A stretch of DNA of 64,000 nucleotides from a virus. Lineage: Duplodnaviria > Caudoviricetes. Below, piece after piece: positions 1-64,000 of this stretch. The translations under genes and the position numbers were made by a program. The first letter of the stretch is position 1, and each line of letters opens with the position of its first letter. Under the pieces are notes generated by a model. The model did not search any database, was not told the DNA's origin, and saw only the letters and a list, made by a program, of their open reading frames with translations. Location of the stretch: positions 25,679 through 89,678 of IMG/VR virus record IMGVR_UViG_2660238492_000006. One strand, 5' to 3'.

Positions 1-978
1 TGCACTATCAGCATTTGGTATAGGATTCTCAGGTAATTCTCCTTCGCTTTGTACTACACCATCTGGAATATCTTCGTCTGACATTTGTTCAGGTGGAATT
101 GTTACAGATTCTTCTTCATCTCCTGTAGTAGTTTCCTTACCTTTTTCTAATGTATTAATCAGTTCATCAATTGCACTTTCTGGCTCTTCATCTTCTGCTT
201 TTGGAGTTCCTCCACTTAATATTGAAATCAACTTATCTAATTTAGCACTTACTGATGCTAAATCTCCTCCCTCATCATTTGCAGGAGTTGGATTTGCTTC
301 TGGTTCTTCATCGCACCCCTTATTCATTTCTTCTAATGTATCTGCAACCTCTTCTGGTTCTGCATCTGCTAGATAATGTTTTAATCCTATAGCTTGTAAA
401 ATACTTTTTGTTACTTTCTTCTTAGCCATCTTATTTTTTTCTCCCTTCTCTTTTTGAATTTTAGAATCTTTTATCGCAACACGGTCTCCTGCTCTTCCAG
501 CTTCAACGACTGCCACATGATTACCACATATATTAATTTGACTATATGTGCCATCTCCATTGTCTTTGTATTGGCATTCATAGCCACAACTTACTTCTCT
601 TTTTCCTTGTCCTATTTCATTAATTAAAACTGAATCATAGATCATTAAGTCACCCACAAGTAAATCAGGCTCTTTTGTATCTTGCCTAACATTCTGCGTT
701 GTGCCTTTTACAAATATATTTACATTTTGTGGTGTTAATAAATCTGGAGGATGTTCGTCCGTTGCTGGCTTGCCTTCAAATGAAGCTATAGCAGATTTAC
801 TAAATACCTCTTCTGGACTTCTATATACTTTTACAATTTCATCACCGCCTACACCAAGTTCACTTGCTAGATAGTCATACCAGCCAGTACGTGCAATAGG
901 TACATTGTGACAAATTAAAAATCCATCTGGTGTTTTAGTCATATTAGCACTAAAACGTGCTCCGTAATAAGCTTTCAA
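1..978 (-). CDS. DUF2213-family phage head maturation protease/scaffold (3' end outside the window)
   Basis: Not in the ORF track. TTG at 978 after a GGGGGTGA RBS; reads MKAYYGARFSANMTKTPDGFLICHNVPIARTGW...NHVAVVEAGRAGDRVAIKDS, followed by an acidic scaffold-like tail. Confidence 0.85.
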   Translation of the reverse strand, partial: MKAYYGARFSANMTKTPDGFLICHNVPIARTGWYDYLASELGVGGDEIVKVYRSPEEVFSKSAIASFEGKPATDEHPPDLLTPQNVNIFVKGTTQNVRQDTKEPDLLVGDLMIYDSVLINEIGQGKREVSCGYECQYKDNGDGTYSQINICGNHVAVVEAGRAGDRVAIKDSKIQKEKGEKNKMAKKKVTKSILQAIGLKHYLADAEPEEVADTLEEMNKGCDEEPEANPTPANDEGGDLASVSAKLDKLISILSGGTPKAEDEEPESAIDELINTLEKGKETTTGDEEESVTIPPEQMSDEDIPDGVVQSEGELPENPIPNADSA

Positions 979-1008
979 TCTTCTCACCCCCTTTCAAATA
1001 TCAATTTG

Positions 1009-1206
1009 TTATATACTTATTGTTATTCCGTCACTTACTTCAATTCTTTTTTTAGGCTTTTCTGTAAAACAATTGACTCCTTGCTTGGCAGTTCTTTCAA
1101 TTTTATCCTTCAGTTCAACAACTTCACTTATTGTATTAGCTTCAAATGTTTCTATTATTCTACAAGCTCCTTGAACAGTTTCCTTTGAATACTTCATATA
1201 TTTCAC
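1009..1206 (-). CDS. Hypothetical small protein
   Basis: ORF track; co-oriented within the head operon. Confidence 0.5.
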   Translation of the reverse strand: MKYMKYSKETVQGACRIIETFEANTISEVVELKDKIERTAKQGVNCFTEKPKKRIEVSDGITISI

Positions 1207-1240
1207 CCCTATTTATATATAATTAAAAGCCTTAGATTTA

Positions 1241-1720
1241 CTAAGACTTATCTTCACACTTGTTTTCTAATTCTGATACACTAATTACTGATTTTCGTTT
1301 TACATTTAAATTTCCAATTGTTATAAATTCTTTATTTGAATTTAATTTTGAATTTATTTCATCAATTGTTTCATCAGAAAAAGTATCAATGAACTCTTTA
1401 TTTTCTAAAGTAATAAAAATCTTTGTTCTTTCCCTTTTTTCATTAATATTAACTTGTATACCATCTAAAGTTCCAAAATTAAATTTTGCTAATTCTAACT
1501 TTAAAGCTTGTATATCCTTAGGATCAATTCCACTAATATTTATAACATTACTAAAATGTAATGGTGGTTTTATACTCATTAATGATTCTGCAGTACTTGT
1601 TCCTGGTCTTTTAGGTCTTTCATACTTTGGTGACTTTACATCTTTAGGAATTTCTATATTCCATTTTTTCGTTAAGTTAGCAAAATCACTATTATCTCTT
1701 TTTCTACTTTTTAAAAACAC
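1241..1720 (-). CDS. Hypothetical protein inserted in the head module
   Basis: ORF track; AGGAGG RBS. Confidence 0.6.
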   Translation of the reverse strand: MFLKSRKRDNSDFANLTKKWNIEIPKDVKSPKYERPKRPGTSTAESLMSIKPPLHFSNVINISGIDPKDIQALKLELAKFNFGTLDGIQVNINEKRERTKIFITLENKEFIDTFSDETIDEINSKLNSNKEFITIGNLNVKRKSVISVSELENKCEDKS

Positions 1721-1735
1721 TTTAAATCCTCCTAA

Positions 1736-2593
1736 TTAAACAGCTATTTCTTCAAACTGCTTTCTTGTCATATTTTTAATTTCTCCATTATAATAAACTT
1801 TGTGTGGCCATGTGATGAAATCTAAACTTACTACTGGTTCTGGATAACATCTACAGTTATAAATATTACCTGCATGATAATATCCTACAATTTTTTTACC
1901 TATAAGCCTTTCGGGGCTTGGTGGATTGTTCCAACATATCAAAACATCTTCCATATGTTCATGTGAATTTCTTACCCTTTGGTCCTCTGATGTCCTCCAA
2001 ATGTACCAATTAATTCCTAAGTTTTCACATCTAGCTTTTGTTAATGCAGTACTTGTTTTGCTAACCTCTGTTCTAGCAATAAGCTTAACTTTTTTTTCAG
2101 AAGTAATATAAAATTCATTTTGTAGATCCTTAGCTATATCTTCTGCTCTTCTTCCACTAAAACTTTCTTTTGCCACATAATCAGTAATTTCTTTTGCAAA
2201 ATCTAAAGGAATACTTTTAATTAATTCAGCATTTCTTTGTATTTGTTCATTTATAGCTCCACCTATAGGACCTTTTAATTCTTTTTTCAATGCTTCATAA
2301 ATAGATCTCCCTTTTGAATTTTCTCTTGCTGCTTCTCTCCATGTTCTTCCTGCATCACTAAATAAGCTAGTCACCATCTTTTGAGAACATCTTGAAGCAT
2401 ACTTTTTAAATTCAGTTGAATTAGCAATTTTTCTTAACTCTCTTACTATGTCAGTATGAGAATTTAATCCTAACAATGATTTATTAATTTTTTTAATTAA
2501 TTGTTTTAATGAGCGCTTATAAGTAAGCTCTATTCTTCTTCTTGGCTTCCATAAGTCTTTAATAGTATTTTTTCTTGGTATCATACTATTCAA
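1736..2593 (-). CDS. Head morphogenesis protein (Mu gpF/SPP1 gp7 family)
   Basis: LIARTE, W-x5-D-x-RVR-x-SH and YNCRC motifs; follows the portal. Confidence 0.9.
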   Translation of the reverse strand: MNSMIPRKNTIKDLWKPRRRIELTYKRSLKQLIKKINKSLLGLNSHTDIVRELRKIANSTEFKKYASRCSQKMVTSLFSDAGRTWREAARENSKGRSIYEALKKELKGPIGGAINEQIQRNAELIKSIPLDFAKEITDYVAKESFSGRRAEDIAKDLQNEFYITSEKKVKLIARTEVSKTSTALTKARCENLGINWYIWRTSEDQRVRNSHEHMEDVLICWNNPPSPERLIGKKIVGYYHAGNIYNCRCYPEPVVSLDFITWPHKVYYNGEIKNMTRKQFEEIAV

Positions 2594-4016
2594 CTACTTC
2601 CATATTATTTTCTAGGAATTCGTCTTCAGGCATATCTCCTATACTGTCTATTTCATCGTCTGCATTATTTATATCTTCATCTGTAATATTAGTAAACATT
2701 CCAGTCGTATCAGACATTTGTTTTAATTCCTTTAAGGCAATTTTCTGACTTATTAATCCAGCATTGAACACATTAATTATTGCAGTGGATTTTTTATCCA
2801 CTATATTTGATAATTCATCTTCACTTGGAGTAGCTATTGGATTATAAGTGTAATCCAAATCATCTGGTATTGCTCCAAACTCACTCATAAACATTATTGG
2901 AAGTAGCTTATCTAATACAGGATCTAACTGTGCAACTTGTTTTTGCTCTATTGTTTCATAATAATTTTTACTATCACTTTCTCCAGTAGCATTAAATCCA
3001 GCTGGTGAACGTCCAAATAATTTAGTTACTGGTATTTCAGCAGCACCACTTACATCTAGCATAAAACTTTCATATATTTCATTTAATCCTGAAAAACTAT
3101 ACTGATGTGTTTGAAAATCATCATCTTTATTTAATATATACATTCCCATGTTAGACATAAGCCAATTTTGGGCTTGTACAGTATTATATAAATCCTTTTG
3201 TGATTGTTCATCTCCAATTGCTAATGTTTCTCCTAGGTCTGACATCTTTAAAACTCTTAAGTTAGCTAAGAAAATAAGTTGTGCTATATTGTAACTTGTA
3301 TTATCTCTCTTCTTTAGTTCATCAAAAATAATTTCAATTTCACTAGCTCCCCACCCTATTTCTGCACATTTTTCAATATAAGGAAGTTCTCTACCTGTAA
3401 ATCTTAATATTCTACTATGGTGTACCTTAATAGTAAAAGTATCAGTATTCCAAATATAATGTTCTGGTAATCCAAAATCAGGACTAGAAACATCTTCTAT
3501 TAAATTTTCTCCTGGAGTTATACCAGACCACCTATCTCCAATAATAAGTCCTTTAAAACTTTGTGGCATTATCATGTCATAATCCAAATGTTGATCTAAA
3601 ATATCCTCATGTCCATCAATTATAACTACTGCTGCAGCGCCTCCATAAAGTCTGCCCCACTTTAATCCTTCAAGTATATCTCTTTGAATTCTTGTAGTTC
3701 TTTGTAGTTTATCAAATCTTTTTAACTGTTCAGGTTCTAATTGTGTGGTTATATTAATCCAATTTTTAACCATATCTTCTGGAATTGTATCTATTATTTT
3801 TCTCACAATCCAATGCGATCTATATAAACTATTCATTAATTGAAAGTTTTGAGTAAGTCTTGTAATTGGATAATCTGTACCTTCTAATAGATTAGGAGTT
3901 CCAACTCCTAATCTTGCTAATACATTTTGAAATGCATCTAATGTTGCTCTTGGCTTATTTTTTATATTTGAATTTGAATCCTTAGTTACTTTTTTATACC
4001 TTTTACTTTTTTTCAC
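2586..4016 (-). CDS. Phage portal protein (DUF1073-type)
   Basis: LYRSHW...IPEDM, WGRLYGG and IPVTKLFGRSPAGFNATGESD motifs; lies after terL. Confidence 0.9.
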   Translation of the reverse strand: MKKSKRYKKVTKDSNSNIKNKPRATLDAFQNVLARLGVGTPNLLEGTDYPITRLTQNFQLMNSLYRSHWIVRKIIDTIPEDMVKNWINITTQLEPEQLKRFDKLQRTTRIQRDILEGLKWGRLYGGAAAVVIIDGHEDILDQHLDYDMIMPQSFKGLIIGDRWSGITPGENLIEDVSSPDFGLPEHYIWNTDTFTIKVHHSRILRFTGRELPYIEKCAEIGWGASEIEIIFDELKKRDNTSYNIAQLIFLANLRVLKMSDLGETLAIGDEQSQKDLYNTVQAQNWLMSNMGMYILNKDDDFQTHQYSFSGLNEIYESFMLDVSGAAEIPVTKLFGRSPAGFNATGESDSKNYYETIEQKQVAQLDPVLDKLLPIMFMSEFGAIPDDLDYTYNPIATPSEDELSNIVDKKSTAIINVFNAGLISQKIALKELKQMSDTTGMFTNITDEDINNADDEIDSIGDMPEDEFLENNMEVVE

Positions 4017-4037
4017 TTTGTCCCTCCTTTCTTTTTA

Positions 4038-5354
4038 CTATCTTGATAATCTTCTAGGTTTAACAATTGTTTTCACATAATACCTAAGTGCATCAGCTCC
4101 ATGATCATTTTCCTTAATTGGCTTTTCATCTCCATGTTCAGCTGCTTTTTTATCCCAAACATAACTTAATATATCTCCTATAGTTCTTTTGCATTTATCC
4201 TTTACCATTTTAATTTTTTCTTGGCCAATAAATGTAGATGTCATTCTTATTCCATCTAGCACCTCATTATCTGCATCTTTAATTCTATATCCTCTACTTC
4301 TCATTTCAGCTTTAAATGATGCAGCACTTGGATCTAAAATTATTGCTACTGGTGGTGGTCCATCATTTATAAAATCAACTAAATCATCAGCATACTGTTT
4401 GTCTGTTTTTTGTACCATTTTAACTTTACTATCATAATAATATTCTCTTGGTATCCATGCTGTATCACCATCATCATAAATATCTAAGAATACTGTTGCA
4501 TTAGTAGTACCATAGTCTATAGCAATATATCTTCTTGAAATTTGTTTTAATCCTGGTGGCAAATCTTCTTCTTTAATCTCATTTTCTTCTGACCACATGT
4601 CAAAAATAGCACCTTCGGCCATAGCCCAAAGTCCTTGAATATAACGCTTAAAGAATACCCCTATATATCTATTTCTATAACGTTGTTTAATCTTTTCTGA
4701 TAAAGACAAATTATCATCCATAGTAAAGTGTAAATATAATAAATTCTTTTTCTTGGCTGTTAATATCCAATTTTGATTAAACCAATGCATTGGACCATCA
4801 GGATTACAATTAAACCAATATTTAGAACCTTCAACAGAGCAACGTCCTGTACCTTGGTTTACAAAGCTTTCAGGCATTAATGCTACTTCATCACATAATA
4901 TTCCTGCTAGGGTTATACCTTGAATTAAGTCTTGACTTGATTCATCTCTTCCACCAAATATATAAAAGTAATTTACTTTACCATTTTTCTTTATCTCAAT
5001 ATAATTATCAGTTTTATGATCTTTATACCTATATCCTCTACTTAAAAGCATTATCTTTAGCCCAAACCATACATTTCTTCTAAAACTCCCAACAGTTTTA
5101 CCACACATTCCAAAGTTTTGACCTGAGAACTTTTCCATAGCCCACATAACAAAAGATAATGACATAGATACTGTTTTCCCACTTCTTATTGCTCCGTCAG
5201 CTATTATTCCATCTGCATCATTAACTGGACTTTCATCAGTCCACCAATTAAATACTTTTCTTTGCTTTTTAGAAAAGGGTTTGAATTTAAAGACTATACT
5301 TGATTTTTTACTTTTACTCCTCTTCATCAGACCAATCTTCTTTTGCTGTTCCAT
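4038..5354 (-). CDS. terL: Terminase large subunit, PBSX family
   Basis: Walker A GAIRSGKT, Walker B ILCDE, nuclease motifs DYG and DHGADALRY. Confidence 0.95.
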   Translation of the reverse strand: MEQQKKIGLMKRSKSKKSSIVFKFKPFSKKQRKVFNWWTDESPVNDADGIIADGAIRSGKTVSMSLSFVMWAMEKFSGQNFGMCGKTVGSFRRNVWFGLKIMLLSRGYRYKDHKTDNYIEIKKNGKVNYFYIFGGRDESSQDLIQGITLAGILCDEVALMPESFVNQGTGRCSVEGSKYWFNCNPDGPMHWFNQNWILTAKKKNLLYLHFTMDDNLSLSEKIKQRYRNRYIGVFFKRYIQGLWAMAEGAIFDMWSEENEIKEEDLPPGLKQISRRYIAIDYGTTNATVFLDIYDDGDTAWIPREYYYDSKVKMVQKTDKQYADDLVDFINDGPPPVAIILDPSAASFKAEMRSRGYRIKDADNEVLDGIRMTSTFIGQEKIKMVKDKCKRTIGDILSYVWDKKAAEHGDEKPIKENDHGADALRYYVKTIVKPRRLSR

Positions 5355-6003
5355 TCAATGCTTCTATGAATCCATCATCTTCAGTTTCTTCATCTTCATT
5401 TTCTCCTGTTATTTCTGCTACTTCTGCTTTTAATTTAGCTACTCTAATTTTTTGTTCATCACTTGCCAACTCCCAATTTTTATGAAGTAACTCTTCATAT
5501 TTACTTATTAAATTTTGCAATGTTGATATAGCTTTACTTTGAGTATTTAAAAAAGTAGCTTGTCTATCCCAAGCAAATTGAAATTCATAAGAGAACTCTT
5601 CTTCTGTTTCATCTGTTGAGGTTTTTTCTGTAGATCTAGTTTTAGATTTAATTTTAGATTTTTTAATTTCTTTTATCATTTCTGATTTACTCTTAACATG
5701 CATTATTTTTTGACTTCGAATTATCGCTGCAAATTGTAATTGAATATTAGTCCATAAAATATCTAATGTACTTATTCCACATTCTACAGTTTCCTTAATT
5801 ATATTTTTAGTTGCTGTTGGAATATATTTTTTTAAAAAATCTTTTTCTAAATGCTTAGCTGCATCAAAATATTCTCCGTGTTTTAGGCTATTAAGATTTC
5901 CAACTGGTGCTCCACCTTTATTCCCCACAGCATTCTTATTTCCAGCTGGTGCTCCGCCCTTATTACCTTTAGCGTTCTTATTGCCCTTTGGTGCTCCTGC
6001 CAT
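5314..6003 (-). CDS. terS: Terminase small subunit
   Basis: GAPxGNxNA repeats plus LKHG; start moved to ATG 6003 after an AGGAG RBS. Confidence 0.9.
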   Translation of the reverse strand: MAGAPKGNKNAKGNKGGAPAGNKNAVGNKGGAPVGNLNSLKHGEYFDAAKHLEKDFLKKYIPTATKNIIKETVECGISTLDILWTNIQLQFAAIIRSQKIMHVKSKSEMIKEIKKSKIKSKTRSTEKTSTDETEEEFSYEFQFAWDRQATFLNTQSKAISTLQNLISKYEELLHKNWELASDEQKIRVAKLKAEVAEITGENEDEETEDDGFIEALNGTAKEDWSDEEE

Positions 6004-6075
6004 TCCCCCATCTCCTTTCATAAAAATATAGCAAATAAAAAACAGCATTCATTTTTGAATACTGTCTTTGATTTA

Positions 6076-6777
6076 CTATATACTCTGATTTTTTGTTTCA
6101 TTAATTATTTCTTTTTTATATTTATAATAAGTGTTTCTTGCAAGGCCTATTAACTTCATTGCTTCAACATCTTTAAGAGTACCTCCAAAATCTTTACTGT
6201 ATTTTTTTATTTGTTCCTTTGCTGAAATACTCTTTTTAGTAGTTAATTTAATACCCACTTGCTGCCCTATTTGTTTTCCATTAAGTCTTGCTGTTTCTAT
6301 TCCTTCTTTTGTTCTTTGCTGTAAGTCCTTAACTTCCTTTTCAGATTGATTAAAAGCTATCTTTATTTGCTCTTTTGCTAGTGCTAATAAAAAATTATTA
6401 ATGCCTTCAATAATAAAGTCAACGTTCGTTCCTGTCATTTCAAAATTATTTGTAAGTGCTTTCTTATATGTCTCTGTATTTATATGTTGCTCTTTTATGA
6501 ATACCAACTCAACACCTTTATTAAATAATTCCTCATATAGTTTAAATCCCTCCTCTGCATTTCTACTCATTCTACTTACAGAATCAAATACAATAGTATC
6601 ACCTTTAGAAATATTACCTAATAACTTTTTAAACTCTTTACGACCTTGAACTTTAGTTCCAGTAAATATTTCATTAATTATTATTGCACTTGGATATAAT
6701 GCACTAATATTTCTATGTTGTCTTTCAATACTTTGTTTATTAGTTGATATTCTACAGTAACCATATATTTTATTCAT
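6076..6777 (-). CDS. Serine recombinase (resolvase/invertase family)
   Basis: YGYCRIST, SVSRMSR, C-terminal HTH with RNTYYKY. Confidence 0.95.
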   Translation of the reverse strand: MNKIYGYCRISTNKQSIERQHRNISALYPSAIIINEIFTGTKVQGRKEFKKLLGNISKGDTIVFDSVSRMSRNAEEGFKLYEELFNKGVELVFIKEQHINTETYKKALTNNFEMTGTNVDFIIEGINNFLLALAKEQIKIAFNQSEKEVKDLQQRTKEGIETARLNGKQIGQQVGIKLTTKKSISAKEQIKKYSKDFGGTLKDVEAMKLIGLARNTYYKYKKEIINETKNQSI

Positions 6778-6794
6778 ACTCTACACCTCATATA

Positions 6795-6905
6795 TTAATA
6801 GTATTAAATTTAACGACCGTTTTATTTGATACTACTAATATATAAGATTTTTAATCTAATGTCAATGACTTTTAATACTTTTCTAAATAACGTCACTTTT
6901 AATAC
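6795..6905. promoter_or_regulatory. Candidate res subsites upstream of the resolvase
   Basis: Imperfect inverted repeats gtattaaat..aacgaccgtt..atttgatac and aaataacgtcacttttaatac directly upstream of the gene. Confidence 0.45.
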
Positions 6906-7164
6906 TAAATATTTATACACACATATATATTTAATTGAGTTGAGTTGTTCTTGAGTTGTTTTTATGCCTAAAATAATTTTAAAAAACTACTCAAATCTAT
7001 TAATGAAGCTAAACCTATTGATTTTACTAGCTTTGAATGTATTTTCCCATTTTTCTTACAATAAGTAATAACATGGAGAATTACTGATACTATTTTTAAG
7101 ATACATATAATAGTAAGAATTTTTTATTTATATACTAAATAAGTACCATTTTATTTTTTACCGA

Positions 7165-7821
7165 TTATAAATCTTTATCAGCTATTTTACCAGCATCCTC
7201 TAACATAATATCTTTAAGTCCCAAATAACGTTTTGTTTCTTCTATAGATTGGTGATTTAAAGCAACTCTAACTTTTTCTATATTATGATTAGAGTTCTCA
7301 TAAATTGTAGTAGCATAAGTCTTTCTAGGACTATGCCCACTTATATGTTTTAATCCAATCTTTTCACCAACATCTTTTAATATAGCACTATATGATTTTT
7401 GACTTATATATTCATCTCCCTCACCTTTATTAGATGGAAATGCAAATTCTTTTCTTTTTTTATTTTTAATATATTCTTCTAAATATTTTTTTAATGAAGA
7501 ACCTATAATAGCTTTTCTTTTATCAGGCTTCTTTCTGTTAGGATGTTCTGCTAAACTACTTTGCCATTGTTTAAATTGCTTACTCTCCTGGATTAGAAAA
7601 AATCCTTCACTTAGTGCATCATCAATTTCTCCAATTGTAAGTCCAACAAGATCACCTAATCTATATCCTGTAGCCCTAGCTAATAAAAATAATGTTATAT
7701 TTCTGTCAGCATACTTTTTACTATGCTCTATTAATGATTCTTTAAATCTCTTATATTTATTATCTGGTATAGGTAAGGCAGTTCCTTTTTCCCAGTTCCT
7801 TTTCTTATCTTCATCCACCAT
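7165..7821 (-). CDS. Small (catalytic-domain only) tyrosine recombinase
   Basis: R in TGYRLGDL, HSPRKT, LNH and TKRYLG catalytic motifs; 218 aa. Confidence 0.92.
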   Translation of the reverse strand: MVDEDKKRNWEKGTALPIPDNKYKRFKESLIEHSKKYADRNITLFLLARATGYRLGDLVGLTIGEIDDALSEGFFLIQESKQFKQWQSSLAEHPNRKKPDKRKAIIGSSLKKYLEEYIKNKKRKEFAFPSNKGEGDEYISQKSYSAILKDVGEKIGLKHISGHSPRKTYATTIYENSNHNIEKVRVALNHQSIEETKRYLGLKDIMLEDAGKIADKDL

Positions 7822-8042
7822 TAATTCACCTGCCTTATATATCCATTCATTCTTTTGTAATAATTACTTTTCATACAATCCTTAGCATTATTAGTTGAAA
7901 ATTCTTTCTTAAATGACTTACAACCACAATGAGCACATGATAAGTATTTTCTATTTTTTATAGTATCTTCAACTTCTTCTTTCAAAAGAATAGTAGTTTT
8001 TTTACATCTTTTACATATTAAAATAATATAAATACTTTCCAT
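7821..8042 (-). CDS. Zn-ribbon protein
   Basis: Two CxxC motifs. Confidence 0.7.
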   Translation of the reverse strand: MESIYIILICKRCKKTTILLKEEVEDTIKNRKYLSCAHCGCKSFKKEFSTNNAKDCMKSNYYKRMNGYIRQVN

Positions 8043-8093
8043 CTACTCACCTTCTTCCCATAAAAATAACCAGTAAAACTACTGGTTTAAAAT

Positions 8094-8501
8094 TTACATT
8101 ATAACAACATCATTTTCTTTTCTATAATCACTTTTAAGTATATTTTTATTGATTTTATCTGCTGCATACTCATTTGTTAATCTTCTAGGTGTATCAAAAC
8201 TTACTGTAACATCTTTGTTAAGAACTATATTGCCGTTCTTTTTATTAGTTTTATATATGGATCTATTTCTTTTAACAAAATCTTTATCACTCATATAATT
8301 TTTAGATTCTTGCCTTGTTATTCTATCAACTTCTTTTTTCCTTATTTTTTCAGCTTCATTGGATTTTCTAAATTCTTTTAGATTTCTATGTATGCATTGT
8401 CTTACTGTACTAGGCTTACATTTTAATGTTCTTGCTATTTGAGAAGAATTATAACCTTCAAGATACTTTTCTTTTACTTTTTCTATATCTAACATATACA
8501 T
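8094..8501 (-). CDS. HTH DNA-binding protein
   Basis: GYNSSQIARTLKCKPSTVRQCI. Confidence 0.75.
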   Translation of the reverse strand: MYMLDIEKVKEKYLEGYNSSQIARTLKCKPSTVRQCIHRNLKEFRKSNEAEKIRKKEVDRITRQESKNYMSDKDFVKRNRSIYKTNKKNGNIVLNKDVTVSFDTPRRLTNEYAADKINKNILKSDYRKENDVVIM

Positions 8502-8539
8502 ACCTCCTAAAAATGGATATAGTTATTCCATACCAAAAG

Positions 8540-8678
8540 TGTGACATTTTTTTATTTTAAATAAGACATTTGTTGCAAATTTTTATCTTATTACTTATTT
8601 ATATTAATTATAAAAAAAATATCGTGCTTGTACCACGACACAAACACGACATTTTTATGACATTTTCACGACATTTTT
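8540..8678. repeat. Cluster of (C/T)GACATTT-like direct repeats upstream of the late genes
   Basis: GACATTT occurs five times (about 8544, 8565, 8648, 8660, 8670); candidate binding sites for the adjacent HTH regulator. Confidence 0.45.
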
Positions 8679-8875
8679 AAATTTTTTTCTATTCTTTGCA
8701 GATGTCTTGGACTTATTCCAGCTATATTAGCTGCTCTTTCTTGTGTATAACCTTTAATTAATCTCAAATACTTTACCTTATCAATATTTCTATTCAACTT
8801 ATCAACATATCTTTTATCTTCTTCTTCATCTGCAATAGAAACATCAATATCTTCCAATATTACTGTTTTAGTCAT
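8666..8875 (-). CDS. HTH (sigma70 region-4/XRE-like) late regulator
   Basis: GYTQERAANIAGISPRHLQRIE. Confidence 0.75.
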   Translation of the reverse strand: MTKTVILEDIDVSIADEEEDKRYVDKLNRNIDKVKYLRLIKGYTQERAANIAGISPRHLQRIEKNLKMS

Positions 8876-8951
8876 TTATTATCCTCCTCTTTATTCTTTA
8901 ACATCTATTTCAGTTTTATAAGGTTTTAGGATATTCCTAATTATTTAAAAA

Positions 8952-9108
8952 ATTGGATTGTGGCCACAAATCCAATGCTTGCTATTCTTATAATTCAGCA
9001 GGATTCTTAAGGACTTTATTCCTTGAGCAAGTATGGATTTAATTTTAAATCCAATGCTTGCTATACTTGCTATACTTGCTATACTTGCTATACTTGCTAT
9101 ACTTGATA
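8952..9108. repeat. Composite repeat: 5 x CTTGCTATA, an 18-bp direct repeat and hairpins
   Basis: Tandem 9-mer at 9057-9101; AAATCCAATGCTTGCTAT at 8968-8985 and 9047-9064; imperfect inverted copy at 9026-9040. Confidence 0.9.
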
Positions 9109-9180
9109 AAATTATTAGTAAATACAAAAATACTTGATGCAATATTCCTGATTTACTAGTATGACGAAGTAACCTTAAAT

Positions 9181-9216
9181 AAAAAATACTGCACTATCAA
9201 TTGAATAGTGCAGTAT
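9181..9216 (-). terminator. Intrinsic terminator
   Basis: 12-bp stem atactgcactat/atagtgcagtat with a U-run on the minus strand. Confidence 0.85.
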
Positions 9217-9246
9217 AAAACTTATTAAAATCTATTTTCTAAAAAC

Positions 9247-9816
9247 TTATGAATTAATAAAACCATCTATAAATTCATTCCAAGGTAATAATGGATATTC
9301 TCTCATTAGCAATGCTATCACTTCGATATTAGCTTTGCATTTACCACTTTTCATGTCTGAAATTATTTGTCTACTCTTATTGATTTTCCTTGCAATTTCG
9401 GACTGATTGTCTTTTATAAGCATAAGTATATCATTGAATGTAAAAGGTTCATTTTCGTATAAGTTTAAAATCTTATTAATAATTCTTGCGGGTACATTAG
9501 CTTGATAGTAATCTAATACTTCATCAAATAAACTCAATATATTTTTGTATTCTTCTTCAGTAACTTTTCTTGTAACTGTTATGCTGCATACGTCCATATA
9601 TTGTTTTCTACCAACACTAGGAAAATATATCCCTATATCTGTTCTATCAAATTCAAAAGTATTACATTTAATATTTTTTCTTTCTAAAAATTCAACTAAA
9701 TCCTTTCTATTAAAATAAGTTTCAACAAGATCTTGACTTGGTACTCCCACTATAGTAAAACTAGTAATCTTACCTTCTTCAATTAATTTAAACAACATTT
9801 TCTTTTTTAATAACAT
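9247..9816 (-). CDS. Accessory protein with C-terminal XRE-like HTH
   Basis: NQSEIARKINKSRQIISDMKSGK. Confidence 0.75.
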   Translation of the reverse strand: MLLKKKMLFKLIEEGKITSFTIVGVPSQDLVETYFNRKDLVEFLERKNIKCNTFEFDRTDIGIYFPSVGRKQYMDVCSITVTRKVTEEEYKNILSLFDEVLDYYQANVPARIINKILNLYENEPFTFNDILMLIKDNQSEIARKINKSRQIISDMKSGKCKANIEVIALLMREYPLLPWNEFIDGFINS

Positions 9817-9913
9817 TTTAAAAACAACTCCTTTATGATATAATTTATTTGAATAATTTATAAAATATTTTGTTTTAGGAGAGTATAGAGTGCTTATCTA
9901 TACTCTCTATTTA

Positions 9914-10147
9914 TTAATTAAGCTTTAATATTGCTGTATCAAGACCACCTCTTGCACCTCTTATTAATGTTGCGTTTGTATGCAATTCTTTAACTGATTC
10001 TATGAAATTTTCAATGGTTCTATTAGTTACTCTTCTTGGAGAATTAGCAAAGCTTCTATATGTTGCTCCTAAACTTTTAACTTCGCCTTCTTTTAATAAA
10101 ATTTCATAAACAGCTTTTTGATTTGAACCTTTAATCATTTTTACCAC
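9914..10147 (-). CDS. Small accessory protein of unknown function
   Basis: ORF track; AAGGAG RBS; first gene after its own promoter. Confidence 0.7.
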   Translation of the reverse strand: MVKMIKGSNQKAVYEILLKEGEVKSLGATYRSFANSPRRVTNRTIENFIESVKELHTNATLIRGARGGLDTAILKLN

Positions 10148-10180
10148 TCCTTAATTTGTTTTAATTTATCTTATAAATAT

Positions 10181-10233
10181 ATTGTACGATATTTTCTTAC
10201 ACATTGCAATAGTTTTGTAGGAAATTTTCTTAC
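10181..10233 (-). promoter_or_regulatory. SigA promoter with two operator-like palindromes
   Basis: TTGCAA-N17-TACAAT (10209-10181); GTAcgAtATTTTCTTAC at 10184-10200 and GTAggAaATTTTCTTAC at 10217-10233. Confidence 0.75.
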
Positions 10234-10340
10234 AAATATTTCGACAAAAAAGGATTAATAATAAACTTTATACTACACTATTCAATTTTCAAAGAACAAT
10301 TTTTTATTTAAGTTACTACATCATATATACATATTGCGAA

Positions 10341-10634
10341 CTAACTTAGTTTCAATTTTGTACCATATTCCTTATTGTGTATGTCTACTAATTTTTTAAC
10401 TTTTTCTATATAATCAACAAAATCATTTTTATCTTTTATAGCTTCATATTTTACTTTTGTCCCTTGCTTATTTGTCTTATATATTTTTTTAACCTTAAAT
10501 CCATCTTTGCATTTTTCTATATATAACCCTAATATCACTAAATCATAATCTTGCTTTTTATTTTCCTTAAATTCTAAATTAATTTTTGGATATGTTTCTG
10601 TAAATCCTAAAACGGATACTGCAGCATTATTCAT
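10341..10634 (-). CDS. Hypothetical early protein
   Basis: ORF track; co-oriented. Confidence 0.65.
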   Translation of the reverse strand: MNNAAVSVLGFTETYPKINLEFKENKKQDYDLVILGLYIEKCKDGFKVKKIYKTNKQGTKVKYEAIKDKNDFVDYIEKVKKLVDIHNKEYGTKLKLS

Positions 10635-10643
10635 TGCTCTACC

Positions 10644-10853
10644 TCACTTTATAATTTTTATTCCATACTTTATATAATCCTCTGCCAGTACGAAATGTTT
10701 ACATTCTGTTTTTCTATTAAGTCTTTTGCTATTATCAAAACTATAGTAATAACACTCTTCACAGTTAAAACAATCTTCTATACTACCTTTTCTGCTATAT
10801 AAACAATCTACATTGTTGGAACATTTATTGCATATGCAATTACATACAGGCAT
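10644..10853 (-). CDS. Cys-rich small early protein
   Basis: Multiple Cys motifs; AAAGGA RBS. Confidence 0.65.
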   Translation of the reverse strand: MPVCNCICNKCSNNVDCLYSRKGSIEDCFNCEECYYYSFDNSKRLNRKTECKHFVLAEDYIKYGIKIIK

Positions 10854-10888
10854 GTCTTACATCCTTTCTCTGACTATATTGTGTATTG

Positions 10889-11614
10889 TTAATTATCTAT
10901 ATCAAAATAAGTTTCTATATCATCATCACCCTCAATATCAATTATTATTGGAGTTTTATTGTAATAAATATTTGTGATTAATGACTCTATTTCCGTCATA
11001 TTTCCTAATTTAAATGTATTTTCTAATCGTTTATCCCCTATATACACAGTGTTCATGCTTCCTATTTTTTTATCATCTCTATCCGGATATACTGTAAACT
11101 CAATATAGTTTTCATCATCTCTGTAATATGATCTTTCAGGTTTTTCTCTTGCCATTTTATAAGTTATCCATCCATATTCAGACTCTTCTATATCAACCCA
11201 GAAGTTTTCTAATGAATACTTGTCTTCTTCATCAGTACTTTCATTCATATAATCTCTATATTTTTCAAATATCTCTGAAAGCTTTATATTTTCTCTTTTT
11301 ATAACCAATATGTCATTAAATGTTTTTTGAATTTTTTCTGCAACATCTTTCCTACATACTTCTTCAGTAATCATTTTTATTTTTTCTGCTATAAAACCGT
11401 TATAGCCAGTAAATCCTATTTCACTTACTACTTCTGAAACCTGCTTTTCTACTTTATCTTCTATTTGATGTTTTAAACTATAACTATCTAGTGCCCCTTC
11501 AATTCCTTTAATAATAGCTTTTTCAATATTTTCCTCTAGTACTTTTTCGATTGTATTATTTTCTTCCATTTCCTTTAACTTATTGTTTACAATTGCATTT
11601 ATATCTATATTCAT
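10889..11614 (-). CDS. Hypothetical acidic early protein
   Basis: 241-aa ORF; GAGGT RBS. Confidence 0.75.
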   Translation of the reverse strand: MNIDINAIVNNKLKEMEENNTIEKVLEENIEKAIIKGIEGALDSYSLKHQIEDKVEKQVSEVVSEIGFTGYNGFIAEKIKMITEEVCRKDVAEKIQKTFNDILVIKRENIKLSEIFEKYRDYMNESTDEEDKYSLENFWVDIEESEYGWITYKMAREKPERSYYRDDENYIEFTVYPDRDDKKIGSMNTVYIGDKRLENTFKLGNMTEIESLITNIYYNKTPIIIDIEGDDDIETYFDIDN

Positions 11615-11669
11615 AATTCTCTACCTCACTTTATTTTATTTTTTAATTTTTCTTCGTCATATCTGACTA

Positions 11670-11936
11670 TTATTTTTCATATTTCTTTCCACAAAACGGA
11701 CAATATGCATAACACATATTAACTTTTTCCTTCTTATGCTTAATCTCACCTTTTCTATTTTTATAGTCATACTCTATTACCATAAGTGAATATAATTGGC
11801 TTTGGCATCCTGCTTCTGTAAACATCAACGCTGCATTTTCTAAAGATACTTTGTTTACTTTTTCTATGTCTTCTCTTTTTTGAAATTTTTCTTCTATTCC
11901 TTTTTTTACTGATTCTATACAATCACATTTGCTCAT
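11670..11936 (-). CDS. Zn-binding early protein
   Basis: CDC and YCPFCG motifs. Confidence 0.7.
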   Translation of the reverse strand: MSKCDCIESVKKGIEEKFQKREDIEKVNKVSLENAALMFTEAGCQSQLYSLMVIEYDYKNRKGEIKHKKEKVNMCYAYCPFCGKKYEK

Positions 11937-12187
11937 TGATCAATCCCACTTTCCATAATTTCTTTCTTAAAATTTTCTAACTTTTCAATTTCTGCCTGGT
12001 GCTCTTTGATTTTTATATCAGTTATCTTTAAAGCCATAAATTTATTTGAATTAGAATAAGTTAATGAATAATTACCAAAGGAGCTGTATATATGCTGCTT
12101 TGATACTCCAAATTCTTTGGCTATCATTTCATAACTATATCCAGTTAAATCTTTTAACTTTTTAAATAACTCGTTTATTCTTGCCAT
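11933..12187 (-). CDS. HTH protein
   Basis: SYEMIAKEFGVSKQHIY. Confidence 0.75.
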   Translation of the reverse strand: MARINELFKKLKDLTGYSYEMIAKEFGVSKQHIYSSFGNYSLTYSNSNKFMALKITDIKIKEHQAEIEKLENFKKEIMESGIDQ

Positions 12188-12284
12188 TTTCTTATTTCCT
12201 CCTTTTGTTTTATTCTGTCAACTCATTCTCTTATTTCTTTGTTTTAAGTCAATTATTTACTACGCAATATCTGACTATTGTGTA

Positions 12285-12599
12285 CTATATTGCTACCATA
12301 CAAATTCCTTTATAACTATTTTGAAAGTGCCTAAATGAAAAGGAAAAATCAATGTTTTTGTATTCTTCTTTCAATTCTCTTAGTACAATTTCAGATATTT
12401 CATTTTCAAAGCCATATGTTACATTTCCATAAAAATCAACTGTAGTTGTTGTTTTTCCTTTTTCGATATTATCTTCAAATCTTTTAATACAAAGTTTTTT
12501 AAAATTATTAACTTCTTTTCGTATTGTTTTATTTCTTATTCTTTCAGCCTTCTCTTTATAAGAAAAATCACTTTTAGATTTCAAAAAACCAAATAACAT
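12285..12599 (-). CDS. Hypothetical early protein
   Basis: ORF track; AGGAGG RBS. Confidence 0.7.
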   Translation of the reverse strand: MLFGFLKSKSDFSYKEKAERIRNKTIRKEVNNFKKLCIKRFEDNIEKGKTTTTVDFYGNVTYGFENEISEIVLRELKEEYKNIDFSFSFRHFQNSYKGICMVAI

Positions 12600-12626
12600 T
12601 TATTTCCTCCTTTTTCTCATTTTGTG

Positions 12627-12872
12627 CTAGTCTTCATCAACATTATTTCTATATTCTTCTTCTGAAATTGAAGTTATATATTTTATATTTCCATCAATTT
12701 TCCCAGCTATAGCTTTTATATAGATTCTTTCAAGTTCCTTAATTTGTTCATCATTAGGCATTTTTCCAACTGTTAATGTACAACAAGAATACACTTCTCC
12801 ATAATTCCCATCTTCATCTATTGCCATTTTAAGTTCTTTCCCTAATTTAAAATAAAACTTTAGTTCAATCAT
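12627..12872 (-). CDS. Hypothetical early protein
   Basis: ORF track; GAGGT RBS. Confidence 0.65.
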   Translation of the reverse strand: MIELKFYFKLGKELKMAIDEDGNYGEVYSCCTLTVGKMPNDEQIKELERIYIKAIAGKIDGNIKYITSISEEEYRNNVDED

Positions 12873-13035
12873 TGCTTTTTACCTCATTTTCTTTAATTTC
12901 TAATTTCCATCCACACTTACATTCAATACTTGCTTCACTTTCATCAGACTTAAAACCGTCACACATCATTGTTTTTCCACATTTAGGACAAGTTGAATAT
13001 GCTCTCATAAGTCTTATTATTGTTTCAATTATCAT
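12865..13035 (-). CDS. 56-aa Zn-ribbon protein (not in the ORF track)
   Basis: MIIETIIRLMRAYSTCPKCG...IECKCGWKLEI; GAGGT RBS. Confidence 0.65.
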   Translation of the reverse strand: MIIETIIRLMRAYSTCPKCGKTMMCDGFKSDESEASIECKCGWKLEIKENEVKSND

Positions 13036-13112
13036 TACTTTACCTCGTTATTTATAAACTGTTATAAATTAATATTAATATTAAATATTAATATATAGTT
13101 TTGATATTAATA

Positions 13113-13532
13113 TTAAAATGGCATATCTCCATCATCTACTGGAGTTATATCTTCTTCAAAATTGAAATTTTCAAATGGATTATTAGTTGTTGAATTATTT
13201 GAGACTCCTGCACTATTTGACTTGCTTAAAAATTTTACTTCTGTAGCAACTACTTCTGTAACATACCTTTTAGTTCCATCTTTAGCTTCATAATTTCTTG
13301 TTTGAATTCTACCACTTATAGCCATTTGGCTACCCTTTACCATGTAATTTGCTGTGCTTTCGGCTTGTTTACCCCATACAACCACTGGTACAAAGTCCGC
13401 TTCTTTTTGACCAGACTTAGAATTATACTTATCAACTGCTAATGTTAATTTAGTAACTGCTGTTCCTGCTCCTGGCGTAAATTTCAATTCAGGATCTTTT
13501 GTCAATCTTCCGATAAGAACTACTTTATTCAT
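13113..13532 (-). CDS. ssb: Single-stranded DNA-binding protein
   Basis: MNKVVLIGRLTKDPEL OB-fold; acidic DDGDMPF tail. Confidence 0.97.
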   Translation of the reverse strand: MNKVVLIGRLTKDPELKFTPGAGTAVTKLTLAVDKYNSKSGQKEADFVPVVVWGKQAESTANYMVKGSQMAISGRIQTRNYEAKDGTKRYVTEVVATEVKFLSKSNSAGVSNNSTTNNPFENFNFEEDITPVDDGDMPF

Positions 13533-14406
13533 CTTCTTTATTCTCCCAACCTAATAGTTTTTTTTCTAAATTGTCATAGTCATATTCTCTTGATTTAAAA
13601 TTATCAAATCTTAAAGGTGCTTTTTCATTTTTAGCTTTTTTACCTAATTCTCTTTTTTTATCTTCATAATTGCATTCTAATACTTTAATAAAATTGTTAG
13701 GTTTTATTAGCCAATCAAAAGTTATTACCCATGATTTATTATTTTGACCTTTAAGGAAAGAGCTACTCTTTATATTACTAATAGCTTTTAATACATTTTC
13801 AATTCCATATTCTTTGATTCTTGCATTAAGTAACTTATATCTATTAGTACCAGCTTTTATAGATATAACCCTTTGTAATCCTAACAAATTCCATGCATCT
13901 ATTATTGGTTGCACTTTAGTGCTACTAACTATATCTTTAGATATAGTATTATCTATATCTATCTTTATATCTATATCTATATCTGTGTTACTTTTTGTTA
14001 CTTGATTGTTACATTGTAACGCCCTAACTTCTTTTTGCTTTTTTTCTTTTTCTCTAAGTGCTCTTACTCTTGATGCACTTTCACCTTCACTTCCAATCAT
14101 ATTTTGTGTTGCAACCATAAATAATTTTCCATCGTCCCATTGTTCCATTAGACCTAATTGGGTTAATATATCTACTGCAACTTTTACAGTATCAACATTA
14201 GTATTTGTAATGCTTGCTAACATATTTGGTGTGAATGGTATGCAACCATTAAAGATTAAAATCCCATCTGTTGATACTGATTTTAATAAAAGTTTCATAT
14301 AAAAAATTATATAATCTTTTCCGTTAGGCATATTTTCTAAGATTTTAATTTCATCTCTTTCAAAAAAATCTTCTTTAAGTCTTAACCAATAATATCTTTT
14401 TGCCAT
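13525..14406 (-). CDS. Phage replication initiator (replisome organiser N-terminal domain)
   Basis: KRYYWLRLKEDFF N-terminus, DIDIDI linker, FDWLIKPNNF C-terminal domain. Confidence 0.9.
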   Translation of the reverse strand: MAKRYYWLRLKEDFFERDEIKILENMPNGKDYIIFYMKLLLKSVSTDGILIFNGCIPFTPNMLASITNTNVDTVKVAVDILTQLGLMEQWDDGKLFMVATQNMIGSEGESASRVRALREKEKKQKEVRALQCNNQVTKSNTDIDIDIKIDIDNTISKDIVSSTKVQPIIDAWNLLGLQRVISIKAGTNRYKLLNARIKEYGIENVLKAISNIKSSSFLKGQNNKSWVITFDWLIKPNNFIKVLECNYEDKKRELGKKAKNEKAPLRFDNFKSREYDYDNLEKKLLGWENKEDE

Positions 14407-14421
14407 AGCTTTCCCCTTTTG

Positions 14422-14721
14422 TTATAATGAAATAGAATTATTTGTATTTGCTATCAAGATATTTTTTTCAGCATACTTTTTCTTGGTAGCTTTTACTCTT
14501 ACTCTTAAATATTCTCCATCTACTCTATAAATTTCTCCTAACTCATTCCATGTATGGTCTGTTTTTAATTCCTCTAATTTATTTATTTCTTTTTCACTTA
14601 AACAAATTTTCTTATTTCTTTTTTCTATTTTTTTAGGTTTTATTCCTAATAATCCAAGTGTTTTTTCAGCACTATTTTTTGATATTATAGATGCGTATAA
14701 CGCTAACCAATTTTCTTTCAT
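14422..14721 (-). CDS. Hypothetical HTH-like early protein
   Basis: ORF track; TWNELGEIYRV. Confidence 0.6.
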   Translation of the reverse strand: MKENWLALYASIISKNSAEKTLGLLGIKPKKIEKRNKKICLSEKEINKLEELKTDHTWNELGEIYRVDGEYLRVRVKATKKKYAEKNILIANTNNSISL

Positions 14722-15039
14722 TTCTAGCAGCTCCTTTCTAAGTAAATTTCTTTTGCTTTTTTAAAAGCATCTTTATATCCCATTCCTTGAATATATAATT
14801 CTTGTGTTTTCTTTGCTATAGCTCTATCAAGCTTGTCTTTTTTTTCTGCATAAATTGCTAACTTACCCAATTAATTTCCTCCTAAAATTTTTCTTTGTTC
14901 TACTACTATATAAGAATCTAGTTTTTGACTTAATTTAATTGTTATATACGCATTCCTTCCATTTTCCTTAATACTTTTTATTAATTTTTCTCTTAACTCC
15001 TCCATTATTAATACCTCTAATCCAATTAGCACTATAGTG

Positions 15040-15234
15040 CTAATTGGCTTCTTTTTTTATTACATTTCTTGTAAACACCATAGCATGCATAACAGCTAAT
15101 ACATATTCTTGGCATTCTGTTGGTATTTGACTTGCTTCATCAACAATTTTACTTATATAACTTTGTTGCATTTCTTTAGTTTCCATCAAAACACTTCCTT
15201 TCCGTTTTTGTATTATAAATACATAATATACCAT
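15040..15234 (-). CDS. Small first early gene (start probably ATG 15186)
   Basis: Divergent from the repressor; AAGGAAG RBS before METKEM. Confidence 0.55.
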   Translation of the reverse strand: MVYYVFIIQKRKGSVLMETKEMQQSYISKIVDEASQIPTECQEYVLAVMHAMVFTRNVIKKEAN

Positions 15235-15315
15235 AGTTTTTGTATTGTCAAACCATTTTGTCGTATTTTTATTGTATTTTTAATACACAATTGTATTGAC
15301 AATACAATTGTGTAT
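15209..15315. promoter_or_regulatory. Phage A immunity operators TGTATT-N3-AATACA
   Basis: Copies at 15209-15223, 15273-15287 and 15292-15306, degenerate copy at 15241; perfect 33-bp palindrome at 15283-15315. Confidence 0.7.
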
Positions 15316-15346
15316 ATATATAATTATTTATGTTGGAGGTGATGAT

Positions 15347-15691
15347 TTGAATATTGGAACTAGACTAAAAAAGGCTAGAAAATTTAGGGGAATATCTCAG
15401 ACATGCTTAGCGGAACATTTAGGTTTCTCTAGGGGAGTTATAACTAATATTGAAAGTAATAAAACAGTTCCATCTCAGCTTATTTTAGAAGGTATATGTC
15501 AATTGCTTAATATAAATAAAGATTGGTTACTAACTGGTAACGGTGAAATGGATTATAAACAAGTTTCAAAAACTGTAAAAATATTAAGTGAAATAAATGA
15601 AACGGCAAAAGAACTTTCTATTGACGAACAATTATATATACTAGATTTAATTAACACTTTCAAAAAGCATAAAGAATGCTTTAAAAAGTAA
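15347..15691 (+). CDS. XRE-family phage repressor
   Basis: HTH_3 with INKDWLLTGNGEM; TTG start after GGAGGTGA. Confidence 0.88.
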   Translation: MNIGTRLKKARKFRGISQTCLAEHLGFSRGVITNIESNKTVPSQLILEGICQLLNINKDWLLTGNGEMDYKQVSKTVKILSEINETAKELSIDEQLYILDLINTFKKHKECFKK

Positions 15692-15963
15692 TATTTCCCC
15701 AAAAGAGTAACACAAAGTTGTTGCTCTTTTTATCTGTAATATATTCTCTTTTTAAAATGTTTTAGCATTTTAAATTTAAATTATTCAAATTACATATAGT
15801 TAATTTATTAATTTTTCGCTCGAGCACATTAATAATTTTAGCAGATTCAAACTCCGCAATAGCGGAGTTGTTCGACTTTTTATCCATTTTTCCAACATTT
15901 TCCCCTTGTTTTTATGTATATAAATGTCGAAAATATAGTAAAGACTTCTATTGATGGTGAATA

Positions 15964-16173
15964 ATGCTGAAAATTAGATTGAAAAAATTAAGGTTAGAAA
16001 AAAATCTTACACAAAAAGAGCTTGCAAAAATAAGTAGAGTTGGAAAAAGTACAATTTCAGATATAGAGAATAATTTAAAATCACCTAGATTAGTTACCAT
16101 TTATAAGTTAGCAAAAGCATTAAATATAAGCTGGAAAAAGTTAATTTATGATGATGATAACGACATTAATTAA
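15964..16173 (+). CDS. XRE HTH regulator
   Basis: LTQKELAKISRVGKSTISDIEN. Confidence 0.9.
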   Translation: MLKIRLKKLRLEKNLTQKELAKISRVGKSTISDIENNLKSPRLVTIYKLAKALNISWKKLIYDDDNDIN

Positions 16174-16274
16174 TGTTTTTTAGTTTATTAAAGACATAAA
16201 ATATGACATTTCTATATTTATTAATATAATAGTTTAAACTTATTGGATTGAAACTATTATATTAGGAGAAAAAA

Positions 16275-16568
16275 ATGACTTTTGGAGATAGATTAAAGGA
16301 ACTAAGAGAAGATAATGGATTACGTCAAACTGAATTAGCTGATAAATTAAATTTATCTAGAAATGCAATAAGTGCTTACGAAACAAATACTAATGAACCT
16401 AATTTAGATATTTTGGTTAAATTTGCAGATATATTTAACGTAAGCTTAGATTATCTTTTATGTAGAACTAAAGAAAAATATAATTTAAATTTAGAAAATA
16501 ACACCAACAAGGAACTTTTATTAAAGATATGTGATATTTTGAGCTTATATAAAATAGAAAAAAAGTAG
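16275..16568 (+). CDS. XRE HTH regulator
   Basis: GDRLKELRE...FNVSLDYLL. Confidence 0.9.
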   Translation: MTFGDRLKELREDNGLRQTELADKLNLSRNAISAYETNTNEPNLDILVKFADIFNVSLDYLLCRTKEKYNLNLENNTNKELLLKICDILSLYKIEKK

Positions 16569-16622
16569 TTATATTATATATTTTAATTAACTACTTTTTC
16601 TCTTTATTTTAAATTGTTAAAT

Positions 16623-18917
16623 TTAGTGTGGTAATTTAGTAATAAATTTTGCATATCCATCATTACATTTTATAAGATTTAAACTATAGTATCTTTTTAG
16701 GTTTAATAGATCATCTAATTCGAAAGGTTCTAATTCTTGTTTTAACTCTAAATAATTATCTTTATTGCATCCTGCAATAAGCATATAGCTTGTATTAGCA
16801 CTTTTTAATTCTGGTCTTATATATTTTATTTGCTCTAAACTATGACAGCTTATAATTGATTTTGCTGTTTTTTTAGCAATTTGATTAAGTTTAATTTTTA
16901 AAAATGTTTGGCAACAAGGGACTTGATATAATTCATCAAAAAACAGATTTACTTTTACTCTATCTTCTTCTTTTAATATGCTATGCCTTTGTTGTAATGC
17001 TCCCCATATCTTATTAATCCAATAAGTACAGTATACATCTTTTTCTTCATCTGTACTAAACATTGTTTCTTTCATTTTTAAACAAATAAGTTGATTCTTT
17101 TGCATTTCTTGTACTAGATTTATATTATTGCTGCAATCTTTTTTTAACATTAATTCCATATAAACATTACTTTTAATAACATCCAATCTATTTAAAATTC
17201 CTTGAATATATGAAACCTTAGTACCTACAACTTGTGGTTCTTTGGTTTTACACCAATCATCTAATTCTTGCAATGCTAATACATATTCTTCTAAGTTACT
17301 TCTTTGAGTAGATTGTATTTTATCTATAAATTGCCTTCTAATTTTATAATCTTCTAATACATTAAATACATCTTTAATACTTCCGTTACTTATAAAGACA
17401 ACTAAACTACTTGCTTTTAAATATCTATTCATACGTGGCTCTAATTCATTATCTATATTAATAGAATTAATAAAATTAACTAATTGTGCTGTTTGCATTT
17501 TAGCACTTTTATATACTTCAAAAGTATTATTACTATCTGCAAATATTTCATTAAAGCCTAATCCTTGTAATTCATCAAAATTTGAGCAATCAATATTTAA
17601 TATTTTCTTTTTATCAATTGCATAACTAACATCATTGGAAAACTCACACTCTCCACAAAAGTCAAATATTATTGAACACTCATTATTATCTATAGAATCT
17701 TTTACTAAATGTTTTAATAATGTAGTTTTTCCGCTTCTTGTAGGAGCAATAGCACATAATGTTAAATTCCTAAAATCCTTATCTGTACTTAAATATGCTT
17801 TTGAACTTTTCCCCTTACATATATTTGAACCTATACACATAGTTCCTTCCAACAACTCTACAGGAATTGGAGTTTCTGTTGTTTCTATATGATTTATTTT
17901 AAAATCTTTTAGTAGGTGATCTGCTGGTATCTGAATAAAATTTTGACATTCATCACTAGAGCACATATTTATATCTATTTTATAATCATAATCTTCTATG
18001 TTTATTGTTTTTTTAACTTTTTTATATATTAACTCATTATCCTCAGATAAGACATTATAAGATTGACATATACTTAAAGCGTTATTCTCTTGTCTAGTTT
18101 TATCAATGCTGTCTGAAATAACTGCAATCTGAGTATTAATTATAGTAGCTTCTTTCTTTTTCTTTGTATTTTTAGATGTATCATTTTGTTGTCCTATAAT
18201 AGACATAACATTTTTATACAAGCTTTCATTATCTTTATTAGTGTTTCCTCCTGTAAAGTCTTGTAATACTTCTAAAATGCAATCTAGTGTAGTTAAAACA
18301 GTACCTAAAATAGCCTTTAATATATATTCAAAACTTGTTATTTTCTTTTCAAGTGGTTTATTATTCTTAACCTTATTTTCCATTTCTTCATAGCGTTCTT
18401 TCCAACCAATTTGGCGTATAGGCATAAAATTATAAGCTATTCTTAATCTATCTGTATCTTGCATTATATCCATTACATTTAAAATAGAATTTAATGGTTC
18501 ATTATTTGTTTTATTTACATTCAGACTAAGCGCATCATCTTTTTTATAGTTTAATGAATAAGTAGTAGAATTTACTGAAAATGTTGGTATATCTTCTACT
18601 TCTTTTATAGTAGCTTTTGACCATATTTCACTAATTTTTTCTAAAATTATAGATTTATAGATAACTGGAACTAAAAAATAGAAATTAGCATTATTCTTTT
18701 CTATATCAATAATATAAGATATTTTAAAGTTAGTTTCTATAAATATCTTTTTTTGTTCCTTATGAACACGTTTATTAATGCTTTTATATGTGTGTGAAAT
18801 AGCTTTGGCAATATTGCTTGAATTATAATTCCTAATAGATCTGTGTGGTACTATTTGAATATATGTGTATGTTGGATTGATTAATTGAAAATAATTACTT
18901 AATTTTATAGCTTCCAT
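16623..18917 (-). CDS. Large P-loop ATPase, FtsK/HerA superfamily (VirD4/VirB4-like)
   Basis: Walker A APTRSGKT, Walker B LFFDE followed by an ISCHSLEQ strand; long N-terminal extension. Confidence 0.75.
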   Translation of the reverse strand: MEAIKLSNYFQLINPTYTYIQIVPHRSIRNYNSSNIAKAISHTYKSINKRVHKEQKKIFIETNFKISYIIDIEKNNANFYFLVPVIYKSIILEKISEIWSKATIKEVEDIPTFSVNSTTYSLNYKKDDALSLNVNKTNNEPLNSILNVMDIMQDTDRLRIAYNFMPIRQIGWKERYEEMENKVKNNKPLEKKITSFEYILKAILGTVLTTLDCILEVLQDFTGGNTNKDNESLYKNVMSIIGQQNDTSKNTKKKKEATIINTQIAVISDSIDKTRQENNALSICQSYNVLSEDNELIYKKVKKTINIEDYDYKIDINMCSSDECQNFIQIPADHLLKDFKINHIETTETPIPVELLEGTMCIGSNICKGKSSKAYLSTDKDFRNLTLCAIAPTRSGKTTLLKHLVKDSIDNNECSIIFDFCGECEFSNDVSYAIDKKKILNIDCSNFDELQGLGFNEIFADSNNTFEVYKSAKMQTAQLVNFINSINIDNELEPRMNRYLKASSLVVFISNGSIKDVFNVLEDYKIRRQFIDKIQSTQRSNLEEYVLALQELDDWCKTKEPQVVGTKVSYIQGILNRLDVIKSNVYMELMLKKDCSNNINLVQEMQKNQLICLKMKETMFSTDEEKDVYCTYWINKIWGALQQRHSILKEEDRVKVNLFFDELYQVPCCQTFLKIKLNQIAKKTAKSIISCHSLEQIKYIRPELKSANTSYMLIAGCNKDNYLELKQELEPFELDDLLNLKRYYSLNLIKCNDGYAKFITKLPH

Positions 18918-19114
18918 TATTTTAAACCTAATTTTAATGCTTGTAATAAAAAATTAATTGCAAAACTTATACTTGCAACTCTTCCTGCCTTCTTTTGTCC
19001 TGCCATATACAAGATTATAGCAATCATGCAAACATACAAACATATCCAATAACTCATTCCTATAAATTCTAAAGCTGTAGATGTTCCTAATTTAATGAAA
19101 AAATTCTTAATCAT
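18917..19114 (-). CDS. Small two-TM membrane protein
   Basis: Two hydrophobic segments; translationally coupled to both neighbours by TAATG overlaps. Confidence 0.75.
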   Translation of the reverse strand: MIKNFFIKLGTSTALEFIGMSYWICLYVCMIAIILYMAGQKKAGRVASISFAINFLLQALKLGLK

Positions 19115-19518
19115 TAAAATGCCTCCCTTACCAATCCAAACATATATGGCATTAAATATAAACTTGCATATATTAGAAGATATTTCATAATTATTTTTCC
19201 AATTTCTGCTGTATTATTTCCACCTCGCATAGATGTTTTAACTATTTCAGCAAGTGCAGACAATAATGCAATCCAATACCCTACTCTTTGTAAAATATTT
19301 AAAAATGTATTTCCTAATTTATCTACTGATTCTAAATCAACTGCTAAAACATGGGTAGGATTATTTATTAAAAATAATGTTGTTCCAATCCCTATTATTA
19401 ATTCTTTTTTAAATCTTTTTCCATCTTTTAATCCTAAATTTTCTAACTTTATATCTAATGTACTTTTGTTGTTATTTTTCCAATTTAAGTATTGTTCATG
19501 GTTCATTACTATTTCCAT
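19114..19518 (-). CDS. Membrane protein, TrbC/VirB2 pilin-like
   Basis: Signal-like segment ending in VLA, then two TM helices joined by a basic Gly loop. Confidence 0.6.
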   Translation of the reverse strand: MEIVMNHEQYLNWKNNNKSTLDIKLENLGLKDGKRFKKELIIGIGTTLFLINNPTHVLAVDLESVDKLGNTFLNILQRVGYWIALLSALAEIVKTSMRGGNNTAEIGKIIMKYLLIYASLYLMPYMFGLVREAF

Positions 19519-19582
19519 AAAACCTCCGAATAAAAATTAATTGATTGGTTAAAATATAAATATTAAAAGGATGGTGATTAAA

Positions 19583-19660
19583 ATGACAATACCATTTGCA
19601 ATTACAGTAGGATATACTATTGCATACGGAGTTGCTTGTTTTGCAGTTTATTTTTTATAA
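19583..19660 (+). CDS. 25-aa hydrophobic peptide (not in the ORF track)
   Basis: MTIPFAITVGYTIAYGVACFAVYFL after an AAGGATGGTGA RBS. Confidence 0.55.
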   Translation: MTIPFAITVGYTIAYGVACFAVYFL

Positions 19661-19740
19661 ATTTCTTAATATTTGTAACAATTAAATATATACTTGCATA
19701 TACTTAACGTATACACGTATACGAGAAGTTACTTAGCTAT

Positions 19741-19773
19741 AGTCTACCAACAATTGGTAGACTTATTTTTTTT
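19741..19773 (+). terminator. Intrinsic terminator
   Basis: agtctaccaa-caa-ttggtagact followed by a T-run. Confidence 0.85.
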
Positions 19774-19804
19774 ATAAAGAATATATAAATTTATATAAAA
19801 TTAA

Positions 19805-19960
19805 CTATCTTTTCTCTTTTTCTTCTTGCTCCATTATATCTCTCAAAATTGATTTTATAAAAGCAGACTTATATTTATTTTTACAAATCCAATTATATAA
19901 TTTTAAATCATCTATATCTTTTTTAAAACTTAATGGTATAAGTAACGGTTTATCACTCAT
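19805..19960 (-). CDS. 51-aa ribbon-helix-helix-like protein (not in the ORF track)
   Basis: MSDKPLLIPLSFKKDIDDLKLYNWI...KSAFIKSILRDIM; AGGAGGT RBS. Confidence 0.7.
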   Translation of the reverse strand: MSDKPLLIPLSFKKDIDDLKLYNWICKNKYKSAFIKSILRDIMEQEEKEKR

Positions 19961-19992
19961 AATTTACCTCCTATTTCTAATTATTTATAATA

Positions 19993-20021
19993 TATAGTAT
20001 GTATAAGACTATATAAGTGTT
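19993..20021 (-). promoter_or_regulatory. SigK-type sporulation promoter
   Basis: aACA-N16-CATActaTA, matching the B. subtilis SigK consensus. Confidence 0.55.
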
Positions 20022-20049
20022 ACTATTTTTATATAACTTTATATATTTA

Positions 20050-20600
20050 TTTATAATTTTAAGTGTATTGCTTACGCCTATACATTCATGATCTTAACTT
20101 CATTTTATTGTTTATTTATATGTATATTTGAGAATTACAAGAATTTTAGAATTATTATTGAATTTTGAATTAAGAAACGAATACTGATTAAACCTGTGGA
20201 CACGTTTTAGGGTATAGTTTACCCTAAAAATATAGGATAAACAAAATATTACTGACATAACTGAATTGTATCTTAGTAACATTACCTACCTTGCCCTTCA
20301 AATGTACTTTAATAACTTACTACTTGCCCATAAGCTACGATATTAAGAAATATCTTGTACAAGTTCCTGTCTTGCGACCAAGCGGACCACCCACATACAC
20401 TTTTATTTATCTATCCTGTAGATGTTGGGAGTGTTGTATCTTACCCAACTGACGACATGCTGCATATGGTAGGCAATGCATACACGCCGAGTTAATTAGT
20501 CGGAACTACCCGAGACGTTTATTTAAAGTGTTTCTCCCCTATTCCACCAAACCTGTTCCCTAAAAAAGGTAACAAGAAATTAAGCCTATACACTTCCTTT
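20050..20600 (-). ncRNA. Candidate long structured non-coding RNA / replication origin
   Basis: No ORF of 60 aa or more; visibly GC-richer than the flanks; several hairpins (20205-20229, 20424-20449, 20461-20480, 20487-20503). Confidence 0.55.
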
Positions 20601-20743
20601 TTTAAAAAAATTGTGATAAACTTAATCTATCGGGAATAAGTTTATCTTTTTAAGATAAAGAAAATATATAAGAATAATTAATCTATATTTAATTTTTAAA
20701 TGAAGGTAATTGGTTGTTACCTTCATTTTTATTCTATAAAAAC

Positions 20744-20774
20744 AAAAAAACTTTATCGGTACACACCAATAAAG
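20744..20774 (-). terminator. Attenuator-type terminator in the minus-strand leader
   Basis: ctttattggt-gtgt-accgataaag plus U7 on the minus strand. Confidence 0.75.
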
Positions 20775-20823
20775 TTATAAAAAATCTTATTTACATTTCA
20801 CCTATCATTTGATATAATAAGGT

Positions 20824-20935
20824 CAGAAATAAGTCTTTCAGTTATAGCTTGTTTTGGTAGTTCGTGTACCATTCGAGTTCCTTTTATTAGAATTTCCGTT
20901 CTAATAAAGGTGAAAGGCTTTATTTTTTTGTTTTT
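20824..20935 (+). ncRNA. Candidate antisense RNA of about 110 nt
   Basis: Promoter TTTACA-N17-TATAAT (20790-20818); closing stem 20831-20840/20911-20920; two internal hairpins; 3' U-run. Confidence 0.65.
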
Positions 20936-20948
20936 TTATTATGTTTAC

Positions 20949-21005
20949 ATTATAATTCTTTTTTGTGGATAAGTCTACATTTTTTTATAAACTTATCCAC
21001 AAAAA
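20949..21005 (-). promoter_or_regulatory. SigA promoter overlapped by inverted perfect DnaA boxes
   Basis: TAGACT-N17-TATAAT (20977-20949); TGTGGATAA at 20964-20972 and TTATCCACA at 20993-21001. Confidence 0.75.
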
Positions 21006-21010
21006 GTATT

Positions 21011-21322
21011 TTAGTCTGTAAATTCTAATGTGTCTAAACAATGTTGTATCATCATATTAATTAATTCATTTCTACTATATCCAGTTCTTTTAACTATTTT
21101 ATCTAATTCTTTTTGTACTGCTCCATCTACATAAAGTGGAAATGATTTTCTTACGCTTTTATCCTCTTGTTTTTTCCCAATTTTAAATGCTATAGTATTT
21201 TCATTTAGTTCTTGATTTTCTTCTTTAATATCAATATTAGATATTGATTCTTGATTTTCCTTTTTAATGCTATTTTTTATATTATTTTTAAAATCATTTT
21301 TCATTTTAATATCACCTTTCAA
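21011..21322 (-). CDS. ParA partner, RHH-type centromere-binding protein (type Ib)
   Basis: Flexible N-terminus, then a C-terminal beta-alpha-alpha pattern RKSFPLYVD...GYSRNELIN; downstream of parA. Confidence 0.75.
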   Translation of the reverse strand: MKGDIKMKNDFKNNIKNSIKKENQESISNIDIKEENQELNENTIAFKIGKKQEDKSVRKSFPLYVDGAVQKELDKIVKRTGYSRNELINMMIQHCLDTLEFTD

Positions 21323-21358
21323 TATGTAGTATTAATATTTAAAATTAATATTATATAT

Positions 21359-22111
21359 TTATTTCATTCTTTTTATGATTTCGTAATACAGATCTTTATA
21401 AGGTTCTGCATACTTTTTATTGTAATCTTGTATTGTTATATTTGATGCAACAGCTTCTTTATATTTTACACTATTATTTATAATTGTTTTGAATACATCT
21501 TCTGTAAGTTCTTCTGTTATAACTTCATTTATTTGTTTTGAAAATATAGTCTTTTTATCAAAATTATTTCTTAATATTCCTAATAATTTTATATCTTCAT
21601 TTACACGATTTTCTTTTATTGTCGTAACAAGATTATCAACTAAATTCAATCCTTGAAGTGCTGATGTAGAATTATCTATTACCTCTATGTAATAATTACT
21701 CATACACATAGCATTAGTTGTACATAAACCTAAAAATGGTGAATTGTCTATTATTATTACATCATAATTATTCTTAAATTTTTCAAATTTATTTTTTAAT
21801 ATGGTTTCTCTTGTTATCTTATTATGAAGTTCTGATTCTAAGACAGCACTTTCAATCGTGTTTGGTATTAAATCTATCATTTCATTGTATTGTGCTATAC
21901 AATCCTTAAAATTCACTTTAGAATTAGAATACAAATCATATAAATTATATTCAGCTTCAACATTTAAAATTTGACTTAAATTTGATTGGCTATCATTATC
22001 TATTAATAAAACTTTATGTCCTTGTTTTGCGAATTGTCCTGCTAAATTTACACAAGTAGTAGTCTTACCAACTCCTCCTTTAACATTTATTATTGATATA
22101 ATATCGCACAT
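21359..22111 (-). CDS. parA: ParA/Soj partition ATPase
   Basis: Deviant Walker A KGGVGKTT, LLIDNDSQ, IIIDNSP. Confidence 0.95.
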   Translation of the reverse strand: MCDIISIINVKGGVGKTTTCVNLAGQFAKQGHKVLLIDNDSQSNLSQILNVEAEYNLYDLYSNSKVNFKDCIAQYNEMIDLIPNTIESAVLESELHNKITRETILKNKFEKFKNNYDVIIIDNSPFLGLCTTNAMCMSNYYIEVIDNSTSALQGLNLVDNLVTTIKENRVNEDIKLLGILRNNFDKKTIFSKQINEVITEELTEDVFKTIINNSVKYKEAVASNITIQDYNKKYAEPYKDLYYEIIKRMK

Positions 22112-22191
22112 TAATATTTCACCTCTTTATATAATATTAATTTATAATATCATTATATCATACTAATATATAATGTAAATACTAAATATTA

Positions 22192-22341
22192 TTATACCCC
22201 ATATAATTTAAAAAACTCCATAACTCTTAGATCTAATTGTTCCTTAATACATTCATTTTTTTTTAGCAACTCTCGCTGTGCTTTATTTATTCTAATACTG
22301 TATACATAATCTTTTTTTTCTTTCTTTTTATTATATTCCAT
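22192..22341 (-). CDS. 49-aa RHH-like protein (not in the ORF track)
   Basis: MEYNKKKEKKDYVYSIRINKAQRELLKKNE...; GAGGTGG RBS. Confidence 0.55.
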   Translation of the reverse strand: MEYNKKKEKKDYVYSIRINKAQRELLKKNECIKEQLDLRVMEFFKLYGV

Positions 22342-22475
22342 ATTTTACCACCTCTAAAACAATTATAACATAATTTTTAACGTATACAAGTGTTTACTTA
22401 TGTCTACTAGCGTATACTTTTAAAAAATAGCAAAAAATAAAGCAATAAGAGAAAATCTTATTGCTTTATTTTCTA

Positions 22476-23171
22476 TTAATTTCTTGTATTGCCTGTAGTT
22501 GCATTTACATAACAACTATCTACTTTTTGACCATTCATATTATAGAATTCAAAATAATATTCACTAGTGCTCTTATTTAATACTTCATCACTTTTTATAT
22601 TAAATTTATATCCATTTTGATGAGAGTTTGCAAAAAAAGCATCTGCTATTTCTTTACATTGAGAATATGAATATTTAGTTATAAGTTCATTAGTATATAT
22701 ATCTGTATAAATTCCTTGATTTAATTTTAAAGCTTTCCCAGTTTCAGGACTATAATAATATTCATTAGGTGAATCTATACTACTACCAACAAATATATAT
22801 ATTATTTTCCCGTTTATTGTAGTTGATTCAAAATACTTTATTTCTTCATTCACATACTTATTTATGCTAACTTTTGCTGTTGCTAATTCTCCTGGATATT
22901 GAGTAGTTGTTTTTGAATTATCCCACGATCCATTACCATTCATATAATACCATTTATTAGAATCATATACCCAACCTGTTTTCATTTGACCATAAGAATC
23001 AAAATAATACCAAATATTATTAATAATTTTCCATCCAGTTACTTTATTAATCCCTTCAGTATAGCTCCATTTATCTTCTAATTGTCTCCATTCTGCATTA
23101 ACCCCTACTGGAATAGCTACTAATGATGTTATTATCATTAAACTAGCAATTAAACTTTTTATTTTTTTCAT
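22476..23171 (-). CDS. Secreted cell-wall-binding-repeat protein (accessory)
   Basis: Signal peptide followed by TGW...WYY repeats. Confidence 0.85.
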   Translation of the reverse strand: MKKIKSLIASLMIITSLVAIPVGVNAEWRQLEDKWSYTEGINKVTGWKIINNIWYYFDSYGQMKTGWVYDSNKWYYMNGNGSWDNSKTTTQYPGELATAKVSINKYVNEEIKYFESTTINGKIIYIFVGSSIDSPNEYYYSPETGKALKLNQGIYTDIYTNELITKYSYSQCKEIADAFFANSHQNGYKFNIKSDEVLNKSTSEYYFEFYNMNGQKVDSCYVNATTGNTRN

Positions 23172-23404
23172 AATTACCCCTCCTATATTTTTATTGTATA
23201 ATACATGAAAATATTGTCAATGATAAGCCACTAATCTTTTATATTCATTTTTTATGTATAATATAAACATATTCTATTTATATAAAAAATATTTACTAAA
23301 AAGAAAGGGCAGTATGTAGACTGATTTCTACATACTGCCCTTAAAGTTTTCTAATTTTATGCATGTAATTTAACCACACATATTATATCATAAATATTTA
23401 ATTT

Positions 23405-24187
23405 TTATATATTTCCAGCATAATCTCCATCTAAAAACATAGCTGCTTCTTTAGTTCGTCTGCTATATAAACCTTCTATCCTTCTTCCACCACCATTACT
23501 CCAAGCAATAAAATTAGCTGTAATTGTATCTTTATCTATTATTCCATTACATACATTTCTATATAATGTTGAACCTAAAAGTCCTGATGTTCCACAATTG
23601 TATGCAAAGCTTACCAATGCATCAAATTCATGTTGTTTTAAATTTACATTCTTAGACTCTAAATCTTTCTTTATAGGTGGAGCATACTTCTTATTAATCC
23701 ATTCCTTTAGCATAGATGTTGCCTGTCCTTCTGTTACATATTCCAATCCTTCTATTTCTTTCCCTGTCATTCCATAGCCAAGAGTTTTAACTCCTACGCA
23801 ATCGTAGTAAGGTTTGGAGAAATAGCCTTCCCAACTCTTAATAAACTCTATACATTTAGCACTTACTAAACTATCTTCTATCCATGCACCTGTGGAATCA
23901 AAGTTATATTCTTTACCATCTATAAGAGCTGTACGATTTCCATACATTTCTCCTTTATAGCCTGTACTGTTAGGCTCTAAGTAATACCACTTATCTTTAT
24001 CTTTTAACCACCCTGTTTTCATAGCTCCATTAGAGTCTAAGTAATACCATCTACCATCTTTATCTTTCATCCATCCTGTTTGCATTACACCTTCATCATT
24101 TAAATAGTACCAAGTTCCATTACCTTCATACCATCCTTTTATAACTTTTCCATCTGAATCCTCAACACACCATTTCCAATTAGACAT
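23405..24187 (-). CDS. Endolysin: cell-wall-binding repeats plus GH24 lysozyme
   Basis: WYYL..G.M.TGW repeats; catalytic E-G..D..G..T.GYG; FDALVSFAYNCG; RRTKEA. Confidence 0.93.
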   Translation of the reverse strand: MSNWKWCVEDSDGKVIKGWYEGNGTWYYLNDEGVMQTGWMKDKDGRWYYLDSNGAMKTGWLKDKDKWYYLEPNSTGYKGEMYGNRTALIDGKEYNFDSTGAWIEDSLVSAKCIEFIKSWEGYFSKPYYDCVGVKTLGYGMTGKEIEGLEYVTEGQATSMLKEWINKKYAPPIKKDLESKNVNLKQHEFDALVSFAYNCGTSGLLGSTLYRNVCNGIIDKDTITANFIAWSNGGGRRIEGLYSRRTKEAAMFLDGDYAGNI

Positions 24188-24223
24188 TTTACATTCCTCC
24201 TTCTCTTAAAAAAGCAATCTAAG

Positions 24224-24646
24224 TTATAGATTGCTTTTTACACCTTTCTTTTCTCCATCTTTAAGTTGTGCTAGTGCATCTAATAATTTTTCTGGAACTG
24301 GTGCACCAAGTGCTGCACAATTTTCTATTAAACTTAATCCCTCATTTGCTATATAAAAATAAGCAACGGTAGTTCTAAAAATCCACTCTCCAGTATTCAT
24401 AAGTCTATCTAAACATACAGCCACAATAAGAACTATAAGTATAACTGCTTTTCTTGCGATACCACGCAATCCTATATCACTAGACAATTCTTTATTTACA
24501 TACCCTCTTAGCACTCCTGTTCCATAATCAAGTAGCATAAATATTATTAAAATAATTAATGCCATATCCCATGCTCCAAACAACCAAGTAAATCCTGTTC
24601 CTATTATTGCCACTAGATAACGTAATACATTTAAAATTTTTTCCAT
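24224..24646 (-). CDS. Holin (phage holin family 4 / toxin-secretion type)
   Basis: DYGTGV, SSDIG.RG..RK and NEGLS.IEN motifs; adjacent to the endolysin. Confidence 0.92.
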   Translation of the reverse strand: MEKILNVLRYLVAIIGTGFTWLFGAWDMALIILIIFMLLDYGTGVLRGYVNKELSSDIGLRGIARKAVILIVLIVAVCLDRLMNTGEWIFRTTVAYFYIANEGLSLIENCAALGAPVPEKLLDALAQLKDGEKKGVKSNL

Positions 24647-24745
24647 TATTAATCCTTCTCTCTATAAAATTAAGCAATAAAAAAACACCTTAATGGTGCT
24701 AATCTATTGCCTGATATTTAATTTATTCTATATTCCTATTGCGAA

Positions 24746-24940
24746 CTAAATTACAGGTGTAATTAATACTGTAAATTCTGAATATTGCTCTGTAGTAATC
24801 TTATTTCCTGCAAGGAAAATATCCATAGTTTCTTGAATACTCTTAAACTCCTTAACTTCATTTTTAAACTCTGCATTAATTCTGTTCTTTAAAATTCTTC
24901 CTAATAATTCTTGCATTTTTGTCATTTTACATTCCTCCAT
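24746..24940 (-). CDS. XkdX-like small tail-associated protein
   Basis: NKITTEQYSE motif; position after the fibre genes. Confidence 0.65.
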   Translation of the reverse strand: MEECKMTKMQELLGRILKNRINAEFKNEVKEFKSIQETMDIFLAGNKITTEQYSEFTVLITPVI

Positions 24941-25238
24941 TTTCTACAACTTTATTTTTTTCTGTTTCTAAAATAGTTTTTTCTACATTAGTAACAGTAG
25001 TTTCATCTGTATTATCTAAGTATGTTTTTATATCATCTACTCTTGTATTTTTATCTCTTACAATTACTTTACTGTTTTCTGTATCTACAGAAACTACTTC
25101 TTTACCGTTCTCTATATCTGCAACTAAACAATTATAATTATCTTCTATACTAGTTCCAGACGTAGAAAAAATAATTTTTCCCAAAGAATTATATATTACT
25201 AAAGTTTTCATTTTTTCTATTCCTCCTACTCTCCCCAC
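24927..25238 (-). CDS. Tail-fibre assembly/chaperone-like protein
   Basis: KTLVIYNSLGKI N-terminus; follows the fibre gene. Confidence 0.65.
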   Translation of the reverse strand: MGRVGGIEKMKTLVIYNSLGKIIFSTSGTSIEDNYNCLVADIENGKEVVSVDTENSKVIVRDKNTRVDDIKTYLDNTDETTVTNVEKTILETEKNKVVENGGM

Positions 25239-26353
25239 GCATTAAATGGAAAATTTCCTGTACTTACACTGCTTGATATTGATAGAATCTTTTTTGTAGA
25301 ATCATAATATATTCCACTTACAGAATTTGAAGATTGAAAAGGATAAAAGCTTCCTCCTACTTTTGTTATACATACATATGGATATTGTGAATATGATGAA
25401 TTAGGTTGATCTACTGTTATTGATCCAGCATTAAAATTTAGAAATATTTCATCTCTAGTACCATTAGTATGATTTATAACTCCTTCCAAGAAATTTTTTC
25501 CACCCATACCTTGAATACTTATATTAGCTATTTTAGAAACTAAACTAGCCAAAGCTTCGTTTCCACTAGCACTTACACCTTTGCTATTAAGATTACTAGC
25601 TGTTGTATTCTTATCTGTTTGTATTCTATTGGCTATCTCTGCATGTGTATTACTTCCTGTAACATTTCCAACCTTGCCAGCAATAGCATTCTTACCATTA
25701 CTGGCAAATGTAAAAAGTTCCTGCATTCCAGCCTGTACATTCTTTGCAGACATACCATTAATTGTAGCAAGATTAACCTTACTTGCACTCAAGTCTATAT
25801 TAGCTACTGTATTTTTTAAATCCTCTAACTCTGTCTTACTTGCCTTATTGTTCGCAATATCTTTCAATTGGGCGGTTATATCTGTTCTTAATTGTTCTAC
25901 TTCACCTTTTTTAGCAAAGATAATAGTTGGATCTACTTTAAGTTCTACTGTATCTGTATTGACTACACATAAAATTAAATCTAGTAATAATTCTTTAGTA
26001 GAACCATCTGCTATTACAGGCTTATAGGTTTCAGCACATTTACAAATTCCTATAAGATTATTTTCATCATCAAAAGCACCATATTCTCTTATAGTAAATC
26101 CTCCAACTGTACTTGGAATCATAACTTCTATGTGAATCCAGTTTGGATTTTTTTCATCAACTGTAACATGATTTATATTTCCTTCCCAAACAACATTTTT
26201 TAAATCTGTTTGGCCTTCTGTTGGCTCGTAATATGCTCCTCCTCCATCTCCTATCTTCATTTTTGCAAAGTTTATTTTAGTACCTAAACCTATAGAATTA
26301 GCAACTTTAGCTTTTCCTATATTGGTTAATATGCTATAAAATTTTTCTGCCAC
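25226..26353 (-). CDS. Tail fibre protein (DUF3751/P2 gpH-type N-terminus)
   Basis: FYSILTNIGKAK..GDGGG..GGFTIREYG..ETYKP. Confidence 0.92.
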   Translation of the reverse strand: MAEKFYSILTNIGKAKVANSIGLGTKINFAKMKIGDGGGAYYEPTEGQTDLKNVVWEGNINHVTVDEKNPNWIHIEVMIPSTVGGFTIREYGAFDDENNLIGICKCAETYKPVIADGSTKELLLDLILCVVNTDTVELKVDPTIIFAKKGEVEQLRTDITAQLKDIANNKASKTELEDLKNTVANIDLSASKVNLATINGMSAKNVQAGMQELFTFASNGKNAIAGKVGNVTGSNTHAEIANRIQTDKNTTASNLNSKGVSASGNEALASLVSKIANISIQGMGGKNFLEGVINHTNGTRDEIFLNFNAGSITVDQPNSSYSQYPYVCITKVGGSFYPFQSSNSVSGIYYDSTKKILSISSSVSTGNFPFNAWGE

Positions 26354-26970
26354 TATAATCCCTCCTCTACTGGATATGTTCTAATGTTTTCGAAACTTTT
26401 AGGTTGCATAAGTGGAATTTTAACATCTACCTTATTAATTAAATCGTTAGGAGTCCATGGAAATGTTTTTATTGTTTCTCCTTGAAGTCCAAACATTACT
26501 ACTCTAAAATCTGTTTCTGTAATTGCTCTTAAAATGTAATTAACACCCAAGTGTGACGGTTTTACTTCTCTTATAGAATCATATAAAGTATCAAAGCCGC
26601 TTGGAAATCCACTATGACTAAGTAAATCTATTTCAAAATAATACTCTGGATTATGTTCTATAACCTCAACATCTTCAACAAAGCTTTTACATATATTCTT
26701 AATCGCTTCTATGGTAGTTGTTCCTTGACCTTTTAATTTTGCTAAAATCCTACTTCTTCTAATGGCATAACTATAATTTATATTATTCTGTATTCCTAAT
26801 TCCTTTTCCCAAGTATCTAATCCCCAAGTTGCAGTTTCAATAAAACATTGATTAATTAAATTTTGTATATCTTCATTAGTAGAATCTACTTGCTTTTGCT
26901 GTTCTTCATAGACTTTAGATAAAATCTTATCACCACTCAAAAAAGATGGTACATAATCTTTAAGTTGCAT
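26353..26970 (-). CDS. Baseplate protein (XkdU/DUF2313)
   Basis: TATWGLDTWE and KPSHL motifs. Confidence 0.88.
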   Translation of the reverse strand: MQLKDYVPSFLSGDKILSKVYEEQQKQVDSTNEDIQNLINQCFIETATWGLDTWEKELGIQNNINYSYAIRRSRILAKLKGQGTTTIEAIKNICKSFVEDVEVIEHNPEYYFEIDLLSHSGFPSGFDTLYDSIREVKPSHLGVNYILRAITETDFRVVMFGLQGETIKTFPWTPNDLINKVDVKIPLMQPKSFENIRTYPVEEGL

Positions 26971-28030
26971 TACATACCACCTCTCCTAAAACAGCTATTT
27001 GATTGTCATTTACAGTTACATTAGTAGCGCTACTATTAATGGTTAAATTATTATAATCTTCAACACCATCTGAACTAAGTATTAAAGCTCCTATTTTAGC
27101 AATACTTATATAATTAATATTTAAAGCTACTTTCTTTAAATACTCTTCTATAGAACTTTTTATATTTTCCTTAATCTTATCTAATGTAATTTCTTTAGAA
27201 TTATAAATTAAACTTACAGATATATTTAAAAGTAATTCTTCTACAGAAACTACAGTTACAGTTGCTCCTATAGGTCTATTTTCTTCAATATGCTTTGCTA
27301 CCTTATCTATCAGCTCTTTACTGGCAGCTCTTTTATTACTATTTGAAATAACACATTTTACAGTACCATTACCATTCCAAAGTGGATATACTTTTGCACT
27401 TCCGCACCCCTCTGTTTCTAAACACCATTGTTTATAGTGGTAGTCATTCCCGCTAGTGGCTGGAGTCTGTACCTTTAGTAAATATCTATTATATAAATCT
27501 TCATCACTCTCAATGTCATAACCATTAGTTACAGCTTCTTTATTGGTAATACTAGTTATCCCATTATATTTTATTGGCAAATAATTTATTTCATTAACTT
27601 TTGCATTGTATTTGCTACCAGGCTTTTCTGCTCTTATAATAACTTCTCCATATCCATCTTGATCTAATACTAAATCATTTTGAGTTATATATAATCTGTT
27701 ATCTTTAATTCCTGCAATACTATTTGCCTTTAAATTTGCATTTGGAGAACCATTTACATCAATTTTAGTACTGGCATAAGTTGGTTGCTTTCTTTCTATT
27801 CCAACTTCTTTTATTCTCATTTCTAGATAATTAGAATATCCACTTTCTAAAGCAGAACTAGCAAATACTTTTTTTGTAGCTTCATCTAAATCTAATAAAG
27901 CAGTTGATAATTTAATACATACTGGCATACAAGAGTTATAAATCAAACTTCCTTCATTTGTGTCAGTTTCTGTATATCCTAAGAACATTTCTTCATATAT
28001 ATCCTCAGCGCTTCTATAATAAGCCATCAA
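26960..28030 (-). CDS. Baseplate J-like protein (XkdT)
   Basis: GYDIESDEDL, SGNDYHY, WNGNGTV, RPIGATV. Confidence 0.93.
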   Translation of the reverse strand: MMAYYRSAEDIYEEMFLGYTETDTNEGSLIYNSCMPVCIKLSTALLDLDEATKKVFASSALESGYSNYLEMRIKEVGIERKQPTYASTKIDVNGSPNANLKANSIAGIKDNRLYITQNDLVLDQDGYGEVIIRAEKPGSKYNAKVNEINYLPIKYNGITSITNKEAVTNGYDIESDEDLYNRYLLKVQTPATSGNDYHYKQWCLETEGCGSAKVYPLWNGNGTVKCVISNSNKRAASKELIDKVAKHIEENRPIGATVTVVSVEELLLNISVSLIYNSKEITLDKIKENIKSSIEEYLKKVALNINYISIAKIGALILSSDGVEDYNNLTINSSATNVTVNDNQIAVLGEVVCNAT

Positions 28031-28038
28031 ATCGCCTC

Positions 28039-28521
28039 CTAATCTATATCTACATAAAAGCTATCATCTTTATTTCCATAGATACTTTCTATAGTATAAT
28101 TTATCTTATAACAGCTTTTTTCCAATTCAGTTGAAAAATTATTTATTCCAGTTACATAAATTCCATCCACTAAACAATCATGAAGCATTTGATATGCATA
28201 AATATCACCATTACTTTTACTTTTTCCTATAAGTTTATGAAGTTGACTTCCAAAATTCTTACTATAAATTAAGTAACCGTCTCCTGTAAAAGGATCTAAT
28301 TTCTTGGTGTATATCGTTCTCCATGCCTGTACTATCACTGCATCTAAACCTTCTACGATAATTGCTTTTTTATTTTCATCAAGTAATATTTCTCCTGTAT
28401 CAAGATTTATTGCATAATCCTTTAATAATTTAATTTCTTTTTTCTTTGTTCTATTCATTGCTTTATTACTATAAAAATCTTCCGGGAAAAAACTCATTAT
28501 CCAATCACCCCTAACACACAA
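28039..28521 (-). CDS. Baseplate wedge protein (XkdS/DUF2634)
   Basis: IYSKNFGSQL and SIYG motifs; synteny. Confidence 0.8.
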   Translation of the reverse strand: MCVRGDWIMSFFPEDFYSNKAMNRTKKKEIKLLKDYAINLDTGEILLDENKKAIIVEGLDAVIVQAWRTIYTKKLDPFTGDGYLIYSKNFGSQLHKLIGKSKSNGDIYAYQMLHDCLVDGIYVTGINNFSTELEKSCYKINYTIESIYGNKDDSFYVDID

Positions 28522-28850
28522 TATTTTTGATATGTTTTTCCACTCTCATCATATCCAATTCCATAGCAAGCAACATTTGAACCAAGTTTTAACTTTGAAT
28601 GGTGCTGAATAATTGAAATTGTATGACTATGTTCATTATTTATACTAGTTTTTATATTTACCTCTTCATCCCATGCCAGCAAATAAGGATTTATATATAA
28701 ATTGTTTCTATATAAAGGAAGACCCTCCAGTTCTATAACTAAAGGGTCTAATGAAGTTACTTTTCCAACTTCAAAAGGTTCATCAATCATATTCTTTTTT
28801 TGTTGATTATCTATAACATTCCAAAATTCATCAAATGATGAAGCCATCAT
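28497..28850 (-). CDS. Baseplate spike (XkdR/DUF2577)
   Basis: GKVTSLDPLVI; HSH metal-binding motif. Confidence 0.8.
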   Translation of the reverse strand: MMASSFDEFWNVIDNQQKKNMIDEPFEVGKVTSLDPLVIELEGLPLYRNNLYINPYLLAWDEEVNIKTSINNEHSHTISIIQHHSKLKLGSNVACYGIGYDESGKTYQKYCVLGVIG

Positions 28851-28861
28851 ATCATCCCCTT

Positions 28862-30319
28862 TTACTTTAATGCATTTTTAGTTTTTAATATATTGTAGGC
28901 CTTTAATACTTTTGAAGCATAATATTTCTTTTCGTTTGGATCCCAGTCTGAATTATTTGCCTTCACATAACTATATAGTGCATCTCCTAATTGCTTAACT
29001 GTTACAGTTGATGTATTATATCCATTTTGCTTACAAGAATTAAGAACAGTACCTTCACCACTGTTATAAGCAGAAAATATTACATGAGGTTGAATTCCTA
29101 CAGCACTCATTTTTTGCTTATACTCTTTTAATCCTTGCTCTATATTAGTAGCCGAATCAGACGATCCACCTTCAACTTGCATTAAACCATGATAAGTGTT
29201 TCCACAATAAGGATTCCCTTCACTTTCTATTGCAATAATTGCAGCAGTAACATAAGCATCTATTTTATATGCATTAGATTTATTTATAATAATATCTTTA
29301 AAATTATATTTACTCATATTAGAAATAAATGTATTGCAATTACCTTCAACAGCAGTTAAATTACCCACATATTCGTCTGGAACACCTTCAATATTAATGT
29401 CTGCATATCCAGTTTTACTTGCTGGTATTACTCTTTTAACAGAATAAATATCTGTTCTTGTAACATCTACAGTTTTTACTACATCTCCAGTTCTTGGGGC
29501 ATGAAGCATTTTATTATCACCAATATAAACACTAACATGAGCTGGTGCTTGATAACTACCATTACCAATCCAAAATAATAAATCTCCTGGTTCCCAACTC
29601 TCTTTACTATTTTTATCAACCTCAGTTCCTTGTTTACATTGCTCATAAGTAGTCCAACCAAGTGTTAGTCCTAATTCTGCTTTGTATTGATTATAACAAT
29701 ATTCTACTAGGCCACTACAATCGAATGTATCTGCTCCATGTGCACCCCAAACATACGATTTGCCTTCTTGTTGTTTTAAAACAGAATAAATTTTTTCCCA
29801 TAAAGCAGAACTTGAAGCTGAATTTCCTTCTTCATCTTCATCCTCATATAAATCTGTCCATTCCATTTCATCCATAACACGTGATGGTGTTAATGTAAGT
29901 TTGCTTATAAATAAATTATTAGCTTTCCATTTATGTTCTACTTCTTTAATATACATAAAACAATCTTCATATCCTTTTAAAAATTGCGCAACTAAATGAA
30001 CTCCAAAACCTACTCTATAGTCTATATTGCCTATACATTCTACTTCTATAGTTTCTTTAGGTTTGCAGTTCTCATTTAATAATCTTTTTGCTTTTAAAGT
30101 GGGATCTTCTTTCTTAGATTTAAAAATAATATCCTGTATAAGTCCATATTTTTTAATAATGCCACTAGGAGCTGTTAAAGTATTATTAATTGCTTTAGCT
30201 TCTTCACCAGTTGTTTCATCTGTCAAATTCTTTAATCCTAATAATTCATTTACTTTTTTAGTTCCTAATGTTTGTGCTTTTCCAATACTCATATGTTCAA
30301 GTTCAGGAGACTTAGCCAT
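28862..30319 (-). CDS. Baseplate hub C-terminal part fused to NlpC/P60 and SLT-like hydrolases
   Basis: KYGLIQ hub motif; YVWGA..FDCSG..HV catalytic motif; AIIAIES..GLMQ..AYNSG. Confidence 0.88.
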   Translation of the reverse strand: MAKSPELEHMSIGKAQTLGTKKVNELLGLKNLTDETTGEEAKAINNTLTAPSGIIKKYGLIQDIIFKSKKEDPTLKAKRLLNENCKPKETIEVECIGNIDYRVGFGVHLVAQFLKGYEDCFMYIKEVEHKWKANNLFISKLTLTPSRVMDEMEWTDLYEDEDEEGNSASSSALWEKIYSVLKQQEGKSYVWGAHGADTFDCSGLVEYCYNQYKAELGLTLGWTTYEQCKQGTEVDKNSKESWEPGDLLFWIGNGSYQAPAHVSVYIGDNKMLHAPRTGDVVKTVDVTRTDIYSVKRVIPASKTGYADINIEGVPDEYVGNLTAVEGNCNTFISNMSKYNFKDIIINKSNAYKIDAYVTAAIIAIESEGNPYCGNTYHGLMQVEGGSSDSATNIEQGLKEYKQKMSAVGIQPHVIFSAYNSGEGTVLNSCKQNGYNTSTVTVKQLGDALYSYVKANNSDWDPNEKKYYASKVLKAYNILKTKNALK

Positions 30320-31128
30320 TATTCTTCACCACCTTCATCATCATCACCTTCAGCAGATTCTCCAATTTCTATATCTACTGGATTTCCTTTACTATCAAAT
30401 AATTGTACTCTTGTAATCATATCTGACATATCATTTCTATAACTTAGCGAAATCATTGTACCATCTGGATTAGGTAAAGATGGACTAGAGCATGGTCTAA
30501 TTGTTTGCTTACTCCAATATCTATCACATTCCATTAAGTTTACATTTCCTGCTACATCCATAAACATATAATAGTAAGTTCCGAACTGGTTGTGAGTTTC
30601 TGTTGCTATCATCATACAGGCATCATAAGCACTTTTGTTTTTAACTAAGTGTTCTATATTTATTGATGCCCCTTCTCCATTAGGGCCACCTAAAATTCCA
30701 TCTACTGAATATGGAATTTCTAAATCATTAAAGATTTTACATACAGCATCAAAAGCACTTATATTATTAAAATTATAGACAACCTTAGATTTAGTTAAAT
30801 ACCAGATAAAATCGTAACAAGTTAGTTCTAGTTCTTCTTTATCGGCCTTTAAATTAGAAGTTATTACTTTACCTTTAAAAATATTTCTACTGCCAACATA
30901 GATTTCTATTTTTTGCCCTGGTTCTATATAACGAGAAGGTAAATCACTATAAATTCCATAAGCTAATGTTACATCTACTTGTTGTGCTATTTTATCTAAA
31001 CTACAAGTGTATTTTACATTTGTAATTAAATCATTTAAAATTCTAAAAGTACCATCATTTTCATAAATATAAACGCTTAATTCCATATGTAATATTCCTT
31101 TCTTTAAATTTAAGTATAAAAATAACAC
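30319..31128 (-). CDS. Baseplate hub N-terminal part (XkdQ/YqbQ-like)
   Basis: IFKGKV..LTCYD..WYL motifs; synteny. Confidence 0.8.
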   Translation of the reverse strand: MLFLYLNLKKGILHMELSVYIYENDGTFRILNDLITNVKYTCSLDKIAQQVDVTLAYGIYSDLPSRYIEPGQKIEIYVGSRNIFKGKVITSNLKADKEELELTCYDFIWYLTKSKVVYNFNNISAFDAVCKIFNDLEIPYSVDGILGGPNGEGASINIEHLVKNKSAYDACMMIATETHNQFGTYYYMFMDVAGNVNLMECDRYWSKQTIRPCSSPSLPNPDGTMISLSYRNDMSDMITRVQLFDSKGNPVDIEIGESAEGDDDEGGEE

Positions 31129-31158
31129 CTAGGATTTCCTAAGTGTTTAAAAATTTTT

Positions 31159-31443
31159 CTATTTATTTTTACGCATTTCTTCTAGTAGTTCTACTTGTTT
31201 CTCTGTATTTTCAGCTATAATAGCAATACAACCAAATAAGGCTTTAACAGCTAAACCTAATATAAAAATAGAAATAGATCCAACTATCAATGCTATTGCT
31301 GTTCCTATATTTCCAGTTAAAAAAGAGCCAATCATTCCAATTATCATTACTATTGCAACAATATTAAACACAGTAGCAATATTTTCTCCTGATAATTTGG
31401 TTTTTCTTATTATGTCGTTTTTTTCAATATTATTATTGTCCAT
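31159..31443 (-). CDS. Two-TM membrane protein (moron)
   Basis: Own TTGACA-N16-TACAAT promoter (31500-31473) and a downstream hairpin terminator (about 31118-31150). Confidence 0.75.
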   Translation of the reverse strand: MDNNNIEKNDIIRKTKLSGENIATVFNIVAIVMIIGMIGSFLTGNIGTAIALIVGSISIFILGLAVKALFGCIAIIAENTEKQVELLEEMRKNK

Positions 31444-31500
31444 GTATATCCCCCTAAACAGTATATACTATAATTGTATATTATTAGAAAGTTTTGTCAA

Positions 31501-32214
31501 TCATCTTATCTTATAGCTTTTTCCTGCTATAACTACAGGAGTAGTAAGATTATTTAAGCTCATTATTGTTTTATAATATTCACTGCTTCCATAAAGTTTT
31601 TTAGCCATATCCTGTATAGATTCACCTGATTCAGGATAATAAATATCGCTAGGGTAATCTGTTGTTCCATTTTCTCCAGTTTCTAAACTTATTTTTTTAT
31701 ATTCTTGAAATTGTAGGTCATAATATACATTTCCTATTCCATCTTTTCTACCATATTTAAAATTAGTTATTTGACAATAATAATAGTTCCCCCAAGTATT
31801 AAACATAAATACTAATGGTATTTGTTTATTTTTCCATTCTAATAATGTCGCACAATAAAAAGTATACGGATCTTCTGTACCACTAGATAAGTCAAAAGGA
31901 TATTTCCATATAGAATAAGCTTTATTTTTATTATAACAAGCTTTATTACTTCTCTTTGGGAAAAAAGATGATATTGACCATTTTGCCAATTTTCTATTTA
32001 TACTAATAGGTATCTCTCCATAATTCATTAATTTTAATGTTTGGCTGTCTGAACTTTCATCAAACATTAAATCAGAAGGTGATACTGGCAAAAGAATAAC
32101 TCTTTCTTCTACTGGTTTAGAATTATCACTATCAACTCTTAAGCCATTCATATTTTCATAATGTTTCAATGTAGTGATTACTATTTGTGAATCATTTAGT
32201 GCATATTGTGCCAT
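31501..32214 (-). CDS. XkdP-like tail tube initiator with LysM domain
   Basis: LLPVSP N-terminus; C-terminal GESIQDMAKKLYGS..N. Confidence 0.85.
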   Translation of the reverse strand: MAQYALNDSQIVITTLKHYENMNGLRVDSDNSKPVEERVILLPVSPSDLMFDESSDSQTLKLMNYGEIPISINRKLAKWSISSFFPKRSNKACYNKNKAYSIWKYPFDLSSGTEDPYTFYCATLLEWKNKQIPLVFMFNTWGNYYYCQITNFKYGRKDGIGNVYYDLQFQEYKKISLETGENGTTDYPSDIYYPESGESIQDMAKKLYGSSEYYKTIMSLNNLTTPVVIAGKSYKIR

Positions 32215-32222
32215 AAAATCAC

Positions 32223-34175
32223 CTACTTTCTATTCTTTTGAGCTGCTTTTATAGAGTTCATTATCTCATCAAAATTATTAGCTTCTACTTTATGAATAGT
32301 TATATTATATTTAGCCTTATCATCATTATTTATCTCATATTTTAATTTACTTTTTTCATCATCTGATAACTTATTATTTTTATCTATTGCAGTACTTGCA
32401 TTTGCATCAGTTAATAGCTTAGGACCCATCATAGGATTATCACTGTATAAAAGCCATTTAGGAATTCCAAATTTATTGTTCAACCAATTTAGATCATTTT
32501 TATTTCTTTCTTGTCTATCTTCTGCTGTCATTTTAGTTCCTTTACTTCCAAGTATTCCATAATCAGTTTTTATTCCTAAAGCATTATATACCCAATCTAA
32601 TTTTCCACTAAACCAATCACCAGTAGCATCTAACCAATTTCCTTGAGCAATATCTGCTCCAACTTGAAAATCTGTAGTTTTATTTATTACTTCATTTCCA
32701 ACTACTTTTTCTACTAATGAAGGTAAGTTATCTATAAGTTTATCAAGTTGCCCACTGTTAACAAAATTATTAATTAAATTAGCTAAAGCACCTCCAATTT
32801 TTGTTATAGATTCAGCTACTTTATTTATGGTATCAGGTTCTAATGCATCACTAAATGCGTTTGAAATTGATGTAAATACACTACCAAATGAATTTCCGAT
32901 TGTTTCTAGACCCTTAACAGTATTTGCATCCTCTAATTTATCTTTCAAATTATCAACCATTTCAGCAACAGCAGCAAAAACCCCACCTTCTTTTGCAGTA
33001 CCATTAATAGTATCAATCCCCATTATTTCGGATTTTAGATTTGCCCAAACCCCTTCTAATCTTTCTAATTTACCTTTAACTGATTTAGCATAAGTTTCAG
33101 CATAACCATTCATAGGAGATTGTTCGATATAGCTAGCGAGTAAATTAAAATATTTTTGGGGATCACCAGCTGTACCTTTTTTGCTTAATGCACCTTTAAG
33201 GGATTTGTATTCTTCAGGATTAGATTTTTTTAAACTGTCATAATGACTTTTAAGATTTTTATTATTTATTCCATACATTTGTAGCATGGCAATTCTACCT
33301 TCAATGGCTTCTTTAACTGCTAATCCTATGTGGCTTGTTTCTACTTCATCTCTAGTACCTGCTACGTCTAAAAGCTTTTCTAATTGATCTCTTGTAGGGG
33401 TTATACTCATCTGCGCTAGTTTTGATGTAATATCTATTGTATCTGTTTCACTAGCATATGTTTTTTTTGCTTCATATGTTGCATTTTGATATGCTTCTAA
33501 TCCTTTTTGTTCATCACCATAAAATAAATTAAGTTTCATTCTACCGGTTTCAAAATCCATGGATTCTTCAACAGCACTTTTAACTCCATCATAACTGAAT
33601 AATCCATCAGATACTTTATTGAGTATTCCAAAACCTTGTTCCATCCAATTATTCATAGTTTTCATAACTGCAATACTTGCCGTAATGCCTGCACCTATAA
33701 GACCTAGTTTCCCTATTATTCCACCAAACCCACTTTGCAAAAAGCTTTGTGCAAAATCTTTAAATCCATCAGAACCACCTGAGCCACCAGAACTAGAACC
33801 ACCGCCACCATTCCATATATTATTGGATTCGTGTTCAGCCTTTGAATATGCATCTTGTATATTCATTCCCAACTTTATATATTTCTGTGCTAGTCCTTCT
33901 ATTGTTTTCTCTTGATTCTGTTTAACTCTATCATTTGCTTTATTAATTGCATCAGCAACACTATCACCTTTTTGAATAAACTTTTGTGCTATTTTATCAA
34001 CTTGTTGGGAAGTTTTAGTTGTATCATTTATTATTTTCTGATTACTATTAACAACACTACTAGCAAATTGTTCAAACTTAGTTTCTGATGCTAATATTCC
34101 ATTTGCAAATCTTTGAAATGCACTAGTATAGTTATCCTCAATTGACAGCCTACCACCTAATATGTTTTCTGCCAT
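32223..34175 (-). CDS. Tape measure protein
   Basis: Ala/Gly-rich helical protein following the tail chaperones. Confidence 0.85.
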   Translation of the reverse strand: MAENILGGRLSIEDNYTSAFQRFANGILASETKFEQFASSVVNSNQKIINDTTKTSQQVDKIAQKFIQKGDSVADAINKANDRVKQNQEKTIEGLAQKYIKLGMNIQDAYSKAEHESNNIWNGGGGSSSGGSGGSDGFKDFAQSFLQSGFGGIIGKLGLIGAGITASIAVMKTMNNWMEQGFGILNKVSDGLFSYDGVKSAVEESMDFETGRMKLNLFYGDEQKGLEAYQNATYEAKKTYASETDTIDITSKLAQMSITPTRDQLEKLLDVAGTRDEVETSHIGLAVKEAIEGRIAMLQMYGINNKNLKSHYDSLKKSNPEEYKSLKGALSKKGTAGDPQKYFNLLASYIEQSPMNGYAETYAKSVKGKLERLEGVWANLKSEIMGIDTINGTAKEGGVFAAVAEMVDNLKDKLEDANTVKGLETIGNSFGSVFTSISNAFSDALEPDTINKVAESITKIGGALANLINNFVNSGQLDKLIDNLPSLVEKVVGNEVINKTTDFQVGADIAQGNWLDATGDWFSGKLDWVYNALGIKTDYGILGSKGTKMTAEDRQERNKNDLNWLNNKFGIPKWLLYSDNPMMGPKLLTDANASTAIDKNNKLSDDEKSKLKYEINNDDKAKYNITIHKVEANNFDEIMNSIKAAQKNRK

Positions 34176-34187
34176 ATACCTCCCTCC

Positions 34188-34406
34188 TTATTTCTTTTTC
34201 GCATATGGGTTAGCTAATTTTCCTGTGTATTCTGCTAACGCTATGTTATTATCAGTTTCTTGTTTCTTCATCAATAGCATACTTTCTATCATAAATGTTT
34301 TTTCTAATTCAGATAAATTACATAATTCTTTTAAAGTATGTCCGTGCTGAAGATAGTGAGATATCATATAAAGTTCTATATCTATCTCTTTACCATCTTC
34401 GGACAT
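34188..34406 (-). CDS. Tail assembly chaperone, post-frameshift (T) segment
   Basis: In the -1 frame relative to the upstream chaperone; HYLQHGH..L..LS..EK motif. Confidence 0.75.
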   Translation of the reverse strand: MSEDGKEIDIELYMISHYLQHGHTLKELCNLSELEKTFMIESMLLMKKQETDNNIALAEYTGKLANPYAKKK

Positions 34407-34408
34407 TA

Positions 34409-34807
34409 TTAGTTTTTTATTTCTTCACTTTCCTTCATGAACATTTCTTGTGGATCTAATTTACTTAAACCATTTAATTTATTTAAAAGCTCTGTTATTG
34501 CAAATATTTGATTTTCCCTAGGAAACAATCTTTCTACTATATTTAAAGAGTTAGTTGTGCATCCATAAGCTTCTAACAATTTGGGATCTCTTAATGAATC
34601 TATACTCATATATATCATTTTATAAGTTCCTCTTTTTGCATCTTTTTTCATTTCAGCTCTAACATCTGCTAAATCACCTTTTGAAAGAGAATGTGCTTCA
34701 AACTCTCCCTTAAGTTTTTCGCAGTGTATCATTCCTCTTTGTTCTTTTGCTTCTTCTTTTAATTCTTCTTTTTTAGATATAATATCCTCTATAGTTAATA
34801 ATGCCAT
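34409..34807 (-). CDS. Tail assembly chaperone (XkdN-like)
   Basis: LRDPKLLEAYG; ends EEIKN on an A AAA AAC slippery site. Confidence 0.85.
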   Translation of the reverse strand: MALLTIEDIISKKEELKEEAKEQRGMIHCEKLKGEFEAHSLSKGDLADVRAEMKKDAKRGTYKMIYMSIDSLRDPKLLEAYGCTTNSLNIVERLFPRENQIFAITELLNKLNGLSKLDPQEMFMKESEEIKN

Positions 34808-34860
34808 GTATAATCATCCTTTCAATTTAAAATTAAAAGGTAGAGCATTAAAATTTTACT

Positions 34861-35322
34861 CTACCAATCTTCTCCATCATCTATAATATTAGTATAATTA
34901 CTATTCTCAATCATGAATCCTGCTTCAAAACTATCTTCTCCAAAATCATTTTCACTTGCTAATTTCATTAATACTGTTTTCCCTTTTATCCATGCTTTTG
35001 TTATAGCAATACTCTCTTCTTCTTCTCCATTAGGAGTATAATTTGTAGCTTCAAAATCAAAGACAAAATTTTGTAGCTTTTTAGCAGCTTCTAAAATTGC
35101 TGGTTTAAATCTGCTGTATCTTTTATTTAGTTTAAATGCTATAGTACATTTGTAACTCATTGTCACTTCTGCATCTGTAGCACTATTCATTAATGGCAAG
35201 TTCTTAGTATTAGGTTCAACGCTAATTTCACATTCTTTTAATTCAGCTAATTCAATACCATTTATTTTCATGTACCCCTTATTGGTTCTAACAACATCAT
35301 AAGGATTTAATTGTTGGCTCAT
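34861..35322 (-). CDS. Tail tube protein (XkdM-like)
   Basis: Size and position after the sheath. Confidence 0.8.
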   Translation of the reverse strand: MSQQLNPYDVVRTNKGYMKINGIELAELKECEISVEPNTKNLPLMNSATDAEVTMSYKCTIAFKLNKRYSRFKPAILEAAKKLQNFVFDFEATNYTPNGEEEESIAITKAWIKGKTVLMKLASENDFGEDSFEAGFMIENSNYTNIIDDGEDW

Positions 35323-35337
35323 TCAATTCACTCCTTT

Positions 35338-36423
35338 CTAAGTTTCATATTGTAGACAAATATGAATGTCTTCAATACAATCCATAATTTTTAATGTAAT
35401 TTTTATAAATACATAACTTCCTGTTTTAGCTTTTAAAACTTCTTCATCTTTCATTTCATCAGTATTAATGCCTTTACTTTCTAAATATTTTCTAGTAGCT
35501 TCAGCATCTAATTCAGCAAAAGATTCTTCATCATTACTTAAGTAACCTTCATTACTTAAAGTTCTTAAATAAGAGTTCAGCTCATTTATCAATGTTTTTC
35601 TATTTTTATATGAGTTTCCTATTTTGCCTAAATAGTGTGATTCAAATATTTTATTAGAATCTGATTTCACAAGATCCATAGTTTCAACAATTCTTATTTT
35701 AGATAATGCTTCTGATTGTGTATTTTCGATAACTTCAAGTGAATTTACACCTCTTGAGTAAACAATGTTAGTACCATTGTTATATAAAAATAATTCCCCA
35801 TTAGATACACACTCATTGTTGTCTACTTTCACATCACAACTTTTTACATTCTTTGCAATGTGGTTTGTAACAGCTTCATTTGCGCCCAAAGTACATAATG
35901 TAGCTGCTGTTTGTATTGTATATTCTTCTGGAGAAATATCCCCTAAGTCTTTTCCAGTAAAATTTACTATCCCTTCAAAATTACTTTTATAATTGTAGAG
36001 TACAGCTTTTATTTGATAGTCTTCTTCTTTTCTTTGAGATTTAATAAAATCTGCTACCTTCTTTTTATCCTCATCTGTTTTAATTTGTGGTACTGCCAAC
36101 CATCCATTTTCATTTACTTTATTAAGTAATGATAATGATTTATCTAGAGAACCAGTTAATCCACTTTCAGCGTGTCCAACAGATACTATTAATGTTTTAA
36201 CTCCATAATCAGCGAAAATTGTACTTATAAGAGATTTATTCTTTTCTTCATATTTTTCAACAACTTTTTTTAATTTGGAATATTGATATACTCCTGAAGT
36301 TACAGTTGGATCATCTAGAATTAGAAAAAGCACTCCATGCTTTGCTCTAATATTGGCTGTCTCTGCTAATGCCTGTACTGTAAATTTAGTACCATGCATA
36401 GTATTACTTGTTGCCATACACAT
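35338..36423 (-). CDS. Tail sheath protein (XkdK-like)
   Basis: RGVNSL, KIRIVETMD, YLGKIGNSYKN. Confidence 0.92.
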   Translation of the reverse strand: MCMATSNTMHGTKFTVQALAETANIRAKHGVLFLILDDPTVTSGVYQYSKLKKVVEKYEEKNKSLISTIFADYGVKTLIVSVGHAESGLTGSLDKSLSLLNKVNENGWLAVPQIKTDEDKKKVADFIKSQRKEEDYQIKAVLYNYKSNFEGIVNFTGKDLGDISPEEYTIQTAATLCTLGANEAVTNHIAKNVKSCDVKVDNNECVSNGELFLYNNGTNIVYSRGVNSLEVIENTQSEALSKIRIVETMDLVKSDSNKIFESHYLGKIGNSYKNRKTLINELNSYLRTLSNEGYLSNDEESFAELDAEATRKYLESKGINTDEMKDEEVLKAKTGSYVFIKITLKIMDCIEDIHICLQYET

Positions 36424-36473
36424 CTCTCCTTTCTAATTTTGTGCATAAAAATAAGACCAGTTATAACTAGTCC

Positions 36474-36917
36474 TTAATCACTAATATTTAGTTTTAATAT
36501 TCCCATAAGCTTATCATAAGTTGCATCTGGAGTTTCTGGAACAGGTTCAGCTTTTCCATCATAAAAGTTTAGAGTCATCATAAAATTAAGACAATCTTCA
36601 TTATAATTTATATCTTTATTAAGTATAGGTAACATCCTTGACTTAACACATATATGTTCATCAAACAATTCAGTTAAATCATCAATCATTTTTAAAGAAT
36701 TTTCTTGTGTTTTAATATCTTCCACAAAGGTTATATAGATATTACAAAGTTTCTTTCTAAAATTAAAATGATTGGTGCTTTTTAGTGGTTTAATTTTAAT
36801 ACTAAATGTTGGAATGATTATCTCTTTTTTATTATCATCAATAAATATATTATTTTTAGGAAACCTATCTTTTAATGTTTTACATACACTATATAAAAGC
36901 TCCACATTTTCAATCAT
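36474..36917 (-). CDS. Tail terminator/completion protein
   Basis: Synteny; P.F.I motif. Confidence 0.7.
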   Translation of the reverse strand: MIENVELLYSVCKTLKDRFPKNNIFIDDNKKEIIIPTFSIKIKPLKSTNHFNFRKKLCNIYITFVEDIKTQENSLKMIDDLTELFDEHICVKSRMLPILNKDINYNEDCLNFMMTLNFYDGKAEPVPETPDATYDKLMGILKLNISD

Positions 36918-37351
36918 TTAAATGTATCACCTATCTTTCTTCTTAACTTTTCTGGTAATTCAGATTGTACTATGATTAAGCTATCTCTTACTGTATGCTT
37001 TCCTGGTACAAACTCTTTAACAAGCTTTTTACCAATAGAAGGAACATATTTTCCTACTTCTTGTTTATGACCGTTCTCATAAGCATCAGCATAAGGTGCT
37101 TGATTTGAGTCATATCCAACTTTAATAGAATGAATGTTATTTTCTATTTCAATTTTCCCACTAGTTGCAGATCTTCTTAAGTTTCCTGTTTTTACTGAGG
37201 TTCTAGCTTGAATTTCAGCAACACCTTCTATTGAACCTTCCATTAATGTATCATCTATAACATTATTTAATTGTTGTTTAGCGAAATTAATTTTACTTAT
37301 GAACTCATTGAAACCAAAAGTACTACTCATTATTCTCAACCTCAGTTTCAA
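36914..37351 (-). CDS. HK97 gp10-family neck protein
   Basis: VKTGNLRRS and YA..YENGH motifs. Confidence 0.85.
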   Translation of the reverse strand: MKLRLRIMSSTFGFNEFISKINFAKQQLNNVIDDTLMEGSIEGVAEIQARTSVKTGNLRRSATSGKIEIENNIHSIKVGYDSNQAPYADAYENGHKQEVGKYVPSIGKKLVKEFVPGKHTVRDSLIIVQSELPEKLRRKIGDTFK

Positions 37352-37679
37352 TAATCTTTATATCTTCTTTAGTTTCTAGTATCATCAAATCTAAATAATC
37401 ATCCCATTCAATTATTTTTTGTATAGAATAAAACTTATTTCTATAACCAATAACAGCACTTTCAGTTATTTCGCTATAAATATCAGAAAAAACTCTTTTA
37501 GTACACTCAATGTCATATCCATAATCTTTTTTACATTTCTCAGCAGAATAAGGTTGTACATCCACCAAGTAAGGTGCATTACATGCATTTATATAGCCAT
37601 CACGTGTTATTTTGTGTTCATCTTCATAAGGTCTATAGGTATAAATATTTATCTCTTTATCGTAGTACATAATCACCAC
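37323..37679 (-). CDS. Head closure protein
   Basis: DVQPYS..KKDYG motif; synteny. Confidence 0.75.
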   Translation of the reverse strand: MVIMYYDKEINIYTYRPYEDEHKITRDGYINACNAPYLVDVQPYSAEKCKKDYGYDIECTKRVFSDIYSEITESAVIGYRNKFYSIQKIIEWDDYLDLMILETKEDIKIIETEVENNE

Positions 37680-37957
37680 ACCTTAAAATTAATTGGATTA
37701 GGCAATAAAGCCTTAATATCTTCTGTTATCACCCAAGCTTCAATATTATCCATAAAAGTAGTACTTCTATCACCTTGACTTTGTGATATAACTCCAACGC
37801 TTTCTTTAGTCTTTTCAATTTTTTTAGAATTTTTAATAAGCTGCTCTACTGCAAATGAATAATTAGTTAGAATATATTCATTAGTCCATTTGGAATTATT
37901 AAATACTTTAAGATATTTTTTTATAATAAAAATAGCTTTTTCTTGATCTTTATCCAT
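37673..37957 (-). CDS. Head-tail adaptor
   Basis: SQSQGDRSTTF..IKALLP. Confidence 0.75.
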   Translation of the reverse strand: MDKDQEKAIFIIKKYLKVFNNSKWTNEYILTNYSFAVEQLIKNSKKIEKTKESVGVISQSQGDRSTTFMDNIEAWVITEDIKALLPNPINFKVW

Positions 37958-37968
37958 AGGTGTATCAC

Positions 37969-38226
37969 CTACTTTCTAAAATTATTTATTATAAAATTAA
38001 TCAATTCATCTTTTCCTAACTTGCTATATCCTTCTAAATTATTATCTTTGCAAATATTCTTTAACTGATCCATTGTCATATTCATTAGTTCTTCTTGATT
38101 GAAGGTTTCCATATCATTATTTTCTGTTTTTTCTTCAACTATCTTAAAACCTAAAGAAACAAGCTTTTCAGCCTGTTCCTCAGTACTTACAATCTTTTGA
38201 ACATTCATATTTTCAAGCTTTATCAT
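37969..38226 (-). CDS. Small protein with Rho-N/HeH-like domain
   Basis: MTMDQLKNICKDNNLEGYSKLGKDELI. Confidence 0.75.
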   Translation of the reverse strand: MIKLENMNVQKIVSTEEQAEKLVSLGFKIVEEKTENNDMETFNQEELMNMTMDQLKNICKDNNLEGYSKLGKDELINFIINNFRK

Positions 38227-38236
38227 TCAATCACTC

Positions 38237-39148
38237 CTATGCCTTAGCTTGCTTAATGCTTACATGTGATGCTTTAATTTTTTCATCTGTAATCCATAAA
38301 TCATGATACTTTCTATAAGCAATCTTCCATGCATCAGCATCTTGATTTGATTCTGGATCAATGATTTTAGGTTTATCAGTTTTTGAAACTGCTATTGGAG
38401 CTATTCTTGGAGTAATAATCCAGTTGATATCTTTAGCATCATCAGCTGCCTTAAATCCTCCTACTTCTTGACCAGAAGTCTTACCATCATTGAACATGTA
38501 TTTAGTTTTCATTCTTGCAGATGGAACTGGTAATAATGGAACTCCATCAATCGAACTTACTTCAGTAACAATATCCCCACTTGTAAATTGAACCTTTTCA
38601 AGTCTAGTTCCTTGCTCTAATAAACTTAATACAAGTCTAGAGATACAGCACACTAAATTTACATCCCCTGTAACATCTTTTATTGTATCTATTTCAGTTT
38701 TTAAAGTATTCATAATTGTTGTAGCATCTGCAGTATAACCATAACTTGCTTTATCTTTAGCCATTATCTGTTGTGCCAAAGAACTATATCTGTAAGCATC
38801 AATTTCTGGAATAACATTTTCACTTTGGAATGTACTCATTACAGCTCCAGCAGTTGATACAAAATTTGTTTCATCAACATCCATTGAATCAAGTAAAAAA
38901 CTTCTTGATCTATCTTGAGTCATAGTTTTAGTTTCATATTCAAAGGTAATTGCACCACCTGCATATCCATTTGATCTGTCATAATCTCCTAATCCATTAG
39001 TAGATAGCTTAGGAATTTTAACAGTATTTCCACCTTTATAAATAACTTGTCCTGCGTTAGCTTCCATCCAATTAGAAGTAGCCGCTGCTAATATTTGTTT
39101 GTCTAATGCCTTTTGAAAAATTTGTGCATATTGTATTGTATTTGCCAT
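38237..39148 (-). CDS. Major capsid protein
   Basis: TVKIPK..GLGDYDR, DVDETNF, PEIDAYR, YRKYHDLW. Confidence 0.92.
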   Translation of the reverse strand: MANTIQYAQIFQKALDKQILAAATSNWMEANAGQVIYKGGNTVKIPKLSTNGLGDYDRSNGYAGGAITFEYETKTMTQDRSRSFLLDSMDVDETNFVSTAGAVMSTFQSENVIPEIDAYRYSSLAQQIMAKDKASYGYTADATTIMNTLKTEIDTIKDVTGDVNLVCCISRLVLSLLEQGTRLEKVQFTSGDIVTEVSSIDGVPLLPVPSARMKTKYMFNDGKTSGQEVGGFKAADDAKDINWIITPRIAPIAVSKTDKPKIIDPESNQDADAWKIAYRKYHDLWITDEKIKASHVSIKQAKA

Positions 39149-39182
39149 GATTTAATCATCCTCTCTTTTTGTGTTTATTTTT

Positions 39183-39773
39183 TTAAAGACCAAAAGCCTT
39201 ATATACATCCTGTTCAAGTTGTTTTGCCTTATTAGCTTCATTACTTGATGGAGTATGTTGATTATCTTTTAATCTCTTTTCAATTTCTGATTGTATAAAA
39301 GGTTTATTACCTTCAATATAAAGAGCTAAATTTGCTTTTGTAATTTCTTCATCTTCATTAACTAATAAATCAATTATTTTTGAATCAATTCCTTTATAAG
39401 ATTCATCACTCTTTATTCTTGATTTTTGATCACTTAATTTTCTTTGCTTTTCTGATTCATTAAGTCTTTGTTCCATTTCTTCAAGCTTTAGTTGCTCTGG
39501 AGTTTTACTTGGGTTTCTCTTTAATAATTCAGCTTCAACCATTTTATTTAAATTATTAGCCTTCCAAGTTTCTAATGCTTTTGTAAAATGTGTGTCCTTA
39601 ATAGAATCTAAATAAGATTTAAATTCTGTGTCATTTTCTTTTCCTTTAAATGCATCTAAAGTTAAGCCACTACTTAAAAGTGACTTTGCAAAATCACTTT
39701 GTGATAAGACTTCATCAACTGAGCCCTCATCCTCAATATTTTCAGTAAGTTTTAATAAATCTTTCTTAAACAT
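39183..39773 (-). CDS. Capsid scaffolding protein (DUF4355-like)
   Basis: Coiled-coil; KALETWK..N; upstream of the capsid gene. Confidence 0.85.
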   Translation of the reverse strand: MFKKDLLKLTENIEDEGSVDEVLSQSDFAKSLLSSGLTLDAFKGKENDTEFKSYLDSIKDTHFTKALETWKANNLNKMVEAELLKRNPSKTPEQLKLEEMEQRLNESEKQRKLSDQKSRIKSDESYKGIDSKIIDLLVNEDEEITKANLALYIEGNKPFIQSEIEKRLKDNQHTPSSNEANKAKQLEQDVYKAFGL

Positions 39774-39983
39774 ATTTCCTCCTTATCCCCTAGACCGTTT
39801 TAAACGCCCTAGAACATGTTTTATTTTTTAATATATAAGTTATCTACTTGTACACGAAACACGCCCACAAGCTTAAATTTGAGCATAAAAATAAGCCTTA
39901 TTGCTAAGACTTTAAATAATAAAATATAACAGTAATTATTACTGCTAATATAGAACCTATAATTAAATTAATAATACTTTGTA

Positions 39984-40349
39984 TTATTTTTCATTTCTTC
40001 CTAATACATTTCTTTCAATTCTATCTTCTACTCTTCTGTTCATCCACATTAAAGCTTCTTCGATATGAGTCAATGCACATGCATTTTCCCTACTGGAGAA
40101 TGGTCCGGCTTGGAATGACTTTAATCTATCTCTTACTATTTCTAATAAATCTTCATTTGTTGCACCATGTTGACTACCTTCTACATTTCTAGGACCTTTT
40201 TGAAATGTTATTACCTGTTCTTTGGGTACTTGTAATCCCTTATCAGACATTATTCCATATTCATGACTAGCTCCACCAGGACCTGCTTCATCACAGGCAA
40301 ATACTCTATTTAATTTTTCTCTCTTTTGGATTGTGTTTAATTCTTTCAT
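39984..40349 (-). CDS. tad1: Thoeris anti-defence protein Tad1 (cyclic-nucleotide sponge)
   Basis: [62 protein letters not shown]; closely matches C. botulinum prophage Tad1 as I recall it. Confidence 0.9.
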
Positions 40350-40362
40350 CTTTCAATTCCTC

Positions 40363-40464
40363 CTAAAATAAAATTTTAATTCCAACTGTAATTAAAAGTC
40401 CCATTATAGTTAAATAAGCAAACATCATTAATATAAAACCTATTTTAAAAACTTTTTCAAACAT
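40363..40464 (-). CDS. 33-aa single-TM peptide (not in the ORF track)
   Basis: MFEKVFKIGFILMMFAYLTIMGLLITVGIKILF; AAGGAGG RBS. Confidence 0.6.
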   Translation of the reverse strand: MFEKVFKIGFILMMFAYLTIMGLLITVGIKILF

Positions 40465-40492
40465 TAGAATCCTCCTTGTTAAAAATAAGTAA

Positions 40493-40633
40493 TTATCTAG
40501 GTCTATTCATTATTGTGTATAATTTCTTTTTTCTTCTTGAAAAACATATACACTTACCAAATAAATTAATTTGTAACCATGCTTCTGCATATTTTATTCC
40601 ATCTTCAATATAAGTTGTAATATAGTGATGCAT
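40493..40633 (-). CDS. 46-aa protein (not in the ORF track)
   Basis: MHHYITTYIEDGIKYAEAWLQINLFGKCICFSRR; AGGAGG RBS. Confidence 0.65.
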   Translation of the reverse strand: MHHYITTYIEDGIKYAEAWLQINLFGKCICFSRRKKKLYTIMNRPR

Positions 40634-40654
40634 AATATTTTCCTCCTATTAATT

Positions 40655-40999
40655 TTAAGTCGAGAACATTATATGAGATATTGGATCACATATCCTTTCT
40701 TTGCTAAAAGATTCAAGTTTTCCTGTAAATTCTTTCATAACTTCATCTATATCTACATGCACATTAGTATTAAAAGTTATATTAAAATCCTGTTCTTTAG
40801 TTGACTTATTGTTGTAATTATCATTATTAATAATTCTAACCTCTGCAACTTCTAATGGATTTATTATTGTATACTTATTTAAAACTACAAGATCATCATG
40901 ACTTAAATGTAATTGTACATAAACATCTTGTATATCTTTAGCTTTATCCATTTCTTGAATATAGGTATTTCCACTTTTCATTAATATTTGTACTTTCAT
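40655..40999 (-). CDS. Hypothetical protein
   Basis: ORF track; AAGGAGG RBS. Confidence 0.7.
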   Translation of the reverse strand: MKVQILMKSGNTYIQEMDKAKDIQDVYVQLHLSHDDLVVLNKYTIINPLEVAEVRIINNDNYNNKSTKEQDFNITFNTNVHVDIDEVMKEFTGKLESFSKERICDPISHIMFST

Positions 41000-41042
41000 A
41001 TCATCCCTCCTTAAATTTTTGCATAATAAAAGCGCCTACTAT

Positions 41043-41951
41043 TTAAGTAAGTGCTTCATGTTTTTCCTGCCATTCTTTATACGTTTGCCAAGATATATTT
41101 TGTTTTGTAATATTATCTATTCTCATTTTTGGTCGCCAATCAGCAACAGGAATATTGACATAGGTGCAATGGCAAAAACAATGTTGAGGTAAAAAAACAG
41201 GTTTCTTGTCTACTGGATAATCTTTGCCATCATATTGGCCACAATTGCCACAAGTGTTATGACATAAAGTAGCCATATAAAGAACTCTTTTTATGTTATG
41301 TTCTTCTCTCCAAATATCATTCATACCCTCTTGAACTCTAGCGACATTATCTTGTACTAATCTCTTAGTATTATATGCATTAGAGTTATACTTCTTCTTG
41401 ATTTTAGCTTCTATCTCATTAACAGATGTTTTACCATTAAGGAAATCTTCTATTTCTAGTTTTAAATCTTTTTGAAGGTCATTTTTATTATCCCATAGCC
41501 TATCACTCCATAGCTTATTATCCACTTTAGTATTAATTACACTATTTAGAGTTTCATCATCTACAGGCTTAATATCCCAACTAATATTCATTCCTATATC
41601 ATGTAGATAGTTGTTGGTGTTATATTTTTCTTTACCTATATATTTTAAAATTTCATTAGTTAAATTAGTTTCATTAATAAGTTCATCTTGAATCTTATCT
41701 TTAATAACCTTGCTTAACTTCTCTTTTAATTTCTTCTTTTCAATACTTCCAATAGATAATGAACTATCAGAAACATTATAAGATAATACTACTTTTCCTA
41801 TTTCTTTAAAAATATCATCTCTATTACTTAATTGCTGTTTAAAAGCTTCCTTTAATTGTTCATCAGCTTTATTATATAATTCTTCAGTAAACTCTAATTG
41901 CTTATCAATATAAAGTTGTTGTTCTTTAAGTTTCTTACTCATTTGCACCAA
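41043..41951 (-). CDS. Minor capsid/head morphogenesis protein (SPP1 gp7-like)
   Basis: WSDRLW, TC..C..DG, P.H..CHC. Confidence 0.88.
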   Translation of the reverse strand: MVQMSKKLKEQQLYIDKQLEFTEELYNKADEQLKEAFKQQLSNRDDIFKEIGKVVLSYNVSDSSLSIGSIEKKKLKEKLSKVIKDKIQDELINETNLTNEILKYIGKEKYNTNNYLHDIGMNISWDIKPVDDETLNSVINTKVDNKLWSDRLWDNKNDLQKDLKLEIEDFLNGKTSVNEIEAKIKKKYNSNAYNTKRLVQDNVARVQEGMNDIWREEHNIKRVLYMATLCHNTCGNCGQYDGKDYPVDKKPVFLPQHCFCHCTYVNIPVADWRPKMRIDNITKQNISWQTYKEWQEKHEALT

Positions 41952-43305
41952 CTACCTTATCTAAATCTAATTCATTTTTTAAATCTTCTTGTCGTTCTTT
42001 TTTAACTTTTTCACCTTCAGTAACTGGATTGCTAATACGAGGCAACCATGATCTTAAAGTTTCATTTGAAACAAGTCCTTGCGGAAGTTGAGAAATTATT
42101 TGAGCTATAGTTGCTTCATCAACCGGAACCTTAGGAGTATATTCTATATGAATTAATTTAGAATCATAATTATCACCTTTAATGGTCCATAAATATTTAA
42201 ATAAACATCTTAGCCTAGTTCTTATAATATTTGTCATAGCTTTTTCATTCATAGAGCATTTAGCTTCTAGATTTTGAAGTCTACTTCTAAGGGCCATCCC
42301 ACTAAGATTACTAACCATTTTTTCATTAGAGTCTATATGAGAAGTTAATGTATATATTAAATCTTTAACATCATCCCTGGTATTTTTTATAAAAGTATCA
42401 TTAATATTTTTAATCAACCATTCTGCATCTTCAACTTTCTTATCTCCAAAAAACAATACAGAATTACCTCTAATAACAGGCTGCTTTTGTTTAGGATTGC
42501 CATTATCATCTAAAACAACATTTCCATCCTGGTCTGTCTCATCTTCAGTTTCAATTCCATATAGTTTTAATATTGCATTTCTAAAATCACTTATTTCTGA
42601 CACCATATCACTTAAATTAGTTTCAAAAGCATCTTGTAAAGTCTTTATAGTCCTATAGATAGTCTTATCACCCTCTATATATCCATTCTTTTCAGTGTAA
42701 GCTTTTCCACCAACCTTACCAATTCCAACTGGTACTATTCCGAATGGATGTGATTTAGAGTTTTCAACCTCTACAAAATTAGAATCAAAATAATATGTCA
42801 TTTCATCAGTATAAACATCTATATATTCCTTATCATTAAACTGATTTGAGTGTATATGTAAGAAATATTTTAATTTATCACCTTTGAAATATGTGTAACC
42901 ATCTAATGGAGTGATTATTTTGTTTTTAAATTCTAAATTTTCATCTAAATAAGAAAGTTCATAACCTAGACCATACTTTATTAATTCTATTGCCAAATTC
43001 AAATCATGATCGGCCACATTATTTTTAAGATAATAATTTATATCTTTAGGTACTTGAGGATTATTATCTTTATAAGTATAAGTAATATTATTGCCAAAGC
43101 TATATTGTGCTTCTTCGTCTACTAATTTTTGTATGAAATTAGTAAATACTTTAAGATTACTTCTACCTTTCATAGGCTTAAATTTACTAAGACTATCGGT
43201 ATTTCCGTAATAGTAAGCATTTATTTTATCATAGTAATCATAATTGCTTTTATAATCTAGATAGCACCTTTTAATTATTTCTAATTCCTTATCATCCATA
43301 ATCAC
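41935..43305 (-). CDS. Portal protein, SPP1 gp6 family
   Basis: YYYG, NFIQKLVD, NLSGMALR, VSNET. Confidence 0.9.
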   Translation of the reverse strand: MIMDDKELEIIKRCYLDYKSNYDYYDKINAYYYGNTDSLSKFKPMKGRSNLKVFTNFIQKLVDEEAQYSFGNNITYTYKDNNPQVPKDINYYLKNNVADHDLNLAIELIKYGLGYELSYLDENLEFKNKIITPLDGYTYFKGDKLKYFLHIHSNQFNDKEYIDVYTDEMTYYFDSNFVEVENSKSHPFGIVPVGIGKVGGKAYTEKNGYIEGDKTIYRTIKTLQDAFETNLSDMVSEISDFRNAILKLYGIETEDETDQDGNVVLDDNGNPKQKQPVIRGNSVLFFGDKKVEDAEWLIKNINDTFIKNTRDDVKDLIYTLTSHIDSNEKMVSNLSGMALRSRLQNLEAKCSMNEKAMTNIIRTRLRCLFKYLWTIKGDNYDSKLIHIEYTPKVPVDEATIAQIISQLPQGLVSNETLRSWLPRISNPVTEGEKVKKERQEDLKNELDLDKVVGANE

Positions 43306-43313
43306 AAACCTCC

Positions 43314-45104
43314 TTATCCATAGATTTCATCAATTGAGCCAATTTTTAATTTTCTTCTTACTTTAATAGTCTTTATCTTATTTTCAAGTTCTGCTAAATT
43401 ATCAGGTGCATCATCATGAACTGAATATAATTGACCTTGAAATCCTTCTATCTCTTCTATAGCCTCTTTACTATCTTCACAATCAGATACAATAATAATT
43501 TGACCATTATTAACAGCATCAACTATTGTACTAATCTTTTCATCTTTATTTTTCTTCTGCATTTCATTAATCCACTCATATTTTTTACCTTTAAGTATTT
43601 CACTTACAGCAATTAATTCTTTAATTTTAATTACATCAGCGCCTTGATAAGTGTTTTTTTCAACATTAATATGAGTAGCATCTAAATTTCTTTCAAGCAC
43701 TTCAACAACTTTCTCACAATATTGATTAAATGTCATTTTTCTATGCACTATATCTCTTATATAAGTAAAATCATTAGTTGCTTTACTACCAACCATAATA
43801 TTTGTGCTATCTGATTTTTTATTAGTAGTACTTGCTGGATCCACACTAAGCATAGTCTTAGTAAAATCATGCCGCTCAATTTCTTCTTTAGTTTGAGTTC
43901 TAACACTCTTAAACCACTTTTCTCCTATGGAACTTGCATCATTCATAAGCTCGCTCATAAAAGCAACTCTATTTTCCCAATACTTAACAGCCAAATCATT
44001 AAAACAATCCCATTTCTCAGGCCACCATACTTGAAATTGCATTTCTTCTTTGTGGTCCTCATAGAATTGCTTTGCTTTAGCTTTTCTTTCATCTTTATTA
44101 AGCTTTTCATCAAAATAAATATCATGGCATTGTAACCATAAACCCGGTTTAAATTCATCTTCAACGGTTTCTCCATATTCAAAAATATCCTCTACGGTTT
44201 GCCCTGGCTCTAATATTATTGCACGCCTTAAAATAGTAAAATAATCATTATTTCTACTCAATCGGCTCATAAGACAATCAATATGAAGCACAGTACCAAT
44301 TGCTATTACTTTAGTAGCAGATTTTATCTTTTTACCATTTCTAAATACAGCTTTATCTCCAACTTCTTCAATTTCCTTGGTCCATTTAGAATACTGTTTA
44401 TCCCTTGCAGCATCAGTTAAAATATTTTTTTCATCCTGAAAGTCATCACCAATAAATACAGTAGGTCTTATTCCCCCCCAGTTAGCACCTCTGACAGAAG
44501 TTCCAGAACCCACAGTTTTAATATAAGTTCCATTAGTAAACTCAACTTCATTTGCATTAACAGTAAATTTTTTAGCATTTATTAATTTACCAAAGCATTT
44601 AATTATTTTTTTATTCTCATTAAATACTTTCTTAATAGAATCAAGGAACTGAGTTGCATCAGTATCAGTTTTAGCACCTAATAAAGTAAATAAAGATTTC
44701 TTATAGCAATGTAGCCAAACAGATACTACCATATTAAAGATAGTTGTCTTAGCAAATCCTCTAGGTTCAATAATAGCAGCCTTATCATGCTTATCTTTTA
44801 TAAATATATCATTTGCTATATCCCAAAGCTCGTAATGTCCTTTAGATAGTTGTCTAGCTACATTAGAATCTTTTACAACAAAAGTATCGCTCATAAAATA
44901 CAGACAGAAAAATTCAATATCTATTTCACCTAATGCTCTTGCAAGTTCATCTAAATCACTATTATTAGCTTCTAAGAGTGCTTTAGATGTTTTACTATTA
45001 TAATGTTTAGTGAGGTACTTGTTTAACAGATATACCTCATATTTAAGCTCTGTATCAAATTTTAAATTGTCAAAGTATATCATGTTATTCCTCCTTTTAG
45101 GCAA
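43314..45104 (-). CDS. terL: Terminase large subunit
   Basis: PRGFAKT, FIGDD, IGT, SVDPA, HDDAPD. Confidence 0.93.
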   Translation of the reverse strand: MPKRRNNMIYFDNLKFDTELKYEVYLLNKYLTKHYNSKTSKALLEANNSDLDELARALGEIDIEFFCLYFMSDTFVVKDSNVARQLSKGHYELWDIANDIFIKDKHDKAAIIEPRGFAKTTIFNMVVSVWLHCYKKSLFTLLGAKTDTDATQFLDSIKKVFNENKKIIKCFGKLINAKKFTVNANEVEFTNGTYIKTVGSGTSVRGANWGGIRPTVFIGDDFQDEKNILTDAARDKQYSKWTKEIEEVGDKAVFRNGKKIKSATKVIAIGTVLHIDCLMSRLSRNNDYFTILRRAIILEPGQTVEDIFEYGETVEDEFKPGLWLQCHDIYFDEKLNKDERKAKAKQFYEDHKEEMQFQVWWPEKWDCFNDLAVKYWENRVAFMSELMNDASSIGEKWFKSVRTQTKEEIERHDFTKTMLSVDPASTTNKKSDSTNIMVGSKATNDFTYIRDIVHRKMTFNQYCEKVVEVLERNLDATHINVEKNTYQGADVIKIKELIAVSEILKGKKYEWINEMQKKNKDEKISTIVDAVNNGQIIIVSDCEDSKEAIEEIEGFQGQLYSVHDDAPDNLAELENKIKTIKVRRKLKIGSIDEIYG

Positions 45105-45114
45105 AATAAAAAGA

Positions 45115-45675
45115 CTAGCTTTTGCTAATCATTAATTCTTTTTCATTACAATACACCCACTGTAATGGTGTGCCATCTGCAAGAGTTCCACAATATTTAG
45201 CTATACCAATAGCGCAATGAGATATATTACTTTTGGCTTTTATTCCATAATATCTAGCTGCTTCACTAATTGAATTGAACTTTTTTCCTGTTGTAGAACA
45301 TATAATTTTCTTTTTCCCATTTCCAGAGTTATTTTGTCTATACTTTCTTATTTTGTTGTTATGATTTCCATGGTTTATATTTTCTTTTGAACTAGTCCAT
45401 TCTAAATTGCTAAATCTATTGTCATCTTTAATTTCATTTATATGGTTAACTTGTAATGTATCCATATTATCTACTGGATTAAAGTTTTCTAATACTAATC
45501 TGTGTATTGTATATGTATATCTCTTACTGTTTTTGCTTAAATTTATCTTTACATATCCATGAGGATTATGTCTACTTTTCCTTATAGTGTTAGTTGAAAT
45601 ACTTAAAACTCTACCATAATTAGATATTTTATATATTCCTTCAAATCCGCTTATATCTTTCCATTCTTCTAACAT
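45115..45675 (-). CDS. NUMOD4-HNH homing endonuclease
   Basis: EEWKDI.GFEG.Y.ISNYGRV; HRLV..VNHI..K.DNR..NLEW..EN; C-terminal FNSISEAA. Confidence 0.93.
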   Translation of the reverse strand: MLEEWKDISGFEGIYKISNYGRVLSISTNTIRKSRHNPHGYVKINLSKNSKRYTYTIHRLVLENFNPVDNMDTLQVNHINEIKDDNRFSNLEWTSSKENINHGNHNNKIRKYRQNNSGNGKKKIICSTTGKKFNSISEAARYYGIKAKSNISHCAIGIAKYCGTLADGTPLQWVYCNEKELMISKS

Positions 45676-46147
45676 CCAATTCTATCCCTTCTATATAAAA
45701 TTAAACAATAAAAAAGATAGGTTGGAATCTTTTTATTCCAAATCCTATCTTATAAAAAAGTCTTTTTTAATTATCATTAGTCATCTCCAAGCTTAAAAAT
45801 TACTACAAAATTTTATAGAGGTTAGTGACGCCTTTTTAAGCAATTTATATTTAGAATGGCACCCTACCCCATCAATAATGTGCTATAATATCAATATCAA
45901 TCAATTAAAATGCTAGGAAATAATATTTTATATTTATACACAAAACAATGCATGTTATATTATTTATGCACTAATTATTCACATGTTTTATACATTTCTT
46001 TATGCAAAATACTTATGATCACTGTAACCCAAGTATTTAAGCCATTCTTTAATTTTTAAGATTATACATTTATTTCGGGAAACGGTGATTTTACGAAATA
46101 GTTTTAAGCATTTTACGAAATTCTTTATTATCACCTTGGGAAATAAT

Positions 46148-46573
46148 CTATTTAGCTTTATCTTTAGGCAACTCAATAACATTATCCTTTTGTACTTGCT
46201 CTAGCATATCAGTTATGCTTACTTTTTCTTTAATATTATCACCTGTACTAGATTGCTCTATCTTTGTTGTAGGCTTGCCATAAACAGTTTCCCATAAAAA
46301 TGTTAATGCATTAAGCTTAACGTTGTCTGATGGACTATTAAAGGCAATCTCTTCGATTTTATCAAGGTATGTGTCTGTTTTACCTATTATTTTGTTTTGA
46401 GCTGCATTTTTTATCTCTTGTCTGCATTTGTCAAGCTCTACCTTAAATATCTTATCTTCTAACCAATTATAAATTGATTGTCTATTGCAAGGAACCATTT
46501 CAGCTATTTCAGTATACTTATAGCCTTTTATTAATAATTCAATGCACTTATAATGTTTCTCTGATAGCTGCAT
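46148..46573 (-). CDS. HTH protein, probable terminase small subunit
   Basis: TEIAEMV.CNRQSIYNW; upstream of terL. Confidence 0.75.
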   Translation of the reverse strand: MQLSEKHYKCIELLIKGYKYTEIAEMVPCNRQSIYNWLEDKIFKVELDKCRQEIKNAAQNKIIGKTDTYLDKIEEIAFNSPSDNVKLNALTFLWETVYGKPTTKIEQSSTGDNIKEKVSITDMLEQVQKDNVIELPKDKAK

Positions 46574-46939
46574 ATAATCACCTCACTTTCTTCTATACAC
46601 ATTAGACAGTATTTTGTTATGTGTATAAGTAGTTTATATGTATTTCTGCTTATCTATTAGATTCATAGACAAACTTTAAATACTTTCTAATATAATTAAT
46701 CATCTAATTTAATACCTTCTTATATAAGCTAATAAGCATATTAAAAAGACACCTATAAATTAATATAGATGTCTTAAATATAAGAGGGGCATTTGATTTA
46801 TCTTTAGTACCTGTAGAAAGTGGTTAATTAATTCTTTCTACAATACCATTATATTACCTGTAAAGCCTTGAAAACAGTAATGTTACAATAAAATAATAAT
46901 ATTATAATAATAAGATAATAAAGCTATAATAATAATTAA

Positions 46940-47380
46940 TTAAAGAATATAATCTGATAGCTTACCTATTACTTTCTTTCTTACCTTAATACAATTATCT
47001 ACTGATTGATTTAAGTCTTGTGCAATACTTGTCCAGCTTCTAGTTGGTTTACTAAAATATCTAAGTTCAACAAGTTTTCTTTCATCATCTTCTAATAGAT
47101 CTAAAGTTGTAGTTATTAATTCTTTTTCTATAATCCCTCTTTCTTTATCTTTTTTAAGTTGTTCTATCTTATCTCTAATATGTTCATCACGTTTAATTAC
47201 TTCACTTTCTACACTAGAATGAAAAGCATTAGTTGGAGAACTCTTTTCTTCATAACTTATCGCTTTAATAGATACATCATTTAGAAGTTGCTTTATTTTT
47301 ATATCTGCTAATTGATTAAGCTTATCTATATCTTTAAATTTATATAAATGATATTCTGTTTTCTTAAATCTATCTTCCAT
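46940..47380 (-). CDS. ArpU/RinA-family late transcriptional activator
   Basis: ERKLVELRYF..W..IA..L. Confidence 0.85.
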   Translation of the reverse strand: MEDRFKKTEYHLYKFKDIDKLNQLADIKIKQLLNDVSIKAISYEEKSSPTNAFHSSVESEVIKRDEHIRDKIEQLKKDKERGIIEKELITTTLDLLEDDERKLVELRYFSKPTRSWTSIAQDLNQSVDNCIKVRKKVIGKLSDYIL

Positions 47381-47576
47381 TTCTTACCTCCTGAATCTTT
47401 TGTATATCTATAAGTAAATCTTTCTTTTCTGATTTTAATCTATTAACTGTATTCCAATCTTTTCTTTTTACTGCTTTTTTAATCTGTAAATCTATTTCTT
47501 TTAATCTATCTTTCTTAATTTCTAATGCATCAAATTTCAATAAATTCACCTCTTTTTTATTCTGTAACAAAAACAA
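47370..47576 (-). CDS. Small coiled-coil protein
   Basis: ORF track; true start probably after the internal GAGGTG. Confidence 0.55.
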   Translation of the reverse strand: MFLLQNKKEVNLLKFDALEIKKDRLKEIDLQIKKAVKRKDWNTVNRLKSEKKDLLIDIQKIQEVRNGR

Positions 47577-47940
47577 GTATATTTTGTAACAAAACTAAAA
47601 TGCACTTTGTTACAGCTACAACCATTGATATTACTAGCTTTAAGCTACTTTGTAACAATGTAACAAAAAAATAAAACTTATGTGCGTAACTCTATATAAT
47701 ATAGAGAATATATATTTTTCTTATATTATATATATTATATTTATATTATTGTTACAAATTATATTATATATATAAAGAAAGGCATAACCATGCGGGTTTG
47801 AAGGTGTAACAAAAGTTGTACCGAAAATATTTTTACAGTATTTAACAATTATCTTCGAAACGTTGGTATGACTTACTTAGAGCCTGTAACAAAAGCACTC
47901 TAAGTTTTGTTACACTTTTGTTACACGTTTGTGACAGGGA
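47560..47940. repeat. Array of TGTAACAA/TTGTTACA repeats around an AT-rich core (putative lytic origin)
   Basis: About 10 copies in both orientations flanking the nearly pure A/T stretch at 47690-47775. Confidence 0.7.
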
Positions 47941-47961
47941 TATTTGCTTCTTACTGGAGGT

Positions 47962-48234
47962 TTAATTTTGATTTGCTTCTTTTGAGAGTTCTATAATAGT
48001 CATAATTGAATAGTTTGCTAAATCTTTAAGCGTATCTTCAATAGATTCATCTTTTACTTGCTGTTCTGAACCTTTAGCAAGTGATTTAAGTCTATTTAAC
48101 TTGTCCTCTAATCTTATGCAAGCCATCATTAGACCATATTCTTGATAAGACTTTCCAAAACTATCTCCGTAGTCTTTGTTTTTAGCTTCATAGAGCTTGT
48201 TTAAATCTTGACATATACTTTTATGTCTTTGCAA
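47962..48234 (-). CDS. DUF1599 / nucleotide-modification-associated protein
   Basis: KNKDYGDSF..RLEDKLNR..EDTL.DLANY. Confidence 0.85.
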   Translation of the reverse strand: MQRHKSICQDLNKLYEAKNKDYGDSFGKSYQEYGLMMACIRLEDKLNRLKSLAKGSEQQVKDESIEDTLKDLANYSIMTIIELSKEANQN

Positions 48235-48235
48235 T

Positions 48236-48685
48236 TTATTTATTGTCTATGACCTCCTTATTGGTAATTTGACAGGCTACTTTCCAATAGGCTTGGAGTA
48301 AATCATGTCCTAAATTACTGTAATCAATATCTTCATCAACTACTAAAATATATCCTTCATTAATGTAATGTATTATATCGACTTTTTTATTTATTTTATG
48401 CTCTATAAAATTTCTAAGTTGTCCTTCTGTTAGCAGCGGAAAATCACCAATATAATCTAATACAAATTGTTTTACTTCTTCTGGATCATTAATATTAATA
48501 TCCTCTGACTCCTTTATATCTATCAACCATTCATAATCTATACAGCCTACTTTGTTAAATGACATATTATGAATATAGACTACTTTGTTTACTAAATCGC
48601 CTTTTGATGGTTTCCACCACTCTAAAAATACATTTTGCACCTCTACTGGTTGCTTTAAAAATTCTTCTGCACTTATATATTCCAT
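48236..48685 (-). CDS. Hypothetical phage protein
   Basis: ORF track; AGGAGG RBS. Confidence 0.75.
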   Translation of the reverse strand: MEYISAEEFLKQPVEVQNVFLEWWKPSKGDLVNKVVYIHNMSFNKVGCIDYEWLIDIKESEDININDPEEVKQFVLDYIGDFPLLTEGQLRNFIEHKINKKVDIIHYINEGYILVVDEDIDYSNLGHDLLQAYWKVACQITNKEVIDNK

Positions 48686-48787
48686 TAACTAATCCTCCTC
48701 ATTTAATTGTTTTATATAATCTTCTATCTCTTTTTTACTTCCAGTAAACTAATTTATGATAAAATCATCTAAGGAAGGTGATACAAT

Positions 48788-49228
48788 ATGGAAAACAATA
48801 CAATCAATATCTTTTCTTCAATTTCTTCAATTTCTTCAATAATAACAGCTATTACTCCATTAATTATTGCTGTTATAGGTATAATTGCTCCGATTTTTGT
48901 TGCAAAATCTAATAATCAAACACAATTAAAGATAAAAAACTTTGATATGTGTTACAGAGAAAAATCTGATGTTTATCAACGTTATATCAATTCACTAAAG
49001 CTTTTAGATGAATGGGAATCTATTGATAACATGGATGACTACCCTTGTGAAGAATATCAAGAAATTCACAACTTAGCATATCTAATTGGCAATGATGAAA
49101 TACGGCTTTTACTTGATAAAGTAAGCTCCAACTTTGGCAATGCTTGTATGAATATTAATGAATATCAAAACTTTAAAAAACAAATTATAAAATCAATGAG
49201 CAATGATCTTCAACAATATCGTAAATAA
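48788..49228 (+). CDS. Membrane-anchored accessory protein on the opposite strand
   Basis: N-terminal TM segment; AGGAAGGTGA RBS; downstream hairpin. Confidence 0.75.
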   Translation: MENNTINIFSSISSISSIITAITPLIIAVIGIIAPIFVAKSNNQTQLKIKNFDMCYREKSDVYQRYINSLKLLDEWESIDNMDDYPCEEYQEIHNLAYLIGNDEIRLLLDKVSSNFGNACMNINEYQNFKKQIIKSMSNDLQQYRK

Positions 49229-49519
49229 GCAACTAGTGCACTTTACTATTAAGTGCATTTTTGTTTTCTTCACCTTTTTGTAGTATGGTGAACCATTTAA
49301 TTCTTTACTATTTTCAAAAAAGAATTACATGCTAACTGATTCATGCTTGGTTTTAAACCCTTCAACTCTTTCGGGCAACTTTGCTTCATCCATTTATCAC
49401 AATGTCTGCATCTATCTAACTCAGTCATTTACATCCCTCTCTTCCTTTCATTCTTACTATTCATTTACTACACCCTTTTACAAAAACACATATTTTCTAC
49501 ATTTTATAAATTATTAGTA

Positions 49520-49771
49520 TTACGAACTTATAACCTCTAATGTTTCTTTTTCTTTTTTATTGTCGTATTTCCCATAAGTTTCTAACAATGAACCCCCTAA
49601 CATAAAGCCTTCTTTTTTTTCATCTTCATCATATCCCCATACTACAGTACGAATACTTTCATAACTTATTTTGGAACATCTGTAATAAACATATTTAACT
49701 GTGTCTCCTATATATATTTTCTTATTATTTATATCTTTAACACCTGTATATATTTTCTCTATTTTTATCAC
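49520..49771 (-). CDS. YopX-like protein
   Basis: YTGVKD.N.KKIY.GD.V...LEVI. Confidence 0.7.
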   Translation of the reverse strand: MIKIEKIYTGVKDINNKKIYIGDTVKYVYYRCSKISYESIRTVVWGYDEDEKKEGFMLGGSLLETYGKYDNKKEKETLEVISS

Positions 49772-49804
49772 CCCGATTGTTCATTTAATTTACATATTGT
49801 GTAC

Positions 49805-49978
49805 TTAGTAGTTGTAACCATCTGATACAAAATCAATTTCATCTTTTACATGGTCAACACATATTGTATCCTCAAAATCTTCTACAACTTTTCCATCAAC
49901 TAATACCTTTGTATCTGCTCCACTTTCTTTTTTAATTGCTTCTAAATAATCAATTAAATCTTGTATATTTTTACTCAT
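49805..49978 (-). CDS. 57-aa acidic protein (not in the ORF track)
   Basis: MSKNIQDLIDYLEAIKKESG...; GAGGT RBS. Confidence 0.6.
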   Translation of the reverse strand: MSKNIQDLIDYLEAIKKESGADTKVLVDGKVVEDFEDTICVDHVKDEIDFVSDGYNY

Positions 49979-50417
49979 GTTCTACCTCACTTTCTTGAAA
50001 CTCATAATCACAGTTTTCACAAACAAATACTGGTATTTTATCATCATTAAATTCAGTTAAATCATTACTTCCACAGTTTGGACAACATATTGCATCTTCA
50101 TCTTCTTCTTGGAATAACGGTCTTAGTTCCAGTCCTAATAATCTATTTAAAGTGCCTTTTTCAATGAGTACATTTATATTTTTATTTATAGTTTCTTCAC
50201 TTTTATATTCTTCAGATATTCCCAAAACATCTATTGGAATAGGAATATCTGATTTTCCATCTTCATACTTTTTGATTTCTTCTTCATCAAATCTATGTGC
50301 TATTCTTACATCACTTGAATATCCACTCTTGCTTTCTCTATCTCCCCACCATAAGCACCAATTATCTCCAAAACAACTATTGTGCCTATTACATAACAAT
50401 AAATATTTTTTACTCAT
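49971..50417 (-). CDS. Hypothetical protein with C-terminal Zn-ribbon
   Basis: CPNCGS..CENC. Confidence 0.75.
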   Translation of the reverse strand: MSKKYLLLCNRHNSCFGDNWCLWWGDRESKSGYSSDVRIAHRFDEEEIKKYEDGKSDIPIPIDVLGISEEYKSEETINKNINVLIEKGTLNRLLGLELRPLFQEEDEDAICCPNCGSNDLTEFNDDKIPVFVCENCDYEFQESEVEHE

Positions 50418-50651
50418 GTTCCTTCACCCTTTCTGACCATCACGAATCACTACTTATCTGATTTATTTAAAAATGATTTATAACATTCCTCGCAAATATC
50501 AATAGTATTTTTATTATCTTTATTTATCATTGTAATTTTATCTTTATTAAATATTACTTTTCCACATAGGTCACAATGTATTTTTATTATTCTGCCACAT
50601 TTAGGACATCTTTCTATTTTCAATATTCTTCACCTCTTTAACTACTACAAG

Positions 50652-53288
50652 TTATATTGGAAATACATTATTAATAACTTTCTGTTCAAATTCACTGACT
50701 ACTTCTTCTAAGTCATTGTCAATACATTCAACCATTGCACTTAATTTTAAAGTTTGTAATTTTGACTTATCATATTCATCAAACCATGCATTTGAACTAA
50801 TTCCACTATCAGCAGTATCAATTCTAAATTGCCTAGAATTATTTTTAATAATATAACCTGCTTTTTTAGCTTGTTTTTTAAAATCTCTAATTTTTAAAGG
50901 TACTAAATCAGCACTTTGATAATCTTTTATATAACGGTGTATTGCATCTATAACAAGTTGAGTTCTTACATACACTTTTCCGTAATCTCCTGTTTTGGTT
51001 TCTCCTTTTTTAATAGCGTTTCTATTGCAAAAATAAATATTATCTTGCAACATTTCATTGTACAAACATAACATTTGTTCTATAACGCTTCTTGTATCTT
51101 CTCCACCGTCTAGGACTTCTTCGCGTATATTTTGTTCAATATACTTGTAATAGTCTTGTACAGGCTCTAAATCATTTTTAATTAGCACTTTATTAAGTAA
51201 CTCAATGCCACATGAAATATTAACAGCAGTGTTTAATGGTCTATCCTTTAGATGGAATATTTCTCTTAACTCTGTTCTAAGGTTCTTATATTCTTCTATT
51301 GGTAAACTTAAAGCTTCTAATATAAGTGTTTTACCTAACTTTTTAAGTAAATCCTCATGGTCGCTTAACCAGTACATAGCTTCACTATTTTTCTCTGTTC
51401 TTTCATTTTTAGAAATATAAACTATACAAGAACGTGTTATATTAGCTTTTTCTTGATTAGGATAACTTTCTTCTCCTGCTATTATTAAAGGTCTGTCAAG
51501 CTTAAATTCTTTAACATTAAAGCTCTTATCACCTCTAGAAATAGTTAATCTGTCATAAGCTGTTCTGAAAATATCACTTAATTTCATGACTTTATACTTG
51601 TCCATCATAGATGGTTTAAATTCATCAAACAGTATTGGATAATTACCAGTACTAAGCATTTTTTGAATAGCAAATGGTGAAGTTGACATTGCTTTCTTTT
51701 CTTCTACAGGATAATTTAATAATGGAGCAACAACTTTTTCTAATATTGTGCTTTTACCACTACCAGATTCGCCTACTATAAGTAAATGATGTAGCTTTTC
51801 TGCAATTGCAATGTTATGCTCTACCTCTAAAAAGCTTATTGCACTTCCAATAATAGATATTGCCTTATCATAATTTACAAACTTAAATAAGTGTTTCATT
51901 AGCTCCTTAAGTTCATCTTTTTTTATTGTTTCTGTGTCCAAAATATCAATTTTAGTGTTTTCAGCAATCTTAGAATAATCAATTCCTACTGGAGATAATG
52001 AACCTGTTGCTGTAATTAATTGAAATCCATCTTCTACTGGAATAAACTTGGCACCGTTATAAATTTCTTTATTGTCTATAGCAAAATACTTATTTATCCA
52101 TACTTTTAATGTTACTAGTTCCCCTACCTTACTACCTGTAAAGCTAAAGTCCATACCTAAGAAATTTCTAAAAGTCTTTAAATCATCAAATATCTTACTA
52201 CTTCCTACTTTTTCGACTACTTTACCATCTATACAAGATTTAATCTTAAGTCTTATCCCTTCTACTTCTGCATCTACTTTCTCAACTTTACTTGCTTCTA
52301 AAATTTGAAAATCAGTAATATAAGATTTTGTTGGTTTGGAATCTTCATCTGCATTTTTAGAAAACTTCCATTTAAATATTCCTTTTTGGTCTTGCTGTAA
52401 CTCATTTTTATCTTTTAAATCTAAACTTCTTTTAAATGCCTGTAATAACTCTTTTTTAGTGTGTCCAGCTTCTAACCAATCAGTTACATCAATGTTATTC
52501 CCCATAGCCTTTATGCTTGGTAAATTTATAATTTTAAAGCTACTAGCAACCTTTATAAAATTATATTTAATATTATCAATATACTTTTGTCCCGCTTCGC
52601 CTGTATCTCCTATAACTGCGATTTTCATAAACTCGCCTTTGATTTTGTCATAGTCTTTAAATCCTTTTATACTTGTCGCTACGTAATCTTTTTTATTAAG
52701 AGTATTATTTATCGTGTTAACATCCTTTTCGCCTTCAGAAAAAACAATAGTTTTATTCTCAGCTATTCCATTAAGTAGATTATAGTAATTGTAAGGCACT
52801 TCATCATATCCACGATTATTTATAACCTGTCCATTTTCTATATGATAGTATGGTGTTTCTTTCTTACCATCAGGCTTTAAAAACTTAACTTTAGAATATA
52901 TAGGCTTGTTGTTTTCATCTACAAAAGTAAATACTCCTAAAGGCTTATAACCTTTTTTATTACCTCTAGTAACTTGATTTCTTACATATTCTTTAATAGC
53001 TTCTTGAAAATCCTCTACTGGTGACTTTTCAACTTCTAAACCTAGATATTCTCTAGCTTGGTTATATTCCATGCCTTTAAAATTCATGATAAAGTCTATT
53101 GCATCACCTACAGCACCACATCCCCAACATTTATAACGTTGCTTATTTGCATTAGGTATGAATTTAACACTCATAGAAGGTGTTTTTTCATTATGAAACG
53201 GACATTTTATATATCCTTCCCTATTGAATTTTTCTCCTGTTTCTTGCTCTATAAGTTGTTTTAAATCTATATCTTGTAATTCCTTCAA
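50652..53288 (-). CDS. Primase-helicase (CHC2 Zn finger, TOPRIM-like domain, P-loop)
   Basis: CPFH.EKTPS..CWGC; EGEKD..D..G; GESGSGKS; LFDE. Confidence 0.9.
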   Translation of the reverse strand: MKELQDIDLKQLIEQETGEKFNREGYIKCPFHNEKTPSMSVKFIPNANKQRYKCWGCGAVGDAIDFIMNFKGMEYNQAREYLGLEVEKSPVEDFQEAIKEYVRNQVTRGNKKGYKPLGVFTFVDENNKPIYSKVKFLKPDGKKETPYYHIENGQVINNRGYDEVPYNYYNLLNGIAENKTIVFSEGEKDVNTINNTLNKKDYVATSIKGFKDYDKIKGEFMKIAVIGDTGEAGQKYIDNIKYNFIKVASSFKIINLPSIKAMGNNIDVTDWLEAGHTKKELLQAFKRSLDLKDKNELQQDQKGIFKWKFSKNADEDSKPTKSYITDFQILEASKVEKVDAEVEGIRLKIKSCIDGKVVEKVGSSKIFDDLKTFRNFLGMDFSFTGSKVGELVTLKVWINKYFAIDNKEIYNGAKFIPVEDGFQLITATGSLSPVGIDYSKIAENTKIDILDTETIKKDELKELMKHLFKFVNYDKAISIIGSAISFLEVEHNIAIAEKLHHLLIVGESGSGKSTILEKVVAPLLNYPVEEKKAMSTSPFAIQKMLSTGNYPILFDEFKPSMMDKYKVMKLSDIFRTAYDRLTISRGDKSFNVKEFKLDRPLIIAGEESYPNQEKANITRSCIVYISKNERTEKNSEAMYWLSDHEDLLKKLGKTLILEALSLPIEEYKNLRTELREIFHLKDRPLNTAVNISCGIELLNKVLIKNDLEPVQDYYKYIEQNIREEVLDGGEDTRSVIEQMLCLYNEMLQDNIYFCNRNAIKKGETKTGDYGKVYVRTQLVIDAIHRYIKDYQSADLVPLKIRDFKKQAKKAGYIIKNNSRQFRIDTADSGISSNAWFDEYDKSKLQTLKLSAMVECIDNDLEEVVSEFEQKVINNVFPI

Positions 53289-53302
53289 TACTTTTTCACC
53301 TC

Positions 53303-53551
53303 CTATAAATTAAATCCATTAAGCCTTTCATTCTGTGTCATTTTCCTGCCTGTAAGTTGTTCAATTTCTATAATTAATTTACTTAAATCTCTCACAATTT
53401 CATTAAATCCCTCAAGTGGCGTTTTACCATTGAACTTTTTATTGATACATTCTGAAACTGTATGTTCCTTAAAATATTTTTCAGCATTTTTATTTCTTTC
53501 TAACTTTTCATTATATTTTTTCTTTAAAAAAGTTAATTGTTGTTTTTCCAT
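53303..53551 (-). CDS. Hypothetical protein
   Basis: ORF track. Confidence 0.65.
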   Translation of the reverse strand: MEKQQLTFLKKKYNEKLERNKNAEKYFKEHTVSECINKKFNGKTPLEGFNEIVRDLSKLIIEIEQLTGRKMTQNERLNGFNL

Positions 53552-53671
53552 TAAACCAACCTCTTTTTAATCTTCTGCTTATTTTTCATTCGCTTTTGAT
53601 AGTTTTCCTTACCTCTATTTTCTGCATTTAGTCTAGCTGTTACTGTTTTAAATGCAGCATCTATTATTTCA

Positions 53672-54169
53672 TCAACTGTCCTTAGCATTCTTTAACCACT
53701 CCTTAAAGGCATATTTACAGTTTGTACACTTGTCTGTACCATCAATTTCAATGATATTTTGTTTTTCAAATTCCTTGTATATATCACAATCACAGCCTTG
53801 TTTAGTACAGTTTTTACAGTTATTATCAAAGATAAGTTCTACTAGTTTAAAGTAATCTTCATTTTCTTCATAAGCCGCATCAAATTCAGATTTCCTTCTC
53901 TTAAGAATTATTTCTTTATCTCCATAAGCATCAAGTGTCATTTTGGAACCTTTAGCAGTTCTTTGGAAAGCTTTTAATGATGTGGAATTAATTCTATCTA
54001 GTACACTCATAACTCCTTTTATAACAAACGAAGCACCTCTTTTAAGATTACCTATTTCTTGTTTACTTAATAGATTGCCCTCTATAGTTCTTTCAACATC
54101 TGAAGCTAAATGAACTATTCTTACTAAGTTTTCTCTTTCTGTTGTATTGAGATAATCTTTCATCACCAA
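53672..54169 (-). CDS. Cys-cluster phage protein (DUF5651-like)
   Basis: MKDYLN..ERE; CKNC..C. Confidence 0.65.
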   Translation of the reverse strand: MVMKDYLNTTERENLVRIVHLASDVERTIEGNLLSKQEIGNLKRGASFVIKGVMSVLDRINSTSLKAFQRTAKGSKMTLDAYGDKEIILKRRKSEFDAAYEENEDYFKLVELIFDNNCKNCTKQGCDCDIYKEFEKQNIIEIDGTDKCTNCKYAFKEWLKNAKDS

Positions 54170-54477
54170 ACAACTCCTTCAAGTTTTTTGAATTTCTTAG
54201 CTTTCCAATCATCAACTAAAGGCTTACTCACATAACACATCCCCTTTAGTTGCATTAACATTATTTCTACATCTGCAATTTCTTCATGTAAATTTTCAAT
54301 ACGTTCTTCACCTTGGCCAAGTAAAACTCTGCTTATTGCTCTTGTAAGCTCTCCTAATTCTTCCATAGTCTTAATCATTTGTGTATGTTCTCCAAAAGTT
54401 CTTATAGCCTTGTTACAAATCTCTGTTTGCTTTTCAATACTAATCATTAGCATTGTCCTCCTGGATATACCATTCAC
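54163..54477 (-). CDS. MazG-like NTP pyrophosphohydrolase
   Basis: EELGEL...EEIADV. Confidence 0.85.
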   Translation of the reverse strand: MNGISRRTMLMISIEKQTEICNKAIRTFGEHTQMIKTMEELGELTRAISRVLLGQGEERIENLHEEIADVEIMLMQLKGMCYVSKPLVDDWKAKKFKKLEGVVW

Positions 54478-54880
54478 AATTCAATATTTCATAAGAACAA
54501 ATAGTTCCTGCATTTTCATCAAATAAACTTCCGCGCTCTTTTGCATTACAATATTTATAAGTATGATATCTTCCAACATAGTTCTTTCTTTTATTAAATA
54601 TTGTTTTGTGCTCATTGTTATAAGCTTTAATAGCTTCCATAAAGCTCACTGGCTGTTGAATTGGTATGAATTTTGCATTTAGTATAGAGTCATTTATAAC
54701 AACCTCAATGTAAGCTCTATTGTCCCAAACTAATTGTTTTTTACCCACAACTTTTGCTTTAGTAATTTTAGCGTTCATGTTATATTTTTCACCATCTAAA
54801 ATAACTTCAAATTCAGTTCCTACAGGCATTTCAATAGCCTGTAATATATTTAACTCTTTACTCAACTTCATCAACCTCAC
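54440..54880 (-). CDS. Hypothetical protein (two similar halves)
   Basis: ORF track. Confidence 0.7.
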   Translation of the reverse strand: MRLMKLSKELNILQAIEMPVGTEFEVILDGEKYNMNAKITKAKVVGKKQLVWDNRAYIEVVINDSILNAKFIPIQQPVSFMEAIKAYNNEHKTIFNKRKNYVGRYHTYKYCNAKERGSLFDENAGTICSYEILNCEWYIQEDNAND

Positions 54881-55436
54881 CCTCTAAAATAAATCCTTTA
54901 TGCTTAAATAAGTTATATACATAAGCCTGTAGAGTATAATAAATCTCACTTCCCATACACTTCTTATCTACTGGAACTATTACTGTGTTATATTCAGCTT
55001 CAATTCCTTTTTTAATCCTCTGCATTAAAGTAAATGGATCATATTGACTTCTATAATTTCCATTTCTCAAATTCTCATGAAAATCCTTATCTTCTACAAA
55101 GAAAAAATACTTTATATCATGCATATTCATATGAGCTAATTCTTTCTTAAGTCTTGCTGCATCTTCCTTAAGATTACCTGCTATTTCATCAATAGAGTTT
55201 TTACGTTCAATTGCTATGTCCCTATCAAAGTAAATATCTGTTGTAAACTGTCCTATAGTACCTTTTGGTATCATAGCTGTGTAATCTCCAAAATCATTTT
55301 TAACTGTCTTATATGGAATTTTCTTTTTATTGAAAAAATCTAATATGTGTTGATTATTTTGTTCACGACTATCTACCACAACTGTCATATTATCTAAGAT
55401 TTTTTTCATTTCTTTATCTGTAAATTTATATCTCAA
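54858..55436 (-). CDS. ERCC4-domain nuclease
   Basis: VVDSREQ, GDY, IERKNS. Confidence 0.9.
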   Translation of the reverse strand: MRYKFTDKEMKKILDNMTVVVDSREQNNQHILDFFNKKKIPYKTVKNDFGDYTAMIPKGTIGQFTTDIYFDRDIAIERKNSIDEIAGNLKEDAARLKKELAHMNMHDIKYFFFVEDKDFHENLRNGNYRSQYDPFTLMQRIKKGIEAEYNTVIVPVDKKCMGSEIYYTLQAYVYNLFKHKGFILEGEVDEVE

Positions 55437-55871
55437 CTCTTCACCTTCTCATGTTTATTAATTTTTCTGCATACCTAAACTGTTGTTTAATATAAGAGTC
55501 AGTTACTTTTCCTCCACTTGACAACCAATCTGTTATCCTACTGTTTATATCTTTCAAAGCAACTATTGGTAACATATTGCTATGTTTCACCAATTCTTCA
55601 ATACTGTTTATTTTAATCATGTTAATTCCCTCTCAACTGATTCTCTCTTGAGAATAAGAGAATTTAACTATGTTGTTAAATACTCTTATTCTATATATTT
55701 TTAAGTTCTGAATAGATAATTTGTACTATTCATTTTTATTCTATTTTCCTTTTCTTGTACTTTATCTTTTCCGAAACATGGTGCTTTACCACTTAAAACT
55801 ACATCATTATCACATTTACAATCTTTATTTAATGGACACTTTTGGTTTAAGCATTTCATAAATGTTACCTC

Positions 55872-56444
55872 CTAGAATGGCATATCCCCATCATCTACTG
55901 GAGTTATATCTATTTCAAAATTACTACTATCGGGATTTAATAACTTATCCTTAGGTGCATCTACACCTTTTTTAATTTCTTCTACAGTTCTAAATACTTG
56001 AAACTTAGTGGCAAATTTACTTACGCCTGTATTGTTATCTAAATATTCTTCTCTACCAAATAACGCACCTACTAATTTTCCTTTAAAGCAATCTGTAAAA
56101 TGTTCTCCCCATACTACTTTAAACCCATTATTACTTTTCTCTACCATATCTATAAAAGTCTTAAATCCTCTATTGGTAGCACCTTCTGCATCTAATACTA
56201 GTTGTCTTACTATTGCATTATTATTCCACTTCTTAGGCTCTCTCTTATCGTTTTTATAAGCTTCACTAAAGTAACTAGGTTGTTTATCTGTTCTGTCTGT
56301 ATCTAAGTAGATAACTACCATGTCCCTTCCTGCTTTACTCTTAGTTTCTTCAACCTTCATTATCTTGCAGATATGTCCACCTGCTTCTAGTGCTGTAAAT
56401 CCTGTAAATCCTTGTACTTGTTCAAAATCTTGTGGCATTAACAT
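55872..56444 (-). CDS. Phage SSB-like protein (DUF669-like)
   Basis: LEAGGH.C.I..V...SK.G..M; acidic DDGDMPF tail; next to Sak4. Confidence 0.75.
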   Translation of the reverse strand: MLMPQDFEQVQGFTGFTALEAGGHICKIMKVEETKSKAGRDMVVIYLDTDRTDKQPSYFSEAYKNDKREPKKWNNNAIVRQLVLDAEGATNRGFKTFIDMVEKSNNGFKVVWGEHFTDCFKGKLVGALFGREEYLDNNTGVSKFATKFQVFRTVEEIKKGVDAPKDKLLNPDSSNFEIDITPVDDGDMPF

Positions 56445-56446
56445 AA

Positions 56447-56779
56447 TTATTTATCCTCCTTGTTTGCTTTAATACTTATTGAATGAACATCAATTTCCTT
56501 ATAAAGTTCAGCTATATCTATATGGTCAATTTCCTTAGCATTAATCTTAGTTACTGTGCTCTCTACCTTTTCCTTTTCTAATCCTTGTCTTATGCTATCA
56601 GCTATCTTTACAACACCTCTAGAGCAAGTCCACTCTGTTAAATCATTCTCAAACAAAAATTGTTCAAGCTGTTCTTTTGCTCCTGTAATATAAGCTTTAA
56701 TGCTCTTAGATTCCTCTCTCTTTTCTAAGATACAAGCTATTAAACTTGCTGCTCTTTCTTTGCTTATTGTATTTTCCAT
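56447..56779 (-). CDS. Hypothetical protein
   Basis: ORF track. Confidence 0.7.
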   Translation of the reverse strand: MENTISKERAASLIACILEKREESKSIKAYITGAKEQLEQFLFENDLTEWTCSRGVVKIADSIRQGLEKEKVESTVTKINAKEIDHIDIAELYKEIDVHSISIKANKEDK

Positions 56780-56781
56780 AC

Positions 56782-57042
56782 TTATTTATCCTCACTTTCA
56801 TTTTCTCTTATTGTATTTCCAACAAACTCAAATCTATATTTTTGCTTTTCTAATGGATATTTCTTATGATCCACCTCTGACATAAACATCTTAAGTGGTC
56901 TTACCCAAACTTTTCCACTTCCAAAAAGCTCACAATAAACTACCATATCTTCCATAGTTTCAGTATGCTTAGCCACATGAAGAACTAAGTAGTTATTGCC
57001 TTTAAAATGCTTGTACACTCCTTCTTTTATTTCTCTAACCAC
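56782..57042 (-). CDS. DUF1653 protein
   Basis: GVYKHFKG..Y..A.HTET.E..VVY..WVRP..MF. Confidence 0.9.
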   Translation of the reverse strand: MVREIKEGVYKHFKGNNYLVLHVAKHTETMEDMVVYCELFGSGKVWVRPLKMFMSEVDHKKYPLEKQKYRFEFVGNTIRENESEDK

Positions 57043-57657
57043 TTATTGTTCCTCCAACTCGTAATACTCACGAATAGTCTTATCTACTAATTTAAGGTCA
57101 TTGTCCATTTCTAGTGGAAACATATCCATAGGACTTTTAGCAGTTGTATAACCATCACTTTGGGTAATGAATTTATGTTCAGTACCATCTGTAGTAGTTA
57201 ATAATACTATGCTAAATAATCCTTCTAGTGTAAGTTGATTATCAATCATCTTTCCACTTGTTTTAGCTTTAATCTTTCCTGTTTCTGTAGTTTCAACATG
57301 ATGCAAGAAATAAACTATTACATCATCAGGTGTACCTGTAATAATGAACTGAATAAGATTTCTAAAGTCTAATGCAATGTCTGTAAATTTTCCATAGCCT
57401 GTCTCCTTCGCTTTATCAAACATTTGAAATGCCATTAGGTACTGACTATCATCAATTACATAAGTCTTAAGTTTAGACTTTGCTAGTCCACTTATAATTT
57501 GCTTATAGCTTGCACCATTAAGTTTTGGTAACTTCTTTCTAAATGGCAACGGCTTACTTGCCACATTGAATATTCCAACTTCTCCATCTTCAAAATTTCT
57601 CATTGAAGTGCTTTTTCCACTTCCGCTCTCTCCTAATACTAATACCGGTAATCCCAT
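57043..57657 (-). CDS. Sak4-like ATPase (single-strand annealing)
   Basis: GESGSGKSTS, VIDDSQY, EGLFSIV. Confidence 0.85.
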   Translation of the reverse strand: MGLPVLVLGESGSGKSTSMRNFEDGEVGIFNVASKPLPFRKKLPKLNGASYKQIISGLAKSKLKTYVIDDSQYLMAFQMFDKAKETGYGKFTDIALDFRNLIQFIITGTPDDVIVYFLHHVETTETGKIKAKTSGKMIDNQLTLEGLFSIVLLTTTDGTEHKFITQSDGYTTAKSPMDMFPLEMDNDLKLVDKTIREYYELEEQ

Positions 57658-58221
57658 TTACTTAACCTCCCAACATTTCTTATATCCTTCATCAGTTCCC
57701 TTACGAATTTCTATAATTTTGCCATAAGTATTCCCATACCTTGTATCACAATAAACCATGTGGCTTATAGACAATTCTTCATCAGAAACAAAGTCATAAA
57801 GCTTTCCATTCTTTAAGTGTTCTACTTTATAAATATTTACTTTTGGTTCTAATAAATTTTCCACTCCTTCAAGTTCATATCCACTAGGACACCAATTACT
57901 TCCTAGACTTTTTGATATTTCACAAATTCCCCTTTTAACTCCAAAAGTACATTCTTGACAACTTTGTTTATGCTCACAATAGTTTTGAACAACCTTTAAT
58001 GCATTAACAACCTTTAGTTCTTCTGTTTTGTCATCTTTAAATTTTATATTTCCTTTTTCAATTGCTAATTCCCAACATTCTCTGCACTCGCCATTACAAA
58101 TCTTTTTTCTTTTAAAATCCTTTAACTTGTATACACTAGGACATCCTCTCCTAGTAGTTAATTCTTTATTATCCAAAAATTCTTCCTTAGTCATTGTTTT
58201 TCTAATCTTTTCAAAATCCAT
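57658..58221 (-). CDS. Cys-rich hypothetical protein
   Basis: CRECW and CQEC motifs. Confidence 0.7.
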   Translation of the reverse strand: MDFEKIRKTMTKEEFLDNKELTTRRGCPSVYKLKDFKRKKICNGECRECWELAIEKGNIKFKDDKTEELKVVNALKVVQNYCEHKQSCQECTFGVKRGICEISKSLGSNWCPSGYELEGVENLLEPKVNIYKVEHLKNGKLYDFVSDEELSISHMVYCDTRYGNTYGKIIEIRKGTDEGYKKCWEVK

Positions 58222-58255
58222 TAATTCTTACCTTCCTTTCTTTCCTTTAACTCTT

Positions 58256-58582
58256 TTAATCTGTATAAATTTTTACTGTAAATCTACCATCAGAACTCAT
58301 ATTTGAATATCCTCCAAAATGTGAAAATCCATCATCACAAATCATTGATAATTCAAGTTCATTAAGTTTAATACCTTCTTTAATTTTTCCAGTATGAATA
58401 CAATGTGCATATCCTGAAACGCATTTATAATCTTCGAACAAAGCATTTTCTTGACTATCATACTTATGAAAATTCTTGTATTCTCCAACACCATATTTTT
58501 CTTTTAAATTCCTATATATTTCTTGATATTTTTTTATCGTAACTTCATCTTTTTCAACATCAAAAATACATTTTAAGTTCAT
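58256..58582 (-). CDS. Hypothetical protein
   Basis: ORF track; AGGAG RBS. Confidence 0.7.
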   Translation of the reverse strand: MNLKCIFDVEKDEVTIKKYQEIYRNLKEKYGVGEYKNFHKYDSQENALFEDYKCVSGYAHCIHTGKIKEGIKLNELELSMICDDGFSHFGGYSNMSSDGRFTVKIYTD

Positions 58583-58596
58583 TACTTTTCACTCTC

Positions 58597-59109
58597 CTAT
58601 TCTGCTTTAACTGTAATAGTTTCAGTTTCTTCAATTCTTACTCCTGGAAGTATTTCACCAGTTTCAGTATTAACTCCATCTTTGCAAATCTTTTTAAGAG
58701 CTGTTTTATCAAGTTCCTCTTTAACCCTAATAGCTTCTATTTCATTTTCCTTAACATATTCCTTAAGTGCTGCTTCATCTTCATAAAGCCACTTCTTAGA
58801 CTTTCTACTGCTAACTTTTCCGTATGGTGTAGATAATTTAAATTTCTTATCTTTAGCTCTTTCTTCTACGAAATAAGAACTTATACAACCTTCAAAAAAC
58901 TCTGAATCATTATCATATTGTTTTAATTGTTCTTGTTTCCAAGATTCAATTCTTGCAATTTCCTCATCTGCTACTGCTTCAATTTCTGCTTTCTTAGTTC
59001 CTATAGCTCTTAACTTCCTAAAGGCCCATGTAGCACCCTCTAAATTTTCAATTTTAAAACCTTCTCTTCTTTCCTCTTGTAAATCTTGTTTTAATAATGT
59101 GTTTTCCAT
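58597..59109 (-). CDS. Gam-like host-nuclease inhibitor
   Basis: A.WAFRKL; TPYGKVSSRK; LDK.ALKK..TGEILPGV. Confidence 0.85.
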   Translation of the reverse strand: MENTLLKQDLQEERREGFKIENLEGATWAFRKLRAIGTKKAEIEAVADEEIARIESWKQEQLKQYDNDSEFFEGCISSYFVEERAKDKKFKLSTPYGKVSSRKSKKWLYEDEAALKEYVKENEIEAIRVKEELDKTALKKICKDGVNTETGEILPGVRIEETETITVKAE

Positions 59110-59112
59110 AAT

Positions 59113-59421
59113 CTAATCCTCCTTATTAACTTTTATAATTTTTATAAGTTTCAAAAGCTTTATTTTCATTTTCTCTAATTCCTCTATTACATTTTCGGAA
59201 TCTAAATCTATTGAATAATTCAATATGCACTTTTCATCGTCCCACATCCAAATATCCAAAGCATTTCTCCATCCAACATAGGTAACACTTATATAGTTAT
59301 CTAATTTTTTAGTATGTTTATAATCCATAGAAACTTGAATCAATTCTGAAATTTTATCCATTAAAACAACTTCCTTAATTGTTTTCTTTTTAAAGAGTTT
59401 TTTTATTATATTTTTAATCAT
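59113..59421 (-). CDS. Hypothetical protein
   Basis: ORF track. Confidence 0.65.
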   Translation of the reverse strand: MIKNIIKKLFKKKTIKEVVLMDKISELIQVSMDYKHTKKLDNYISVTYVGWRNALDIWMWDDEKCILNYSIDLDSENVIEELEKMKIKLLKLIKIIKVNKED

Positions 59422-59654
59422 ACTTGCCTCCTAAATTTGTGATATAATGGTCTTGAAATATTAACTTTTGCTACTTCGGATACTTTGGTCGGTTCCTTAG
59501 TAGCTTTTTCTTTAATCTTGTTTATTTCCTCTTGCAGAATATCTCCAAACCTTCTGCCTTCTCTAGTTCCTCTTTCAATAACTCTATTGGTTATTTCTTT
59601 TGCTTTTTCTCTATCATCTGTAATCTTATTTATTGTTAAAATATTCCCCATCAT
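59418..59654 (-). CDS. Hypothetical protein
   Basis: ORF track; AAGGAG RBS. Confidence 0.6.
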   Translation of the reverse strand: MMGNILTINKITDDREKAKEITNRVIERGTREGRRFGDILQEEINKIKEKATKEPTKVSEVAKVNISRPLYHKFRRQV

Positions 59655-59780
59655 TATCTCCTTATATCAAATACTTTCTTGATAGAACCTTTCTTACTAT
59701 TCTCTTTACAATAGATACCTTATGTCTCTTCTTAAAAAGCAAGTTTACATACAAATTTACATCTTCCATGTTAATCCTCC

Positions 59781-60074
59781 TTAAAGTAGCTTACTTCTTA
59801 ATTTAGCTAAACATTTTGGACAAATCTTAACTTTTGAATCCGGAATAATAACCAAATTATCAATCTCTTGGCAGATAAAACATCCAGGAGTATACTTTTT
59901 TAAAATTATGTTATCTCCTTCTACGTAAATTTCTAATGCATCCTTTTCAGCAATATTTAAGTTCCTTCTTAGTTCCATTGGTATTACTACCCTTCCTAAC
60001 TCGTCCATTTTTCTTACAATTCCTGTTGATTTCATTTTTACATTCCTCCTAATATTTTTTATTTCCCCTAACAT
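59781..60074 (-). CDS. abrB: AbrB-family transition-state regulator homologue (start probably 60035)
   Basis: MKSTGIVRKMDELGRVVIPMELRR..LEIYV..IILKKY..C..C. Confidence 0.92.
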   Translation of the reverse strand: MLGEIKNIRRNVKMKSTGIVRKMDELGRVVIPMELRRNLNIAEKDALEIYVEGDNIILKKYTPGCFICQEIDNLVIIPDSKVKICPKCLAKLRSKLL

Positions 60075-60085
60075 ATGGTAAAATT

Positions 60086-60313
60086 ATGTTGAAAGGGGGT
60101 GTTTTTATGAACAAAGACTTTAATGATTTTTTAGCAACAATCACTATGGATGACTTTGACCAGATTTCTGAGTCTGTCAATAATGCAAATATTAAAATAG
60201 GCAATCCAGCTAAGGATGTTAACGCCATGACTCTTCCAAATGGTATTGCAACTGTAAATTTTATTATGACTATACAACTTCTTGGTCGTTATCATGATTG
60301 GTTAAATAGTTAG
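60086..60313 (+). CDS. Small opposite-strand accessory protein (start probably 60107)
   Basis: GGGGGTG RBS before MNKDFNDFL. Confidence 0.65.
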   Translation: MLKGGVFMNKDFNDFLATITMDDFDQISESVNNANIKIGNPAKDVNAMTLPNGIATVNFIMTIQLLGRYHDWLNS

Positions 60314-60701
60314 TTGTTGATTTGGCTATAATTTCACTATCAATGTGAAAGACTATTGGTTCCTGCTCTTGAATTGGCACTTCTTGAGCAGTTCCTACTG
60401 GAATACCTATTTCATCTCTAACTAGTCTTATTTGACTATCTGTAATAACTACTGTGCAATGTGGATCATAATTCTTTTTTAAATAATCCACTACTGGTTT
60501 ACATACTTCCTCTAATTTTTTTAGTTCTTCTTTTTTACTCATTGAAATTAATTCTAGGCATTGATTATATTCAGCTTCAGTCAAACTTCCTTCTTGTAAT
60601 TGAGAATTTAATCCTTGCAAAACTCTTTTCTTACTTGTATTGCTTAAGTTATAAAAAGTACCATCATTTAGATATAATGTATTGTTAATTATTCGTATCA
60701 T
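60270..60701 (-). CDS. Hypothetical early protein
   Basis: ORF track; AAGGAGG RBS. Confidence 0.7.
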   Translation of the reverse strand: MIRIINNTLYLNDGTFYNLSNTSKKRVLQGLNSQLQEGSLTEAEYNQCLELISMSKKEELKKLEEVCKPVVDYLKKNYDPHCTVVITDSQIRLVRDEIGIPVGTAQEVPIQEQEPIVFHIDSEIIAKSTTNYLTNHDNDQEVV

Positions 60702-60744
60702 TTATATTCCTCCTTACAATTCTGTTATTATGTTGATTACTAAC

Positions 60745-61653
60745 TTAAACAACATTCTTTTTATCTACACCATATTTAATTGCTAGTTCTTTTACTATTG
60801 CAACATAGCCTTCAACTAGTCTACTTTCTTTTTCAATCACATCTAGATAATTAGCTTGATTCCTTTTAGATACGCAAACTCCTTCATCTGCCATTCTTCT
60901 ACGCATATTTGTTAGTTTGACATCTAATTTTACTTTTAATCTAATTCTCATAAGTCCATAAATTTCTCTATTAACATCACCTATAAAACTATTTCCACCT
61001 AATTTATGTGCTATCTTAACTATTATTCTTCTGCAATCTTCTCTCCAACTCATAGTGCTTGTATTAATAGCAACTACATCTCTAATTCCTTGTAGTGCTT
61101 CTTGATTTTCTTGTGTAGCAACCCTTACTGCTTGTACTTCTCCCTTAATTGCTTTCATTTCCTGTAAACTTGATATTAAAATATCTTCTATACAAACTGG
61201 TTTTAGTTCCTCAAGTTTCGCCCTCATATTAAAATATCCATCAACAAGTTTTTCATATTGCTCCCATGCAACATCATCTTCTAAGATTTTTAATAATTTT
61301 GAATATCCTCTTTCTGAAAGAATATAAATTCCGCTTGAATATCCTTTAGCTTTTAAACCTTTTGATGAATTTATTGATTGTTGAGTAAATCCAAACTCTT
61401 TTATTTGGGTATCTGTTAAACCGATACCTAGCAAATCAATTATGTCTATGCTATCTTTAAATCTTTTTCTATTGAGAGTGATCCTTTCATTTATTTCTCT
61501 TGGTTCTCTACCATGAATCAAAGCTATATCTTTAGCTAACATGGCTTTTTTACCATCACCAAATCCTCCTTCAATATCGTGAAATTTCATTCCTTCCACT
61601 TCTTTAACACCTCTTAATTTGATTTGAGATGCTTCTAAAACTTTTTTATCCAT
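60745..61653 (-). CDS. Antirepressor-like protein (ORF6N domain)
   Basis: IEGGFG..MLAKDIA.IH..IN..NRKRF; IYILSERGY.KL.KI. Confidence 0.85.
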   Translation of the reverse strand: MDKKVLEASQIKLRGVKEVEGMKFHDIEGGFGDGKKAMLAKDIALIHGREPREINERITLNRKRFKDSIDIIDLLGIGLTDTQIKEFGFTQQSINSSKGLKAKGYSSGIYILSERGYSKLLKILEDDVAWEQYEKLVDGYFNMRAKLEELKPVCIEDILISSLQEMKAIKGEVQAVRVATQENQEALQGIRDVVAINTSTMSWREDCRRIIVKIAHKLGGNSFIGDVNREIYGLMRIRLKVKLDVKLTNMRRRMADEGVCVSKRNQANYLDVIEKESRLVEGYVAIVKELAIKYGVDKKNVV

Positions 61654-61824
61654 ATATTCTCCTCCTTAAATTAACTCGTTATATTATTCTCCTAATCTCT
61701 TAAGCTGAAAATTACTGAATGTAATTGCTTTTGAGTTTTAGATGTGCTTGTACAATTTATTTGTTATGTGAATTTGCTTTCTTCTTTAATATTTCATAAA
61801 AATATTTGTCAGCTTCAGTCATAA

Positions 61825-62037
61825 TTACACCTCATCCCCTTTTAATATTTCCTTATAATCAACACCTAAAGCACTTGCTAATTTTCCAATAGTATCAGTT
61901 CTAACTTTAGAACTATCATCACCGTTCAAAATCTTAGAAATTTGAGATTTTGAAATTTTAGCTTTATTAGCTAGGTCGCTATAAGTCATTTGATTTTTGA
62001 TTACTAACCCCTTAAGTTTGTCTCTATCTATTGCCAT
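61825..62037 (-). CDS. Cro-like XRE regulator
   Basis: HTH; divergent from the repressor. Confidence 0.88.
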   Translation of the reverse strand: MAIDRDKLKGLVIKNQMTYSDLANKAKISKSQISKILNGDDSSKVRTDTIGKLASALGVDYKEILKGDEV

Positions 62038-62077
62038 GTGTTTTACCTCCCTTCCACAGTTTTAATTATAATACTTT

Positions 62078-62247
62078 AGTTTCATTTTTAAAACTTTCAT
62101 ATCATGTAATAGCATTAAATTAACTTGCAAATTCTATTATATTATTAATCATACGCATTTATTCTTATTGTTTTAATTTTTATTCCAAAAGTTTGTTTTT
62201 TAAAACTTTGTACTTATTTTATAGTATTTAGTTGAATTTTTGAAACT
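62078..62247. promoter_or_regulatory. Phage B immunity operators AGTT-N9-AAACT
   Basis: Three 18-bp imperfect palindromes at 62078-62095, 62190-62207 and 62230-62247 between cro and the repressor. Confidence 0.7.
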
Positions 62248-62279
62248 TTTTTAGTATAATATTATCGAGGTGAAAATAA

Positions 62280-62636
62280 ATGAATTTTTTAGAAAGACTA
62301 AATAAATACATGGAAAATAATAATCTAAGACAAATAGATTTGGTAGAGAAGTGCAATGTAAATAAAAGTTATATAAGTGGACTTTTAAGTAATAAAAGAA
62401 CACCAAACATTGAGTTTCTAACAGCATTAAGCAATATTAGTGGTAAAAGTATTAATTGGTGGCTTTACGGGGATGAAATTAGAAGTGATTTATATGCTCT
62501 TAATGAATTAATAGATTTCTTCATTTCTAAAGGCGATATAAAAGAAAATGGAGAAATGGATGAAGGGACAAGAAGCATATTACACACAATGTTAGATAAA
62601 GAAATTAGAGTTAAATTACAAAATAAAAAGGCGTAA
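62280..62636 (+). CDS. XRE-family phage repressor
   Basis: HTH_3; SINWWLYG. Confidence 0.88.
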   Translation: MNFLERLNKYMENNNLRQIDLVEKCNVNKSYISGLLSNKRTPNIEFLTALSNISGKSINWWLYGDEIRSDLYALNELIDFFISKGDIKENGEMDEGTRSILHTMLDKEIRVKLQNKKA

Positions 62637-62827
62637 CTAATTGCTACGTCTTTTTTTTATTACTTCCCATAAATATTCATCTGCTTCAGTCACCTTTACC
62701 ATCTCCTCACCATTGGAAATATTTAAACATTGCAAACATAATTTGCTTTGTCTTAAAATTATTATATACCCAAAAAGGTTGTGTATATTACAACTTTTCC
62801 CCATAATCAGACATTTGAAAAAGTGAG

Positions 62828-63064
62828 GTGTTAACTATATTAAGGCACAAAAGAAAAATAAAAGGTCTAAATCAATCGCAATTAGGTAGAAAGATACGAA
62901 AAAGTAAAAGTTATGTAAGTAGGCTTGAAAGAAAAGTAAAAAAATATGAGCCAAACTTGCATATGATAAAAAAATTAAGTAAAGAATTGGAATGTTGCCC
63001 TATAGAATTGTTTCTATTTTTTTCAGATATTGATTGTAAATATTTTAAGAATAATAAAAACTAA
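62828..63064 (+). CDS. XRE HTH regulator
   Basis: LNQSQLG..KSKSYVSRLE. Confidence 0.85.
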   Translation: MLTILRHKRKIKGLNQSQLGRKIRKSKSYVSRLERKVKKYEPNLHMIKKLSKELECCPIELFLFFSDIDCKYFKNNKN

Positions 63065-63199
63065 TTTTTTAAAATAGCAAATATATAATAATAAATATAA
63101 TGACAATAATACCGTCTTTCACTGCCATTATCAGACGATTTAGTCTGCATTATACCTACATATGCTCCTGTATAATTAAATATAAAGGAGTGTATTAAG

Positions 63200-63490
63200 T
63201 TGTTAGGAGATAGAATTAAATCACTTAGAAAAGAGCAAGGAATTACACAGGACCAGCTTGCAGAATATATAAATGTATCTAGATCAAGTGTAAATGGATA
63301 TGAAAATGACGGTGTAGAACCTAGTTTAAGTGTTCTGGTAAAGATATCTGATAGATTTAATGTAAGTTTAGACTACCTATTGGAAAGAACTGAAGAAAAA
63401 CATAATATAAATTTATTGGATGCAGATGCTAAAGAATTTTTATTAAAAATAATTGAACTTGCAAATGATTATAAAATAATAAAGAAGTAA
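63200..63490 (+). CDS. XRE HTH regulator
   Basis: GDRIKSLRKE...FNVSLDYLL; paralogue of 16275..16568. Confidence 0.9.
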   Translation: MLGDRIKSLRKEQGITQDQLAEYINVSRSSVNGYENDGVEPSLSVLVKISDRFNVSLDYLLERTEEKHNINLLDADAKEFLLKIIELANDYKIIKK

Positions 63491-63529
63491 TCTACATAAT
63501 TTAATATGTAAGATTACTTCTTTTGCTTC

Positions 63530-64000
63530 TTATTTTTTCTTATTTTTTTTCATTTTAATGTAGTTAGTACTAAATTCCTGTAAAATATTATAGTTATTAA
63601 CCTCTTTATTTAAATCTGATACTAAAACATTAATATATTTTTGAGTCATGTCTAAGCTACTATGGCCTAAAATTTTTTGCAATGCCACAATATTGTTGCC
63701 ATTAAGTACCCATTTTTTAGCAAATGTATGTCTAAATCTGTGTATTCCAGTAGTAGTAACACCTCTGGAATTATTATAGTGTCTTATTGCAGTCCCAAGC
63801 GAATTTCTATTTAAAGGCTTTCCCCAAATGGTGCAGAATAATATTTCGTCTTTATCTCCACCACGTTGATATAAATATTCTTTTAAAATTGTAAGAATCT
63901 GATTGTTAAGTGGAACAATTAAAGCCTTTCTATTTTTAGTATGAGTTATATTTATTGTACTAGTATCAAAATCAATATCCCCTATTTTTATATTAGCCAA
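63530..64000 (-). CDS. int: Tyrosine integrase, C-terminal part (5' end outside the window)
   Basis: HTK.RK, HRFRHTFA, LGHS..MT..Y. Confidence 0.9.
   Translation of the reverse strand: MANIKIGDIDFDTSTINITHTKNRKALIVPLNNQILTILKEYLYQRGGDKDEILFCTIWGKPLNRNSLGTAIRHYNNSRGVTTTGIHRFRHTFAKKWVLNGNNIVALQKILGHSSLDMTQKYINVLVSDLNKEVNNYNILQEFSTNYIKMKKNKKK

What the first reader, a model, noticed from the sequence alone, without database searches (positions are those of the whole stretch)
20050..21005. Candidate Rep-less, RNA-controlled replicon of a phage-plasmid
Seen: about 950 bp with no ORF of 60 aa or more, directly downstream of parA and its RHH partner. It holds a minus-strand SigA promoter overlapped by perfect inverted DnaA boxes, a convergent promoter for a ~110-nt RNA antisense to the leader, terminator/antiterminator hairpins, then ~550 nt of GC-enriched hairpin-rich sequence ending in GAATT repeats. 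Known: ColE1 uses a long primer RNA plus antisense RNAI with no Rep, and pT181/pIP501 use antisense-driven attenuation upstream of a rep gene. Inference: this locus combines attenuation control with a non-coding, possibly primer-forming transcript and maintains the prophage as a plasmid.
Basis: partly seen in the sequence, partly recalled or inferred. Interest (0 to 1): 0.85.

Follow-up and report, generated by a model that had tools for sequence, protein, structure and literature searches.

The report
Antisense-gated ornate RNA beside parA
The gene-free stretch after the partition genes of this clostridial phage-plasmid holds a small sense/antisense RNA control unit followed by a large, intricately folded RNA of a family not yet described, which may be what lets the element copy or keep itself in the cell.

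Summary
The only two perfect DnaA boxes in 64 kb sit in one palindrome over a minus-strand promoter. A convergent promoter points to a predicted ~110-nt countertranscript. Facing terminators and a GC-enriched stretch are also present. New here: the GC-rich core (20189-20575) belongs to a family of at least 13 distinct homologues in clostridial phages, prophages and plasmids. It has 74 predicted base pairs, 32 with changes on both sides, and a GNRA tetraloop in 13 of 13. Rfam 15 has no match. The fold fits the minus strand, the sense of the flanking genes. A conserved antisense promoter sits at its 3' edge in 12 of 14. Function is not shown. An RNA-based replication or copy-control module is my leading reading (about 0.35). 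It gains from a probably circular 6.1-kb Mob plasmid that has the module and no recognisable Rep. It loses from three prophage copies beside integrases and from the phage's own DnaD-like organiser. 'Rep-less' is therefore unproven. Bench tests are referred.

The parts
21359..22111 (-). parA (250 aa) partition ATPase
   Evidence: Pfam AAA_31 E 1.5e-44, CbiA E 9.2e-23. NCBIfam ParA_partition E 4.7e-26, below its curated cut-off.
21011..21322 (-). 103-aa partner of ParA, possible ribbon-helix-helix protein
   Evidence: Only weak hits: RHH_1 E 0.047, BrnA antitoxin E 0.0039. It is homologous to the gene after parA in C. taeniosporum pCt2.
20960..21005 (.). 18-nt inverted repeat carrying two perfect DnaA boxes (20964-20972 on -, 20993-21001 on +)
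   Evidence: the only perfect TTATCCACA boxes in the window. No such pair lies near any homologue: 14 loci were scanned and two isolated single boxes were seen.
20949..20977 (-). sense (minus-strand) promoter TAGACT-17-TATAAT
   Evidence: 10 of 12. It overlaps the left DnaA box. The start near 20942 is inferred.
20798..20872 (-). 24-codon ORF with an AAAGGA-type ribosome site in the sense leader, inside the countertranscript target
   Evidence: MVHELPKQAITERLISDLIISNDR. Not hydrophobic and not conserved in homologues. The role as a leader peptide is inferred.
20790..20818 (+). countertranscript promoter TTTACA-17-TATAAT with TG
   Evidence: 11 of 12, the best site in the region.
20824..20935 (+). 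predicted ~110-nt countertranscript, complementary to about nt 10-120 of the sense leader
   Evidence: Fold -32.1 kcal/mol, z -6.4, terminal hairpin plus U-run. The ends are inferred.
20749..20776 (-). intrinsic terminator or attenuator of the sense leader
   Evidence: (12 pairs, then TTTTTGTTTT). The whole leader folds with z -5.4.
20698..20728 (+). plus-strand intrinsic terminator facing the previous one
   Evidence: 13 pairs. A plus terminator lies at the same distance in 6 of 7 close relatives with unrelated stem sequences.
20590..20657 (.). boundary hairpins between the control unit and the core; the block ATTAAGCC is shared with distant relatives, where it is the 3' arm of a minus-strand terminator
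   Evidence: Partly read by eye.
20189..20575 (-). conserved ornate RNA core (14 helices; long-range helix, closing helix, GNRA-capped hairpin)
   Evidence: R1 model hit at 20195-20339(-), 157 bits.
20158..20185 (+). antisense promoter P1 at the 3' edge of the core (TTGAAT-16-AATACT; 8 of 12 here, 9-10 of 12 in relatives)
   Evidence: Position, hexamers and 16-17-nt spacing are conserved in 12 of 14 homologues while the spacer varies. It is listed by the scan in L028 and L029.
20132..20171 (.). five GAATT repeats overlapping P1's -35 region
   Evidence: Read. TRF row 20140-20171, period 8. Specific to this element.
19805..19960 (-). first ORF after the core (51 aa, phrog_18533, unknown)

Best explanation
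The region has two joined parts. Part 1 (20740-21010) is a local control unit. A minus-strand promoter lies under a DnaA-box palindrome and starts a ~200-nt leader. A ~110-nt countertranscript from a strong convergent promoter pairs with the leader's 5' part, including the ribosome site of a 24-codon ORF. A terminator 22 nt after that ORF decides whether transcription goes on. Part 2 (20189-20575, perhaps from about 20730) is a ~390-540-nt ornate RNA read in the same minus sense as the flanking genes, with a second, conserved antisense promoter (P1) at its 3' edge. My committed reading is that this is an RNA-based replication or copy-control module. The gated sense RNA would act in cis as a primer-forming or origin-activating RNA that uses host enzymes. 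The antisense RNAs, whose level rises with copy number, would hold it down. The logic is that of ColE1 RNAII/RNAI with a pT181-style attenuator in front, and of the protein-free origins of lactococcal c2-type phages. Shown: the sequence features, the conserved covarying fold, its strand, and the conserved P1. Inferred: every transcript, the gating, and the role in replication.
For: Structure. On 13 distinct homologues, 74 pairs in 14 helices are 89.9% paired, against 79.7 +/- 0.7 in shuffles (0 of 500). 32 pairs change on both sides, against 19.5 in shuffles (0 of 500). Slid controls give 37-43% paired. The 3' 150 nt alone are 95.9% paired. Strand. The minus structure is 89.9% canonical on the minus strand and 77.0% when mirrored on plus; alifold energy is -76.7 against -60.1. 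There are 137 G.U cells against 15 A.C cells, and 32 against 14 pairs. A GNRA loop on a covarying 3-bp stem is present in 13 of 13 on the minus sense. The structured strand runs with the flanking genes in 9 of 9 contexts examined. Copy-control anatomy. The countertranscript lies against the 5' end of the sense RNA, followed by a terminator. The same order recurs in L031/L036. A second plus promoter lies next to the core in L028, L029 and L031. Replicon leads. The module sits next to par on pCBI and on C. perfringens p21-D-5a. The par operon's likely centromere repeats lie upstream of parA (22110-22196), and the homologous par operon of pCt2 has no downstream element, so the region is not part of par. 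Contig G018:C51 (6,173 nt) has an exact 46-nt terminal overlap, so it is probably a 6,127-bp circle. It carries NikA and a MobA-type relaxase and no Rep family in Pfam, NCBIfam or PHROGs. Its one ~950-nt gene-free stretch holds the module. Precedent: non-coding c2-type phage origins between two promoters support plasmid replication without phage proteins (PMC7150918, passages read).
Against: No replication or transcript evidence of any kind exists; no RNA run was listed. In three prophages the module follows a tyrosine integrase (L034, L035, L051), and L035 lies in a 2.7-Mb chromosome contig next to yebC. The phage has its own DnaD-like organiser with internal repeats and SSB, which could serve the plasmid state too. 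p21-D-5a is typed with a replicon cluster and has a hypothetical gene divergent from parM. Among 72,556 PLSDB plasmids only pCBI and p21-D-5a carry the core. DnaA boxes do not recur near homologues, and no iterons were found. In three distant relatives a minus-strand terminator abuts the core, so sense transcription into it must be leaky or regulated. No conserved sense promoter was found. P1 has no counterpart in ColE1. The 196-aa and 113-aa proteins of the 6.1-kb contig are unknown and could be a novel initiator. The strand call rests on few independent events (pair-level binomial p 0.011 on a structure chosen for that strand).
Confidence: 0.35

Rival explanations
1. RNA-only addiction or interference cassette. 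The stable structured sense RNA would be harmful or would sequester a host factor. It would be neutralised by unstable antisense RNA from P1 (and by the countertranscript here). This would stabilise prophages and plasmids after loss, like type I and type VIII toxin-antitoxin pairs, or exclude related elements.
For: The cassette is self-contained, with sharp homology borders in otherwise unrelated elements. There is no conserved protein partner. It sits beside maintenance genes, either par or int. The antisense promoter is conserved in 12 of 14. Terminators insulate it on both sides. It is rare and patchy: 7 of 122 scored genus genomes by BLAST, of which two short matches were not confirmed by the model, and 2 of 149 scored family genomes by the model.
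Against: No conserved small hydrophobic ORF exists. Candidate frames lack start codons or are broken in relatives, which excludes a classical type I system. No RNA toxin of this size is known (recalled). This reading does not explain the 6.1-kb contig without a Rep.
Confidence: 0.22
2. Cis-regulatory leader or insulator. The structured RNA is part of the read-through transcript from par or int. Together with convergent transcription from P1 it controls expression or stability of the genes on either side.
For: The element is co-directional with flanking genes in 9 of 9 contexts. In L046 the core starts about 60 nt after the stop of a small Cys-rich protein gene with no terminator between them, and in L028, L040 and L042 the same gene follows the core.
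Against: The genes on either side are unrelated between contexts. About 390 nt with 14 helices, a long-range helix and a closing helix is far more than known leaders of this kind need. Terminators abut it in several relatives.
Confidence: 0.15
3. Stand-alone non-coding RNA gene on the plus strand. P1 would start a ~460-545-nt RNA ended by the plus terminators, expressed against the flow of the phage genes like a moron. The strand call from wobble pairs would then be wrong.
For: P1 is the only conserved promoter (12 of 14). A plus terminator lies 509-555 nt downstream in 6 of 7 close relatives, with unrelated stems. Most helices are Watson-Crick and can form on either strand: the plus-derived structure is 87.1% canonical on plus.
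Against: G.U against A.C cells number 137 against 15. Even on the structure optimised for the plus strand, more pairs carry minus-type wobbles (24 against 15). GNRA loops would read as YNNC on plus. The plus strand of the window copy folds no better than shuffles (z -0.93 against -2.48). Distant relatives lack a plus terminator.
Confidence: 0.1
4. Single-stranded DNA signal. The minus DNA strand, which is the lagging-strand template if forks run with the genes, would fold into a priming site like a plasmid single-strand origin or ssi signal, with P1 giving the primer.
For: The folded strand is the template for P1 transcripts. Orientation relative to genes is fixed (9 of 9). The module occurs on a Mob plasmid and on a plasmid typed as mobilisable. 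Sense transcription seems to be blocked in some relatives.
Against: No fold-back partner exists for the promoter region: duplex energies equal shuffles and positions disagree in 10 of 10. GNRA and UUCG loops point to RNA. Such long-range folds are unlikely on SSB-coated DNA (inference). Double-stranded DNA phages have no known need for such a site (recalled).
Confidence: 0.05
5. ORF-less group I intron, IStron remnant or other self-processing ribozyme carried in phage transcripts.
For: IStrons with group IA2 introns, some of them ORF-less, occur in C. botulinum, its plasmids and its phages (PMC4227781, passages read). The size, the sense orientation and an AAGAUACAA block reminiscent of J8/7 (recalled) fit.
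Against: Rfam gives no Intron_gpI or other ribozyme hit at E up to 10 in the window or in 12 homologue loci. No ORF is split by the element. The AAGAUACAA block lies in the loop of a covarying helix, not after a P8-like hairpin.
Confidence: 0.03

Closest known systems
ColE1-type replicons (RNA II pre-primer, RNA I antisense)
   Same: The sense RNA is long, structured and non-coding: about 750 nt from promoter to conserved 3' end here and about 645 nt in L036. A ~110-nt countertranscript lies against its 5' end. The module sits on a small Mob plasmid without a recognisable Rep.
   Different: There is no sequence or Rfam relation. A terminator stands between the antisense target and the body. 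A second antisense promoter sits at the 3' end. The hosts are Gram-positive. The module also occurs in integrated prophages. Dependence on RNase H or Pol I is unknown.
pT181 / pIP501 / pAMbeta1 countertranscript-driven attenuation, and R1 CopA with the Tap leader peptide
   Same: A countertranscript acts against a leader, followed by an intrinsic terminator. Here a 24-codon leader ORF lies in the target, as with the leader peptide Tap of R1 (recalled).
   Different: What lies behind the attenuator is not a rep ORF but a non-coding RNA. No Rfam ctRNA family matches.
Protein-independent origins of lactococcal c2-type (Ceduovirus) phages
   Same: They are non-coding phage regions flanked by promoters, without ORFs or ribosome sites, and they replicate a plasmid in Firmicutes without phage proteins (PMC7150918, passages).
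   Different: Sequence, host and genomic place all differ. No relation was tested. Whether those origins act through a folded RNA I know only from recall of a paper that is not held (PMC194990).
Large ornate bacterial RNAs of unknown or newly found function (OLE, GOLLD, ROOL, HEARO, raiA)
   Same: Size is in the hundreds of nt, with many covarying helices and GNRA loops. The RNA is carried by prophages and plasmids of Firmicutes and has no protein partner.
   Different: No match to any of these Rfam families. This one carries built-in antisense promoters and terminators.
Type I and type VIII toxin-antitoxin modules of prophages and plasmids
   Same: A structured sense RNA is overlapped by a cis-antisense RNA with its own conserved promoter, next to maintenance genes, with a patchy distribution.
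   Different: There is no conserved toxin ORF, and the sense RNA is far larger than known RNA toxins (recalled).

Membership tests
ColE1-type RNA-primed replicon | Replication without an element-encoded initiator | tested here: inconclusive
   The phage encodes a DnaD-like organiser and SSB. The 6.1-kb circular contig with the module shows no Rep family but has two unknown proteins.
ColE1-type RNA-primed replicon | Homology to RNAI/RNAII | tested here: not met
   No Rfam hit at gathering score in the window, and none at E up to 10 in 19500-21400 or in 12 homologue loci other than chance hairpin matches.
ColE1-type RNA-primed replicon | ~100-nt antisense RNA complementary to the 5' end of a long non-coding sense RNA | tested here: met
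   By prediction only: promoters 10 of 12 and 11 of 12, terminator, z -6.4 and -5.4. No RNA data.
ColE1-type RNA-primed replicon | RNA-DNA hybrid at the origin, RNase H cut, Pol I extension | not testable with these tools
   Needs experiments; referred.
pT181/pIP501-type attenuation | Intrinsic terminator between the countertranscript target and the controlled element | tested here: met
   Terminator 20776-20749. A minus terminator abuts the core in L031, L008 and Cperf.
pT181/pIP501-type attenuation | A rep ORF behind the attenuator | tested here: not met
   No ORF of 60 aa or more lies before 19960. The next ORFs (51, 134, 65, 764 aa) hit no Rep family. The 764-aa protein resembles TraD/TrwB-type ATPases by Atlas features only.
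Known Rfam families (ARRPOF, plasmid ctRNAs, ROOL, GOLLD, OLE, HEARO, Intron_gpI) | Covariance-model match | tested here: not met
Type I toxin-antitoxin | Conserved small hydrophobic toxin ORF on the sense RNA | tested here: not met
   Frames are not conserved. Starts are missing in L006 and L028, and a stop occurs in L029. The 24-aa peptide is hydrophilic.
Single-strand origin / ssDNA promoter (ssoA, M13 minus origin, Frpo) | Promoter made double-stranded by fold-back of the same strand | tested here: not met
   No complement better than shuffles in 10 of 10 homologues.
par centromere | Travels with the par operon | tested here: not met
   pCt2 has the homologous parA and partner but no such region. 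The core occurs next to ParM/ParR and next to integrases instead.

The most novel reading that the evidence does not exclude
A Gram-positive counterpart of RNA-primed, initiator-free replication. An ornate ~400-nt RNA, unrelated to ColE1 RNA II and gated by two antisense RNAs, would be a portable 'RNA replicon' cassette. It would let clostridial phages persist as plasmids, would drive a 6.1-kb Mob plasmid, and would ride in integrated prophages.
Probability: 0.3. Interest if true: 0.9.

Novelty: new variant of a known kind. Interest (0 to 1): 0.68.

Why it matters
Large ornate bacterial RNAs are few, and each new class has opened a new question. This one is carried only by mobile elements of clostridia and comes with its own antisense controls, which points to a dosage-sensitive job. 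How phage-plasmids of Firmicutes replicate in the plasmid state is largely unknown. If the job is replication, this would be the first ColE1-like, initiator-free replicon outside the enterobacterial type, as far as I recall; no literature search was run on that point. It would also be a compact new origin for clostridial genetics. If the job is addiction or exclusion, it would be an RNA-only system of unusual size. Either way the family can now be modelled and searched.

Tried and rejected
Rfam at gathering score and at E up to 10 gave only chance hairpin hits on the DnaA palindrome. ARAGORN found no tRNA or tmRNA. For expression, no RNA holder was listed among public runs, and read laying was not used. 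Coding potential: small ORFs inside and upstream of the core are not conserved, and the 'LKLNIVL' frame upstream of the core lacks starts or is broken in 4 of 6 close relatives. The group I / IStron idea gave no model hit and no split gene. The ssDNA fold-back promoter idea found no complement. Direct repeats TTAAGCCTATACA flanking the module are specific to the window copy: the motif was seen in 1 of the other 13 loci scanned. DnaA boxes as a family feature were not found. No conserved neighbouring protein exists except distantly related integrases, 29% identical. Blastn against phage GenBank records gave no match. The notebook of earlier findings held nothing. Full-length covariance models could not be calibrated in the allowed time, so only the 3' 147 positions were modelled, which limits sensitivity for distant relatives. 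The model search of family genomes scored at most 20 candidates per genome. PMC194990, on c2 origins, is not held.

Full report
WHERE WE ARE. The window is the last 64 kb of an 89.7-kb IMG/VR record classed as a provirus. Window 1-25,870 is 100% (first 25 kb) and 98% (next 870 nt) identical to 11,947-37,813 of pCBI, the 40,142-bp circular phage-like plasmid of C. botulinum 202F. The rest of the window is not in pCBI. A genome announcement calls the 202F elements phage-like plasmids (PMC9202375, abstract seen in the listing). Nearly all genes lie on the minus strand.

Between the 103-aa gene that ends at 21011 and the 51-aa ORF that starts at 19960, no ORF reaches 60 aa. ParA is clear, but its partner is only weakly RHH-like.

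- a minus promoter at 20977-20949;
- an 18-nt palindrome holding the only two perfect DnaA boxes of the window;
- a very good convergent plus promoter at 20790-20818;
- facing terminators at 20776-20749 (minus) and 20698-20728 (plus);
- GC enrichment to 38-45% at 20300-20600;
- five GAATT copies at 20132-20171.

The leader (z -5.4) and the predicted 110-nt countertranscript (z -6.4) fold far better than shuffles. The leader carries a 24-codon ORF whose ribosome site and first 16 codons lie under the countertranscript and whose stop is 22 nt before the terminator. A ribosome there could hold the terminator open, and the countertranscript would then close it. That mechanism is inferred.

WHAT THE GC-RICH PART IS. 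Homology searches found the core in many places:
- a second IMG/VR provirus (L006, 89% identical);
- further viral contigs (L040, L042, L044, L059);
- metagenome contigs (L045-L047, L049);
- four Clostridium genomes (L028-L031) and a Clostridium MAG (L008);
- the 121-kb C. perfringens plasmid p21-D-5a.

Similarity starts and stops sharply at the core. The par-proximal control unit, the DnaA boxes and the GAATT repeats are not shared.

On 13 distinct sequences the consensus fold has 74 pairs in 14 helices. Of the cells, 89.9% are paired, against 79.7% in shuffles. 32 pairs change on both sides, against 19.5 in shuffles (0 of 500 shuffles reach either value). Partners slid by 1-3 columns give 37-43% paired.

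Notable elements are:
- a 10-bp long-range helix spanning about 190 nt, with five covarying pairs;
- a closing helix joining the two ends;
- several covarying hairpins.

Shuffle controls ignore relatedness, so these numbers overstate independence. The slid controls and the number of distinct pair types still leave little doubt that the fold is real. Rfam 15 has nothing like it.

WHICH STRAND. The helices fit the minus strand better on four counts:
- 89.9% canonical on minus against 77.0% when mirrored on plus;
- consensus energy -76.7 against -60.1;
- 137 G.U cells against 15 A.C cells;
- even on a structure optimised for the plus strand, more pairs carry minus-type wobbles (24 against 15).

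One hairpin is capped by GCAA, GAAA or GGAA in 13 of 13 sequences on the minus sense while its stem covaries. That is an RNA hallmark and argues against a DNA-level fold. The structured strand is also the sense strand of the flanking genes in 9 of 9 contexts examined.

Against this stands a conserved plus-strand promoter (P1: TTGAMT, then 16-17 nt, then TAtACT) directly at the core's 3' edge in 12 of 14 homologues, with a freely varying spacer. In 6 of 7 close relatives a plus terminator of unrelated sequence lies 509-555 nt downstream. I read this as a built-in antisense transcript. The rival reading, that the plus RNA is the product, is kept at 0.1.

CONTEXTS. The upstream neighbour differs from one element to the next:
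- ParA and its partner here;
- ParM/ParR in p21-D-5a, with an IS256-like fragment in between (that family name is my own reading of the sequence, not a tool result);
- a tyrosine integrase in L034, L035 and L051, with L035 lying in a 2.7-Mb contig beside yebC;
- a relaxase module in L036.

No protein travels with the core. It is rare:
- 7 of 122 scored genomes of the genus sample by BLAST, with 8 more not scored. Two of the seven were short matches that the model did not confirm.
- 2 of 149 scored genomes of a family sample by the model, with 2 more not scored.
- 2 of 72,556 PLSDB plasmids.

IS IT A REPLICON? Points for:
- The copy-control look of part 1.
- The same order in L036: sense promoter, antisense promoter next to the core, minus terminator, core, P1.
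- Adjacency to par in two plasmids, although the region is not part of par.
- Above all, contig G018:C51. Its ends overlap exactly by 46 nt, as de Bruijn assemblers leave circles. The 6,127-bp unit encodes YitT, NikA, a MobA relaxase, an RHH protein and three unknown proteins, but no Rep family in three libraries. Its single ~950-nt gene-free stretch is the module.
- Protein-free, promoter-flanked phage origins exist in Firmicutes (PMC7150918, passages).

Points against:
- The phage has a DnaD-like organiser whose gene holds tandem repeats typical of an internal origin, plus SSB.
- Three copies sit in integrase-bearing prophages.
- p21-D-5a has another typed replicon.
- There are no iterons and no recurrent DnaA boxes.
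- A terminator abuts the core in distant relatives.
- P1 has no place in the ColE1 scheme.

A phage-plasmid may well use one replicon for lytic growth and another for the plasmid state, as P1 does (recalled). The organiser is therefore not decisive. I put the replicon reading at about 0.35 and an RNA-only addiction or exclusion cassette at about 0.22. The other readings are listed with what would refute them.

VERDICT. The solid new finding is an undescribed family of ornate, antisense-flanked RNAs on clostridial mobile elements.

Noticed in passing
L036 (G018:C51, whole contig): The 6,173-nt contig has an exact 46-nt terminal overlap, so it is probably a 6,127-bp circular mobilisable plasmid. 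It encodes NikA, a MobA relaxase, YitT and an RHH protein, and no recognisable replication initiator.
   Followed up: partly
window 16623-18917 (-): A 764-aa protein of phrog_5156 (unknown function). Atlas features place it among TraD/TrwB/DUF87-type P-loop ATPases, and a weak Pfam P-loop hit lies at residues 393-423. It may be a DNA translocase rather than a replicase.
   Followed up: partly
window 13950-14150 (inside 13525-14406, -): Several short tandem repeat arrays lie inside the DnaD-like replisome-organiser gene. This is a likely internal (lytic) origin.
   Followed up: no
window 22110-22196: 26-nt and 13-nt tandem repeats lie just upstream of parA. This is a likely centromere or operator of the partition operon.
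   Followed up: no
window 19584-19661 (+) and 19741-19763 (+): A 25-codon, strongly hydrophobic ORF with a good ribosome site lies on the strand opposite the phage genes and is followed by a strong terminator. It may be a small membrane peptide or a type I toxin-like gene.
   Followed up: no
window 1-25870 versus 25871-64000: Only the first 25.9 kb match pCBI (100% over the first 25 kb, then 98% over the next 870 nt). The tail and structural genes beyond differ, so the record is a mosaic relative of the plasmid or a different arrangement.
   Followed up: partly
L028, L040, L042 (after the core) and L046 (before the core): A small Cys-rich, basic protein of 60-77 aa (MKTG..STIINVRKKRR..C..C) lies next to the core in four contexts, but on either side of it.
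   Followed up: no
L028 1510-1482, L029 1476-1448, L031 1201-1173 (locus minus strands): A second promoter in the antisense orientation lies directly beyond the core's 5' side. In close relatives it would give a ~110-130-nt RNA ended by the plus terminator, a counterpart of the window's countertranscript.
   Followed up: partly
L063 (C. taeniosporum pCt2) 3504-4649: Homologous parA and partner genes are followed within 90 nt by convergent genes. There is no control unit and no core.
   Followed up: yes
window 15296-15691 (+) and 16275-16568 (+): Two Cro/CI-type HTH genes lie on the strand opposite the other genes. They are the likely lysogeny repressors, and they share their orientation with the antisense promoters of the module.
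   Followed up: no
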